Positions 1 through 46,405 of a stretch of DNA of 46,405 nt are shown one piece after another. Under the pieces are notes generated by a model. The model had not been told where the DNA came from. It worked only from the letters and a program-made list of their open reading frames with translations, and searched no databases. The DNA is from a virus (Duplodnaviria; Heunggongvirae; Uroviricota; Caudoviricetes). The DNA is taken from IMG/VR virus record IMGVR_UViG_2563366912_000002. One strand, given 5' to 3'. Both the position numbers and the translations under genes were made by a program. Numbering within the stretch: the first letter of the stretch is position 1; the number at the start of each line of letters is the position of its first letter.

Positions 1-647
1 TTACGCCTTCTTTATATCCTCCATAATTCCAGAGTGGGACATATTTGGGACATTATCACCAAAAATGTCGTCTATTTTCCTCGCATGCTCTGTCAAATGA
101 TTAGGCGCAAGGTGAGCATACCTACGAACCATTTCTATGGACTCCCATCCGCCCATTTCCTGAAGCACTGATAATGGGACGCCTGACTGAATCAGCCAGC
201 TTGCCCAGGTGTGTCTGAGGTCATGGAAACGGAAATCTTCAATTCCTGCACGACGACAAGCTGATAGCCATGATGTCTTGCTGTCGATGCGCATCTTCCT
301 GACCGCAGGCGTTGATGTTCCATCTGCTCGCTTAGCCGCCTTGGTATGTACAAACACCCATTTGTGATGCTTGCCTATTTGATCACGCAACACTTTACAG
401 GCGGTATCGTTCAGCGCCACACCAATGGCGCGGTTTGATTTGCTCTCTTCTGGATTCACCCAGGCAACTCGTCGCTGCATGTCGATTTGTTGCCATTCCA
501 GATTTATGATGTTCGACTTTCTCAGACCAGTTGCCAGCGCAAACTTGACGACAGATTTCAGTGGTTCGGGGCACTCATCAATAAGGCGTTTTGCTTCCTC
601 CTTTTCCAGCCATCTGACTCGCTTGTTTCTGACCGCTGGTATCTTGA
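1..647 (-). pseudogene. int: Tyrosine integrase, C-terminal fragment (catalytic domain), separated from its N-terminal part by an IS insertion
   Basis: ORF 1..681 (-) ends ...[44 protein letters not shown], the R-H-R-Y tyrosine recombinase signature. Reading frame resumes integrase sequence (…[15 protein letters not shown]) only below ~647; codons 648..681 are IS-derived. Resembles Rac IntR from memory. Confidence 0.8.
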
Positions 648-3124
<2,477 letters not shown>

Positions 3125-3322
3125 TTTCTTTCCTCTGTTATGCCATCACCCGCGCTCACCTGGACAGTATGCAGCGGAGACTGAAGCGCCGCAATGCAGG
3201 CTTGCCGTGTTGTGAGGTAAGGAGATTTTGGCTTGGTTGGATCTTTACGTGTTGCCTGTAGGCGGCCTGTTCGTATCCAGTTGGTGGCGGTTGGTCTGGA
3301 TATCTTAAGAAACTGACAGGCC

Positions 3323-3601
3323 TCATCGAGTGTGAGGCTGTATGATTCCATGGTTACCTCTGCTTTTTGAACGCATGTCACGTAACTTCTTAATGTGTTC
3401 TGCCGTTTCGATCTCTTCTGCTATCCGATCTGCATCAGCTTTATTCACAGGTTCAAAGTCATGATTAAAGCGGAACATGCTGGCGATACATGTTCTGCCT
3501 TTTCGGATGTAGTGAACTTTGTTGTGGGTAGAACGCAGGATTTTGCAGGGAGTGCCGTGGTGGTCGACGTACCAGGTGTTAGGAAAAATGATTCTGAACA
3601 T
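3323..3601 (-). CDS. Hypothetical early-left protein (92 aa)
   Basis: ATG at 3599..3601 preceded by SD GAGGTG with ~6 nt spacing; no recognisable domain. Confidence 0.5.
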   Translation of the reverse strand: MFRIIFPNTWYVDHHGTPCKILRSTHNKVHYIRKGRTCIASMFRFNHDFEPVNKADADRIAEEIETAEHIKKLRDMRSKSRGNHGIIQPHTR

Positions 3602-3648
3602 TTTTACACCTCAGTTGGACGATGTTGAAATTTGCTGCTTTGAGGCCA

Positions 3649-3867
3649 TCACAGTCCCCATTGTTTGTTCTTAAGTTCGATCTCCTCCTGGCAACTTGCA
3701 CAAGTCCGACAACCCTGAACAGCCAGGCGTCTTCGCTCATCTATCGGATCGCCACACTCACAACAATGAGTTGCGGATACAGTCTGGTAGTTCAGACGAC
3801 GTATTTTTATTGCTGTATTGCGCTGTAATTCTTCGATTTCTGATGCTGAATCAATGATGTCTGCCAT
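3649..3867 (-). CDS. TraR/DksA-family C4 zinc-finger protein (72 aa)
   Basis: C-x2-C-x17-C-x2-C pattern (CCECGDPIDERRRLAVQGCRTCASC), typical of phage TraR/DksA-like proteins. Confidence 0.65.
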   Translation of the reverse strand: MADIIDSASEIEELQRNTAIKIRRLNYQTVSATHCCECGDPIDERRRLAVQGCRTCASCQEEIELKNKQWGL

Positions 3868-3920
3868 CTTTCATTAATCCCTGAATTGTTGGTTAATACG
3901 CTTGAGGGTAAATGCGAATA

Positions 3921-3944
3921 ATAAAAAAGGAGCCTGTAGCTCCC
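3921..3944 (-). terminator. Rho-independent terminator-like hairpin within the leftward operon
   Basis: Minus strand reads GGAGCTACAGGCTCC followed by TTTTTTATT; lies between ORF 3966..4247 and ORF 3649..3867. Confidence 0.4.
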
Positions 3945-3965
3945 TGATGATTTTGCTTTTCATGT

Positions 3966-4247
3966 TCATCGTTCCTTAAAGACGCCGTTCAACATGCCGA
4001 TCGCCAGGCTTAAATGAGTCGGTGTGAATCCCATCAGCGTTACCGTTTCGCGGTGCTTCTTTAGTACGCTACGGCAAATGTCATCGACGTTTTTATCCGG
4101 AAACTGCTGTCTGGCTTTTTTGATTTCAGAATTAGCCTGACGGGCAATGCTGCGAAGGGCGTTTTCTTGCTGAGGTGTCATTGAACAAGCCCCATGTCGG
4201 CAAGCATAAGCACACAGAATATGAAGCCCGCTGCCAGAAAAATGCAT
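3966..4247 (-). CDS. Hypothetical early-left protein (93 aa; possible internal start at 4181 giving 71 aa)
   Basis: ORF starts 8 nt after the upstream stop (possible coupling); no recognisable domain. Confidence 0.45.
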   Translation of the reverse strand: MHFSGSGLHILCAYACRHGACSMTPQQENALRSIARQANSEIKKARQQFPDKNVDDICRSVLKKHRETVTLMGFTPTHLSLAIGMLNGVFKER

Positions 4248-4257
4248 TCAGTGGTTG

Positions 4258-4449
4258 TCATACCTGGTCTCTCTCATCTGCTTCTGCTTTCGCCACCATC
4301 ATTTCCAGCTTTTGTGAAAGGGATGTGGCTAACGTATGAAATTCTTCGTCTGTTTCTACTGGTATTGGCACAAACCTGACTCCAATTTGAGCAAGGCTAT
4401 GTGCCATCTCAATACTCGTTCTTAACTCAACAGGAGATGCTTTGTGCAT
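4258..4449 (-). CDS. Hypothetical early-left protein (63 aa)
   Basis: Compact ORF in the operon directly downstream of exo; no recognisable domain. Confidence 0.45.
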   Translation of the reverse strand: MHKASPVELRTSIEMAHSLAQIGVRFVPIPVETDEEFHTLATSLSQKLEMMVAKAEADERDQV

Positions 4450-4600
4450 ACCGCCTCCCGTTTATTATTTATCTTCTCAGCCAGCCGCTGTGCTTTCAGT
4501 GGATTTCTGATAACAGAAAGGCCGGGAAATACCCAGCCTCGCTTTGTAACGGAGTAGACGAAAGTGATCGCGCCTACCCGGATATTATCGTGAGGATGCG

Positions 4601-5281
4601 TCATCGCCATTGCTCCCCAAATACAAAACCAATTTCAGCCAGTGCCTCGTCCATTTTTTCGATGAACTCCGGCACCATCTCGTCAAAACTCGCCATGTAC
4701 TTTTCATTCCGCTCAATCACGACATAATGCAGGCCTTCACGCTTCATGCGCGGGTCATAGTTGGCAAAGTACCAGGCATCTTTTCGCGTCACCCACATGC
4801 TGTACTGCACCTGGGCCATGTAAGCCGATTTTATTGCCTCGAAACCACCGAGCCGGAATTTCATGAAATCCCGGGAGGTAAACGGGCATTTCAGTTCAAG
4901 GCCGTTGCCGTCACTGCATAAACCATCGGGAGAGCAGGCGGTGCGCATACTTTCGTCGCGATAGATGATCGGGGATTCAGTAATATTCACGCCGGAAGTG
5001 AATTCAAACAGGGTTCTGGCGTCGTTCTCGTACTGTTTTCCCCAGGCCAGCGCCTTAGCATTAACTTCCGGAGCCACACCGGTGCAAACCTCAGCCAGCA
5101 GGGTGTGGAAGTAGGACATTTTCATGTCAGGCCACTTCTTTCCTGAGCGGGGCTTTGCTATCACGTTGTGAACTTCTGAAGCGGTGATGACGCCGAGCCG
5201 TAATTTGTGCCATGCATCATCCCCCTGTTCGACAGCTCTCACGTCGATCCCGGTACGCTGCAGGATAATGTCCGGTATCAT
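4601..5281 (-). CDS. exo: Lambda exonuclease (Red-alpha), 226 aa
   Basis: Near-identical to lambda Exo as recalled (…[41 protein letters not shown]…GEQWR); start overlaps bet stop. Confidence 0.95.
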
Positions 5282-6063
5282 GCTGCCACCTTCTGCTCAG
5301 TGGCTTTCTGTTTCAGGAATCCAAGAGCTTTCACTGCTTCGGCCTGTGTCAGTTCTGACGATGCGCGAATGTCGCGGCGAAATATCTGGGAACAGAGCGG
5401 CAATAAGTCGTCATCCCATGTTTTATCCAGGGCGATCAGCAGAGTGTTAATCTCCTGCATGGTTTCATCGTTAACCGGAGTGATGTCGCGTTCTGGCTGA
5501 CGTTCTGCAGTGTATGCAGTATTTTCGACAATGCGCTCGGCTTCATCCTTGTCATAGATACCAGCAAATCCGAAGGCCAGACGGGCACACTGAATCATGG
5601 CTTTATGCCGTAACATCCGTTTGGGATGCGACTGCCACGGCCCCGTGATTTCTCTGCCTTCGCGAGTTTTGAATGGTTCGCGGCGGCATTCATCCATCCA
5701 TTCGGTAACGCAGATCGGATGATTACGGTCCTTGCGGTAAATCCGGCATGTACAGGATTCATTGTCCTGCTCAAAGTCCATGCCATCAAACTGCTGGTTT
5801 TCATTGATGATGCGGGACCAGCCATCAACGCCCACCACCGGAACGATGCCGTTCTGCTTATCAGGGAAGGCGTAAATTTCTTTCGTCCACGGATTAAGGC
5901 CGTACTGGTTGGCGACGATCAACAATGCGATGAACTGCGCATCGCTGGCATCACCTTTAAATGCCGTCTGGCGAAGAGTGGTGATCAGTTCCTGTGGGTC
6001 GACAGAATCCATGCCGACACGTTCAGCCAGCTTCCCTGCCAGCGTTGCGAGTGCTGTACTCAT
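5278..6063 (-). CDS. bet: Lambda Bet (Red-beta) single-strand annealing protein, 261 aa
   Basis: Near-identical to lambda Bet as recalled ([66 protein letters not shown]…). Confidence 0.95.
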
Positions 6064-6068
6064 CCGTT

Positions 6069-6365
6069 TTATACCTCTGAATCAATATCAACCTGGTGGT
6101 GAGCAATGGTTTCAACCATGTACCGGATGTGTTCTGCCATGCGCTCCTGAAACTCAACATCGTCATCAAACGCACGGGTAATGGCTTTTTTGCTGGCCCC
6201 GTGGCGTTGCAAATGATCGATGCATAGCGATTCAAACAGGTGCTGGGGCAGGCCTTTTTCCATGTCGTCTGCCAGTTCTGCCTCTTTCTCTTCACGGGCG
6301 ATCTGCTGGTAGTGACGCGCCCAGCTCTGAGCCTCAAGACGATCCTGAATGTAATAAGCGTTCAT
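6069..6365 (-). CDS. gam: Gam, RecBCD inhibitor (98-aa short form)
   Basis: [60 protein letters not shown]… matches lambda Gam; an in-frame TAA 19 codons upstream prevents the long form. Confidence 0.9.
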
Positions 6366-6440
6366 GGCTGACCTCCTGAAAATGGCTGTGAAAATATCGC
6401 CCGCGAAATGCCAGGCTGATTAGGAAAACAGGAAAGGGGA

Positions 6441-6731
6441 TTAGTGATTCAGGCCGTTACCGCGTCCGTCGAGAAAAACTTCCACGAGCAAATCACGGGT
6501 ATAAGTGCGCTCGATGCCGCGATGCAGATAAAGTCGTCCGCGTAAATTAGCTGATGCAGTCCAGGTACCATCTTTGCGTTTGACCAGCATTCCTGGCATG
6601 ACCGCACCGCGATTAACGGTTTGCGTTCCGTAATGTTGATGAACCATAAAAACTCCTGCCCGTAAGCTGGGCTGCTGAACATATAAAGACTTCTGCGCGT
6701 ATTCAGGCGGTGGATGGCCGCCGGTTGTCAT
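6441..6731 (-). CDS. Hypothetical protein, first long ORF downstream of the putative PL (kil/N position)
   Basis: 96-aa ORF between the immunity region and gam; no Arg-rich motif of its own, but see the finding on the in-frame upstream Arg-rich mini-ORF. Confidence 0.5.
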
Positions 6732-6924
6732 AACTAAGCCGCCTCGTTGAAGCGACTAAGGTATGAAATGTTGAGTTGATTTCAGCTGGTCACACCGACG
6801 TTCACGCGTCCGTTTCATCCCTCGCACTCCCCGAAGCCTGCTGAAATTCAAGCTGCGGATCTAAGCGGTCATCGCAACGGTGAATCAGGTGGTTGCCGTA
6901 TCGTTGTGTTGTTGCGATATGGTG

Positions 6925-6953
6925 ATAATAGCTATTGCTATTGGTGATATCAA
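6925..6953 (-). promoter_or_regulatory. Candidate leftward early promoter (PL-like) with operator-type repeats
   Basis: Minus strand reads TTGATA-17 nt-TATTAT; the spacer contains CAATAGCAATAGC repeats that recur in the cI-cro intergenic region. Confidence 0.4.
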
Positions 6954-7095
6954 TACTTATTGGTATTAATTGATGTGTTTTGATATTAAATGTTTGATAG
7001 CAAAAAGAATTAATTTTGTGACTTGCATCGCATAGCGATAACTGAAGCGAGGTTGTGGTGGTTTTTTGAACGGTATACGTGATGAGGGGAGGGGA

Positions 7096-7123
7096 CAAAA
7101 GAAAACCCGGCACGGTGGCCGGG
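7096..7123 (-). terminator. Rho-independent terminator downstream of the cI-orf153-stk operon
   Basis: Minus strand CCCGGCCACCGTGCCGGG hairpin followed by TTTTCTTTTGT. Confidence 0.55.
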
Positions 7124-7290
7124 CTAGATCTTAAAGTATTTATCTTTTAGAGATGTAGATGCAAAATTTTTTGCCTTTGAAAATTTTTTGTCATCAGAAG
7201 AGCTTATGAACTCATCTTTTTTGTAGGGAACCGCTAATGCTGCATCACGTCTGCGAGGCAGCTTACTTACTTCCTCGCACTTTTTCATGA

Positions 7291-8337
7291 TCAGTTATCC
7301 TTTAATAACCTATACAGTTTTGTAGGGGTACATCCTGAGGATATTGTTAAGTTCGTAGCACGCCTTTTCCGCCCACCATCGTATAAACGAAAACCAGTAG
7401 TAGACGAATTTTCTGCGTCAAAAACTATAGACAGTATAACGTCCCCAGACTTTTTTTGCCATTCATATGTGCCGTTAGTTGGTTTTGTCATCTGTAGACG
7501 CCAGTCAAGAACGCCATCACTTATAGCTGAGAGATCGTTTAGTACGTCTAGTACGGATTGATATCTTTCATTTGGATCTACATGAATGCATTTGTTTACT
7601 ATTGTTATCAATTTTTTATGTATGTGGGAAGGATACTCTTTTAATGGATAGGAGCCATTAATTATCGACTCTCTGAGTTGTTCAATCGTTCTAAATGCAG
7701 ATCTTTCTCTTTCAAAATTATCATATCCAACACACATTCTATATATGGTTAATCCTGCCTGATATATGTCATATGTGAAATTATAATCATTTGTTGATAA
7801 AGAAAAATATTCCGGTGGCACATGAAAATGATATCCAAACTCAGGCGCAGCTCTCGATTCCTCATTGACTAACTGAGACAATCCAAAGTCAGATAGCATG
7901 GCCTCATTTCTGTTTGATATCATGATGTTATTAGGTTTTATATCAAAATGCATAAGACCTTTTGAGTGTATATGATAAAGCCCACTTAAAAATTGAATAG
8001 AATACCGTATTATCTCCCTGCTCGTAAGATTAATCTTTTTTATTAATTGGTTTAGCGAACCATTATGATAAAATGGCATGGCTATATAGATATTGCTCTC
8101 ACATTGAGCAGCATACTGAACTTGCACAATATTTGGATGTGCATGTTTATAGAGAAGCCTTGCTTCATTAAAGTAGTCGTCGTGGTTAGTGTTTTCTTTT
8201 TTTTCTATTTCTTTAATCACCAAGTCATGAGCTAGGTGTCTGTCATGAGCCAGATATACTTTTGAAAAACAACCCTGTTCTTCTAGATCACGAATCCATT
8301 CGAATGCTACATCAGCTCTTTTGTATGGAGTCAGCAT
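7291..8337 (-). CDS. stk: Eukaryotic-like (Hanks-type) protein kinase, 348 aa, Stk-like
   Basis: Catalytic loop HFDIKPNNIM, DFG motif SDFGLS, beta3 lysine in VIKEIEKK; SD GGAGGT 8 nt upstream; start overlaps upstream ORF stop; AT-rich. Confidence 0.85.
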   Translation of the reverse strand: MLTPYKRADVAFEWIRDLEEQGCFSKVYLAHDRHLAHDLVIKEIEKKENTNHDDYFNEARLLYKHAHPNIVQVQYAAQCESNIYIAMPFYHNGSLNQLIKKINLTSREIIRYSIQFLSGLYHIHSKGLMHFDIKPNNIMISNRNEAMLSDFGLSQLVNEESRAAPEFGYHFHVPPEYFSLSTNDYNFTYDIYQAGLTIYRMCVGYDNFERERSAFRTIEQLRESIINGSYPLKEYPSHIHKKLITIVNKCIHVDPNERYQSVLDVLNDLSAISDGVLDWRLQMTKPTNGTYEWQKKSGDVILSIVFDAENSSTTGFRLYDGGRKRRATNLTISSGCTPTKLYRLLKDN

Positions 8338-8792
8338 CCCCTTACCTCCGCAGATAGTGCAGCCAAAACAGCTTCATTTGTTTCAGTTGTAAAACCAGAA
8401 TTATCGATTCCATTTATATTACGGTGTGACTTCAATATTTCTTTATACTCGATCTCTGTTAGGTTCAATGATGACTTCATACCAGATTTTCTAATGGTGT
8501 AATATCTTCTTACATCACTGCTTGAAAATGCTTCTTGAATAACAGCTTCTATATAAAGGCGGTCAATGCTAAGATTATCAGAGTTTGATTCAGTAACGCG
8601 TATAGCAGCTAATTCAACATTATATAAATTAAGAATGTCGAGGATGTTATTTCGCACATACTTTAATTTTTCTGGTGTGTCTAAGGTCGAAGGTATTTTA
8701 ATAACATCAACACATTTGAGTGCAGACTCATCAGTGCAATATACAACAAAAGATGTAACTTTGGGCGCCGCCCTAACACCTAGTATTCTCAT
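8331..8792 (-). CDS. Hypothetical protein (153 aa) between cI and the kinase
   Basis: Stop overlaps the kinase start (translational coupling); AT-rich like the kinase; no recognisable domain. Confidence 0.6.
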   Translation of the reverse strand: MRILGVRAAPKVTSFVVYCTDESALKCVDVIKIPSTLDTPEKLKYVRNNILDILNLYNVELAAIRVTESNSDNLSIDRLYIEAVIQEAFSSSDVRRYYTIRKSGMKSSLNLTEIEYKEILKSHRNINGIDNSGFTTETNEAVLAALSAEVRGC

Positions 8793-8872
8793 TTTTTATA
8801 TCCCATTTTAGAATCAGGCTGCGTTTCTGCAGCCTCTCTCATCACCCAAATGTCTAATCAGGCTATTATTGA

Positions 8873-9565
8873 TTATCCATGTTTCCTGTATGTTTGCGGC
8901 ATGCTCCCAATAACTTTCCCGAAGATAAACACCCGGTTCATCTCGTCTTTCTCGATTGGGTCCCACGGCGAGTAGCTCTTGTTATCAGAGATAACCAGCA
9001 GCTTATCCTTCATCATTTGAAGACGTTTTACATGGGCAGTGTCGTCGTACAGAAACGCATAGATGCCATCACCGTCGAAAGATTTAACAGTGATATCAAC
9101 GAACAGCAGATCACCTGGTTCGATCGTCCCTGACATGCTGTCACCGCGCACGTTAATAATGCGGATATTTTCCGCCTTCCTGCCATCGAACATGTGACGA
9201 GCATCGTCAAACGAGTACTCAACCGAGCGTAGAACTTCCACAAACTCACGGTTGATGACACCCGGTCCGGCACTGACTTCTATATCAAGAACGTCAATCT
9301 TGAAGTATTTTGAATGGCTGACAGCAGGCTTCCCTGATTGTTGACCGTCATTTCTCATCGGGCCTATGCCTGATGAGAGCCATTCTGTTCGAACACCCAA
9401 TGCATTAGCTATTTCAACAATTTTTGTTGAGCCGCGCGCGTTGCCGCTTGTCAGTCTCCAGATTGTGGGTTGAGCTACGCCAGACGCCTTTGCAAGAGCG
9501 CCTTGAGACATTCCAGATTGTTCCATCGCTAGGTTTAAGCGATCAGCAAGAGTTTCTTTTTTCAT
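8873..9565 (-). CDS. cI: CI-type prophage repressor, HTH_XRE N-domain plus S24 (LexA-like) autopeptidase C-domain
   Basis: HTH SQGALAKASGVAQPTIWRL; S24 motifs GDSMSGTIEPGDLLFVD and HVKRL; ATG at 9563..9565 sits ~7 nt after a TAAATT -10, so the mRNA is nearly leaderless as for lambda PRM. Confidence 0.85.
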   Translation of the reverse strand: MKKETLADRLNLAMEQSGMSQGALAKASGVAQPTIWRLTSGNARGSTKIVEIANALGVRTEWLSSGIGPMRNDGQQSGKPAVSHSKYFKIDVLDIEVSAGPGVINREFVEVLRSVEYSFDDARHMFDGRKAENIRIINVRGDSMSGTIEPGDLLFVDITVKSFDGDGIYAFLYDDTAHVKRLQMMKDKLLVISDNKSYSPWDPIEKDEMNRVFIFGKVIGSMPQTYRKHG

Positions 9566-9675
9566 AAGTTTTAATTTATACGCTTGCGTATTGATGGTCA
9601 AAACACGTTTTGCTATTGCTTGGATTAATACGCATTGCTATTATTCATTCATTGCAATACCAATAGGAATTGATA
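9566..9675. promoter_or_regulatory. Divergent immunity promoters and operators (OR/PRM/PR-like)
   Basis: Rightward TTGCTT(9616..9621)-17-TATTAT(9639..9644); leftward (minus) TTGACC(9596..9601)-17-TAAATT(9573..9578); palindrome ATACGCttGCGTAT at 9581..9594 and repeated TTGCTATTG / CAATAG elements. Confidence 0.5.
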
Positions 9676-9903
9676 ATGACAAATCAAACCATTCAACTCG
9701 CAATCAGTATTACAGGTAGTCAAAAACGACTGGCAGATCTATGCGGTGTAGCCCAACCCACAGTTTGGCGTTGGCTACACGGTGGCGGAATTGATGCCCG
9801 CTATGTAATGAAAATTGTCTCAGCCACTGGTGGAAAGATTAAACCAGCAGATATTCGTCCCGACCTCGCACCATTGTTTAACGCGAGTAATTCTGCCGCC
9901 TAA
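9676..9903 (+). CDS. cro: Cro-like HTH regulator (YdaS-type)
   Basis: HTH QKRLADLCGVAQPTVWRWLHGG; SD AGGA 7 nt upstream of ATG 9676; divergent from cI. Confidence 0.75.
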   Translation: MTNQTIQLAISITGSQKRLADLCGVAQPTVWRWLHGGGIDARYVMKIVSATGGKIKPADIRPDLAPLFNASNSAA

Positions 9904-9927
9904 ACTGCGGCGTTAACTGATAAGGCA

Positions 9928-10473
9928 ATGACTATGCAACCACTTACATACCAACAGACTAGCGGATTTAGCCCGACTGCGGTGATAAATCGTTCTCAAA
10001 CAAAACAGGCGCCAGGCCACGAAAAAATCCGTGATGCCGTTCGCGCCTGGTCGGCTGCAGATAATCAGGATGTTGTTGCCGCACTCATTGTGAATGAGTA
10101 TCGGGAGCAGGGCGGCGGCACCATCGATTTCCCTGATGATGTCAGCCGTGCACGCCAGAAGCTGTTCCGCTTCCTCGATAACAAATTCGATTCTGAAAAA
10201 TACCGAAATAACGTGCGTGAACTGACCCCGGCAATTCTGGCGGTACTACCGCTGGAATATCGCGGCCACCTGGTTGAGCAGGATAGCTACATGGCTCGGC
10301 TGGCTGAAATGGAAAAGGAACTCAGTGAGGCAAAACAGGCTGTCATTCTCAACGCACCACGCCACCAGAAACTGAAGGAGATGAGTGAAGGCATTGTGTC
10401 GATGTTTCGTGTGGACCCGGATTTGGCTGGTCCACTGATGGCGATGGTCACCACCATGCTGGGGGCAATATGA
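9928..10473 (+). CDS. YdaT-family protein (181 aa) in the cII position
   Basis: Occupies the cro-O interval where lambda has cII; sequence type recalled as YdaT-like (Rac ydaS-ydaT arrangement). Confidence 0.55.
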   Translation: MTMQPLTYQQTSGFSPTAVINRSQTKQAPGHEKIRDAVRAWSAADNQDVVAALIVNEYREQGGGTIDFPDDVSRARQKLFRFLDNKFDSEKYRNNVRELTPAILAVLPLEYRGHLVEQDSYMARLAEMEKELSEAKQAVILNAPRHQKLKEMSEGIVSMFRVDPDLAGPLMAMVTTMLGAI

Positions 10474-10559
10474 CAGGTTCGGAAATGGCGAAAGCCGGTC
10501 TGCGCGAACAGAACCGACTTTCAGGTGCAAATCGTAACACACTCATTGCGGGAGGAATT

Positions 10560-11489
10560 ATGGCAAACACTGCTGAGATATTCAATTTTCCAGTGCCGGA
10601 TGTGGCACAAAAGGAGCGGCGCGTGGCAGATCTCGACGATGGTTATACGCGCATTGCAAATGAGTTGCTGGAAGCTGTGATGCTGGCCGGATTAACACAG
10701 CACCAGCTTCTGGTCTTCCTGGCTGTCATGCGCAAAACATATGGCTTTAATAAAAGACTGGATTGGGTGAGCAACGAGCAACTTTCCGAATTGACCGGGA
10801 TATTGCCGCACAAGTGTTCTGCTGCAAAAAGCGTTCTGGTAAAGCGTGGGATTCTTATTCAGAGCGGGCGAAATATCGGCATTAATAATGTGGTCAGTGA
10901 ATGGTCAACATTACCCGAATCAGGTAAGAAAAATAAAGTTTACCTGAAAGAGGTAAATTTACCTGAATCAGGTAAGAAAAGTTTACCCAAATCAGGTAAA
11001 GGCGTTTACCCGAATCAGGTAAACACAAAAGACAAACTAACAAAAGACAATATAAAACCTTTTTCGTCCGAGAATTCTGGCGAATCCTCTGACCAGCCAG
11101 AAAACGACCTTCCTGTGGTGAAACCGGATGCTGCAATTCAGAGTGGCAGCAAGTGGGGGACAGCAGAAGACCTGACCGCCGCAGAGTGGATGTTTGACAT
11201 GGTGAAGACCATCGCGCCCTCAGCCAGAAAACCGAATTTTGCAGGGTGGGCTAACGATATCCGCCTGATGCGTGAACGTGACGGACGTAACCACCGCGAC
11301 ATGTGCGTGCTGTTCCGCTGGGCATGCCAGGACAACTTCTGGTCCGGTAACGTGCTGAGTCCGGCCAAACTCCGCGACAAGTGGACCCAACTCGAAATCA
11401 ACCGTAACAAGCAACAGGCTGGCGTGACAACCGGAAAATCAAAACTCGACCTGACAAACACTGACTGGATTTACGGGGTGGATTTATGA
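10560..11489 (+). CDS. O: Replication initiator O (lambda O-like N-terminal iteron-binding domain)
   Basis: MANTAEIFNFPVP…RRVADLDDGYTRIANELLEA…LAVMRKTYGFNK aligns with the lambda O N-terminus; SD GGAGG 4-5 nt upstream of ATG 10560; iterons inside the gene. Confidence 0.85.
   Translation: MANTAEIFNFPVPDVAQKERRVADLDDGYTRIANELLEAVMLAGLTQHQLLVFLAVMRKTYGFNKRLDWVSNEQLSELTGILPHKCSAAKSVLVKRGILIQSGRNIGINNVVSEWSTLPESGKKNKVYLKEVNLPESGKKSLPKSGKGVYPNQVNTKDKLTKDNIKPFSSENSGESSDQPENDLPVVKPDAAIQSGSKWGTAEDLTAAEWMFDMVKTIAPSARKPNFAGWANDIRLMRERDGRNHRDMCVLFRWACQDNFWSGNVLSPAKLRDKWTQLEINRNKQQAGVTTGKSKLDLTNTDWIYGVDL
10911..11066 (+). repeat. Origin of replication: four to five 18-19-bp iterons (TTTACCYGAATCAGGTAAR) followed by an AT-rich segment
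   Basis: Copies at ~10911, 10958, 10982 and 11004 plus a degenerate copy at ~10939; each is internally palindromic; followed by ACAAAAGACAAACTAACAAAAGACAATATAAAACC. Confidence 0.7.
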
Positions 11490-12187
11490 AAAACATCGCC
11501 GCACAGATGGTTAACTTTGACCGTGAGCAGATGCGCCGGATCGCCAACAACATGCCGGAACAGTACGACGAAAAGCCGCAGGTACAGCAGGTAGCGCAGA
11601 TCATCAACGGTGTGTTCAGCCAGTTACTGGCAACTTTCCCGGCGAGCCTGGCTAACCGTGACCAGAATGAACTGAACGAAATCCGCCGCCAGTGGGTGCT
11701 GGCTTTTCGGGAAAACGGGATCACCACAATGGAACAGGTTAACGCTGGAATGCGCGTAGCCCGTCGGCAGAATCGACCATTCCTGCCATCACCCGGGCAG
11801 TTTGTCGCCTGGTGCCGGGAAGAAGCATCCGTTACCGCCGGGCTGCCAAACGCCAGCGAGCTGGTTGATATGGTTTACGAGTATTGCCGGAAGCGCGGGC
11901 TGTATCCGGATGCAGAGTCTTATCCGTGGAAATCAAACGCGCACTACTGGCTGGTTACCAACCTGTATCAGAACATGCGGGCCAATGCGTTGACTGACGC
12001 GGAATTACGGCGCAAGGCTGCCGATGAACTGTCCTGTATGTCCGCACGAATTAACCGTGGTGAGGCTATACCTGAACCAGTAAAACAACTTCCTGTCATG
12101 GGCGGTAGACCTCTAAATCGTGCACAGGCTCTGGCGAAGATCGCAGAAATCAAAGCTAAGTTCGGACTGAAAGGAGCAAGAGCATGA
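11486..12187 (+). CDS. P: Replication protein P (DnaB helicase loader), 233 aa
   Basis: Near-identical to lambda P as recalled (MKNIAAQMVNFDREQMRRIANNMPEQYDEKPQVQQVAQIINGVF…). Confidence 0.95.
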   Translation: MKNIAAQMVNFDREQMRRIANNMPEQYDEKPQVQQVAQIINGVFSQLLATFPASLANRDQNELNEIRRQWVLAFRENGITTMEQVNAGMRVARRQNRPFLPSPGQFVAWCREEASVTAGLPNASELVDMVYEYCRKRGLYPDAESYPWKSNAHYWLVTNLYQNMRANALTDAELRRKAADELSCMSARINRGEAIPEPVKQLPVMGGRPLNRAQALAKIAEIKAKFGLKGARA

Positions 12188-12295
12188 AAGACAACTGTGT
12201 TAAGTTCTCGTTAACATTAGGGGTAACATAGGGAGTATAAGATAGTGGAATGCATCATTTTATTGTTGCGAAAATGATCGAACCAGCTGGATATC

Positions 12296-14278
12296 GTGTA
12301 TCATATGGAACCGATGATAACTTTCATGGAATGTCTCGGTATATATATGAAAATTAGACCACAGCAGCACCTAATTAACATCCTGACTTCAACCAAACAA
12401 CATCATCCAAATTTTACTCTTTTTCTTGGTGCAGGTGCTAGTATCTCAAGTGGTGTTGATAGTGCTGGTGGGATGATAAGGCGCTGGAGAGATGCTTACA
12501 CTCTAATGTATGGAGAAGATGCTCTCAAAAAACAAGTTTGGTACGATAAAGATAATGAGTATTCAGAGCTTTTTGAAGCATTATATGATCAACCAACTCA
12601 AAGAAGAGAATTTATTGAAAGTTGTATTACCGCAGCTAAACCATCTTGGGGATACGTTTATCTCACAAATCTATTGGATAAAGGCCATTTTAATACAATT
12701 TTTACGACTAACTTCGATGATTTAGTCAATGAAGCTTGCTTTACCTTTTCTAATAATCTGAGACCAATAGTGTGTGCCCACGATTCAAGTATCAACAGCA
12801 TACGTTTAACCACAGCTCGGCCAAAAATAATAAAATTACATGGTGATTTTTTATTTGACAATATCAAGAATACTATAAGGGAGCTTGAGTCACTTGAAGA
12901 TAACATGAGGGCCAAATTTAGACAGTTTGCAACTGAATTTGGCATGATCGTTATTGGGTACTCGGGACACGACCGTTCAATTATGGATACTCTCAATACG
13001 TTATTGCATTCCGGTAGTTGTTTTCCTCATGGGATTTATTGGTGTATCCGTGACTCAGACACTGAAAAACTTTCTGAGCAACTTAAAAATCTGGCCCGCT
13101 TTCCTCATTTTCATCTTATTAAAATTAATGGATTTGATGAGTTCATGGCTGAATTACATTACGCATTAGGCTGTAATTTGCAGCAAGAGGTAGTAGAGCC
13201 ATACTCTGCATTATCTAATAAACTAGATAGATATTTCTCTATAGCTGAAGAAGATGACGCAGATGTCCAGCATGAGATTATTAAAAGAGATATGAATAAT
13301 CTTGCTGATCATGTCAGGAGAGTGAATACAGTAAGCCAGTTTGTAAAAAAAATAAAAGTACTTCTTTCAGAGAAAGACTCATCGTTAGATGATAATTCGA
13401 TCACTAAATCTTTAGAAATAATGTTAAAGGAAACTAAATTTGCTGGTTCTCCTGAGGGGATTCATTTTTATAATACCCCCAATTATTTGATTGCAAACTC
13501 TGCATTTCGTGCTGGAGAGTATAATGAATGTGTAGAATATGCTACTAAACATCTGGCTAATGGGAAATCTCTCGAAACAGAAGTATTAATACTTCGTTCC
13601 TATATTCATTTGGATAATGATTCTGAAATACAAAAGTCAATAGAAAGAATAACAAGTTATCACAAAATGAATGATGGTGAAGTTGGCAAGCTTGTAAATG
13701 GATTAGTGGACTTAATGGATGCTAAAAAATTCAAAATTGCGAATAGCCTTATGGACATACTTGAATCCCGAACAATACCGTCTAAACATAAGCAGTTATT
13801 GCTTATAAATAGAGTTCTTTGCAACAAATTACAAAAGCAGCCGCTTTCAGCAAAACAGCAACAAGAGCTTGAGGAAGTGCTGAATGAAGTGATAGATAAA
13901 AACGAAGCTTGGCTTGCTCTGGGGGCTGCTATACTTTTAGAAAAATGGGACATTGCTGAAGAAGTGCTATCAGCATTAGATGAAACTGAGATAGTTACAA
14001 TATTGACGCAATCAATGCCGATTTTTGACTTGATTTCTACAGAGTTTTATGAAAAGGTCAAGCTAGTAGCTATAGAGCGTGGTTATAACGTTTCATTCGA
14101 AGAAGAAACGGAGTTACCAGAGGTTGTTCCTGCTGAGGATGAGACTCAAAGTCTCAGTCCTGATGTGAGAGAAATACCTACAGATAAAAAGAAAGCCATA
14201 ACTCACAAATCAGCAGACAATGATGAGGCATTTGATGGATTACGCACTGGCGAAGAAAGTATAAGCAAACCAGCTTAA
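12296..14278 (+). CDS. SIR2-domain protein (about 640-660 aa): N-terminal sirtuin-like NADase fold plus C-terminal helical domain; candidate anti-phage defence effector
   Basis: Rossmann motif FLGAGASISSG, TTNFDDLVNEA (catalytic Asn) and KLHGDF (catalytic His) as in SIR2_2-type defence proteins; C-terminal ~380 aa helical with acidic tail; strongly AT-rich. True start uncertain (ATGs at 12305, 12314, 12326, 12347, none with a strong SD). Confidence 0.8.
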   Translation: MYHMEPMITFMECLGIYMKIRPQQHLINILTSTKQHHPNFTLFLGAGASISSGVDSAGGMIRRWRDAYTLMYGEDALKKQVWYDKDNEYSELFEALYDQPTQRREFIESCITAAKPSWGYVYLTNLLDKGHFNTIFTTNFDDLVNEACFTFSNNLRPIVCAHDSSINSIRLTTARPKIIKLHGDFLFDNIKNTIRELESLEDNMRAKFRQFATEFGMIVIGYSGHDRSIMDTLNTLLHSGSCFPHGIYWCIRDSDTEKLSEQLKNLARFPHFHLIKINGFDEFMAELHYALGCNLQQEVVEPYSALSNKLDRYFSIAEEDDADVQHEIIKRDMNNLADHVRRVNTVSQFVKKIKVLLSEKDSSLDDNSITKSLEIMLKETKFAGSPEGIHFYNTPNYLIANSAFRAGEYNECVEYATKHLANGKSLETEVLILRSYIHLDNDSEIQKSIERITSYHKMNDGEVGKLVNGLVDLMDAKKFKIANSLMDILESRTIPSKHKQLLLINRVLCNKLQKQPLSAKQQQELEEVLNEVIDKNEAWLALGAAILLEKWDIAEEVLSALDETEIVTILTQSMPIFDLISTEFYEKVKLVAIERGYNVSFEEETELPEVVPAEDETQSLSPDVREIPTDKKKAITHKSADNDEAFDGLRTGEESISKPA

Positions 14279-14314
14279 TAATTGAACAGTGATTAACTGA
14301 GAGTGAAGGGGCTT

Positions 14315-14398
14315 ATGAAGCAGAAAAATATCAACAACCAAAGCAGAATTTCTGAAGAAAGTAAGAAAAAAATCAAGGAAATGCTTAAAAAACAATAA
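14315..14398 (+). CDS. Possible small Lys-rich peptide ORF (27 aa) just downstream of the SIR2 gene
   Basis: ATG 14315 preceded by AAGGGG SD at ~5 nt; MKQKNINNQSRISEESKKKIKEMLKKQ; followed immediately by a terminator. Could be chance. Confidence 0.2.
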   Translation: MKQKNINNQSRISEESKKKIKEMLKKQ

Positions 14399-14401
14399 AT
14401 T

Positions 14402-14426
14402 AAAAGACCCCGCAAGGGGTCTTTTA
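14402..14426 (+). terminator. Strong Rho-independent terminator closing the SIR2 island
   Basis: AAAAGACCCCGCAAGGGGTCTTTT: perfect 6-bp GC stem, 4-nt loop, T-run; A-run upstream makes it potentially bidirectional. Confidence 0.7.
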
Positions 14427-15009
14427 ATAACTATTGGCCAGTTTTTAATGAAATCATGCTTAATACAATGTGATTTTTTTCACTTGTCGTAGTGCCGATC
14501 TGATTGCCATCGTCACAGGTACTCAGTAGCGAAAAAATACGTCTACTGGGTACCAATTATCCTCAATGAGAAGTGCAGCGCGCTCCAATAAAAAGGTGAT
14601 TCACCGACAGCGAACTTTGTACACTCGCTTGGTTATGGCGAGCAGGTGATGCTAACCGCCTGCCAGAATGTCACTCCACTTCCTCAAGTATCTGAGCGAC
14701 GTGAAGCCGGTGGCTTGACTTACATCGAGCAAAAATATTTCCTGGCTCACAATAGGGTGCGAGCAATCGATTCAGAACGGTATTAGAGCTGCTAATGATC
14801 CTTCATATTGCGCCTAAATCCACAAAATTGATTTTCAATAATCAACCTGCCATAATCATCTCATCGGAGCCTGAACAACTCCGGTGACTTCTGCGCTAAA
14901 CGGGGACGTTTATGCGCACACACAATCCAAACTCACTTCTCCCGTCACAGATGCAGAAATGCACCTGCAATTCTTTGCATCTAACGTTTGACCTCTGCGG
15001 AGGTGAAGC

Positions 15010-15465
15010 GTGAACCTCTCACAAGACGGCATCAAATTACATCGCGGCAACTTCACCGCTATCGGCCAGCAGATCCAGCCTTATCTGGAGGAAGGCAAAT
15101 GCTTTCGCATGGTGCTTAAACCGTGGCGAGAGAGACGCAGTCTTTCCCAGAATGCACTCAGCCACATGTGGTACAGCGAAATCAGTGAATACCTCATCAG
15201 CAGGGGGAAATCGTTCGCTACCGCAGCATGGGTAAAAGATGCTCTCAAACACACATACCTCGGTTATGAAACCAAGGACCTGGTTGATGTCGTAACCGGC
15301 GAAATCACTACTATCCAGTCGTTACGCCATACCTCCGATCTTGATACCGGAGAGATGTATGTCTTCCTGTGTAAGGTTGAAGCCTGGGCGATGAATATTG
15401 GCTGTCACCTGACTATTCCACAGAGCTGCGAGTTCCAGCTGCTGCGCGACAAGCAGGAGGCGTAA
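15010..15465 (+). CDS. ybcN: NinB/YbcN-family protein (151 aa)
   Basis: GTG start with SD GGAGGTG; [18 protein letters not shown] motif matches the NinB (Orf) family; length matches DLP12 ybcN. Confidence 0.75.
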
Positions 15466-15635
15466 TGGCTACACCGCTTATTCGTGTCATGAACGGACAC
15501 ATCTACAAAGTACCAAATCGTCGTAAGCGTAAACCTGAGCTGAAGCCATCCGAAATACCAACACTGCTCGGATATACCGCCAGCCTGGTTGATAAAAAAT
15601 GGTTGCGACTGGCAGCAAGGAGGAATCATGGCTGA
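15465..15635 (+). CDS. ninE: NinE-like small protein (56 aa)
   Basis: ORF read by eye (below the 60-aa track cutoff): [56 protein letters not shown]; TAATG overlap with the ybcN stop and stop overlapping the ybcO start. Confidence 0.55.
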   Translation: MATPLIRVMNGHIYKVPNRRKRKPELKPSEIPTLLGYTASLVDKKWLRLAARRNHG

Positions 15636-15918
15636 TTTGAGAAAAGCAGCGCGTGGTCGGGAATGCCAGGTAAGAATCCCTGGCGTATGTAATGGCAACC
15701 CTGAAACGTCTGTACTGGCATATATCCGGCTGGCTGGATTGTGCGGCACCGGTATTAAACCGCCAGACCTGATTGCCACCATTGCATGTTCTGCCTGCCA
15801 CGACGAAATCGATCGCCGCACGCATTTTGTCGATGCTGAGTACGCAAAAGAATGCGCGCTGGAAGGTATGGCGAGAACGCAGGTTATCTGGCTGAAAGAG
15901 GGGGTAATCAAGGCGTGA
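15628..15918 (+). CDS. ybcO: YbcO-like protein (DUF1364), 96 aa
   Basis: [31 protein letters not shown]…[13 protein letters not shown]; SD AGGAGG upstream of ATG 15628. Confidence 0.7.
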
Positions 15919-16277
15919 ATACTTACCACATCACATTACCCTGGCCTCCGAGCAATAATCGCTATTACCGCCATAATCGCGGGCGCACGCACATCAGCGC
16001 AGAGGGGCAGGCATACCGCGATAACGTCGCCCGAATCATTAAAAACGCAATGCTGGATATCGGCCTGGCTATTCCTGTGAAAATCCGCATTGAGTGCCAC
16101 ATGCCGGATCGCCGTCGCCGTGACCTGGATAATCTGCAAAAAGCCGCTTTTGACGCACTCACTAAAGCAGGTTTCTGGCTGGATGATGCTCAGGTCGTTG
16201 ATTACCGCGTTGTGAAGATGCCTGTTACCAAAGGTGGGAGGCTGGAACTGACCATCACCGAAATGGGGAATGAATGA
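15915..16277 (+). CDS. rusA: RusA Holliday-junction resolvase (120 aa)
   Basis: [40 protein letters not shown]… with acidic catalytic residues; GTG start overlapping the ybcO stop. Confidence 0.85.
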
Positions 16278-16414
16278 TGTTTGAGTTTTATATGGCAGAA
16301 CTTCTTCGCCACCGCTGGGGGCATCTGCGCTTATATCGTTTCCCCGGTTCTGTTTTGACCGATTACCGAATACTGAAGAATTACGCCAAAACCCTGACAG
16401 GAGCAGGAGTATGA
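16274..16414 (+). CDS. ylcG: YlcG-like small protein (46 aa)
   Basis: ORF read by eye: [46 protein letters not shown]; ATGA overlap with the rusA stop. Confidence 0.5.
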
Positions 16415-16499
16415 AGTCAGAGATAACAATCAACTAATACTGTTTTGTTGATTTTTGCTTGTAATTGGCGTTCTGGTCTGATTTTTGTGGAGTAAGTTG

Positions 16500-16883
16500 A
16501 TGCGTGATATTCAGATGGTTCTTGAGCGTTGGGGAGCGTGGGCGGCTAATAATCATGAAGATGTGACCTGGTCGTCCATTGCCGCCGGTTTTAAGGGATT
16601 AATTACTTCAAAAGTAAAATCTCGCCCGCAATGTTGTGACGATGACGCGATGATTATTTGCGGGTGCATGGCCCGTCTGAAAAAGAACAACAGCGATTTG
16701 CACGATTTATTAGTAGATTATTATGTAGTCGGTATGACATTCATGTCACTGGCAGGTAAGCATTGCTGCTCTGATGGTTATATCGGGAAAAGGTTACAGA
16801 AGGCTGAGGGCATAATTGAAGGGATGTTAATGGCATTAGATATCCGGTTAGAGATGGATATCGTTGTTAATAACTCTAATTAA
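16500..16883 (+). CDS. quuD: Late-gene antiterminator Q (QuuD-type), 127 aa
   Basis: [34 protein letters not shown]… with Cys-rich zinc-binding region ([12 protein letters not shown]); SD GGAG 7 nt upstream. Confidence 0.85.
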
Positions 16884-17024
16884 TATGCCAATTGTTTACT
16901 AAAAATTATTAAAAATGGGGCGTTGAGACGCCCCCAAAAATAAAGGGTAATATATAACAGAAGGTTTATATAGTTAGAAGCAAGGTTGTGCTTCTAAAGG
17001 AAGTGGCTTGAGGGAGCCACTTAT
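16884..17024 (+). promoter_or_regulatory. Probable late promoter (PR'-like) and qut/pause region with several hairpins
   Basis: Position immediately after Q; TTGAGA…GGTAAT/TAATAT promoter-like elements; hairpins GGGGCGttgagaCGCCCC (16916..16934), AGAAGCAaggttgTGCTTCT (~16975..16994), AAGTGGCttgagggaGCCACTT (17003..17024). Exact -35/-10 not resolved. Confidence 0.35.
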
Positions 17025-17066
17025 ATGTTGGGGAGGCAACGCCTCCCGCAACATATCTTTTTCGTA
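17025..17066 (+). terminator. Rho-independent terminator (tR'-like) after the late promoter
   Basis: ATATGTTGGGGAGGCaaCGCCTCCCGCAACATAT long hairpin followed by CTTTTTCG. Confidence 0.55.
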
Positions 17067-17072
17067 ATCAGA

Positions 17073-18170
17073 TTAGAACTGGTAAACCAGACCTACAGCA
17101 ACGATGTCATCAGTGCTTACACCGAGTGCTTTAGTGAAGTCATTTTTGTCAAGCAGGTTGATTTTGTAATCAACGAAAGTAGACATATTTTTGTTGAAGT
17201 AATAGGTTGCACCTACATCAACATATTTGACTAAGTCCTGATCGCCCCATACTCCAAGATCTTTACCTTTAGATTGCAGGTAAGCAACGGACGGACGCAG
17301 ACCGAAATCGAACTGATATTGTGCAACAGCTTCGAAGTTTTGGGCTTTATTAGCAACGAAGTGATCAGCAAATACAGTCATATTCTGGGTTTCAGAATAG
17401 GTAGTGGCCAGGTAAATGTTGTTAGCGTCATATTTCAGACCTGCGGCCCAAACTTCTGCATTTTTACCGGAAGCAAATACTTCAGGAAGAACTTTCCCTG
17501 CATTAACTTGAGTGTCGGTACGATCAGATTTCGCATAAGTTGCACCGATACCGAATCCTTCGTATTCATAGGTAGCAGAGAAACCGAAGCCATCACCGTT
17601 ACCTTCAGTGTAGTTATCGAAATCGCTACGATCGTTTTTGCCTTGGTACTGAGCAGCAAAGTTCAGACCATCAACCAGACCAAAGAAGTCGTTGTTACGA
17701 TAGGTTGCAACACCAGTGGTGCGACCAGTCATGAACACATCTGTTTGGGTCCAGGTATCGCCACCGAATTCTGGCAGAACGTCAGTCCACGCACCGATGT
17801 CGTATGCTACACCGTAGTTACGGCCGTAATCGATTGAGCCGTAGTCACCGAATTTCAGGCCTGCAAATGCAAGACGGGTTTTGTCTTTGGAGGAACCTTG
17901 AGATTCAGCGCGGTTGCCTTTGAATTCATATTCCCACTGACCGAAACCAGTCAGTTGATCGTTGATTTGGGTTTCACCTTTGAAGCCAAGACGGGCATAA
18001 GTAGTATCACCATCATCTGCATCATTAGAGGAGAAGTAGTGCTTGGCATTAACTTTCCCGTACAGATCCAGCTTGTTACTGTCTTTATTATAAATTTCAG
18101 CTGCCTGAGCAGACATCGCCATCAGTACTGATGCAGCTACAGCAGAAATTGCCACTGTTAATTTTTTCAT
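17073..18170 (-). CDS. nmpC: Outer-membrane general porin NmpC/OmpD (OmpC/OmpF family), 365 aa, with signal peptide
   Basis: Signal peptide [23 protein letters not shown]; porin beta-barrel repeats and C-terminal …VAVGLVYQF; inserted antisense between Q and the lysis genes as in DLP12. Confidence 0.9.
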
Positions 18171-18758
18171 CGTGAGCCCTTTTTTTTGAACTATTATTAA
18201 AAAATGATGTCACTGCGCGATAAATATTCATCTAATCAATGTGATTATTTCAAGATGTAAGTTTTAGTTTCTCATTTAATTTGTGAAGTAGATCTCTATT
18301 TTTATCTGAACTTTTTCTATCGAAACCTATTTATGGCTCTTATTTGAACAAAAATAAACCTATTAGCTAATTTATATTAATGGTTGTTATTTATGGAGGT
18401 TCTATAATTCAGCAGTTTAATTTAAATCAACTAAAAATAACGTCTGAAATTATTTATTGGTTATTTGTTGAGGTTTTCTTATGTATTTGTGGTGGTGTTT
18501 TGAACACTCGGTAGCATTCTCATAAATATCATTCAGTGGTTTACGTACGTAAAAAATTGGTTATGCTGTTAAGAGTGGTTACTTCGTCACACAGCTTAAA
18601 CCCGCCGTCGAGCTGGTTTTTCCATTTTTTGAGTCTCGATATTAGCTGATAACTCAATACCTGAGTTATTCACTGACTCCGAGTCTGTTACGTTTCTGCT
18701 TTTTTGCGATACGTTGTATTCCCTCAATTTACACCCGCTTTGTCTGCGAGGTGGGGTT

Positions 18759-18974
18759 ATGAAATCCATGGATAAGTTAACAACGGGTGTCGCCTATGGC
18801 ACCTCAGCAGGTAGTGCCGGTTACTGGTTTTTACAGCTGCTCGATAAAGTCACGCCCTCACAGTGGGCAGCAATAGGTGTGCTGGGTAGCCTGGTATTTG
18901 GCCTGCTGACGTACCTGACAAACCTTTATTTCAAGATTAAAGAAGATAAGCGCAAGGCTGCGAGAGGTGAATAA
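18759..18974 (+). CDS. essD: Class II holin / pinholin (S21-like), 71 aa, with dual-start motif
   Basis: [11 protein letters not shown]… has two Met codons three codons apart (antiholin/holin pair) and two TM segments; SD GAGGTGGGG upstream. Confidence 0.8.
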
Positions 18975-19471
18975 TGCCTCCATCATTACGAAAAGCCGTT
19001 GCTGCTGCTATTGGTGGCGGAGCAATTGCTATAGCATCAGTGTTAATTACTGGCCCAAGTGGTAACGATGGTCTGGAAGGTGTCAGCTACATACCATACA
19101 AAGATATTGTTGGTGTATGGACTGTATGTCACGGGCATACAGGAAAAGACATCATGCTCGGTAAAACGTATACCAAAGCAGAATGCAAAGCCCTCCTGAA
19201 TAAAGACCTTGCCACGGTCGCCAGACAAATTAACCCGTACATCAAAGTCGATATACCGGAAACAATGCGCGGCGCTCTTTATTCATTCGTTTACAACGTG
19301 GGTGCTGGCAATTTCAGAACATCGACGCTTCTTCGCAAAATAAACCAGGGCGATATCAAAGGCGCATGTGATCAGCTACGTCGCTGGACATATGCTGGCG
19401 GTAAGCAATGGAAAGGTCTCATGACTCGTCGTGAGATTGAGCGTGAAATCTGTTTGTGGGGTCAGCAATGA
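18974..19471 (+). CDS. rrrD: SAR endolysin (lysozyme, R21-like), 165 aa
   Basis: N-terminal SAR segment [20 protein letters not shown] followed by a T4-lysozyme-type catalytic region; start overlaps holin stop. Confidence 0.85.
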
Positions 19472-19929
19472 ACAGAGTAACCGCGATTATCTCCGCTCTG
19501 GTTATCTGCATCATCGTCGGCCTGTCATGGGCTGTTAATCATTACCGTGATAACGCCATTACCTACAAAGCCCAGCGCGACAAAAATGCCAGAGAACTGA
19601 AGCTGGCGAACGCGGCAATTACTGACATGCAGATGCGTCAGCGTGATGTTGCTGCGCTCGATGCAAAATACACGAAGGAGTTAGCTGATGCGAAAGCTGA
19701 AAATGATGCTCTGCGTGATGATGTTGCCGCTGGTCGTCGTCGGTTGCACATCAAAGCAGTCTGTCAGTCAGTGCGTGAAGCCACCACCGCCTCCGGCGTG
19801 GATAATGCAGCCTCCCCCCGACTGGCAGACACCGCTGAACGGGATTATTTCACCCTCAGAGAGAGGCTGATCACTATGCAAAAACAACTGGAAGGAGCCC
19901 AGAAGTATATTAATGAGCAGTGCAGATAG
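19468..19929 (+). CDS. rzpD: i-spanin Rz
   Basis: N-terminal TM helix ([16 protein letters not shown]) then coiled-coil periplasmic domain; start overlaps endolysin stop. Confidence 0.75.
19688..19870 (+). CDS. rzoD: o-spanin Rz1 lipoprotein embedded in the +1 frame of Rz
   Basis: [20 protein letters not shown] lipobox followed by a Pro-rich segment (PPPPPAW…PPP), fully inside Rz. Confidence 0.7.
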
Positions 19930-19960
19930 AGCTGCCCATATCGATGGGCAACTCATGCAA

Positions 19961-20254
19961 TTATTGTGAGCAATACACACGCGCTTCCAGCGGAGTATAA
20001 ATGCCTAAAGTAATAAAACCGAGCAATCCATTTACGAATGTTTGCTGGGTTTCTGTTTTAACAACATTTTCTGCGCCGCCACAAATTTTGGCTGCATCAA
20101 CAGTTTTCTCCTGTCCAATTCCCGAAACGAAGAAGTGATGGGTGATGGTTTCCTTTGGTGTTACTGCTGTCGGTTTGTTTCCAACAGTAAACGTCTGTTG
20201 AGCACATCCTGTAATAAGCATTGCCAGAGCGGCAGAAAACAACATTTTTTTCAT
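19961..20254 (-). CDS. bor: Bor lipoprotein (serum-resistance associated), 97 aa
   Basis: MKKMLFSAALAMLITGC lipobox then sequence matching lambda Bor as recalled. Confidence 0.85.
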   Translation of the reverse strand: MKKMLFSAALAMLITGCAQQTFTVGNKPTAVTPKETITHHFFVSGIGQEKTVDAAKICGGAENVVKTETQQTFVNGLLGFITLGIYTPLEARVYCSQ

Positions 20255-20613
20255 CTTATTATCCTGCATTGTTAAAAACGGCAGAATCCTATGTGACAAC
20301 AATTAAACGATAGTTAAATGGATTGATGAAAATTAAAACTATATAGGTGGATGCTCAGCCTATTGGAGGAGGGGGGCACTCAGAATCCTGTGGAATGAAA
20401 TAAACCGCTCTTTCTGTCCATTACCCTTTTAGCTGCGCTGTATCGTCGCCGTATTCCCGCATTAACCATGACCGTAGCCCGACGGGGAATTCCTTCTGCG
20501 TGAGTGTGCGGGAATAATCAAAAACGATGCGCACCGGGTTTTACTGTGCTGACAGACGCAGGGTTACCCTCATAGTCGCTTTTCCGGTGCGATGGTGGAA
20601 GAAACCGGGATGT

Positions 20614-20808
20614 TTATTCATCATCACTTTGGATTGATGTATATGCTCTCTTTTCTGACGTTAGTCTCCGACGGCAGGCTTCAATGACCCAGGCTGAGAA
20701 ATTCCCAGACCCTTTTTGCTCAAGAGCGATGTTAATTTGTTCAATCATTTGGTTAGGAAAGCGGATGTTGCGGGTTGTTGTTCTGCGGGTTCTGTTCTTA
20801 GTTGACAT
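20614..20808 (-). CDS. Small protein (64 aa), probably DUF3950-type, near the prophage right end
   Basis: MSTKNRTRRTTTRNIRFPNQMIEQINIALEQKGSGNFSAWVIEACRRRL…; position matches the last small ORF before cos in lambda. Confidence 0.5.
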   Translation of the reverse strand: MSTKNRTRRTTTRNIRFPNQMIEQINIALEQKGSGNFSAWVIEACRRRLTSEKRAYTSIQSDDE

Positions 20809-21007
20809 GAGGTTGCCCCGTATTCAGTGTTGCTGATTTGTATTGTCTGAAGTTGTTTTTACGTTAAGTTGATGCAGATCAATTAATACGATACCTGCGT
20901 CATAATTGATTATTTGACGTGGTTTGATGGCGTAGATGCACGTTGTGATATGTAGATGATAATTATTATCATTTTTCGGGTCCTTTCCGGCGATCCGACA
21001 GGTTACG

Positions 21008-21019
21008 GGGCGGCGACCT
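21008..21019 (+). other. cosN 12-nt cohesive-end sequence GGGCGGCGACCT (lambda cos); cosB elements follow up to nu1
   Basis: Exact lambda cos junction …CCGACAGGTTACG|GGGCGGCGACCTCGCGGGTTTTCGCTATTTATGAAAATTTTCCGG read directly in the sequence. Confidence 0.85.
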
Positions 21020-21196
21020 CGCGGGTTTTCGCTATTTATGAAAATTTTCCGGTTTAAGGCGTTTCCGTTCTTCTTCGTCATAACTTAATGTTTTTATTTA
21101 AAATACCCTCTGAAAAGAAAGGAAACGACAGGTGCTGAAAGCGAGCTTTTTGGCCTCTGTCGTTTCCTTTCTCTGTTTTTGTCCGTGGAATGAACA

Positions 21197-21716
21197 ATGG
21201 AAGTCAACAAAAAGCAGCTGGCTGATATTTTCGGTGCGAGTATCCGTACCATTCAGAACTGGCAGGAGCAGGGAATGCCCGTTCTGCGAGGCGGTGGCAA
21301 GGGTAATGAGGTGCTTTATGATTCTGCCGCCGTCATAAAATGGTATGCCGAAAGGGATGCTGAAATTGAGAACGAAAAGCTGCGCCGGGAAGTTGAAGAA
21401 CTGCGGCAGGCCAGCGAGACAGATCTCCAGCCAGGGACTATTGAGTACGAACGCCATCGACTTACGCGTGCGCAGGCCGACGCACAGGAGCTGAAAAATG
21501 CCAGAGACTCCGCTGAAGTGGTGGAAACCGCATTCTGTACTTTCGTGCTGTCGCGGATCGCAGGTGAAATTGCCAGTATTCTCGACGGGATCCCCCTGTC
21601 GGTGCAGCGGCGTTTTCCGGAACTGGAAAACCGACATGTTGATTTCCTGAAACGGGATATCATCAAAGCCATGAACAAAGCAGCCGCGCTGGATGAACTG
21701 ATACCGGGGTTGCTGA

Positions 21717-21742
<26 letters not shown>
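21197..21742 (+). CDS. nu1: Terminase small subunit Nu1
   Basis: MEVNKKQLADIFGASIRTIQNWQEQGMPV… matches lambda Nu1; directly downstream of cos. Confidence 0.95.
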
Positions 21743-25423
<3,681 letters not shown>

Positions 25424-25443
<20 letters not shown>

Positions 25444-26743
25444 TCTCCCGCATATTGCCAGCATGGCCTTTAATGAGCCGCTGATGCTTGAACCCGCCTA
25501 TGCGCGGGTTTTCTTTTGTGCGCTTGCAGGCCAGCTTGGGATCAGCCGCCTGACGGATGCGGTGTCCGGCGACAGCCTGACTGCCCAGGAGGCACTCGCG
25601 ACGCTGGCATTATCCGGTGATGATGACGGACCACGACAGGCCCGCAGTTATCAGGTCATGAACGGCATCGCCGTGCTGCCGGTGTCCGGCACGCTGGTCA
25701 GCCGGACGCGGGCGCTGCAGCCGTACTCGGGGATGACCGGTTACAACGGCATTATCGCCCGTCTGCAACAGGCTGCCAGCGACCCGATGGTGGACGGCAT
25801 TCTGCTCGATATGGACACGCCAGGCGGAATGGTGGCGGGGGCATTTGACTGCGCTGACATCATCGCCCGTGTGCGAGACATAAAACCGGTATGGGCGCTG
25901 GCCAACGACATGAACTGCAGTGCAGGTCAGCTGCTTGCCAGTGCCGCCTCCCGGCGTCTGGTCACGCAGACCGCCCGGACAGGCTCCATCGGCGTCATGA
26001 TGGCTCACAGTAATTACGGTGCTGCCCTGGAGAAACAGGGTGTGGAAATCACGCTGATTTACAGCGGCAGCCATAAGGTGGATGGCAATCCCTACAGCCA
26101 TCTTCCGGATGACGTCCGGGAGACACTGCAGTCCCGGATGGACGCAACCCGCCAGATGTTTGCGCAGAAGGTGTCGGCATATACCGGCCTGTCTGTGCAG
26201 GCTGTGCTGGATACCGAGGCTGCAGTGTACAGCGGTCAGGAGGCCATTGATGCCGGACTGGCTGATGAACTTGTTAACAGCACCGATGCGATCACCGTCA
26301 TGCGTGATGCACTGGATGCGCGTAAATCCCGTCTCTCAGGAGGGCGAATGACCAAAGAGACTCAATCAACAACTGTTTCAGCCACTGCTTCGCAGACTGA
26401 CGTTACTGACGTGGTGCCAGCGACGGAGGGCGAAAACGCCAGCGCGGCGCAGCCGGACGTGAACGCGCAGATCACCGCTGCGGTTGCGGCAGAAAACAGC
26501 CGCATTATGGGGATCCTCAACTGTGAGGAGGCTCACGGACGCGAAGAACAGGCCCGCGTGCTGGCAGAAACCCCCGGTATGACCGTGGAAACGGCCCGCC
26601 GCATTCTGGCAGCTGCACCACAGAGTGCACAGGCGCGCAGTGACACTGCGCTGGATCGTCTGATGCAGGGGGCACCGGCACCGCTGGCTGCAGGTAACCC
26701 GGCATCTGATGCCGTTAACGATTTGCTGAACACACCAGTGTAA
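25424..26743 (+). CDS. C: Head maturation protease C (439 aa; GTG start)
   Basis: GTG at 25424 then TAELRNLPHIASMAFNEPLMLEPAYARVFF…, matching lambda gpC; ORF track frame 25289..26743. Confidence 0.9.
26138..26743 (+). CDS. nu3: Scaffolding protein Nu3 (in-frame internal start within C)
   Basis: In-frame ATG at 26138 (MDATRQMFAQKV…) at the offset recalled for lambda nu3 relative to C; shares the C stop. Confidence 0.5.
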   Translation: MDATRQMFAQKVSAYTGLSVQAVLDTEAAVYSGQEAIDAGLADELVNSTDAITVMRDALDARKSRLSGGRMTKETQSTTVSATASQTDVTDVVPATEGENASAAQPDVNAQITAAVAAENSRIMGILNCEEAHGREEQARVLAETPGMTVETARRILAAAPQSAQARSDTALDRLMQGAPAPLAAGNPASDAVNDLLNTPV

Positions 26744-26752
26744 GGGATGTTT

Positions 26753-27085
26753 ATGACGAGCAAAGAAACCTTTACCCATTACCAGCCGCTGGGCAACAGT
26801 GACCCGGCACATACGGCAACCGCGCCCGGCGGATTGAGTGCGAAAGCGCCTGCAATGACCCCGATGATGCTGGACACCTCCACCCGTAAGCTGGTTGCGT
26901 GGGATGGCACCACCGACGGTACTGCCGTTGGCATTCTGGCGGTTGATGCTGACCAGACCAGCACCACGCTGACGTTCTACAAGTCCGGCACGTTCCGTTA
27001 TGAGGATGTGCTCTGGCCGGAGGCTGCCAGCGACGAGACGAAAAAACGGACCGCGTTTGCCGGAACGGCAATCAGCATCGTTTAA
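26753..27085 (+). CDS. D: Head decoration protein D (110 aa)
   Basis: [37 protein letters not shown]… matches lambda gpD. Confidence 0.95.
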
Positions 27086-27104
27086 CCTTACCCTTCATCA
27101 CTAA

Positions 27105-27128
27105 AGGCCGCCTGTGCGGCTTTTTTTA
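27105..27128 (+). terminator. Terminator-like hairpin plus T-run between D and E
   Basis: GGCCGCCTGTGCGGC followed by TTTTTTT, 13 nt before the E start codon; may act as a partial terminator or translation-control structure. Confidence 0.3.
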
Positions 27129-27140
27129 CGGGATTTTTTT

Positions 27141-28166
27141 ATGTCGATGTACACAACCGCCCAGCTGCTGGCGGCAAATGAGAAGAAATTTAAGTTTGAT
27201 CCGCTGTTTCTGCGTCTCTTTTTCCGTGAGAGCTATCCCTTCACCACGGAGAAAGTCTATCTCTCACAAATTCCGGGACTGGTAAACATGGCGCTGTACG
27301 TTTCGCCGATTGTTTCCGGTGAGGTTATCCGCTCCCGTGGCGGCTCCACCTCTGAATTTACACCGGGATATGTCAAGCCGAAGCATGAGGTGAATCCGCA
27401 GATGACCCTGCGTCGCCTGCCGGATGAAGATCCGCAGAATCTGGCGGACCCGGCTTACCGCCGCCGTCGCATCATCATGCAGAACATGCGAGACGAAGAG
27501 CTGGCCATTGCTCAGGTCGAAGAGATGCAGGCAGTTTCTGCTGTGCTTAAGGGCAAATACACCATGACCGGTGAAGCCTTCGATCCGGTTGAGGTGGATA
27601 TGGGCCGCAGTGCGGCGAACAACATCACACAGTCCGGTGGTACGGAGTGGAGCAAGCGTGACAAGTCCACGTATGACCCGACCGACGATATCGAAGCCTA
27701 TGCGCTGAACGCCAGCGGAGTGGTGAATATCATCGTGTTTGATCCGAAAGGCTGGGCGCTGTTCCGTTCCTTCAAAGCCGTCAAGGAGAAGCTGGATACC
27801 CGTCGCGGCTCTAATTCCGAGCTGGAGACAGCGGTAAAAGACCTGGGCGAAGCGGTGTCCTATAAGGGGATGTATGGCGATACGGCGATCGTCGTGTATT
27901 CCGGACAGTACGTGGAAAACGACGTCAAAAAGAACTTCCTTCCGGACAACACGATGGTGCTGGGGAACACTCAGGCACGCGGTCTGCGCACCTATGGCTG
28001 CATTCAGGATGCGGACGCACAGCGCGAAGGTATTAACGCCTCTGCCCGCTACCCGAAAAACTGGGTGACCACCGGCGATCCGGCGCGTGAGTTCACCATG
28101 ATTCAGTCAGCACCGCTGATGCTGCTGGCTGACCCTGATGCGTTCGTGTCCGTACAACTGGCGTAA
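27141..28166 (+). CDS. E: Major capsid protein E (341 aa)
   Basis: MSMYTTAQLLAANEKKFKFDPLFLRLFFRESYPFTTEKVYLSQIPGLVNMALYVSPIVSGEV… matches lambda gpE. Confidence 0.95.
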   Translation: MSMYTTAQLLAANEKKFKFDPLFLRLFFRESYPFTTEKVYLSQIPGLVNMALYVSPIVSGEVIRSRGGSTSEFTPGYVKPKHEVNPQMTLRRLPDEDPQNLADPAYRRRRIIMQNMRDEELAIAQVEEMQAVSAVLKGKYTMTGEAFDPVEVDMGRSAANNITQSGGTEWSKRDKSTYDPTDDIEAYALNASGVVNIIVFDPKGWALFRSFKAVKEKLDTRRGSNSELETAVKDLGEAVSYKGMYGDTAIVVYSGQYVENDVKKNFLPDNTMVLGNTQARGLRTYGCIQDADAQREGINASARYPKNWVTTGDPAREFTMIQSAPLMLLADPDAFVSVQLA

Positions 28167-28207
28167 TCATGGCCCTTCGGGGCCATTTTCTCTCTGTGGA
28201 GGAGTCT

Positions 28208-28603
28208 ATGACGAAAGATGAACTGATTGCCCGTCTTCAGGTGCTGGGTGAGCAACTGAACCGTGATGTCAGCCTGACGGGGACGAAAGAAGAACTGGTG
28301 CTCCGTGTGGCAGAGCTGGAAGAGGAGCTTGATGACACGGATGACGCTGCCGGTCAGGACACATCTGTCAGCCCGGAAAATGCGCTGACCGGACATGAAA
28401 ATGAGGTTGTATCAGCGCAGCCGGATACCGTGACTGATACGGCTGATCTGGTCACGGTTGTGGCACTGGTGACGCTGCATACTGATGCACTTCACGCCAC
28501 GCGGGATGAGGCTGTGGCATTTGTGCTGCCGGGAACGGCGTTCCGTGTCTCTGCCGGTGTGTCAGCTGAAATGACAGAGCGCGGCCTGGCCAGAATGCAA
28601 TAA
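28208..28603 (+). CDS. FI: DNA-packaging protein FI (132 aa)
   Basis: MTKDELIARL…GTKEELVLRVAELEEELDD… matches lambda gpFI; ORF track frame starts earlier at 28169. Confidence 0.85.
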   Translation: MTKDELIARLQVLGEQLNRDVSLTGTKEELVLRVAELEEELDDTDDAAGQDTSVSPENALTGHENEVVSAQPDTVTDTADLVTVVALVTLHTDALHATRDEAVAFVLPGTAFRVSAGVSAEMTERGLARMQ

Positions 28604-28614
28604 CGGGAGGCGCT

Positions 28615-28968
28615 GTGGCTGATTTCGATAACCTGTTCGATGCTGCCATTGCCCGCGCCGATGAAACGATACGCGGGTACATGGGAACGTCAGCCACCAT
28701 GACATCCGGTGAGCAGTCCGGTGCTGTGATACGTGGTGTTTTTGATGACCCTGAAAATATCAGCTATGCCGGACAGGGCGTGCGCGTTGAAGGCTCCAGC
28801 CCGTCCCTGTTTGTCCGGACTGATGATGTGCGGCAGCTGCGGCGCGGCGACACGCTGACCATCGGTGAGGAAAACTTCTGGATAGACCGGATTTCGCCGG
28901 ATGATGGCGGAAGCTGTCATCTCTGGCTTGGGCGGGGCGTACCGCCTGCCGTTAACCGTCGCCGCTGA
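28615..28968 (+). CDS. FII: Head-tail connector FII (117 aa)
   Basis: MADFDNLFDAAIARADETIRGYMGTSATMTSGEQSGAVIRGVFDDPENISYAGQGVRVEG… matches lambda gpFII. Confidence 0.9.
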   Translation: MADFDNLFDAAIARADETIRGYMGTSATMTSGEQSGAVIRGVFDDPENISYAGQGVRVEGSSPSLFVRTDDVRQLRRGDTLTIGEENFWIDRISPDDGGSCHLWLGRGVPPAVNRRR

Positions 28969-28979
28969 AAGGGGGATGT

Positions 28980-29558
28980 ATGGCCATAAAAGGTCTTGAG
29001 CAGGCCGTTGAAAACCTCAGTCGTATCAGCAGAGCGGCGGTGCCCGGTGCCGCCGCAATGGCTATTAACCGCGTTGCTTCATCCGCGATATCGCAGTCGG
29101 CGTCACAGGTTGCCCGTGAGACAAAGGTACGCCGGAAACTGGTAAAGGAAAGGGCCAGGCTGAAAAGGGCCACGGTCAAAAATCCGCAGGCCAGAATCAA
29201 GGTTAACCGGGGGGATTTGCCCGTAATAAAGCTGGGTAACGCGCGGATTGTCCTGTCCCGACGCAGGCGTCGTAAAAAGGGGCAGCGTTCAGCCCTGAAA
29301 GGTGGCGGCAGCGTGCTTGTGGTGGGAAACCGTCGTATTCCCGGCGCGTTTATTCAGCAACTGAAAAATGGCCGCTGGCATGTCATGCAGCGTGTGGCCG
29401 GGAAAAACCGTTACCCCATTGATGTGGTGAAAATCCCGATGGCGGTGCCGCTGACCACGGCGTTTAAACAGAATATTGAGCGGATACGGCGTGAGCGTCT
29501 TCCGAAAGAGCTGGGCTATGCGCTGCAGCATCAACTGAGGATGGTAATAAAGCGATGA
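28980..29558 (+). CDS. Z: Tail completion protein Z (192 aa)
   Basis: Matches lambda gpZ as recalled. Confidence 0.9.
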   Translation: MAIKGLEQAVENLSRISRAAVPGAAAMAINRVASSAISQSASQVARETKVRRKLVKERARLKRATVKNPQARIKVNRGDLPVIKLGNARIVLSRRRRRKKGQRSALKGGGSVLVVGNRRIPGAFIQQLKNGRWHVMQRVAGKNRYPIDVVKIPMAVPLTTAFKQNIERIRRERLPKELGYALQHQLRMVIKR

Positions 29559-29950
29559 AACATACTGAACTCCGTGCAGCCGTACTGGATGCACTGGAGA
29601 AGCATGACACCGGGGCGACGCTTTTTGATGGTCGCCCCGCTGTTTTTGATGAGGAAGATTTTCCGGCAATTGCCGTTTATCTCACCGGCGCTGAATACAC
29701 GGGCGAAGAGCTGGACAGCGATACCTGGCAGGCGGAGCTGCATATTGAAGTTTTCCTGCCTGCTCAGGTGCCGGATTCAGAGCTGGATGCGTGGATGGAG
29801 TCCCGGATTTATCCGGTGATGAGCGATATCCCGGCACTGTCAGATTTGATCACCAGTATGGTGGCCAGTGGCTATGACTACCGGCGCGACGATGATGCGG
29901 GCCTGTGGAGTTCAGCCGATCTGACTTATGTCATTACCTATGAAATGTGA
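29555..29950 (+). CDS. U: Tail terminator protein U (131 aa)
   Basis: [54 protein letters not shown]… matches lambda gpU. Confidence 0.9.
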
Positions 29951-29957
29951 GGACGCT

Positions 29958-30698
29958 ATGCCTGTACCAAATCCTGTAATGCCGGTGAAAGGTGCCGGGA
30001 CCACCCTGTGGGTTTATAAGGGGAGCGGTGACCCTTATGCGAACCCGCTTTCAGACGTTGACTGGTCGCGTCTGGCAAAAGTTAAAGACCTGACGCCCGG
30101 CGAACTGACCGCTGAGTCCTATGACGACAGCTATCTCGATGATAAAGATGCAGACTGGACTGCGACCGGGCAGGGGCAGAAATCTGCCGGAGATACCAGC
30201 TTCACGCTGGCGTGGATGCCCGGAGAGCAGGGGCAGCAGGCGCTGCTGGCGTGGTTTAATGAAGGTGATACCCGTGCCTATAAAATCCGCTTCCCGAACG
30301 GCACGGTCGATGTGTTCCGTGGCTGGGTCAGCAGTATCGGTAAGGCGGTGACGGCGAAGGAAGTGATTACCCGCACGGTGAAGGTCACCAATGTGGGACG
30401 TCCGTCGATGGCAGAAGATCGCAGCACGGTAACAGCGGCAACCGGCATGACCGTGACGCCTGCCAGCACTTCGGTGGTGAAAGGGCAGAGCACCACGCTG
30501 ACCGTGGCATTCCAGCCGGAAGGCGCAACCGACAAGAGCTTCCGTGCGGTGTCTGCGGATAAAACAAAAGCCACCGTGTCGGTCAGTGGTATGACCATCA
30601 CCGTGAAAGGTGTTGCTGCAGGCAAGGTCAACATTCCGGTTGTATCCGGTAATGGTGAACTTGCTGTGGTTGCAGAAATCACCGTCACCGACAGTTAA
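29958..30698 (+). CDS. V: Major tail tube protein V (246 aa) with C-terminal Ig-like domain
   Basis: [62 protein letters not shown]… matches lambda gpV. Confidence 0.95.
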
Positions 30699-30713
30699 TC
30701 CGGAGAGTCAGCG

Positions 30714-31136
30714 ATGTTCCTGAAAACCGAATCATTTGAATATAACGGTGTGAGCGTCACGCTTTCTGAACTGTCAGCCCTGCAGCGAATTGAGCATCTC
30801 GCCCTGCTGAAACGACAGGCAGAACAGGCGGGATCCAGTCTCAATCGACAGGTGAGCGTGGAAGATCTCGTCAGAACCGGTGCTTTTCTGGTGGCGATGT
30901 CCCTGTGGCATAGCCATCCGCAGAAGACAAAGATGCCGTCCATGAATGAAGCCGTTAAACAAATTGAGCAGGAAGTGCTTACCACCTGGCCCACAGAGGC
31001 AATTGCTCAGGCTGAAAATGTGGTAATGCGTCTGTCCGGTATGTCTGAGTTTGTTGTGAATGATGCACCTGAACAGGCAGATGACGCCGGGCCAGCAGAG
31101 CCTGTTTCTGCGGGAAAGTGTTCGACGGTGAGCTGA
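30714..31136 (+). CDS. G: Tail assembly chaperone G (140 aa)
   Basis: MFLKTESFEYNGVSVTLSELSALQRIEHLALLKRQAEQ… matches lambda gpG; ends just after the slippery site GGGAAAG (31112..31118). Confidence 0.9.
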   Translation: MFLKTESFEYNGVSVTLSELSALQRIEHLALLKRQAEQAGSSLNRQVSVEDLVRTGAFLVAMSLWHSHPQKTKMPSMNEAVKQIEQEVLTTWPTEAIAQAENVVMRLSGMSEFVVNDAPEQADDAGPAEPVSAGKCSTVS

Positions 31137-31552
31137 GTTTTGCCCTGAAACTGGCGCGTGAGATGGGGCGACCCGACTGGCGCGCCATGCTTGCCGGGAT
31201 GTCATCCACGGAGTATGCCGACTGGCACCGCTTTTACAGTACCCATTATTTTCATGATGTTCTGCTGGATATGCACTTTTCCGGGCTGACGTACACCGTA
31301 CTCAGCCTGTTTTTCAGCGATCCGGATATGCATCCGCTGGATTTCAGTCTGCTGAACCGGCGCGAGGCTGACGAAGAGCCTGAAGATGATGTGCTGATGC
31401 AGAAAGCGGCAGGGCTTGCCGGAGGCGTCCGCTTTGGCCCGGACGGGAATGAAGTTATCCCCGCTTCCCCGGATGTGGCGGACATGACGGAGGATGACGT
31501 AATGCTGATGACAGTATCAGAAGGGATCGCAGGAGGAGTCCGGTATGGCTGA
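30714..31552 (+). CDS. G-T: G-T fusion produced by programmed -1 ribosomal frameshift
   Basis: Slippery heptamer G GGA AAG at 31112..31118 near the end of G; the -1 frame continues as ORF 31118..31552 (T frame, …VFDGELSFALKLAREMGRPDWRAML…), as established for lambda G/GT. Confidence 0.7.
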
Positions 31553-34124
31553 ACCGGTAGGCGATCTGGTCGTTGATTTGAGTCTGGATGCGGCCAGATT
31601 TGACGAGCAGATGGCCAGAGTCAGGCGTCATTTTTCCGGTACGGAAAGTGATGCGAAAAAAACAGCGGCAGTCGTTGAACAGTCAATGAACCGGCAGGCG
31701 CTGGCTGCACAGAAAGCGGGGATTTCCGTCGGACAGTATAAAGCCGCCATGCGTATGCTGCCTGCACAGTTCACCGACGTGGCCACGCAGCTTGCAGGCG
31801 GGCAAAGCCCGTGGCTGATCCTGCTGCAACAGGGGGGTCAGGTTAAGGACTCCTTCGGCGGGATGATCCCCATGTTCAGGGGGCTTGCCGGTGCGATCAC
31901 CCTGCCGATGGTGGGGGCCACCTCGCTGGCGGTGGCGACCGGTGCGCTGGCGTATGCCTGGTATCAGGGCAACTCAACCCTGTCCGATTTCAACAAAACG
32001 CTGGTCCTTTCCGGCAATCAGGCGGGACTGACGGCAGATCGTATGCTGGTCCTGTCCAGAGCCGGGCAGGCGGCAGGGCTGACGTTTAACCAGACCAGCG
32101 AGTCACTGACGGCGCTGGTGAATGCCGGTGTGCGTGGTGGTGAGCAGTTTGAGGCGATCAGCCAGAGTGTGGCGCGTTTCTCCTCTGCATCCGGCGTGGA
32201 GGTGGACAAGGTCGCTGAAGCCTTCGGGAAGCTGACCACAGACCCGACGTCGGGACTGACAGCGATGGCACGTCAGTTCCATAACGTGACGGCGGAGCAG
32301 ATTGCGTATGTTGCTCAGTTGCAGCGTTCCGGAGATGAAGCCGGGGCATTGCAGGCGGCGAACGAGGCCGCAACGAAAGGGTTTGATGACCAGACCCGCC
32401 GCCTGAAAGAGAACATGGGCACGCTGGAGACCTGGGCAGACAGGACAGCACGGGCATTCAAATCCATGTGGGATTCGGTGCTGGATATTGGTCGCCCGGA
32501 CACTGCCCAGGGAATGCTGGAGAAAGCAGAAAAGGCTTTTGATGAGGCGGACAAAAAATGGCAGTGGTATCAGAGCCGGAGCCACCGGCGCGGTAAAACC
32601 TCAGCATTTCTTGCCAATCTCCGGGGAGCATGGGAGGACAGAGCGAATGCGCAACTTGGACTTTCAGCCGCCACGTTGCAGGCCGATCTTGAAAAGGCCA
32701 GAGAGATGGCAGCAAAGGACTGGGCCGAGTCTGAGGCATCACGGCTGAAATATACCGAAGAGGCGCAGAAGGCTTACGAACGGCTGCAGACGCCGCTGGA
32801 GAAATATACCGCCCGTCAGGAAGAACTGAACAAGGCACTGAAAGACGGGAAAATCCTGCAGGCGGATTACAACACGCTGATGGCGGCGGCGAAAAAGGAT
32901 TATGAAGCGACGCTGAAAAAGCCGAAACAGTCCGGCGTGAAGGTGTCTGCGGGCGATCGTCAGGAAGACAGTGCTCATGCTGCCCTGCTGACGCTTCAGG
33001 CAGAACTCCGGACGCTGGAGAAGCATGCCGGAGCAAATGAGAAAATCAGCCAGCAGCGCCGGGATTTGTGGAAGGCGGAGAGTCAGTTCGCGGTACTGGA
33101 GGAGGCGGCGCAACGTCGCCAGCTGTCTGCACAGGAGAAATCCCTGCTGGCGCATAAAGATGAGACGCTGGAGTACAAACGCCAGCTGGCTGCACTTGGC
33201 GACAAGGTTACGTATCAGGAGCGCCTGAACGCGCTGGCGCAGCAGGCGGATAAATTCGCACAGCAGCAACGGGCAAAACGGGCCGCCATTGATGCGAAAA
33301 GCCGGGGGCTGACTGACCGGCAGGCAGAACGGGAAGCCACGGAACAGCGCCTGAAGGAACAGTATGGCGATAATCCGCTGGCGCTGAATAACGTCATGTC
33401 AGAGCAGAAAAAGACCTGGGCGGCTGAAGACCAGCTTCGCGGGAACTGGATGGCAGGCCTGAAGTCCGGCTGGAGTGAGTGGGAAGAGAGCGCCACGGAC
33501 AGTATGTCGCAGGTAAAAAGTGCAGCCACGCAGACCTTTGATGGTATTGCACAGAATATGGCGGCGATGCTGACCGGCAGTGAGCAGAACTGGCGCAGCT
33601 TCACCCGTTCCGTGCTGTCCATGATGACAGAAATTCTGCTTAAGCAGGCAATGGTGGGGATTGTCGGGAGTATCGGCAGCGCCATTGGCGGGGCTGTTGG
33701 TGGCGGCGCATCCGCGTCAGGCGGTACAGCCATTCAGGCCGCTGCGGCGAAATTCCATTTTGCAACCGGAGGATTTACGGGAACCGGCGGCAAATATGAG
33801 CCAGCGGGGATTGTTCACCGTGGTGAGTTTGTCTTCACGAAGGAGGCAACCAGCCGGATTGGCGTGGGGAATCTTTACCGGCTGATGCGCGGCTATGCCA
33901 CCGGCGGTTATGTCGGTACACCGGGCAGCATGGCAGACAGCCGGTCGCAGGCGTCCGGGACGTTTGAGCAGAATAACCATGTGGTGATTAACAACGACGG
34001 CACGAACGGGCAGATAGGTCCCGCTGCTCTGAAGGCGGTGTATGACATGGCCCGCAAGGGTGCCCGTGATGAAATTCAGACACAGATGCGTGATGGTGGC
34101 CTGTTCTCCGGAGGTGGACGATGA
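31545..34124 (+). CDS. H: Tail tape-measure protein H (859 aa)
   Basis: MAEPVGDLVVDLSLDAARFDEQMARVRRHFSGTESDAKKTAAVVEQS… matches lambda gpH. Confidence 0.95.
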   Translation: MAEPVGDLVVDLSLDAARFDEQMARVRRHFSGTESDAKKTAAVVEQSMNRQALAAQKAGISVGQYKAAMRMLPAQFTDVATQLAGGQSPWLILLQQGGQVKDSFGGMIPMFRGLAGAITLPMVGATSLAVATGALAYAWYQGNSTLSDFNKTLVLSGNQAGLTADRMLVLSRAGQAAGLTFNQTSESLTALVNAGVRGGEQFEAISQSVARFSSASGVEVDKVAEAFGKLTTDPTSGLTAMARQFHNVTAEQIAYVAQLQRSGDEAGALQAANEAATKGFDDQTRRLKENMGTLETWADRTARAFKSMWDSVLDIGRPDTAQGMLEKAEKAFDEADKKWQWYQSRSHRRGKTSAFLANLRGAWEDRANAQLGLSAATLQADLEKAREMAAKDWAESEASRLKYTEEAQKAYERLQTPLEKYTARQEELNKALKDGKILQADYNTLMAAAKKDYEATLKKPKQSGVKVSAGDRQEDSAHAALLTLQAELRTLEKHAGANEKISQQRRDLWKAESQFAVLEEAAQRRQLSAQEKSLLAHKDETLEYKRQLAALGDKVTYQERLNALAQQADKFAQQQRAKRAAIDAKSRGLTDRQAEREATEQRLKEQYGDNPLALNNVMSEQKKTWAAEDQLRGNWMAGLKSGWSEWEESATDSMSQVKSAATQTFDGIAQNMAAMLTGSEQNWRSFTRSVLSMMTEILLKQAMVGIVGSIGSAIGGAVGGGASASGGTAIQAAAAKFHFATGGFTGTGGKYEPAGIVHRGEFVFTKEATSRIGVGNLYRLMRGYATGGYVGTPGSMADSRSQASGTFEQNNHVVINNDGTNGQIGPAALKAVYDMARKGARDEIQTQMRDGGLFSGGGR

Positions 34125-34450
34125 AGACCTTCCGCTGGAAAGTGAAACCCGGTATGGATGTGGCTTCGGTCCCTTCTGTAAGAAAGGTGCGCTTTGGTGA
34201 TGGCTATTCTCAGCGAGCGCCTGCCGGGCTGAATGCCAACCTGAAAACGTACAGCGTGACGCTTTCTGTCCCCCGTGAGGAGGCCACGGTACTGGAGTCG
34301 TTTCTGGAAGAGCACGGGGGCTGGAAATCCTTTCTGTGGACGCCGCCTTATGAGTGGCGGCAGATAAAGGTGACCTGCGCAAAATGGTCGTCGCGGGTCA
34401 GTATGCTGCGTGTTGAGTTCAGCGCAGAGTTTGAACAGGTGGTGAACTGA
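34121..34450 (+). CDS. M: Tail tip protein M (109 aa)
   Basis: MKTFRWKVKPGMDVASVPSVRKVRFGDGYSQRAPAGLNANLKTYSVTLSVPREEATVLESFLEEHGGWKSF… matches lambda gpM. Confidence 0.95.
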   Translation: MKTFRWKVKPGMDVASVPSVRKVRFGDGYSQRAPAGLNANLKTYSVTLSVPREEATVLESFLEEHGGWKSFLWTPPYEWRQIKVTCAKWSSRVSMLRVEFSAEFEQVVN

Positions 34451-35148
34451 TGCAGGATATCCGGCAGGAAACACTGAATGAATGCACCCGTGCGGAGCAG
34501 TCGGCCAGCGTGGTGCTCTGGGAAATCGACCTGACAGAGGTCGGTGGAGAACGTTATTTTTTCTGTAATGAGCAGAACGAAAAAGGTGAGCCGGTCACCT
34601 GGCAGGGGCGACAGTATCAGCCGTATCCCATTCAGGGGAGCGGTTTTGAACTGAATGGCAAAGGCACCAGTACGCGCCCCACGCTGACGGTTTCTAACCT
34701 GTACGGTATGGTCACCGGGATGGCGGAAGATATGCAGAGTCTGGTCGGCGGAACGGTGGTCCGGCGTAAGGTTTACGCCCGTTTTCTGGATGCGGTGAAC
34801 TTCGTCAACGGAAACAGTTATGCCGATCCGGAGCAGGAGGTGATCAGCCGCTGGCGCATTGAGCAGTGCAGCGAACTGAGCGCGGTGAGTGCCTCCTTTG
34901 TACTGTCCACGCCGACGGAAACGGATGGCGCTGTTTTTCCGGGACGTATCATGCTGGCCAACACCTGCACCTGGACCTATCGCGGTGACGAGTGCGGTTA
35001 TAGCGGTCCGGCTGTCGCGGATGAATATGACCAGCCAACGTCCGATATCACGAAGGATAAATGCAGCAAATGCCTGAGCGGTTGTAAGTTCCGCAATAAC
35101 GTCGGCAACTTTGGCGGCTTCCTTTCCATTAACAAACTTTCGCAGTAA
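34450..35148 (+). CDS. L: Tail tip protein L (232 aa)
   Basis: Matches lambda gpL as recalled; Cys cluster (CSKCLSGC) near the C-terminus. Confidence 0.95.
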   Translation: MQDIRQETLNECTRAEQSASVVLWEIDLTEVGGERYFFCNEQNEKGEPVTWQGRQYQPYPIQGSGFELNGKGTSTRPTLTVSNLYGMVTGMAEDMQSLVGGTVVRRKVYARFLDAVNFVNGNSYADPEQEVISRWRIEQCSELSAVSASFVLSTPTETDGAVFPGRIMLANTCTWTYRGDECGYSGPAVADEYDQPTSDITKDKCSKCLSGCKFRNNVGNFGGFLSINKLSQ

Positions 35149-35153
35149 ATCCC

Positions 35154-35897
35154 ATGACACAGACAGAATCAGCGATTCTGGCGCACGCCCGGCGATGTGC
35201 GCCAGCGGAGTCGTGCGGCTTCGTGGTAAGCACGCCGGAGGGGGAAAGATATTTTCCCTGCGTGAATATCTCCGGTGAGCCGGAGGCGTATTTCCGTATG
35301 TCGCCGGAAGACTGGCTGCAGGCAGAAATGCAGGGTGAGATTGTGGCGCTGGTCCACAGCCACCCCGGTGGTCTGCCCTGGCTGAGTGAGGCCGACCGGC
35401 GGCTGCAGGTGCAGAGTGATTTGCCGTGGTGGCTGGTCTGCCGGGGGACGATTCATAAGTTCCGCTGTGTGCCGCATCTCACCGGGCGGCGCTTTGAGCA
35501 CGGTGTGACGGACTGTTACACACTGTTCCGGGATGCTTATCATCTGGCGGGGATTGAGATGCCGGACTTTTATCGTGAGGATGACTGGTGGCGTAACGGC
35601 CAGAATCTCTATCTGGATAATCTGGAGGCGACGGGGCTGTATCAGGTGCCGTTGTCAGCGGCACAGCCGGGCGATGTGCTGCTGTGCTGTTTTGGTTCAT
35701 CAGTGCCGAATCACGCCGCAATTTACTGCGGCGACGGCGAGCTGCTGCACCATATTCCTGAACAACTGAGCAAACGAGAGAGGTACACCGACAAATGGCA
35801 GCGACGCACACACTCCCTCTGGCGTCACCGGGCATGGCGCGCATCTGCCTTTACGGGGATTTACAACGATTTGGTCGCCGCATCGACCTTCGTGTGA
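35154..35897 (+). CDS. K: Tail tip assembly protein K (MPN/JAB plus NlpC/P60-like domains), 247-aa ORF
   Basis: MTQTESAILAHARRCAPAESCGFVV… then HSHPGG (JAB-type metal-binding motif); the classical 199-aa lambda K corresponds to the internal ATG at 35298; 103-nt overlap with I. Confidence 0.85.
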   Translation: MTQTESAILAHARRCAPAESCGFVVSTPEGERYFPCVNISGEPEAYFRMSPEDWLQAEMQGEIVALVHSHPGGLPWLSEADRRLQVQSDLPWWLVCRGTIHKFRCVPHLTGRRFEHGVTDCYTLFRDAYHLAGIEMPDFYREDDWWRNGQNLYLDNLEATGLYQVPLSAAQPGDVLLCCFGSSVPNHAAIYCGDGELLHHIPEQLSKRERYTDKWQRRTHSLWRHRAWRASAFTGIYNDLVAASTFV

Positions 35898-36466
35898 AAA
35901 CGGGGGCTGAAGCCATCCGGGCACTGGCCACACAGCTCCCGGCGTTTCGTCAGAAACTGAGCGACGGCTGGTATCAGGTACGGATTGCCGGGCGGGACGT
36001 CAGCACGTCCGGGTTAACGGCGCAGTTACATGAGACTCTGCCTGATGGCGCTGTGATTCATATTGTTCCCAGAGTCGCCGGGGCCAAGTCAGGTGGCGTA
36101 TTCCAGATTGTCCTGGGGGCTGCCGCCATTGCCGGATCATTCTTTACCGCCGGAGCCACCCTTGCAGCATGGGGGGCAGCCATTGGGACCGGTGGTATGA
36201 CCGGCATCCTGTTTTCTCTCGGTGCCAGTATGGTGCTCGGTGGTGTGGCGCAGATGCTGGCACCGAAAGCCAGAACTCCCCGTACACAGACAACGGATAA
36301 CGGTAAGCAGAACACCTATTTCTCCTCACTGGATAACATGGTTGCCCAGGGCAATGTTCTGCCTGTTCTGTACGGGGAAATGCGCGTGGGGTCTCGCGTG
36401 GTTTCTCAGGAGATCAGCACGGCAGACGAAGGGGACGGTGGTCAGGTTGTGGTGATTGGTCGCTGA
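35795..36466 (+). CDS. I: Tail tip assembly protein I (223 aa)
   Basis: MAATHTLPLASPGMARICLYGDLQRFGRRIDLRVKTGAEAIRALATQLPAFRQKLSDGWYQV… matches lambda gpI. Confidence 0.95.
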   Translation: MAATHTLPLASPGMARICLYGDLQRFGRRIDLRVKTGAEAIRALATQLPAFRQKLSDGWYQVRIAGRDVSTSGLTAQLHETLPDGAVIHIVPRVAGAKSGGVFQIVLGAAAIAGSFFTAGATLAAWGAAIGTGGMTGILFSLGASMVLGGVAQMLAPKARTPRTQTTDNGKQNTYFSSLDNMVAQGNVLPVLYGEMRVGSRVVSQEISTADEGDGGQVVVIGR

Positions 36467-36526
36467 TGCAAAATGTTTTATGTGAAACCGCCTGCGGGCG
36501 GTTTTGTCATTTATGGAGCGTGAGGA

Positions 36527-39500
36527 ATGGGTAAAGGCAGCAGTAAGGGGCATACCCCGCGCGAAGCGAAGGACAACCTGAAGTCCACGCAGCTGCTGAG
36601 TGTGATCGATGCCATCAGCGAAGGGCCGGTTGAAGGTCCGGTGGATGGATTAAAAAGCGTGCTGCTGAACAGTACGCCGGTGCTGGACACTGAGGGGAAT
36701 ACCAACATCTCCGGTGTCACGGTGGTGTTCCGTGCCGGTGAGCAGGAGCAGACACCGCCGGAGGGGTTTGAATCCTCCGGCTCCGAGACGGTGCTGGGTA
36801 CGGAAGTGAAATATGACACGCCGATCACCCGCACCATTACGTCTGCAAACATCGACCGTCTGCGCTTTACCTTCGGCGTGCAGGCACTGGTGGAAACCAC
36901 CTCAAAGGGGGACCGGAATCCGTCGGAAGTCCGCCTGCTGGTTCAGATCCAGCGTAATGGTGGCTGGGTGACGGAAAAAGACATCACCATTAAGGGCAAA
37001 ACCACCTCGCAGTATCTGGCCTCGGTGGTGGTGGGTAACCTGCCGCCGCGCCCGTTCAATATACGGATGCGCAGGATGACGCCGGACAGCACCACAGACC
37101 AGCTGCAGAACAAAACGCTCTGGTCGTCATACACCGAAATCATCGATGTGAAACAGTGCTACCCGAACACGGCACTGGTCGGCGTACAGGTGGATTCGGA
37201 GCAGTTCGGCAGCCAGCAGGTGAGCCGTAATTATCATCTTCGCGGGCGTATTCTGCAGGTGCCGTCGAACTATAACCCGCAGACGCGGCAATACAGCGGT
37301 ATCTGGGACGGAACGTTTAAGCCAGCATACAGCAACAACATGGCCTGGTGTCTGTGGGATATGCTGACCCACCCGCGCTACGGCATGGGGAAACGTCTTG
37401 GTGCGGCGGATGTGGATAAATGGGCGCTGTATGTCATCGGCCAGTGTTGCGACCAGTCGGTGCCGGACGGTTTTGGCGGCACGGAGCCGCGCATCACCTG
37501 TAATGCCTGGCTGACCACACAGCGTAAGGCGTGGGATGTTCTCAGTGATTTCTGCTCGGCGATGCGCTGTATGCCGGTATGGAACGGGCAGACGCTGACG
37601 TTCGTGCAGGACCGACCATCAGATAAGGTGTGGACCTATAACCGCAGTAATGTGGTGATGCCGGATGATGGCGCGCCGTTCCGCTACAGCTTCAGCGCCC
37701 TGAAGGACCGCCATAATGCCGTTGAGGTGAACTGGATTGACCCGGATAACGGCTGGGAGACGGCGACAGAGCTTGTGGAGGACACGCAGGCCATTGCCCG
37801 TTACGGTCGTAACGTCACGAAGATGGATGCCTTTGGCTGTACCAGCCGGGGGCAGGCGCACCGCGCCGGGCTGTGGCTGATTAAAACGGAACTGCTGGAA
37901 ACGCAGACCGTGGACTTCAGCGTGGGTGCGGAAGGGCTTCGCCATGTACCGGGGGATGTCATTGAAATCTGCGATGATGACTATGCGGGTATCAGCATCG
38001 GCGGGCGCGTGCTGGCGGTGAACAGCCAGACCCGGACGCTGACGCTCGACCGTGAAATCACGCTGCCATCCTCCGGTACCACGCTGATAAGCCTGGTTGA
38101 CGGAAGTGGCAATCCGGTCAGCGTGGAGGTCCAGTCCGTCACCGACGGCGTGAAGGTAAAAGTGAGCCGTGTTCCTGACGGCGTTGCCGGATACAGCGTA
38201 TGGGGGCTGAAGCTGCCGACGCTGCGCCAGCGCCTGTTCCGCTGCGTGAGTATCCGTGAGAACGATGACGGCACGTATGCCATCACCGCCGTGCAGCATG
38301 TACCGGAAAAAGAGGCCATCGTGGATAACGGGGCGCACTTTGACGGCGACCAGAGCGGCACGGTGAATGGTGTCACGCCGCCAGCAGTGCAGCATCTGAC
38401 CGCAGAAGTCACCGCAGACAGCGGGGAATACCAGGTGCTGGCCCGCTGGGACACGCCGAAGGTGGTGAAGGGCGTGAGCTTCCTGCTTCGCCTGACCGTG
38501 GCAGCGGATGACGGCAGTGAGCGGCTGGTCAGCACGGCCCGGACGACGGAAACCACTTACCGCTTCACACAACTGGCTCTGGGGAACTACAGGCTGACAG
38601 TCCGGGCAGTAAATGCGTGGGGGCAGCAGGGCGATCCGGCGTCGGTATCGTTCCGGATTGCCGCACCGGCAGCGCCGTCGCGGATTGAGCTGACGCCGGG
38701 CTATTTTCAGATAACCGCCACGCCGCATCTTGCGGTTTATGATCCGACGGTACAGTTTGAGTTCTGGTTCTCGGAAAAGCGGATTGCGGATATCAGGCAG
38801 GTTGAAACCACAGCACGCTATCTTGGTACGGCGTTGTACTGGATAGCCGCCAGTATCAATATCAAACCGGGCCATAATTATTATTTTTACGTTCGCAGTG
38901 TGAACACCGTTGGCAAATCGGCATTCGTGGAGGCTGTTGGTCAGCCGAGTGATGACGCATCCGGCTATCTGGATTTTTTCAAAGGCGAGATAGGGAAAAC
39001 CCATCTGGCTCAGGAGCTGTGGACGCAGATTGATAACGGTCAGCTTGCGCCTGACCTGGCTGAAATCAGGACATCCATTACGGATGTCAGCAATGAAATC
39101 ACACAGACCGTCAATAAGAAACTGGAAGACCAGAGTGCAGCGATCCAGCAGATACAGAAGGTTCAGGTTGATACAAATAATAACCTGAACAGCATGTGGG
39201 CCGTGAAACTGCAGCAGATGCAGGACGGACGCCTTTATATTGCGGGTATCGGTGCCGGTATTGAGAATACGCCAGCAGGAATGCAGAGTCAGGTGCTGCT
39301 GGCGGCAGACAGGATTGCGATGATTAATCCTGCGAATGGCAACACAAAGCCGATGTTTGTTGGTCAGGGTGATCAGATATTCATGAACGACGTGTTCCTG
39401 AAATATCTGACGGCTCCCACCATTACCAGCGGCGGTAATCCTCCTGCATTTTCCCTTACACCGGACGGGCGACTGACGGCGAAAAATGCGGATATCAGTG

Positions 39501-40006
39501 GCAGTGTGAATGCGAACGCCGGGACGCTCAACAATGTCACGATAAATGAAAACTGTCGGGTTCTGGGAAAACTGTCTGCGAACCAGATTGAAGGCGATCT
39601 CGTTAAAACAGTGGGCAAAGCTTTCCCCCGGGACTCCCGTGCACCGGAGCGGTGGCCATCAGGGACCATTACCGTCAGGGTTTATGACGATCAGCCGTTT
39701 GACCGGCAGATTGTTATTCCCGCGGTGGCGTTTCGTGGCGCTAAACATGAGCGGGAGAATAACGATATTTATTCGTCATGCCGCCTGATAGTGAAGAAAA
39801 ACGGTGCTGAAATTTATAACCGTACCGCGCTGGATAATACGCTGGTTTATACAGGTGTTATTGATATGCCTGCTGGTCGCGGTCACATGACGCTGGAGTT
39901 TTCGGTATCAGCGTGGCTGGTAAATGACTGGTATCCCACAGCCAGTATCAGTGATTTGCTGGTTGTGGTGATGAAGAAATCCACAGCAGGTATCACGATT
40001 AGCTGA
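36527..40006 (+). CDS. J: Central tail fibre / host-specificity protein J (1159 aa)
   Basis: [73 protein letters not shown]… matches lambda gpJ N-terminus; 1159 aa versus the ~1132 aa recalled for lambda J, so the C-terminal receptor-binding part probably differs. Confidence 0.95.
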
Positions 40007-40024
40007 ATTTTCATAACCCATATG

Positions 40025-40052
40025 CGGGCGCCATTTCTGGCGCCTTTTTTAT
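40025..40052 (+). terminator. Rho-independent terminator after J
   Basis: GCGGGCGCCatttctGGCGCC followed by TTTTTTATT. Confidence 0.55.
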
Positions 40053-40074
40053 TGCAGAAAAGCGAGAGGTAATT

Positions 40075-40674
40075 ATGCGTAAAGTTTGTGCAGCCATTTT
40101 GTCCGCAGCCATCTGTCTGGCCGTATCCGGTGCGCCTGCATGGGCGTCTGAGCAGCAGGCCACACTGAGCGCAGGGTATCTTCATGCCCGTACGAACGCT
40201 CCCGGCAGCGATAATCTGAACGGGATTAACGTGAAATACCGTTATGAGTTTACGGACACGCTGGGGCTGATTACGTCATTCAGTTATGCCAACGCTGAAG
40301 ATGAGCAAAAAACGCATTACAGCGATACCCGCTGGCATGAGGATTCCGTGCGTAACCGCTGGTTCAGCGTGATGGTGGGGCCGTCTGTGCGCGTGAATGA
40401 ATGGTTCAGCGCGTATGCGATGGCGGGTGTGGCTTACAGCCGTGTGTCGACTTTCTCCGGGGATTATCTCCGCGTAACTGACAACAAGGGGAAAACGCAC
40501 GATGTGCTGACCGGAAGTGATGACGGTCGCCACAGCAACATGTCTCTGGCGTGGGGGGCTGGCGTGCAGTTTAACCCGACCGAATCCGTGGCCATTGATG
40601 TCGCTTATGAAGGCTCCGGCAGTGGCGACTGGCGCACTGACGGTTTCATCGTGGGTGTCGGTTATAAGTTCTGA
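40075..40674 (+). CDS. lom: Lom outer-membrane protein (Ail/Lom family beta-barrel), 199 aa
   Basis: Signal peptide MRKVCAAILSAAICLAVSGAPAWA; …DGFIVGVGYKF C-terminal beta-strand; position after J as in lambda. Confidence 0.9.
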   Translation: MRKVCAAILSAAICLAVSGAPAWASEQQATLSAGYLHARTNAPGSDNLNGINVKYRYEFTDTLGLITSFSYANAEDEQKTHYSDTRWHEDSVRNRWFSVMVGPSVRVNEWFSAYAMAGVAYSRVSTFSGDYLRVTDNKGKTHDVLTGSDDGRHSNMSLAWGAGVQFNPTESVAIDVAYEGSGSGDWRTDGFIVGVGYKF

Positions 40675-40700
40675 TTAGCCAGGTAACACAGTGTTATGAC

Positions 40701-40728
40701 AGCCCGCCGGTTCAGGCGGGCTTTTTTG
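40701..40728 (+). terminator. Rho-independent terminator after lom
   Basis: AGCCCGCCggttcaGGCGGGCT followed by TTTTTTG. Confidence 0.6.
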
Positions 40729-40732
40729 TGGG

Positions 40733-43700
40733 GTGAATATGGCAGTAAAGATTTCAGGTGTACTGAAAGACGGTGCAGGTAAACCGGTACAGAACTGCAC
40801 AATCCAGCTGAAAGCAAAACGTAACAGCACCACGGTGGTGGTGAACACGGTGGCATCTGAAAATCCGGATGAAGCCGGGCGTTACAGCATGGACGTTGAG
40901 TACGGTCAGTACAGCGTTATTCTGTTGGTGGAAGGATTCCCGCCGTCACATGCCGGGACCATCACCGTGTATGAAGATTCCCGACCCGGTACGCTGAATG
41001 ATTTTCTCGGTGCCATGACGGAGGATGATGCCCGTCCGGAGGCACTGCGCCGCTTTGAACTGATGGTGGAAGAGGTGGCGCGTAACGCGTCCGCAGTGGC
41101 GCAGAACACAGCAGCCGCGAAGAAGTCAGCCAGCGATGCCGGCACATCAGCCCGTGAGGCGGCAACCCGTGCGACTGATGCTGCAGGCTCAGCACGTGCA
41201 GCCAGCACGTCAGCCGGACAGGCCGCGTCGTCGGCTCAGTCAGCGTCTTCCAGCGCAGGAACGGCATCAACAAAGGCCACTGAAGCATCAAAAAGTGCTG
41301 CCGCCGCAGAGTCTTCAAAAAGCGCGGCAGCCACCAGTGCCGGTGCAGCGAAAACGTCGGAAATGAATGCCGCAGCATCACAAAAATCTGCGGCCACATC
41401 TGCATCCACCGCGACCACGAAAGCGTCAGAAGCTGCCACCTCAGCCCGGGATGCGTCGGCTTCAAAAGTGGCGGCAAAATCATCAGAAACGAGCGCAGCC
41501 TCGAGCGCCGGCAGTGCAGCTTCCTCGGCAACGGCGGCAGGAAATTCCGCGAAGGCCGCAAAAACGTCTGAGACGAATGCGGATAACAGCGCACAGGCGG
41601 CAGCAGACTCACAAACTGCATCGGCAAATTCCGCGACAGCAGCCAAAAAATCAGAAACCAACGCGAAAAATAGTGAGTCAGCAGCAAAGGTCAGCGAAAC
41701 CAACGCTAAAGCGTCAGAGAACAAGGCGAAAGAATATCTCGACAAGGTCGGGGGACTCGTCAGCCCGATGACGCAATACGATTGGCCTGTTGTTACTGCT
41801 AGTGAGTCTCTTTACATCAAGATCGCGAAACTTTCCGATCCTGGAACCAGCAGAAGTCATGTAACGCTAATGGTTACTAACGCTGGTAACTACGGCTCCC
41901 CTTACGGAAACATTGACTTTATCGAGATCTCGGCGCGCGGTCTGCCTTCTTTGCTTAGTGCGGATAATGTTTCTCGTCATCTGAGTATACGCCGCTTAGG
42001 GTCAACCGGGCTGACCGATAACAACCAGATGCGTTACGGCCTGGTTAAAGGTGACGGCTTTATTGAGGTTTGGGCATTCCAGGGTGCGTTTATTAACGAC
42101 GCAAAGGTTGCGGTGCTGGCGCAGACAACACTAAACACAGAATTATACATTCCAGACGGATTTGTTAAGCAAACCGCCGCGCCTTCTGGATATATTGAAG
42201 GCAACGTTGTAAGGATTTACGACCAGGTAAACAAGCCGACTAAAGCAGATTTGGGTCTTTCTAATGCTATGCTTACAGGCGCTTTCGGTCTTGGCGGTAG
42301 CGGGATATCAACAAACGGCAAGATGAGCGATGTAGAGATCTTAAAAGCTCTGCGTGACAAAGGTGGTCATTTCTGGCGCGGTGATAAGCCGACCGGAAGC
42401 ACGGCGACCATTTATAGCCACGGTTCTGGTATATTCTCGCGGTGCGGCGATACGTGGTCAGCGATCAATATCGACTACTCAACCGCGAAGATTAAGATCT
42501 ATGCCGGCAACGATGCCCGGCTTAACAACGGGACTTTTAGCGTCAATGAGCTATACGGCTCGGCAAACAAGCCGTCGAAATCGGATGTTGGACTTGGCAA
42601 CGTAACGAACGATGCGCAGGTAAAAAAAACCGGCGATACAATGACCGGTGACTTGACAATCAAAAAAGGTACACCGTCAGTCTTCCTGCGGGCAGACAGT
42701 GGAGTCACCGCTTTGCGGTTTTATACTGGCGATAACACAGAGCGCGGCATAATCTATGCTGGTCCTAACACTGATTCGCTTGGCGAAGTTCGCATCAGGG
42801 CAAAGACAGCAGGGGGGACATCAGGAGGGGATCTTGTTGTTCGTCACGACGGGAGGGTTGAAGTCCGTGATCTCACAGTAGCGTATAAAATTAAAAGCAG
42901 AACGATTGAGATTGCAAATACCGACACTGACTCATCGGCAACTACGCTAAGCATCTATGGAGTACAGCACACGCCGTTGGTTTTAACGCGTTCTGGTTCT
43001 TCTGAAAATGTGTCCATTGGGTTTAAGTTAGACAACATGAACCCAAAGTATCTTGGAATTGATACTAATGGGGATCTGGCTTTTGGTGAGAGTCCTGATC
43101 AGAAACAAAACAGCAAATTGATCACGCAAGCGAAACTCGACAAGGGATTAACGATTGGTGGTCAACTGGCTTTCAAAGGTACGACAGCGTTTTCAGCCGT
43201 TGCTACGTTCAGTGCCGGGATAGCAGGAGCCATCGAGCCGGAAAACATTGACGGCCAGACGGTTAATCTTAACAACCTGACCATCATCAAGTCAGATGCC
43301 GGGGCAGTTAAATACTATATTTGTCCATCCTCTGCAGGTGGTGCAAATATCACCAACAAGCCTGACGGCGTAACAGGTAACTTTTTGCTCCGTGTTGAAT
43401 CGACTCGTAAGGTTAGGGATTCAGATTATGCGAACATGCAAACGCTGATTAACAGCGACACAAAACGTATATACGTTCGCTTTGTTGTTAATGGAAACTG
43501 GACAGCGTGGAGTCAGGTTGTTGTTTCCGGATGGAATCAGGATATAACTGTCAGGTCGTTAACCACATCTAGTCCGGTAAAATCTGGCGGAGGGCGAATT
43601 GATGTCCTTGGAAGCACGTCAGACTATAGCAAAATGGATTGCTTTGTACGTGGGTTTGATAGCACCGGTAATTCTCTCGCGTGGGCGTTGGGTTCATCAG

Positions 43701-44518
43701 CCGGCGTAAGTAAGATGCTGTCGCTAAAAAATTTCTTTAGCGGAGCTGAGATACTGTTAAATGGTAATGACGGCACGGTTCAACTCAAAACAGGTGCTGT
43801 TAACGGGGCTACAGCGCAGGCGCTCACTATCAACAGGAATGAGGTTAACTCAACTGTTGATTTAACCCTTACAAAGCAATCAGGGACTGGCAATCGTTTT
43901 GTTTTACAGAACTCAGGTAATGCAGAACTACCGTTTTCTGTCAGGGTGTGGGGTTCCAGTACTCGACAAAACGTTTTTGAGGTTGGCACGTCTGCTGCGT
44001 ATCTGTTTTATGCGCAAAAAACGTCAGCAGGCCAGTTGTTTGATGTAAATGGCGCTATTAATTGCACAACGCTGAATCAGTCATCAGACCGCGACCTTAA
44101 AGACGATATTCTCGTTATCAGCGACGCGACGAAAGCAATCCGTAAAATGAACGGATACACCTACACGCTCAGGGAAAACGGGATGCCTTATGCTGGCGTT
44201 ATTGCACAGGAAGTAATGGAGGCGATACCAGAAGCTGTGGGATCGTTTACTCATTATGGTGAAGAGTTGCAAGGTCCGACCGTTGACGGCAACGAGCTAC
44301 GCGAAGAAACGCGCTATCTTAATGTTGACTACGCCGCCGTGACGGGCTTACTTGTTCAGTTCGCCCGTGAAACAGATGATCGCGTTACCGCGCTGGAAGA
44401 GGAAAACACAACGCTACGTCAAAATCTGGCAACAGCAGACACCCGGATCAGCACTCTGGAAAATCAGGTAAGCGAACTGGTTGCACTTGTCCGGCAGTTA
44501 ACAGGAAGCGAACATTGA
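40733..44518 (+). CDS. stf: Side tail fibre protein (1261 aa): lambda Stf-like N-terminus, long Ala/Ser/Thr/Lys-rich repeat region, distal receptor-binding region, C-terminal intramolecular chaperone (S74-type) domain
   Basis: N-terminus MAVKISGVLKDGAGKPVQNCTIQLKAKRNSTTVVVNTVASENPDEAGRYSMDVEYGQYSVILLVEGFPP (Stf anchor); residues ~120-330 low-complexity repeats; C-terminal …DRDLKDDILVISDATKAIRKMNGYTYTLRENGMPYAGVIAQEV… plus coiled-coil tail; no separate tfa ORF follows. Confidence 0.85.
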   Translation: MNMAVKISGVLKDGAGKPVQNCTIQLKAKRNSTTVVVNTVASENPDEAGRYSMDVEYGQYSVILLVEGFPPSHAGTITVYEDSRPGTLNDFLGAMTEDDARPEALRRFELMVEEVARNASAVAQNTAAAKKSASDAGTSAREAATRATDAAGSARAASTSAGQAASSAQSASSSAGTASTKATEASKSAAAAESSKSAAATSAGAAKTSEMNAAASQKSAATSASTATTKASEAATSARDASASKVAAKSSETSAASSAGSAASSATAAGNSAKAAKTSETNADNSAQAAADSQTASANSATAAKKSETNAKNSESAAKVSETNAKASENKAKEYLDKVGGLVSPMTQYDWPVVTASESLYIKIAKLSDPGTSRSHVTLMVTNAGNYGSPYGNIDFIEISARGLPSLLSADNVSRHLSIRRLGSTGLTDNNQMRYGLVKGDGFIEVWAFQGAFINDAKVAVLAQTTLNTELYIPDGFVKQTAAPSGYIEGNVVRIYDQVNKPTKADLGLSNAMLTGAFGLGGSGISTNGKMSDVEILKALRDKGGHFWRGDKPTGSTATIYSHGSGIFSRCGDTWSAINIDYSTAKIKIYAGNDARLNNGTFSVNELYGSANKPSKSDVGLGNVTNDAQVKKTGDTMTGDLTIKKGTPSVFLRADSGVTALRFYTGDNTERGIIYAGPNTDSLGEVRIRAKTAGGTSGGDLVVRHDGRVEVRDLTVAYKIKSRTIEIANTDTDSSATTLSIYGVQHTPLVLTRSGSSENVSIGFKLDNMNPKYLGIDTNGDLAFGESPDQKQNSKLITQAKLDKGLTIGGQLAFKGTTAFSAVATFSAGIAGAIEPENIDGQTVNLNNLTIIKSDAGAVKYYICPSSAGGANITNKPDGVTGNFLLRVESTRKVRDSDYANMQTLINSDTKRIYVRFVVNGNWTAWSQVVVSGWNQDITVRSLTTSSPVKSGGGRIDVLGSTSDYSKMDCFVRGFDSTGNSLAWALGSSAGVSKMLSLKNFFSGAEILLNGNDGTVQLKTGAVNGATAQALTINRNEVNSTVDLTLTKQSGTGNRFVLQNSGNAELPFSVRVWGSSTRQNVFEVGTSAAYLFYAQKTSAGQLFDVNGAINCTTLNQSSDRDLKDDILVISDATKAIRKMNGYTYTLRENGMPYAGVIAQEVMEAIPEAVGSFTHYGEELQGPTVDGNELREETRYLNVDYAAVTGLLVQFARETDDRVTALEEENTTLRQNLATADTRISTLENQVSELVALVRQLTGSEH

Positions 44519-44844
44519 TATCCTTCAAGCTCTGAAGGAGGCTGTTCCCGGTACGTTCAGACTGTTGTTGAGCTGGAAATCGCAACGGAGGAAGAAAGAT
44601 CGTTGCTGGAGGCATGGAATAAATATCGGGTATTGTTGAATCGAGTTGATACATCAGTAGCTCTGGGTATGAAGCTGTTTGTAACTCATGTTACAGTAAC
44701 AGTCATTACTATCTCGAAGGTGCAAAATGTATATTGATTTGATATTTTATAAATTTACTTCGAATCTGGCACGTCAACTTTTGATTAAAGTAATATCAGT
44801 TTTCGGCGAAAAAAGGACCGTGTACATGAGACGATTTCATACAA

Positions 44845-44899
44845 TAATAACAAAAATATGAATATGCTCCCAATGCAATATATGTTTTGCATTGGGAGC
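44845..44899 (-). terminator. Rho-independent terminator downstream of the hydrolase gene
   Basis: Perfect 13-bp inverted repeat GCTCCCAATGCAA…TTGCATTGGGAGC (44866..44899); on the minus strand it is followed by ATATTCATATTTTTGTTATTATTG. Confidence 0.55.
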
Positions 44900-44920
44900 A
44901 AATAGCGGAATATTTTGAAA

Positions 44921-46405
44921 TTATTGTATTTCTGCTTCAGAATTTCCTGGGCAGTATATATTTTCTATTTTTTGTGGAGTGATCAGGTAATGTACAACTG
45001 CTTTATCTACACATAAATTAACTCCGGTGAGAGCTAATGTATGCCCATCACCATTTATTGTTAGTAACGGGCTGGAAAATTTCTCTGCCATCTTACGGGC
45101 ATTAATCCAGGGCGTTGTTGGGTCGTATTTGTGTGCTACAAACAGTAAACCAGAGGGCAGAACAGTATTTTTCAGGCGAGTTTTGTTCAGGTCGCTATGT
45201 ATTGGCCATAATTCACAAAAATCAGGTGAATCGGAACGTCCATTGTCAAAGTTAATAGCCGGGAAGGCATTCGCAAGAGCGTCTTTTCGGGATTTTCGCT
45301 CTTCTGGTGTTAATTGCTCATCCCCCTGATCTACACAGAGGATTACCCCCGAAGCATCGCTTGACTCTTCTGAGGCTATCGGAGCACTGAGCGCAGTTTC
45401 AATTTCATTACTGACAATCCCCTGAGAGAACTGGCGTATGGCAGTTGCAAGGGTTGGCCATGATGAACGCCATAGCAGAAGGTCTGTTGTTAATGATATG
45501 AGTTCATCTGAAGATATATTTTCTCCCTTACTGTCTAATAAAGGTTTGTGATGTAATTTTGATAATAGCTCATGGAACTGAGTTATTGCCTTATCTCTGT
45601 CTGAAGAAAGCGGGCAACTTTTTGTACGCGCACACCAGGATGCAAAGCGATCAAACGTTTCCTGATAACTCTGTGCCTGTTTGAGTTGCCATGTGAAGTT
45701 GTCCTCCAGGTCATCGATATCGACGACTCCATCAAGAACGATAGATCTTACGTTGTAGGGAAAACGTTCTGCATATAAGGCTGCAATTTGAGTTCCATAC
45801 GAATACGCCACGGCTGTCAGTTGTTTATCCCCCAAGGCTTGCCTAATACGATCAATATCGTATACAGCCTCGTTAGAGCCGATATGGCGAATGACTTCGG
45901 CTCCGGTATTATGGATACAGGCATTAATTTTATTTAATACTTGTTGCTTTTCGGTTATGTTTTCCTGAGTCTCTGTATCTGATTGCCGGCAGTTTATTGT
46001 CGGAGTGGACTGTCCGACGCCTCGAGGATCAAATCCAATAATATCCCATGACTCACGAAGATTTGTGACTGGCCAGTCAAAGTTAATATAAGGATTTATG
46101 CCTGGTAACCCGGGACCACCACTTATTATCAGGATACTTCCTTTATGCTTGCTTTTTGCCGGCAATTTTGTCAACGCTAGTTTGACTTGTGATTTTTTTT
46201 CATAAGAAGCATCTCCGCCTGTGTCTGTATATTTTAATGGAACAGACAAATAACCACATAGTAAGTCAGGAGACGGTTTTTCCTCACCAAACCAGTGGTT
46301 GAATTGACTGGCCATACAGGATTGCCACTGTATCTGCTGGGCAGATACGGTTACTGGTAGAAGTAACGTTAAAACAACTTTGAAATGAGTGATTATTTTT
46401 CGCAT
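44921..46405 (-). CDS. Secreted alpha/beta-hydrolase (S33 / tripeptidyl-aminopeptidase-like), 494 aa, with N-terminal signal peptide
   Basis: Signal peptide MRKIITHFKVVLTLLLPVTVSA; oxyanion-hole region IISGGPGLPG; nucleophile elbow AYSYGT (G-x-S-x-G); AT-rich, opposite strand to the tail genes; start codon is the last 3 nt of the window. Confidence 0.75.
   Translation of the reverse strand: MRKIITHFKVVLTLLLPVTVSAQQIQWQSCMASQFNHWFGEEKPSPDLLCGYLSVPLKYTDTGGDASYEKKSQVKLALTKLPAKSKHKGSILIISGGPGLPGINPYINFDWPVTNLRESWDIIGFDPRGVGQSTPTINCRQSDTETQENITEKQQVLNKINACIHNTGAEVIRHIGSNEAVYDIDRIRQALGDKQLTAVAYSYGTQIAALYAERFPYNVRSIVLDGVVDIDDLEDNFTWQLKQAQSYQETFDRFASWCARTKSCPLSSDRDKAITQFHELLSKLHHKPLLDSKGENISSDELISLTTDLLLWRSSWPTLATAIRQFSQGIVSNEIETALSAPIASEESSDASGVILCVDQGDEQLTPEERKSRKDALANAFPAINFDNGRSDSPDFCELWPIHSDLNKTRLKNTVLPSGLLFVAHKYDPTTPWINARKMAEKFSSPLLTINGDGHTLALTGVNLCVDKAVVHYLITPQKIENIYCPGNSEAEIQ

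Follow-up and report, generated by a model that had tools for sequence, protein, structure and literature searches.

The early-left locus of the prophage analyzed here is an ordinary arrangement of PL, leader and kil in an N-less lambdoid prophage, and the split N gene that had been proposed for it is not real. The initial annotation, made from the sequence, described an Arg-rich mini-ORF (ATG 6818), a TAG (6756..6758), eight further codons and an in-frame 96-aa ORF (6441..6731), all of which are correct as sequence facts, and read them as a possible N-like antiterminator with an arginine-rich motif (ARM) in first position and an amber mutation behind it. That reading does not hold: the 96-aa ORF clearly carries a Kil domain, relatives do not conserve the mini-ORF as a unit, neither N similarity nor a nut element was found, and the TAG is polymorphic among relatives. 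We have considerable confidence that the locus consists of PL and OL, a leader of about 270 nt without a functional translation product, and the 68-aa kil gene of an N-less lambdoid prophage. This leader is very probably untranslated, and the mini-ORF, the TAG and the in-frame 96-aa ORF follow one another by coincidence, in frames of an RNA that does not code. Had there been a split, suppressor-dependent N gene, it would have made a notable variation on a textbook system, but the locus has none.

Prophage setting, PL and the 5' half of the leader

The window (the whole stretch of DNA analyzed, 46,405 nt) is identical to the DNA around the argU tRNA gene of E. coli UR21/11-869 (NZ_OU342919.1). 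It is a DLP12-type lambdoid prophage at argU and a member of an N-less lambdoid family, related to phages Perceval, 4A7, and PhiR68_2. The early region is 96-100% identical to that of sequenced phages, including PhiR68_2, PhiR70_1, Perceval, 4A7, and Lambda_4C10, and the structural genes in the window's prophage copy are partly pseudogenes. Leftward, the gene order runs from cI (8873-9601) through a RuvC-like gene, a Ser/Thr kinase gene (stk), and a 54-aa ORF to an intrinsic terminator, then through the AT-rich OL/PL region, the leader interval with kil, gam, bet, and exo, and finally to homologues of orf60a/63/61, a DksA/TraR-like gene, xis, and int. The terminator closes the immunity transcript (cI, RuvC-like gene, stk, 54-aa ORF) just upstream of OL/PL, and a homologous region in 933W carries an annotated terminator as its counterpart. 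The features of the locus are the following:

7104..7125, minus strand: intrinsic terminator from the terminator scan, with an 8-bp stem (6 GC pairs) and a T-rich tail
6927..6967, unstranded: OL operator-like palindromes AATAGCAATAGCTATT (6927-6942) and AATACCAATAAGTATT (6952-6967), from the repeat comparison
6925..6953, minus strand: PL, a sigma-70 promoter with -35 TTGATA, a 17-nt spacer and -10 TATTAT, from the promoter scan
6771..6918, minus strand: 5' half of the PL leader (about 150 nt), specific to the family and taken as non-coding from the genome survey, the distant search and the folds
6756..6818, minus strand: Arg-rich mini-ORF from ATG 6818 to TAG 6756-6758, judged to be a chance ORF in the leader
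6648..6765, minus strand: conserved structured leader module, from homology with phi80, HK225, and HK639, containing the TAG and ATG 6731
6730..6764, minus strand: hairpin 1 of the module, 35 nt, from covariation
6706..6722, minus strand: hairpin 2 of the module (GGCGG-CCAUCCA-CCGCC), kept in divergent copies
6441..6647, minus strand: kil, 68 aa, from profile matches, the starts of homologues and PGAP

The PL candidate proposed from the sequence is confirmed. It matches the consensus at 10 of 12 positions and is the top minus-strand promoter-like site in the scan. The two palindromes have the form AATAS-N6-STATT and overlap the -10/spacer and the -35 of PL, respectively, and relatives of both lie between cI and cro at 9573-9675 (repeat families D1, I3, I4, I18, and I19). 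Heteroimmune relatives have a quite different PL/OL (TTGACG-17-TTAAAT with AAAACAAC-type operators), and the homology of their leader starts exactly at ATCGCAAC, window position 6918, which is 7 nt past the -10. The PL call is well supported because the overlapping palindromes recur between cI and cro and because the heteroimmune homology begins at 6918; the transcription start (+1) would accordingly lie at about A6918. Since the homology begins exactly there, the conserved unit appears to be the transcript from about +1.

The first 150 nt of this transcript are peculiar to the family. A search of the phage collection confined the segment to 16 phages of one family, with no distant homologues found, and within E. 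coli it occurs at ≥95% identity in 2210 of 5426 complete genomes (about 41%). PGAP placed no feature over it in 39 of the 40 genome matches listed. Its strong conservation and its start exactly at +1 argue for some function. The predicted folds comprise a 5'-terminal stem of AUCGCAAC (6911-6918) with GUUGCGAU (6871-6878) and a hairpin at 6830-6859. The fold of the whole leader is no more stable than those of shuffled sequences (z = 0.08), and in these models only the local hairpins can be taken as meaningful. A permissive Rfam scan of 5500-11000 (E up to 10) returned chance matches only, and a literature search found no paper describing the PL leader. We also considered a Rho loading site and rejected it: the leader has a mild C>G bias over its first 60 nt only, is not strongly C-rich and G-poor, and shows no clear rut signature.

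The 5' segment also contains a CA-rich stretch, CAACAACACAAC (6903-6914, leader nt 5-16), located mostly in the loop of the predicted 5'-terminal stem. It is a perfect 12-nt complement of GUUGUGUUGUUG in the R1 seed of GcvB (MG1655 sequence), and neither strand of the 46-kb window has another 12-mer complementary to GcvB R1. Duplex-energy scans against GcvB gave no discrimination, and only the exact 12-mer complement is unusual. The match was noticed post hoc, and we regard it as a lead, not as a finding. EHEC prophages encode a GcvB mimic, AgvB, a 51-60-nt Hfq-bound sRNA downstream of PR' (PMC4104026). The likeness lies in a prophage transcript with a GcvB R1 target motif near its 5' end (CACAACA in AgvB, CAACAACACAAC in the window leader). 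AgvB is, however, an sRNA downstream of PR', whereas the motif of the window lies in a PL mRNA leader and its interaction with GcvB is putative.

The structured leader module and kil

The 3' part of the leader is a structured module that the window shares with many other phages. Its elements are, in order, CAUAC, hairpin 1, UUAUGACAA, hairpin 2, GAAGUCUU..GUUC, a small hairpin, and the SD of kil. A distant-mode search found the 3' part of the leader (6706-6768) to be common to phi80, HK225, HK639, and Enterobacter and Klebsiella phages. An IMG/VR scan with a conserved 26-mer located the module in at least 120 viral contig stretches, and 86 distinct IMG/VR contexts were aligned with it. The window copy has all defining elements: a 14-pair hairpin that covaries and leaves one position unpaired, UUAUGA, a hairpin with a CYAUCCA loop, and GARGUCUU..GUUC before the next gene. 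The surroundings of the module differ between phages. In phi80 it comes after the N gene and the tL1A terminator, and in HK639 and HK225 after a terminator that itself lies behind other early genes. Outside the window's family, it is immediately preceded by a GC-rich hairpin and a T-run in most contexts, and by a put RNA in some. The order in the window is PL, 150 nt, module, and kil, with no intervening terminator.

Hairpin 1 was evaluated in an ungapped same-length alignment with explicit pair counts. Over 28 distinct sequences, pairing is kept in 96.7% of the cells, with compensatory changes at five pairs, and the hairpin reaches a covariation score of 0.323, compared to 0.134 for shuffles (0/500 reach the observed score) and 0.03-0.08 for slid controls. 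The T of the TAG (T6758) is position 7 of this hairpin and the single unpaired base in its lower stem. Among the 26 distinct sequences of that length class, the position is occupied by C in 21, by A in four, and by T in one. The TAG is thus a C-to-T variant at the unpaired base of hairpin 1. A6731 and T6730 of ATG 6731 take part in the basal pairs, and a GAGG is found in the 3' arm.

The conserved element of the module is RNA and not protein, because the GAAGUCUU motif lies in differing reading frames across phages and because divergent copies keep the pairing of hairpin 2 and its CYAUCCA loop with the peptide altered or the ATG missing. For the latter reason a polyproline leader peptide (MTTGGHPPP...EVLY*) was rejected as the conserved feature; the frame of this small ORF is kept in five of nine module length classes and often ends in EVLY*. 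The equivalent of hairpin 2 in HK639 is annotated only as a predicted terminator. Since hairpin 1 sequesters GAGG and AUG, the module probably tunes the downstream message, through control of either its translation or its stability. No Rfam family matches the module, and as far as Rfam and the literature could be searched, it is undescribed.

The gene that follows the module is kil. The 96-aa ORF (ATG 6731 to 6441) matches PHROG 294 (Kil, septation inhibitor) with an E-value of 1.4e-37 over residues 20-96 (profile positions 4-80 of 83), which bears out a further option of the initial annotation, namely a coincidence in which the 96-aa ORF is kil-like. PF27398 is assigned to nearly all database homologues of the ORF; our own Pfam search, run with a copy of Pfam without PF27398, gave no Kil match. 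NCBIfam NF008465 (KilR) aligns over model positions 1-70 of 73 with residues 29-96 (E 3.7e-16). Its 58.9 bits are below the curated subfamily cut-off of 92, and the product is therefore a KilR relative, not an equivalog. All distant homologues share a block that starts from MVHQHYG (MVHQHYGTQ), and their N-terminal extensions are mutually unrelated. PGAP annotates the 68-aa form, and an SD (AGGAG, 6653-6657) is located 5 nt upstream of ATG 6647.

The 96-aa ORF is an over-extension of the 68-aa kil gene, and ATG 6731 with the next 28 codons is non-coding module sequence, open into kil by chance in the window's family. By homology, the product is a Kil protein of the KilR/phi80-type FtsZ-inhibitor family with its start at ATG 6647; judging from the family annotation, it would inhibit cell division. 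The 68-aa product matches the family of KilR (Rac) and phi80 Kil end to end, and gam, bet, and exo come after its gene, just as kil adjoins gam-bet-exo in the early-left operons of phi80, HK225, and KO-TP1. Unlike KilR and phi80 kil, the gene is separated from PL by no other gene, and its product does not belong to the lambda Kil family (47 aa in the RefSeq annotation).

Alleles of the mini-ORF

The mini-ORF begins at ATG 6818, encodes MKRTRERRCDQLKSTQHFIP, and ends at the TAG (6758..6756), eight in-frame codons before ATG 6731. A plausible SD (GGGGAG, 6827-6832) lies 8 nt upstream of its start. That it shares a frame with the 96-aa ORF is a 1-in-3 event and not above chance. We surveyed the alleles of 79 near-identical leaders, all with at least 95% identity, of which 73 could be classified and six were left unclassified. 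ATG with TAG was found in 23 leaders, GTG with TAG in 18, GTG with CAG and a frame open through into kil in about 28, GGG in place of the start codon in one, and a frameshift (5-nt duplication or 1-nt deletion) in four. By start codon, 23 leaders have ATG, about 49 have GTG, and one has GGG, so that a single one of the 73 classified leaders lacks an ATG or GTG. In some relatives, 5-nt and 1-nt indels break the frame of the mini-ORF and the 96-aa ORF, and the end point varies among near-identical leaders between 20 aa, 29 aa, and a fusion through to kil.

The initial annotation had advised a check of whether the TAG is a sense codon in relatives. About 32 of the 73 classified leaders have CAG at the stop position and 41 have TAG, and the TAG allele occurs in plaque-forming PhiR68_2. 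The window allele (TAG and ATG) is 100% identical in PhiR68_2 and PhiR70_1, and PhiR68.2 has been used in plaquing assays (bioRxiv 10.1101/2025.11.03.685801). Perceval carries the CAG allele with an open 136-aa ORF. Both alleles are common and each is present in at least one sequenced phage, which is a poor fit with an essential N-like gene. The mini-ORF peptide has no homologue outside its own phage family in a tblastn search of 50,697 phage records and matches no family profile. Differences among the leaders, counted by eye, amount to about four synonymous and six to seven non-synonymous changes, which at ≥95% identity is hardly enough to tell whether the 5' 150 nt are under coding or non-coding selection. 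The mini-ORF is presumably not translated, although, given its start codons and the GGGGAG, some translation may occur.

Such translation might have a function of its own if the mini-ORF were a uORF modulating Rho-dependent polarity, the folding of the module, or kil expression, with the sequence of the peptide being unimportant. The SD-like GGGGAG and the near-constant ATG/GTG would suit this reading, as would the end of the frame inside hairpin 1, since a ribosome that terminates there would melt the stem in which GAGG and AUG 6731 are sequestered. We nevertheless consider it unlikely. A tuned mechanism is unlikely to tolerate an ORF whose length and end point vary this widely, one variant has GGG for its start codon, the leader has no clear rut signature, and a PGAP gene over the 5' leader is absent in 39 of the 40 matches listed.

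Absence of known early antitermination systems

The statement in the initial annotation that no N gene is recognizable is borne out. No early-region ORF matches an N family, and QuuD is the only antiterminator in the RefSeq annotation of the same DNA. The profile searches that had been advised for the 96-aa and the fused translations identified Kil but no N family: neither the mini-ORF, nor the 57-aa upstream part, nor the 125-aa fusion has an N match in Pfam, PHROG, or NCBIfam. BLASTP against lambda N gave an E-value of 6.2 on an unrelated 7-mer and did not report the likeness between RTRERR and RRRERR. In a tblastn search of the 50,697 phage records, the fused translation matched nothing beyond its own family, and phi80 N bears no resemblance to the mini-ORF or the fusion by eye. 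The boxA and boxB elements of a nut site, expected in the leader under the N reading, were searched for without success. Positions 6648-6920 contain no boxA within one mismatch of CGCTCTTA or three mismatches of YGCTCTTTAACA, and the predicted leader hairpins have loops of 8 or 3 nt, unlike the boxB hairpin. There is no second leader copy either, as no segment of the leader is repeated in the window (including the PR operon) or in the full PhiR70_1 genome.

In lambdoid phages without N, the usual suspicion falls on put RNA, as stated for phage LLS (PMC12315714). We built a put covariance model from 16 diverse put sequences. The model scored the putL elements of HK639 and HK022, which belong to the seed family, at 95.6 and 95.5 bits, respectively, and the unseeded putR of HK022 at 37.3 bits (E 1e-7). 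With filters switched off and E-values of up to 10 admitted, it detected no put RNA in window positions 6648-6920. Some put phages have putL between PL and the same module, i.e., at the position of the 150-nt segment of the window, and HK022/HK639-type put phages and the window's family are alike in having no N. The window differs from them in a leader that the put model does not match and in the absence of a second copy in the PR operon.

By these searches, the prophage family is without N/nut and without put, both known early antitermination systems. Sites resembling intrinsic terminators are nevertheless retained: the PL operon has one at 3927-3945, and PhiR70_1 has another behind the emrE moron that lies between P and Q. 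The early terminators of the family may be weak, or the distal genes may be served by other promoters; an unrecognized antitermination device may also be encoded nearby. A bolder proposal is that the PL leader is itself a regulatory device replacing N, acting in cis on RNA polymerase or on the host via the GcvB complement, with the module as a new class of cis-regulatory RNA for early-left genes; we give this only a small chance of being correct.

Comparison with phi80 points to a possible origin of the 5' half of the leader. The early-left region of phi80 is organized as PL, nutL, N, tL1A, an unannotated spacer, and kil, and the spacer (L005 2504-2640) is homologous to window 6648-6765, including the covarying hairpin and UUAUGACAACCGGCGGCCAUCCACCG. 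Upstream of the module, however, phi80 has a boxA-containing leader, a 98-aa N, and tL1A, where the window has an unrelated 150-nt segment. The two orders, together with the ARM-like string that begins the mini-ORF, could be explained by a deletion of most of N and tL1 that joined the start of N to the module, leaving the 150 nt as a relic of an ancestral nutL-N. This is quite improbable. Nothing similar to the 150 nt or its peptide was found outside the family at the DNA or protein level in the phage collection, the ORF has no boxA- or boxB-like element ahead of it, and about 41% of complete E. coli genomes keep the segment at ≥95% identity, which is more in keeping with a functional leader than with a remnant in decay.

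An N-like antiterminator of about 126 aa (ARM, linker, and C-terminal domain), split by an amber codon in a defective prophage or dependent on suppression or read-through, is scarcely credible. In its favor, RTRERR resembles the RRRERR of lambda N by eye, the ORF occupies the position expected for N directly behind PL, and Perceval with its CAG has the frame open over 136 aa. Against it, the C-terminal 68 aa are Kil with homologues that begin at MVHQHYG, similarity to lambda N or any N family is absent together with boxA and a nut repeat, and TAG and CAG are both common next to frameshift variants, with the TAG allele present in plaque-forming PhiR68_2. In addition, the T of the TAG is left unpaired in a hairpin whose module other phages carry behind terminators. 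The locus resembles lambda N/nutL in its map position directly downstream of PL/OL and in having an ORF that opens with an Arg-rich string, and differs from it in having no N homology, boxA, boxB, nutR counterpart, or conserved ORF, and in Kil as the downstream domain.

As a PL-leader-kil arrangement, the locus would operate as follows. Upon inactivation of the repressor, RNA polymerase would start at about A6918 and transcribe the family-specific 150-nt segment, in which the Arg-rich 20-codon frame would be open by chance. It would then transcribe the 120-nt structured module, which many lambdoid phages have between the first early-left terminator and the next gene. Ribosomes would initiate at AGGAG-ATG 6647 to produce the 68-aa Kil, a predicted inhibitor of FtsZ ring formation, and transcription would run on into gam, bet, and exo.

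For annotation, this means that the pattern of mini-ORF and 96-aa ORF does not merit entry as a gene, and that phage records with "Kil" proteins of 96-139 aa extending over the leader are over-extended. Many lambdoid phages have in common, after tL1, a structured module with clear covariation and without an Rfam family. Beyond this, a very common E. coli prophage family, which includes plaque-forming phages, appears to manage without N/nut and put with intrinsic terminators kept in its early operons.

Structured module in the PL leader

The 3' part of the PL leader, the RNA that runs from about position 6918 to the kil start codon at 6647, forms a structured module that we also located in three lambdoid phages:

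6648-6765, minus strand: leader module (~120 nt) with a covarying hairpin and conserved motifs
phi80 (L005), 2504-2640: module copy
HK639 (L004), 2479-2610: module copy
HK225 (L006), 2481-2640: module copy

From 5' to 3', the module consists of the covarying hairpin, UUAUGACAA, a hairpin with the loop CYAUCCA, and GAAGUCUU..GUUC. In many lambdoid phages it is located directly 3' of the first early-left terminator or of putL, the put antiterminator RNA of the PL operon. The module matches no Rfam family, and its sole existing annotation is a predicted ‘terminator’ in HK639. Kil is annotated as a protein of 139 aa in Perceval and 96 aa in PhiR70_1; both annotations extend across non-coding leader.

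Terminators and put RNAs

The early operons contain terminator-like hairpins, yet the phage family has neither N/nut nor put. The following hairpins, each followed by a T-run, lie inside early operons:

3927-3945, minus strand: intrinsic terminator-like hairpin (window)
PhiR70_1 (L311), ~10922-10957, plus strand: intrinsic terminator-like hairpin
PhiR70_1, ~2030-2060, minus strand: intrinsic terminator-like hairpin
PhiR70_1, ~1375-1403, minus strand: intrinsic terminator-like hairpin

One terminator-like hairpin is found 3' of the emrE moron, between P/ren and Q. An Rfam scan confined to part of the window gave no put-like match there. HK022/HK639-type put RNAs are very common among viral contigs (IMG/VR loci L091, L094, L098, L106 and about 80 more); the scan gave at least 120 stretches, and stem II covaries clearly across at least six outer-stem classes.

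Immunity region and state of the prophage

7124-8792, minus strand: RuvC-like gene, Ser/Thr kinase gene and 54-aa ORF, between cI and PL
9458-9481 and 9745-9768: 24-nt inverted repeat (83% complementary) linking cI to cro

The cI-PL position, occupied by rexAB in lambda, instead carries a RuvC-like gene (PHROG 3875), a eukaryotic-type Ser/Thr kinase (Pkinase, E 1e-46) and a 54-aa ORF (PHROG 4063). Stx phage 933W is 95% identical over the searched part of this block, 7098-7300 (terminator, 54-aa ORF and 3' end of stk). Between cI and PL, Perceval and PhiR70_1 have unrelated genes. From opposite strands, cI and cro encode near-identical helix-turn-helix peptides (GVAQPTIWR and GVAQPTVWR, respectively). 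The prophage copy in the window (1-46405) is defective: its genes for terminase, protease, major capsid, tail L and tail fibre are pseudogenes. Its morons are emrE, a porin, iss and lom, and a copy of ISEc1 lies at its flank.

GcvB complementarity of the PL transcript

6903-6914, minus strand: CAACAACACAAC (PL transcript nt 5-16), complementary to the R1 seed of GcvB at all 12 positions

No other 12-mer in the window complements R1 in this way, and this one is present in 31 of the 33 distinct leader variants; the O157-type variant, in which the first 36 nt differ, lacks it. The 12-mer may act as a target or sponge for GcvB, for which AgvB, the GcvB-mimicking anti-sRNA of EHEC prophages, may offer a parallel.

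Follow-up and report, generated by a model that had tools for sequence, protein, structure and literature searches.

How the prophage kinase Stk stays silent, and how infection is sensed, is a question that the literature searched leaves aside and that is raised by a locus in a 46,405 nucleotide stretch of Caudoviricetes DNA (IMG/VR record IMGVR_UViG_2563366912_000002; the whole stretch is termed the window). The kinase gene in the window is nothing out of the ordinary, a 97%-identical version of a prophage defence gene that has already been characterised. Two co-inherited proteins, one of 153 amino acids encoded upstream of the kinase (the partner) and one of 54 amino acids encoded downstream, are the obvious candidates for both roles. 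Overall the locus presents a modest, testable lead and not a surprise.

Stk of phage 933W is described as a prophage-encoded tyrosine kinase for the abortive exclusion of phage HK97 (Friedman et al. 2011, as cited in PMC3681748 and PMC3564112). Its gene is reported to share a transcript with cI, and the kinase to abort infection by HK97 (PMC3564112). [quoted passage not shown] The same two sources report tyrosine autophosphorylation and an exclusion that is set off by an HK97 product (PMC3681748; PMC3564112). The stk gene is expressed under pRM, in stable lysogeny (PMC3430580).

The repressor operon and its cassette

On the minus strand of the window the order is cI-type repressor, 153 aa open reading frame, 348 aa kinase, 54 aa open reading frame and intrinsic terminator (Table 1). 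The repressor displays the Pfam domains Peptidase_S24 (1.5e-18) and HTH_3 (1.5e-06), and the RefSeq label at the matching coordinates is XRE family regulator. On the opposite strand beyond the repressor there is a divergent YdaS-type cro-like gene, followed by a YdaT gene.

The original prediction described two AT-rich, translationally coupled genes that lie directly downstream of cI on the same strand and end at a terminator. Its placement of the 153 aa and 348 aa open reading frames on the minus strand is exact, and the position behind a repressor gene of the same strand agrees with the Pfam result. The GC content across the three open reading frames is 0.33–0.40, compared with about 0.50–0.52 in the flanks. 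The stop codon of the partner gene and the ATG of the kinase gene overlap in the sequence ATGCTGA, with a GAGG/AGGGG ribosome-binding site ahead of it. However the count of two genes does not hold, as a third coupled open reading frame had been overlooked. The kinase stop codon is followed two bases on by the start of the 54 aa open reading frame (TGA-tc-ATG), which is unannotated in the source genome record. The operon does end at a hairpin and U-tract (7125..7096), but the terminator is not directly 3′ of the kinase gene because the 54 aa open reading frame intervenes. The TAG of the latter abuts the 8-bp GC-rich hairpin, which has a dG of -15.9 kcal/mol (z -3.75 versus shuffles) and is followed by the U-tract.

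Table 1. Positions in the window of the repressor gene, the three cassette genes and the associated RNA elements
Feature	Position	Strand	Remarks
cI-type repressor (HTH + S24 peptidase)	8873..9565/9601	-	First gene of the operon; context, outside the mobile cassette
Mobile cassette block (leader, three open reading frames, terminator)	7098..8855		Common to 933W and ~4% of complete E. coli genomes
Hairpin GGCUGC-AGAAAC-GCAGCC, 6–7 bp	8817..8834	-	Within the 80-nt spacer between cI and the partner gene; without U-tract
153 aa RuvC-fold protein (933W L0083/p23; phi24B 'res'/P2)	8331..8792	-	
Stk, 348 aa Hanks-type kinase	7291..8337	-	
54 aa strongly basic open reading frame (933W L0081/p21)	7124..7288	-	Third cassette gene
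Intrinsic terminator of the cI operon (933W tM)	7096..7125	-	Terminator scan, sequence and fold

Positions 7098..8855 of the window (1758 bp) display 96.9% DNA identity with positions 9911..11666 of phage 933W, and the match with phi24B, Stx2-86 and numerous further Stx phages is equally close. The shared block consists of the terminator, the three open reading frames and 63 bases of leader, and nothing more. Homology with 933W stops at position 8855, short of the repressor gene. The matching block in 933W is annotated as tM, L0081/p21, stk/p22 and L0083/p23. Alignment with 933W Stk and its neighbours, which the original prediction had proposed as a check, gives protein identities of 97% for Stk (337 of 348 residues), 99% for the partner (151 of 153) and 93% for the small protein (50 of 54). 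Between the window and 933W, dN/dS is lowest for the partner (0.08), followed by Stk (0.21) and the small open reading frame (0.32, from seven differences only); these values indicate that all three are under purifying selection.

The genes, their order and strand, the terminator and the position in the cI operon are all alike here and in the 933W Stk cassette, which is also found in phi24B, Stx2-86, Min27 and others. Placement in a cI (pRM) operon, on the same strand and with tM as its end, is matched to 933W by gene order, junctions, terminator and the tM annotation, i.e. on a sequence basis. By these alignments the feature in the window is an allele of the already known 933W Stk cassette. 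The surroundings differ, however. The repressor here is of an immunity type other than that of 933W cI, the cro/cII region is of the YdaS/YdaT type, and the element is a tRNA-Arg/DLP12 prophage and not an Stx phage. In addition, 933W has a DUF3024 open reading frame between cI and L0083 that is absent here.

The prophage adjoins tRNA-Arg and intD and carries emrE, ybcK, rusA and quuD, and thus occupies the DLP12 site. The recombination genes exo, bet, gam and rusA are found near the cassette. The segment 7000..9950, which contains the cassette and the present repressor region, matches E. coli UR21/11-869 at 100%. Of 5426 complete E. coli genomes, 225 (about 4%) carry the cassette with an identity of at least 95%, and 28 of these 225 also match at least 80% of the 7000..9950 segment.

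In prophages of Klebsiella and Proteus, where the replication modules differ, repressors of other types precede the cassette. In distant taxa its neighbours include restriction-modification methylases, AAA_15/AAA_21 ATPases, integrases, transposases and housekeeping genes. Thus, given the differing repressors in enteric bacteria and the varied neighbours elsewhere, the cassette is an autonomous mobile unit and not a fixture of lambdoid phages. It is a moron unit of the classic kind, transferred from one immunity region to another.

The kinase and its linkage to two further genes

Stk displays a Pfam Pkinase domain (1.2e-46) at residues 21–260. The architecture is that of a Hanks domain, at about residues 20–270, joined to a family-specific, beta-rich C-terminal domain of ~80 aa. 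Complete Hanks motifs, as originally predicted, are present. An alignment of 35 homologues, which extends to 39% identity, shows invariance of K42 (in VIKEI), E58, H130, D132, K134 and N137 (in HFDIKPNN), D150 and F151 (in DFG), P175, E176, D190 and R258; the Gly of DFG, G152, is kept in at least 90% of them. The window allele keeps every conserved Hanks catalytic residue in this alignment, and the eleven substitutions by which it differs from 933W Stk are all outside the invariant positions. Also invariant are Y169 in the activation loop, a plausible autophosphorylation site, and W279 and W293 in the C-terminal region. The private C-terminal domain may be a docking place for the partner and the small protein.

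The kinase family comprises 536 matches at E ≤ 1e-20; of the best 120 listed, those that are complete have a length of 337–353 aa. In PADLOC the kinase domain matches the PD-T4-6 profiles (1.5e-36) and mad6 (8e-49). The original prediction of a probable exclusion module stands in its core reading, by way of the 97%-identical 933W Stk, but it is already in the literature, as the published work concerns an essentially identical sequence.

A scan of one genome per species gave 39 loci that encode a partner homologue, in Gamma-, Beta- and Alphaproteobacteria, Bacteroidota, Clostridia and an acidobacterial MAG. In 39 of 39 an Stk homologue (34–56% identity) is immediately downstream on the same strand. 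Where starts are placeable, the genes share 1, 4 or 8 nt or lie no more than 9 nt apart. In viral contigs found with the kinase, the partner gene is directly upstream in 78 of 80. One of the two exceptions is a contig with no sequence ahead of the kinase start; in the other the kinase gene is 5′-truncated and only 520 bases precede it. The conservation of the 153 aa open reading frame next to the kinase, on which the original prediction hinged, is thus borne out in both sets. A distant representative of the partner family (E 6e-22) is likewise followed by a Pkinase gene, with a 4-base overlap, and adjoins a BilD-like gene. One kinase gene among the 39 loci is frameshifted.

The third gene is also a regular neighbour. 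An open reading frame of 45–80 aa, on the same strand and with its start at -45 to +30 relative to the kinase stop codon, is found in 37 of 38 loci; in the 38th the start is at +89. Such a follower is found behind 25 of 191 (13%) other long open reading frames in the same loci. Three translationally coupled genes are thus conserved together across bacterial phyla. The new point is that two proteins always accompany the kinase, one RuvC-shaped, in which two of the four nuclease residues are missing, and one tiny and basic.

The partner has also been encountered in phi24B. A 17.1-kDa phi24B protein "similar to p23 from 933W", i.e. the partner, was reported from lysogens by 2D-PAGE and MALDI (PMC3342100). 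By RT-qPCR its gene was one of only two restricted to stable lysogens, although neither the MASCOT score nor the ANOVA reached significance (PMC3342100).

It is very improbable that these genes are unrelated neighbours, with the 153 aa open reading frame an ordinary phage recombination resolvase that happens to lie beside stk and the 54 aa open reading frame a chance frame. The database names (RuvC-like) and the presence of exo, bet, gam and rusA in the same prophage would fit a resolvase, but the partner has its catalytic residues replaced (see below) and its phi24B homologue is expressed in lysogens and not in the lytic cycle (PMC3342100). Adjacency in 39 of 39 and 78 of 80 loci, across phyla and with overlapping stop and start codons, is likewise against it, as is the presence of the small open reading frame in nearly all loci compared with 13% of the controls. 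Chance adjacency is rejected on these linkage statistics.

The RuvC-fold partner and the small basic protein

The 153 aa open reading frame was originally predicted to have no recognisable domain. However the AlphaFold model (pLDDT 91.5, 33 homologues) has a complete RuvC/RNase H-like fold, detected by structure comparison only. PHROG 3875 and some PGAP records name the protein RuvC-like or RuvC family. Its score with the Pfam RuvC model PF02075 is 13.6 bits (E 0.062), below the gathering cut-off of 22.2, and a profile search of PDB sequences gives chance matches only and no RuvC. Identity to RuvC is 12–15%.

In the Pfam alignment (residues 3–65 to profile positions 1–64) and in hhalign alignments with four PDB RuvC sequences, the segment ILGVR aligns on ILGID and AAI-R on FAI-E. 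Thus by both alignments RuvC D7 corresponds to R7 of the partner and E66 to R65. The acidic catalytic tetrad of RuvC (D7, E66, D138, D141) is therefore not represented as such in the partner. Among 126 representatives of the partner family, with pairwise identities below 50%, 125 have Arg at position 7, and every one has Arg or Lys at position 65. At the position of D141 the partner has E140, which is Glu or Asp in 123 of 126, and position 137, equivalent to D138, is variable though mostly acidic. Other positions are highly conserved as well: G5 and R47 in 126 of 126, R78, E82 and E87 in 125, and E68 in 124. The family thus keeps the acidic residues E68, E82, E87 and E140, and mostly E41 and E137. 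Unlike the Holliday-junction resolvase RuvC, which is basic (pI 9.6 in E. coli), the family is mildly acidic, with a median pI of 5.9, and it is always paired with a kinase.

Replacement of the D7 and E66 carboxylates by invariant Arg/Lys, together with the mild acidity, suggests that the partner is not a resolvase. It is probably a pseudo-enzyme of RuvC fold whose conserved pocket has been put to another use, and an obligate partner of the kinase. A role as regulatory or sensor subunit is more likely than one as resolvase. A Holliday-junction sensor was also considered, and this idea was downgraded because the family is mildly acidic.

Nucleases are common defence effectors, and the partner could be seen as the killing effector, a nuclease with a rearranged active site that the kinase, on sensing the phage, switches on by phosphorylation. 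The complete RuvC fold, the conserved E68, E82, E87 and E140 with mostly acidic positions 41 and 137, and the PHROG and PGAP names are all compatible with such a kinase-controlled nuclease. It is nevertheless unlikely, since Arg/Lys takes the place, in essentially all members, of D7 and E66, which RuvC catalysis requires as established by mutagenesis. The Pfam RuvC score, at 13.6, is under the cut-off of 22.2, and the pI is unlike that of the DNA-binding RuvC. In addition, PMC3681748 and PMC3564112 describe the 933W phenotype as one that needs the kinase's own activity.

The partner family comprises 446 protein clusters at 50% identity (E ≤ 1e-3). The best 150 of these match over ~150 residues, and nearly all are stand-alone proteins of ~150–175 aa; no fusion of partner and kinase was found among them. 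A few of these 150 representatives are fragments and a few are up to 243 aa in length. PADLOC and NCBIfam have no model that matches the partner or the 54 aa protein, with chance-level matches only.

The 54 aa protein matches PHROG 4063 at 3.4e-38. The products of the small open reading frames are uniformly basic, with a median pI of 10.1 and a net charge of +7.5. They begin with MK(K/I) and have Arg around positions 12–17. The C-terminal motifs are clade-specific, i.e. GYFxWP, FIDxS, HYIxV and KYFKI. A graded series of enteric sequences ties the 54 aa protein of the window to more distant ones by way of RRxxAxAxPY. A similar pattern, R...P(Y/F), is seen again in Bacteroidota, Clostridia and Acidobacteriota, with 23 of 50 sequences containing it compared with 4.5 +/- 1.9 in shuffles, a count in which the pattern was picked post hoc and the sequences are related. 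An HMM of the non-enteric small open reading frames did not score the enteric ones above shuffled controls. Homology of the small proteins across all clades is thus suggested by position and the post hoc motif and is not demonstrable. The 54 aa protein is possibly a regulatory or pseudosubstrate-like peptide, perhaps an inhibitor of the kinase.

A small basic protein next to a kinase that is kept quiet also brings to mind a toxin-antitoxin or addiction module. Stk would be the toxin and either the small protein or the RuvC-fold protein a labile antitoxin; the main role would be to stabilise the prophage or island, and exclusion would be a by-product of host shut-off. The tight coupling of three genes, with a small and probably disordered basic product, would suit such a module, as would occurrences of the cassette outside prophages, beside integrases, transposases and other defence genes. 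Little or no Stk activity in uninfected lysogens (PMC3681748) is also in line with it, but the activation of 933W Stk is reported as HK97-specific (PMC3681748 and PMC3564112). Neither accessory protein has a DNA-binding Pfam domain of the antitoxin type, and the steady slot behind prophage repressors in enteric bacteria fits superinfection defence instead. This explanation is rather improbable, and overlaps with exclusion in that many abortive infection systems are toxin-antitoxin-like. In order of credibility the kinase-controlled nuclease comes first among the alternatives, toxin-antitoxin or addiction second, and chance adjacency last.

Proposed operation and known systems

The preferred reading is that the 933W Stk abortive-infection cassette has recombined as a unit behind another cI, in a lambdoid prophage at the tRNA-Arg/DLP12 site of E. 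coli, and that its accessory proteins hold the kinase silent until a phage cue arrives; this is held to be probable. The cassette would be transcribed with cI in the lysogen, ending at tM. Two proteins would hold the kinase in check, the RuvC-fold one serving as a regulatory or sensor subunit and the small basic one as a second regulator, possibly an inhibitor or pseudosubstrate. A phage cue would release it, and activation may involve phosphorylation of the invariant Tyr169 of the activation loop. Active Stk would then phosphorylate host proteins, with cell death before phage release.

In a bolder reading Stk is one part, the catalytic one, of a three-component immune system that is widespread and uncatalogued. 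A RuvC-fold protein without catalytic activity would be the infection sensor, binding a phage trigger protein or a DNA intermediate, and the ~55 aa basic peptide with its Arg...Pro-Tyr/Phe motif would be a pseudosubstrate-type brake. This reading is put forward tentatively, as a possibility with the balance against it. Should the two accessory proteins turn out to be necessary, the definition of the 933W Stk system would have to take in all three genes, and this could be an addition to the defence catalogues, where only the kinase domain now matches.

The literature searched describes neither a defence system of a RuvC-like protein and a kinase nor the partner and the small protein as parts of a system, although the primary 933W Stk papers may treat these subjects. 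The three-gene system is absent from PADLOC v2, and a 2026 defence review names only Stk2 among kinase defences.

RexB of phage lambda is described as a membrane ion channel. The present cassette resembles lambda RexA/RexB in its slot downstream of cI, its cotranscription in the lysogen and its end at a terminator, and as a dormant multi-gene abortive-infection module for which a superinfecting phage is the trigger. The effector here is a protein kinase, in contrast to RexB. No homology to RexA/RexB was found in Pfam, PADLOC or NCBIfam, where the matches are to kinase families only, with the sub-threshold Pfam RuvC match of the partner.

Staphylococcal Stk2 and E. coli PD-T4-6 are alike to Stk in the use of a Hanks-type kinase domain for abortive infection. 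Stk2 is switched on by the phage protein PacK (PMC13276650). Both are described as single-gene systems, whereas the present kinase carries a C-terminal domain of its own and is accompanied by two obligate partner genes. It is not a stand-alone kinase in the loci compared, as the partner accompanies it in 39 of 39 and 78 of 80 and the small open reading frame in 37 of 38.

The leader of the cassette contains one further element, the hairpin in the spacer between cI and the partner gene. The RNA fold of positions 8785..8875, which includes it, has a minimum free energy of -19.5 kcal/mol (z -2.8). The hairpin is possibly an element of mRNA processing, stability or attenuation.

Sequences between the repressor and the partner gene

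The spacer between the cI-type repressor and the 153-aa RuvC-fold partner of the Stk kinase contains a short hairpin, which falls inside the block shared with the Shiga-toxin phage 933W, where homology begins at position 8855. This element may determine how strongly cI is expressed relative to the cassette. In phi24B, another Stx phage that carries the cassette, a far higher transcript abundance has been reported for the downstream genes than for cI (PMC3342100).

933W has a DUF3024 open reading frame between the repressor and partner genes, whereas the window lacks this ORF. The Proteus penneri locus has an ORF of equal size in the corresponding place. P3, the phi24B homologue of the DUF3024 ORF, is also expressed in the lysogen (PMC3342100). 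The DUF3024 ORF may be an optional fourth gene of the cassette or a separate moron.

Regions flanking the cassette

The cro and cII positions of the window are occupied by genes for a YdaS-type and a YdaT-domain protein, and in the Klebsiella prophages (L041-L045) the Stk cassette is preceded by the same repressor/YdaS/YdaT order. On the other side, no N-type antiterminator gene is present between the cI-operon terminator and kil/gam/bet (positions 6650..7100), unlike 933W, which has N and nutL at the corresponding place. The sole ORF in this interval matches no Pfam family. The interval also holds a promoter-like site, which could be pL.

Features in and around the cassette (window positions unless a locus is named)
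Feature	Position	Strand	Location	Basis
Hairpin, 6-7 bp, no U-tract	8817..8834		cI-partner spacer	
YdaS-type HTH protein	within 9670..10473		cro/cII positions	match 1e-14
YdaT-domain protein	within 9670..10473		cro/cII positions	match 2.4e-29
DUF3024 ORF, ~113 aa	4763..5104 (933W, L001)		between repressor and partner	
ORF, size as in 933W	5555..5893 (P. penneri, L002)		between repressor and partner	size and position
103-aa ORF	6802..7113	minus	cI-operon terminator to kil/gam/bet	
Promoter-like site, TTGATA-17-TATTAT	6953..6925	minus		sequence

Kinase integrity, exclusion and genomic settings

The kinase gene is frameshifted or interrupted, with the partner intact, in the otherwise near-identical cassettes of four viral contigs (L084, L087, L088 and L090) and of Pseudoalteromonas (L011). 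This is due either to sequencing error or to recurrent loss of function of a costly kinase.

Exclusion of lambda by a 933W lysogen amounts to about 10^6-fold and is evaded by hybrids with the 21, 434 or P22 immunity regions; the paper does not ascribe it to Stk (PMC6989128). The Stk cassette may have lambda as a second target.

A distant partner-kinase pair (L131 and L132, positions 386..1699) is located directly 3′ of a gene with a BilD_N domain, i.e. of the bacterial ubiquitin-like Bil defence, which suggests that this pair, from soil metagenomes, belongs to a defence island. Of the 226 copies of the cassette in complete E. coli genomes, two lie on plasmids and not on chromosomes.

Follow-up and report, generated by a model that had tools for sequence, protein, structure and literature searches.

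Downstream of the tail genes of a lambda-like prophage, at the right end of a 46,405-nucleotide stretch of viral DNA (the whole of which we refer to as the window), lies an AT-rich gene for a hydrolase, and the question it raises is whether the gene belongs to the phage at all, what kind of enzyme it encodes and what that enzyme might do in a lysogen. We conclude that it is likely a lysogenic-conversion gene that is inherited together with an omptin and encodes a serine hydrolase of the TAP/Hip1 type; the enzyme, predicted to be exported by Sec and to be rich in disulfides, would act as the periplasmic partner of that surface protease. The gene has already been annotated, as an 'alpha/beta hydrolase' and as ECs1662, the 'hydrolase' of Sakai prophage Sp8, and the ORF is not new.

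The gene and its surroundings

44567–44737, plus strand: tail-fibre-assembly remnant, tfaX-like, C-terminal 56 amino acids (Caudo_TAP, 9.3e-12; incomplete tfa in the CE0026a annotation)
44862–44903, minus strand: intrinsic-terminator-like hairpin (terminator scan, inverted-repeat search, RNA fold)
44921–46405, minus strand: hydrolase coding sequence, 494 amino acids (ORF list, Pfam, protein-cluster match, Hip1 match, AF2 model)

As first described, an intact 494-codon ORF runs counter to the tail genes, and in the ORF list its ATG forms the final bases of the window. The encoded protein is identical to WP_001226378.1 of CE0026a and ZYB39, matches protein cluster P0001 (4002 sequences) at 100% and is 99.4% identical to ECs1662 of O157 Sakai; an ORF of this length with such database matches is far beyond chance. 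The preliminary description had treated the interval 44520–46405 as the gene, which is correct for 44921–46405, but 44520–44920 lies outside it and comprises the tfa remnant and an AT-rich spacer. The remnant marks the left edge of a variable cargo slot, and homology to K-12 tfaX ends at about position 44631 of the window (L001 12232). The higher AT content relative to the tail genes that had been noted is confirmed: GC content is 42.3% in the hydrolase gene, whereas stf has 50.6%, J 56.7% and the entire window 50.6%.

Relationship to Hip1

Both Abhydrolase_1 (E 3.1e-33) and Abhydrolase_4, the TAP-like C-terminus (PF08386; E 5.8e-16), were identified in the protein by Pfam at scores exceeding the gathering scores, in agreement with its initial designation as an S33-type hydrolase. 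The closest solved structure is that of M. tuberculosis Hip1 (Rv2224c), whose entries 7sfm and 5ugq match the hydrolase over its full length (E 8e-52). An AF2 model (pLDDT 88.9, pTM 0.89) contains a large lid, with helices across approximately residues 230–410, and the top six Foldseek matches to this model were all Hip1 (TM 0.73–0.81), while families that lack the lid reached a TM of at most 0.52. Prolyl aminopeptidase was considered as an assignment and rejected, the TIGR01249 equivalog scoring 35.8 bits against a cut-off of 259.75. The predicted active site comprises the following elements.

46109–46120, minus strand: GGPG, residues 96–99, oxyanion-hole loop (Gly97 aligns with Hip1 Gly110, HMMER)
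45800–45802, minus strand: Ser202 codon, nucleophile in AYSYGT (aligned with Ser228 of Hip1 GYSYGT)
45122–45124, minus strand: Asp428 codon, triad acid in YDPTTP (aligned with Asp463 of Hip1 HDPATP)
45041–45043, minus strand: His455 codon, triad base in GDGHT (aligned with His490 of Hip1 GTQHT)

Hip1 has been proven to be a serine protease, with esterase activity in addition; it is a relative of the tripeptidyl peptidases of Streptomyces and uses the triad Ser228/Asp463/His490 (PMC4022732). Its oxyanion hole is formed by Gly110 and Tyr229 (PMC13041806). In the hydrolase, the two motifs that had first suggested an enzyme of this kind are present, GGPGLPG at residue 96 and AYSYGT at residue 200, and the triad is intact, with an Asp-His spacing of 27 residues in both proteins. 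Across an alignment of 31 homologues with 28–81% identity to the query, G97/P98/G99, S202-Y203-G204-T205, D428, T431 (the equivalent of Hip1 Thr466) and H455 are invariant, and 10 of the 10 cysteines are invariant or nearly so; nine of these align with cysteines of Hip1. Judged by sequence and predicted fold, the protein is best classified as an uncharacterised member of the known TAP/Hip1-type family of alpha/beta-hydrolases, MEROPS S33-like. A search of the available literature yielded no biochemical or genetic data on this protein.

Within this family, the hydrolase is probably a peptidase rather than an esterase. It is unlikely that the enzyme, with the same fold and at the same location, is a carboxylesterase, lipase or lactonase whose substrates are lipids or small esters, such as envelope lipids, host lipids or lactones. 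Esterases, too, have an alpha/beta fold and a Ser-Asp-His triad, two phage records label the gene 'putative lactone hydrolase', and Hip1 itself cleaves p-nitrophenyl butyrate and bears the deposited name 'Carboxylesterase A'; that Hip1 was first named a carboxylesterase keeps an ester substrate for the hydrolase conceivable. However, the closest characterised relatives, Hip1 and Streptomyces TPP A/B/C, are peptidases (PMC4022732), the TAP-like C-terminal domain, the GGPG and Y-S-Y-G-T motifs and the Thr466 equivalent agree with Hip1, and 'lactone hydrolase' is an automatic name given without evidence.

Predicted export

46340–46405, minus strand: signal-peptide coding part, residues 1–22, predicted cleavage VSA/QQ (rule-based n/h/c inspection, hydropathy)

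The N-terminus of the hydrolase, MRKIITHFKVVLTLLLPVTVSA followed by QQ, consists of a basic n-region (MRK...), an 11-residue hydrophobic core (VVLTLLLPVTV; mean hydropathy 2.64) and a V-S-A cleavage motif. The signal-peptide call is made from rules and hydropathy only, and a rule-based check revealed neither a lipobox nor a further transmembrane-like segment. A cleavage site of VSA followed by (Q/R)Q is also kept in diverged plasmid copies, and residues 1–20 have low pLDDT in the AF2 model. The enzyme had been described as secreted; Sec-type export across the inner membrane is predicted by these rules, but release past the periplasm is not supported. We infer that the hydrolase resides in the periplasm and contains disulfides.

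Location within the prophage

Because the window opens inside int and closes at the hydrolase ATG, such that argU/attL, ompT and attR are outside it, the att sites and ompT were read from matching genomes. A tRNA scan detected no tRNA genes within the window. CE0026a is 100% identical to window positions 44400–46405, and its attR, a 47-bp repeat of the argU 3' end, is flanked by ompT and envY; the repeat is in the same place in ZYB39, which carries the same IS-split integrase. The 47-bp argU core is present at attL as well as between ompT and envY. Since attR is beyond ompT, both the hydrolase gene and ompT are inside the att-bounded prophage. Eleven phage records (ev243, 2G7b, PhiR26_1 and others) carry the hydrolase at ≥99% identity in the order int-attP-ompT-hydrolase, and the Sakai annotation places ECs1662 and ompT inside prophage Sp8. 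An attR upstream of the gene would have assigned it to the flanking chromosome; its location past ompT, together with the free phage genomes that carry the gene, upholds the proposal that the gene is prophage cargo. The gene had also been placed at the extreme right end, and here a correction is needed, as it is not the last cargo gene and is followed by ompT outside the window. From these comparisons, the gene appears to be a non-essential moron carried in the b-region by lambda-like phages whose integration site is argU, the site of DLP12. We also considered a part in the virion or in lysis, and rejected it in light of the Sec signal peptide, the location in the b-region, the orientation opposite to the late genes and the absence of the gene from related prophages.

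The b-region is a usual site of exclusion and defence genes, copies of the hydrolase are found on conjugative plasmids too, and the PADLOC candidate model 'C3a206 TAP-like protein' matches the hydrolase (E 5.9e-57). These observations would fit a defence or superinfection-exclusion factor that, with or without OmpT, destroys periplasmic components of incoming phages. We regard this as very improbable, given that the PADLOC model is only an unvalidated candidate to which the match is no closer than to Hip1, that OmpT has no PADLOC match, and that the neighbours are ompT and the tfa remnant with no defence-type partner genes nearby.

Distribution and conservation

The hydrolase gene was found in 1230 of 5426 complete E. 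coli genomes (~23%), with an intact ORF at ≥99% identity in 1213 genomes, and its position is essentially always 186 bp downstream of ompT. A junction probe composed of the hydrolase 5' end, the spacer and the ompT 3' end located the hydrolase-ompT junction in 1234 genomes; the probe matched 57% of genomes (3083), mostly over its ompT part only. Presence in related prophages, which had been put forward as a check, is variable: in K-12 (prophage DLP12) the slot is occupied by appY and homology breaks 4 bp past the ompT stop codon, and CFT073-type strains have a clean 1,969-bp deletion at the slot. Among diverged copies of the hydrolase, dN/dS ranges from 0.12 to 0.22, which indicates purifying selection.

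That the gene is a chromosomal or inert passenger, a decaying remnant beside a defective prophage with no function in its present host, might be argued from the IS21-family element that splits the integrase of the window's prophage, from the many copies in degraded, IS-flanked prophages such as Sakai Sp8 and from its loss in K-12-type and CFT073-type strains, yet this is scarcely credible and is largely refuted by the intact ORFs, the low dN/dS and invariant catalytic residues, the complete phage genomes that hold the gene inside an att-bounded unit and its transcription in Sakai (PMC2241611).

Transcription

The hairpin at 44862–44903 begins 18 bp past the hydrolase stop codon and has arms at 44862–44878 and 44887–44903 that form a perfect 14-bp stem with an 8-nt loop. 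The fold of the minus-strand RNA has an energy of -24.4 kcal/mol (z = -6.0 versus shuffles) and is followed by the U-rich tail UAUUCAUAUUUUU. The inverted repeat previously cited as the gene's own terminator is real, and its stem is slightly longer than the 13 bp originally given. Scanning the 186-bp spacer between ompT and the hydrolase gene identified no sigma-70-like promoter, the number of sites in the region being below the shuffle expectation. Just past the stop codon of the omptin lies another hairpin, a conserved one (-18.5 kcal/mol), and most ompT transcripts may terminate there. Inspection of the spacer by eye revealed poor -35/-10 candidates and one PhoP half-site that the ompP version does not conserve, and we make no claim for either. 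ECs1662 is transcribed in the O157 Sakai lysogen with a signal that varies with growth phase, and ECs1662 and ompT fall into the same expression cluster, both declining by ~2.5–2.7 log2 around entry into stationary phase, at successive time points (PMC2241611). The hydrolase gene may be co-transcribed with ompT.

Association with omptins

Diverged omptin-hydrolase pairs occur on IncF (with ompP), ColV-type and other plasmids. The identities of omptin and hydrolase track one another (70.8/76.1, 79.7/81.7, 91.5/95.1 and 99.1/99.4%, respectively), and the two genes appear, on this comparison, to have diverged in step. No omptin was found within 4 kb of homologues with 52–55% identity (Salmonella, Budvicia and a Logan contig), nor within 4 kb at 80 genome loci from Serratia, Pseudomonas and Actinobacteria, a scan dominated by actinomycetes. 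Omptin adjacency as a general trait of the family was rejected, since homologues at ≤55% identity have no omptin neighbour; it follows that the hydrolase family can function without an omptin. As a possible precedent we weighed the arlABC/PI-6 omptin island, whose middle gene we take to be HlyF-like and not an alpha/beta hydrolase. Searches of the available literature returned nothing relevant on hydrolase-omptin pairing, the names of the carrier phages or Z1930. We also observed that the hydrolase appears to have been given a wrong label in one or more papers that deal with the genomic contexts of ompT.

Proposed role and significance

Our model is that the hydrolase gene would be transcribed in the lysogen opposite to the tail genes, with or alongside ompT immediately upstream, and that the transcript would end at the downstream hairpin. 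The precursor would be cut after Ala22, and the mature 52.5-kDa enzyme would fold in the periplasm, where it could form as many as five disulfides. Beneath its large helical lid, and with an oxyanion hole formed by Gly97 and Tyr203, as in Hip1, it would hydrolyse peptide bonds (possibly ester bonds) via Ser202/His455/Asp428. The hydrolase and its omptin, which is OmpT in the phages and OmpP or another omptin in the plasmids, are inherited as a single unit. On this basis, the hydrolase most likely carries out a second step of envelope proteolysis, in the periplasm, as a complement to the protease at the surface. The hydrolase might, for instance, degrade peptide fragments, envelope proteins or host proteins that OmpT has already cut, and would in this way cooperate functionally with OmpT.

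OmpT is a much-studied protease, both for its part in the antimicrobial-peptide resistance of EHEC, UPEC and APEC and for the nuisance it causes when proteins are produced. In ~40% of complete E. coli genomes that match ompT (1234/3083), including O157:H7, O111 and O121, ompT is followed by a gene for an uncharacterised homologue of Hip1, itself a virulence protease in tuberculosis, and live temperate phages move ompT and its hydrolase partner between strains. What is modestly interesting in the finding is the linkage to an omptin, and F-type plasmids show the pairing again, with OmpP. If the hydrolase and OmpT cooperate, the phenotypes of ompT mutants and strain differences in 'OmpT activity' may need to be re-read; if they do not, the hydrolase is simply another moron with an unassigned substrate. 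A wider proposal, which we offer tentatively and against the odds, is that an omptin and a Hip1-like hydrolase make up an old, mobile two-enzyme module for envelope proteolysis that was spread through E. coli by phages and plasmids, with the hydrolase an overlooked contributor to OmpT/OmpP phenotypes (antimicrobial-peptide resistance, EHEC/ExPEC virulence), in a part like that played by Hip1 in M. tuberculosis.

Comparison with known systems

Hip1 ('carboxylesterase A'; PDB 5UGQ, 7SFM and 9MD7) is ~27% identical to the hydrolase in Foldseek alignments, with a predicted-fold TM of 0.75–0.81. The two have in common the Ser/Asp/His triad, the oxyanion hole of GGPG and Tyr, the Thr466 equivalent, nine aligned cysteines and the large helical lid, and both are exported envelope enzymes, by prediction in the case of the hydrolase. 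Unlike Hip1, the hydrolase has a Gram-negative host, is borne by phages and plasmids and carries a plain SPase-I signal peptide. Motif mapping on the alignment places Leu100, Gln206 and Ile434 in the pocket, where Hip1 has Glu113, Arg232 and Lys469; because these residues differ, the specificity of Hip1 cannot be transferred to the hydrolase, and the cleavage of GroEL2 by Hip1 is specific to mycobacteria. Tap and SlpD/SlpE of Streptomyces lividans (TPP A/B/C; MEROPS S33) share with the hydrolase a Pfam architecture with PF08386, and TPP A/B/C are the relatives cited for Hip1 (PMC4022732). The next-best structural neighbours are TnmK1/TnmK2 of tiancimycin biosynthesis (PDB 8E18 and 8G5T; TM ~0.74), yet these are only 18–21% identical and are actinomycete tailoring enzymes of secondary metabolism, from a context unlike that of the hydrolase. 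Prolyl aminopeptidases (TIGR01249; PDB 1QTR and 1AZW) have the superfamily and the nucleophile-elbow region in common with it but have neither the large lid nor a TAP-like C-terminus.

With respect to genomic setting, appY of the K-12 cryptic prophage DLP12 sits in the corresponding slot, bounded by the tfaX remnant and ompT, and is likewise AT-rich foreign cargo (31.7% GC), but it encodes an unrelated AraC-type regulator on the opposite strand and replaces the cassette from 4 bp past the ompT stop codon. The plasmid hydrolases behind ompP or other omptins (IncF, e.g. NZ_CP027256.1; WP_001263869.1) are 76–82% identical to that of the window and have the same position and orientation. The plasmid pairs share with the phage pair the hairpin behind the omptin and the VSA cleavage site, but are borne by plasmids instead of phages; the ompP version has a shorter spacer of 92 bp and a stronger Shine-Dalgarno sequence.

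Results

The hydrolase gene and its setting in the prophage

The interval 44520-46405, at the right end of the window, contains the following features:

44567-44737, plus strand: remnant of a tail-fibre assembly (tfa) gene, the C-terminal 56 codons (Caudo_TAP, 9.3e-12)
44862-44903: inverted repeat (stem 14 bp, perfectly paired; loop 8 nt)
44921-46405, minus strand: intact alpha/beta-hydrolase ORF of 494 codons, whose ATG is the window's last triplet

The preliminary description of this interval, an AT-rich gene for a secreted hydrolase that opposes the tail genes and has its own terminator, was accurate, save that the stem measures 14 rather than 13 bp. The ORF has 42.3% GC, whereas stf has 50.6% and J 56.7%; the repeat, as minus-strand RNA, has a folding energy of -24.4 kcal/mol (z = -6.0), with a U-rich tail after it. 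The tfa remnant is annotated as incomplete tfa in the matching genome CE0026a, which is 100% identical over window 44400-46405. The side tail fibre (1261 aa, window 40733-44518) carries a C-terminal Peptidase_S74 intramolecular-chaperone domain (aa 1118-1169), and only the 56-aa tfa remnant (44567-44737) follows its gene; the combination fits a fibre that has become independent of a separate assembly chaperone.

The window is a lambda-like prophage of the argU/DLP12 site, in which the integrase is followed by recombination, replication, head and tail genes through to J, lom and stf. Its left end reads:

1-681, minus strand: catalytic half of the integrase (Phage_integrase, 4.9e-47)
734-2535, plus strand: IS21-family istA/istB element that splits the integrase, annotated IS100 in matching genomes

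The remaining part of int lies beyond window position 2579 (region noted, 1-3124), and with int split the prophage probably cannot excise. This arrangement occurs in 9 of 5426 genomes (at least 80% of the probe).

In CE0026a the gene order is stf, tfa remnant, hydrolase (minus strand), ompT (minus strand), envY, ybcH, nfrA and nfrB, with a 47-bp repeat of the argU 3' end between ompT and envY and its partner at argU, adjoining intD. The attR repeat likewise lies between envY and ompT in ZYB39, a genome with the same IS-split integrase as the window. Eleven deposited phage records, representing nine distinct phages (ev243, 2G7b, Turner, PhiR26_1, PhiR30_1, PhiR49_1, PhiR49_1_star, PhiR29_1 and PhiR29_2), code for this protein with at least 99.4% identity; in ev243 and PhiR26_1 the 47-bp core (attP) adjoins int and ompT, and the hydrolase comes after ompT. 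Given the att repeats beyond ompT and these phage genomes, the hydrolase and ompT are both b-region cargo. The earlier proposal of prophage cargo therefore held against its main challenge, an attR upstream of the hydrolase, since attR lies past ompT. The window's edges fall at the hydrolase start codon (46405) and at the integrase ORF end (1), which places ompT, attR (47 bp, argU 3' end), argU and attL just outside; a prophage boundary called at the hydrolase start omits one cargo gene, ompT.

Distribution and linkage to omptins

Of 5426 complete E. coli genomes, 1230 carry the hydrolase gene at a coverage of at least 80%, and in 1213 of these its identity reaches 99% or more; the annotations of thousands of genomes include it under generic names. 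A 701-bp junction probe (hydrolase 5' end, 186-bp spacer and ompT 3' end) matched 1234 genomes at the same minimum coverage, so practically every copy lies directly downstream of ompT; in total the probe matched 3083 genomes, most of them over the ompT part alone. Downstream of ompT we found three contexts: the hydrolase as in the window, appY (K-12) and ybcY (strain Z135-3), the same three that Desloges et al. 2019 describe (PMC6854850). Homology between K-12 and the hydrolase locus stops 4 bp past the ompT stop codon. Relative to ev243, the ybcY context (Z135-3, locus L010 4092-6586) is a clean 1,969-bp deletion that removes the tfa remnant and the hydrolase, retains 161 bp of spacer and has TTGAA(A/T)ATA microhomology at its junction. 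The ompT-ybcY arrangement, the "low-OmpT-activity" context, has been reported for CFT073 and other UPEC strains (PMC6854850). Section 3.5 of the same paper describes isolate cystitis 6 as having ymcE, a "putative cold shock gene", 186 bp downstream of ompT; since this distance is identical to the hydrolase spacing, the gene is probably the hydrolase, mislabelled. On plasmid pCys-11 of that paper, a hydrolase with 95% identity lies beside an ompT-like ORF (L017 3866-4813, 89.9% to OmpT).

In O157:H7 Sakai, ECs1662 ("hydrolase") and ECs1663 (ompT) form the right end of prophage Sp8. Further cargo separates stf/tfa from the hydrolase in the O157 loci (L008/L015): genes for a manganese catalase, two ferritin-like proteins, a small general-stress protein and a ybcY-type methyltransferase, together with an ISEc8 insertion. 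The b-region here is a pile of morons, or phage cargo genes.

The pairing extends to plasmids: IncF plasmids carry ompP and a hydrolase separated by 92 bp, a third omptin-hydrolase pair sits in a plasmid-like context, and a pair on a ColV-type plasmid lies near iroN. Omptin and hydrolase identities between modules run parallel (70.8/76.1, 79.7/81.7, 91.5/95.1 and 99.1/99.4%), which fits inheritance as a unit that would predate the OmpT/OmpP split; the hydrolase has a dN/dS of 0.12-0.22, the omptin one of 0.06-0.18. No omptin neighbour was found for homologues at 55% identity or below (Salmonella, Budvicia, Serratia, Pseudomonas, Actinobacteria), and the pairing therefore characterises the E. 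coli-type clade rather than the whole family.

Transcription

All four module types have a hairpin, CCCCGG...CCGGGG, directly 3' of the omptin stop codon and ahead of the hydrolase; its folding energy is -18.5 to -19.3 kcal/mol in three types and -10.3 in the fourth, and its tail is only moderately U-rich. The spacers that contain it, in the loci extracted for comparison, are:

L001, 14007-14192
L016, 4834-4925
L021, 4813-5000
L009, 8486-8669

K-12 lacks this hairpin, because homology ends so soon after ompT. The hairpin may be a terminator or attenuator that fixes the omptin:hydrolase ratio. The ompT-hydrolase spacer yielded no sigma-70-like promoter, and in the ompP module about 45 nt separate the hairpin from a good Shine-Dalgarno sequence; from these features we infer that hydrolase and omptin would be co-transcribed, by read-through or with attenuation. 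In a Sakai microarray, ECs1662 and ompT changed by -2.53 and -2.72 log2 around stationary-phase entry, at successive time points and in one expression cluster (PMC2241611), so the lysogen transcribes the gene, whose behaviour resembles that of ompT.

Family, fold and catalytic residues

Pfam places the protein in Abhydrolase_1 (3.1e-33) and TAP-like Abhydrolase_4 (5.8e-16). NCBIfam prolyl aminopeptidase models match weakly, far under their cut-offs, and that assignment was rejected. The best solved relatives are structures of M. tuberculosis Hip1 (Rv2224c), matched over the full length (E 8e-52). With an AlphaFold model built from 31 homologues (pLDDT 88.9, pTM 0.89), the first six Foldseek matches were Hip1 entries (TM 0.73-0.81), followed by TnmK1/K2 and then by entries at TM 0.52 or below.

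Alignment with Hip1 pairs AYSYGT with GYSYGT, YDPTTP with HDPATP and GDGHT with GTQHT. The catalytic residues of Hip1, Ser228, Asp463 and His490 (PMC4022732), correspond to Ser202, Asp428 and His455, invariant in a 31-sequence alignment, and its oxyanion hole, Gly110 and Tyr229 (PMC13041806), to Gly97 of GGPG and Tyr203. All ten cysteines are fully or almost fully invariant, and Hip1 has a cysteine at nine of the aligned positions. A rule-based check found a signal peptide (MRK / VVLTLLLPVTV / VSA|QQ) without a lipobox, and copies 76-82% identical keep the VSA cleavage site. Cysteines and signal together point to folding in an oxidising compartment.

Discussion

The best-supported reading is that the gene is a moron, coupled genetically to an omptin, for a Sec-exported serine hydrolase of the Hip1/TAP type, and we are highly confident of its identity, cargo status and omptin linkage taken jointly. 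The enzyme would act in the periplasm by a standard Ser202/His455/Asp428 mechanism beneath a helical lid, with peptides or proteins as the most likely substrates, perhaps once OmpT has acted; functional cooperation with OmpT is, in our estimate, rather unlikely.

An esterase or lactonase is the strongest rival, as Hip1 shows esterase activity and two phage records bear the automatic label "lactone hydrolase"; we lean only slightly towards a peptidase over an esterase. A role in defence or superinfection exclusion would accord with a full-length match (5.9e-57) to PADLOC-DB PDLC01094, "C3a206 TAP-like protein", a candidate anti-phage component; however, this candidate model has no recognisable partners at the locus, and the match is no closer than that to Hip1. 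Conservation and expression contradict an inert remnant.

Our literature search found no paper that characterises the hydrolase or notes its pairing with omptins, and its PHROGs entry, phrog_20134, reads "unknown function". Thr431 of the enzyme corresponds to Hip1 Thr466. By motif mapping, some pocket residues differ, namely Leu100, Gln206 and Ile434 (Hip1 Glu113, Arg232 and Lys469), so the substrate preference of Hip1 cannot be assumed for it. The hydrolase, itself uncharacterised, belongs to an enzyme family already known, and its genomic setting is of a known kind; it is the conserved omptin-hydrolase module that deserves experiment.
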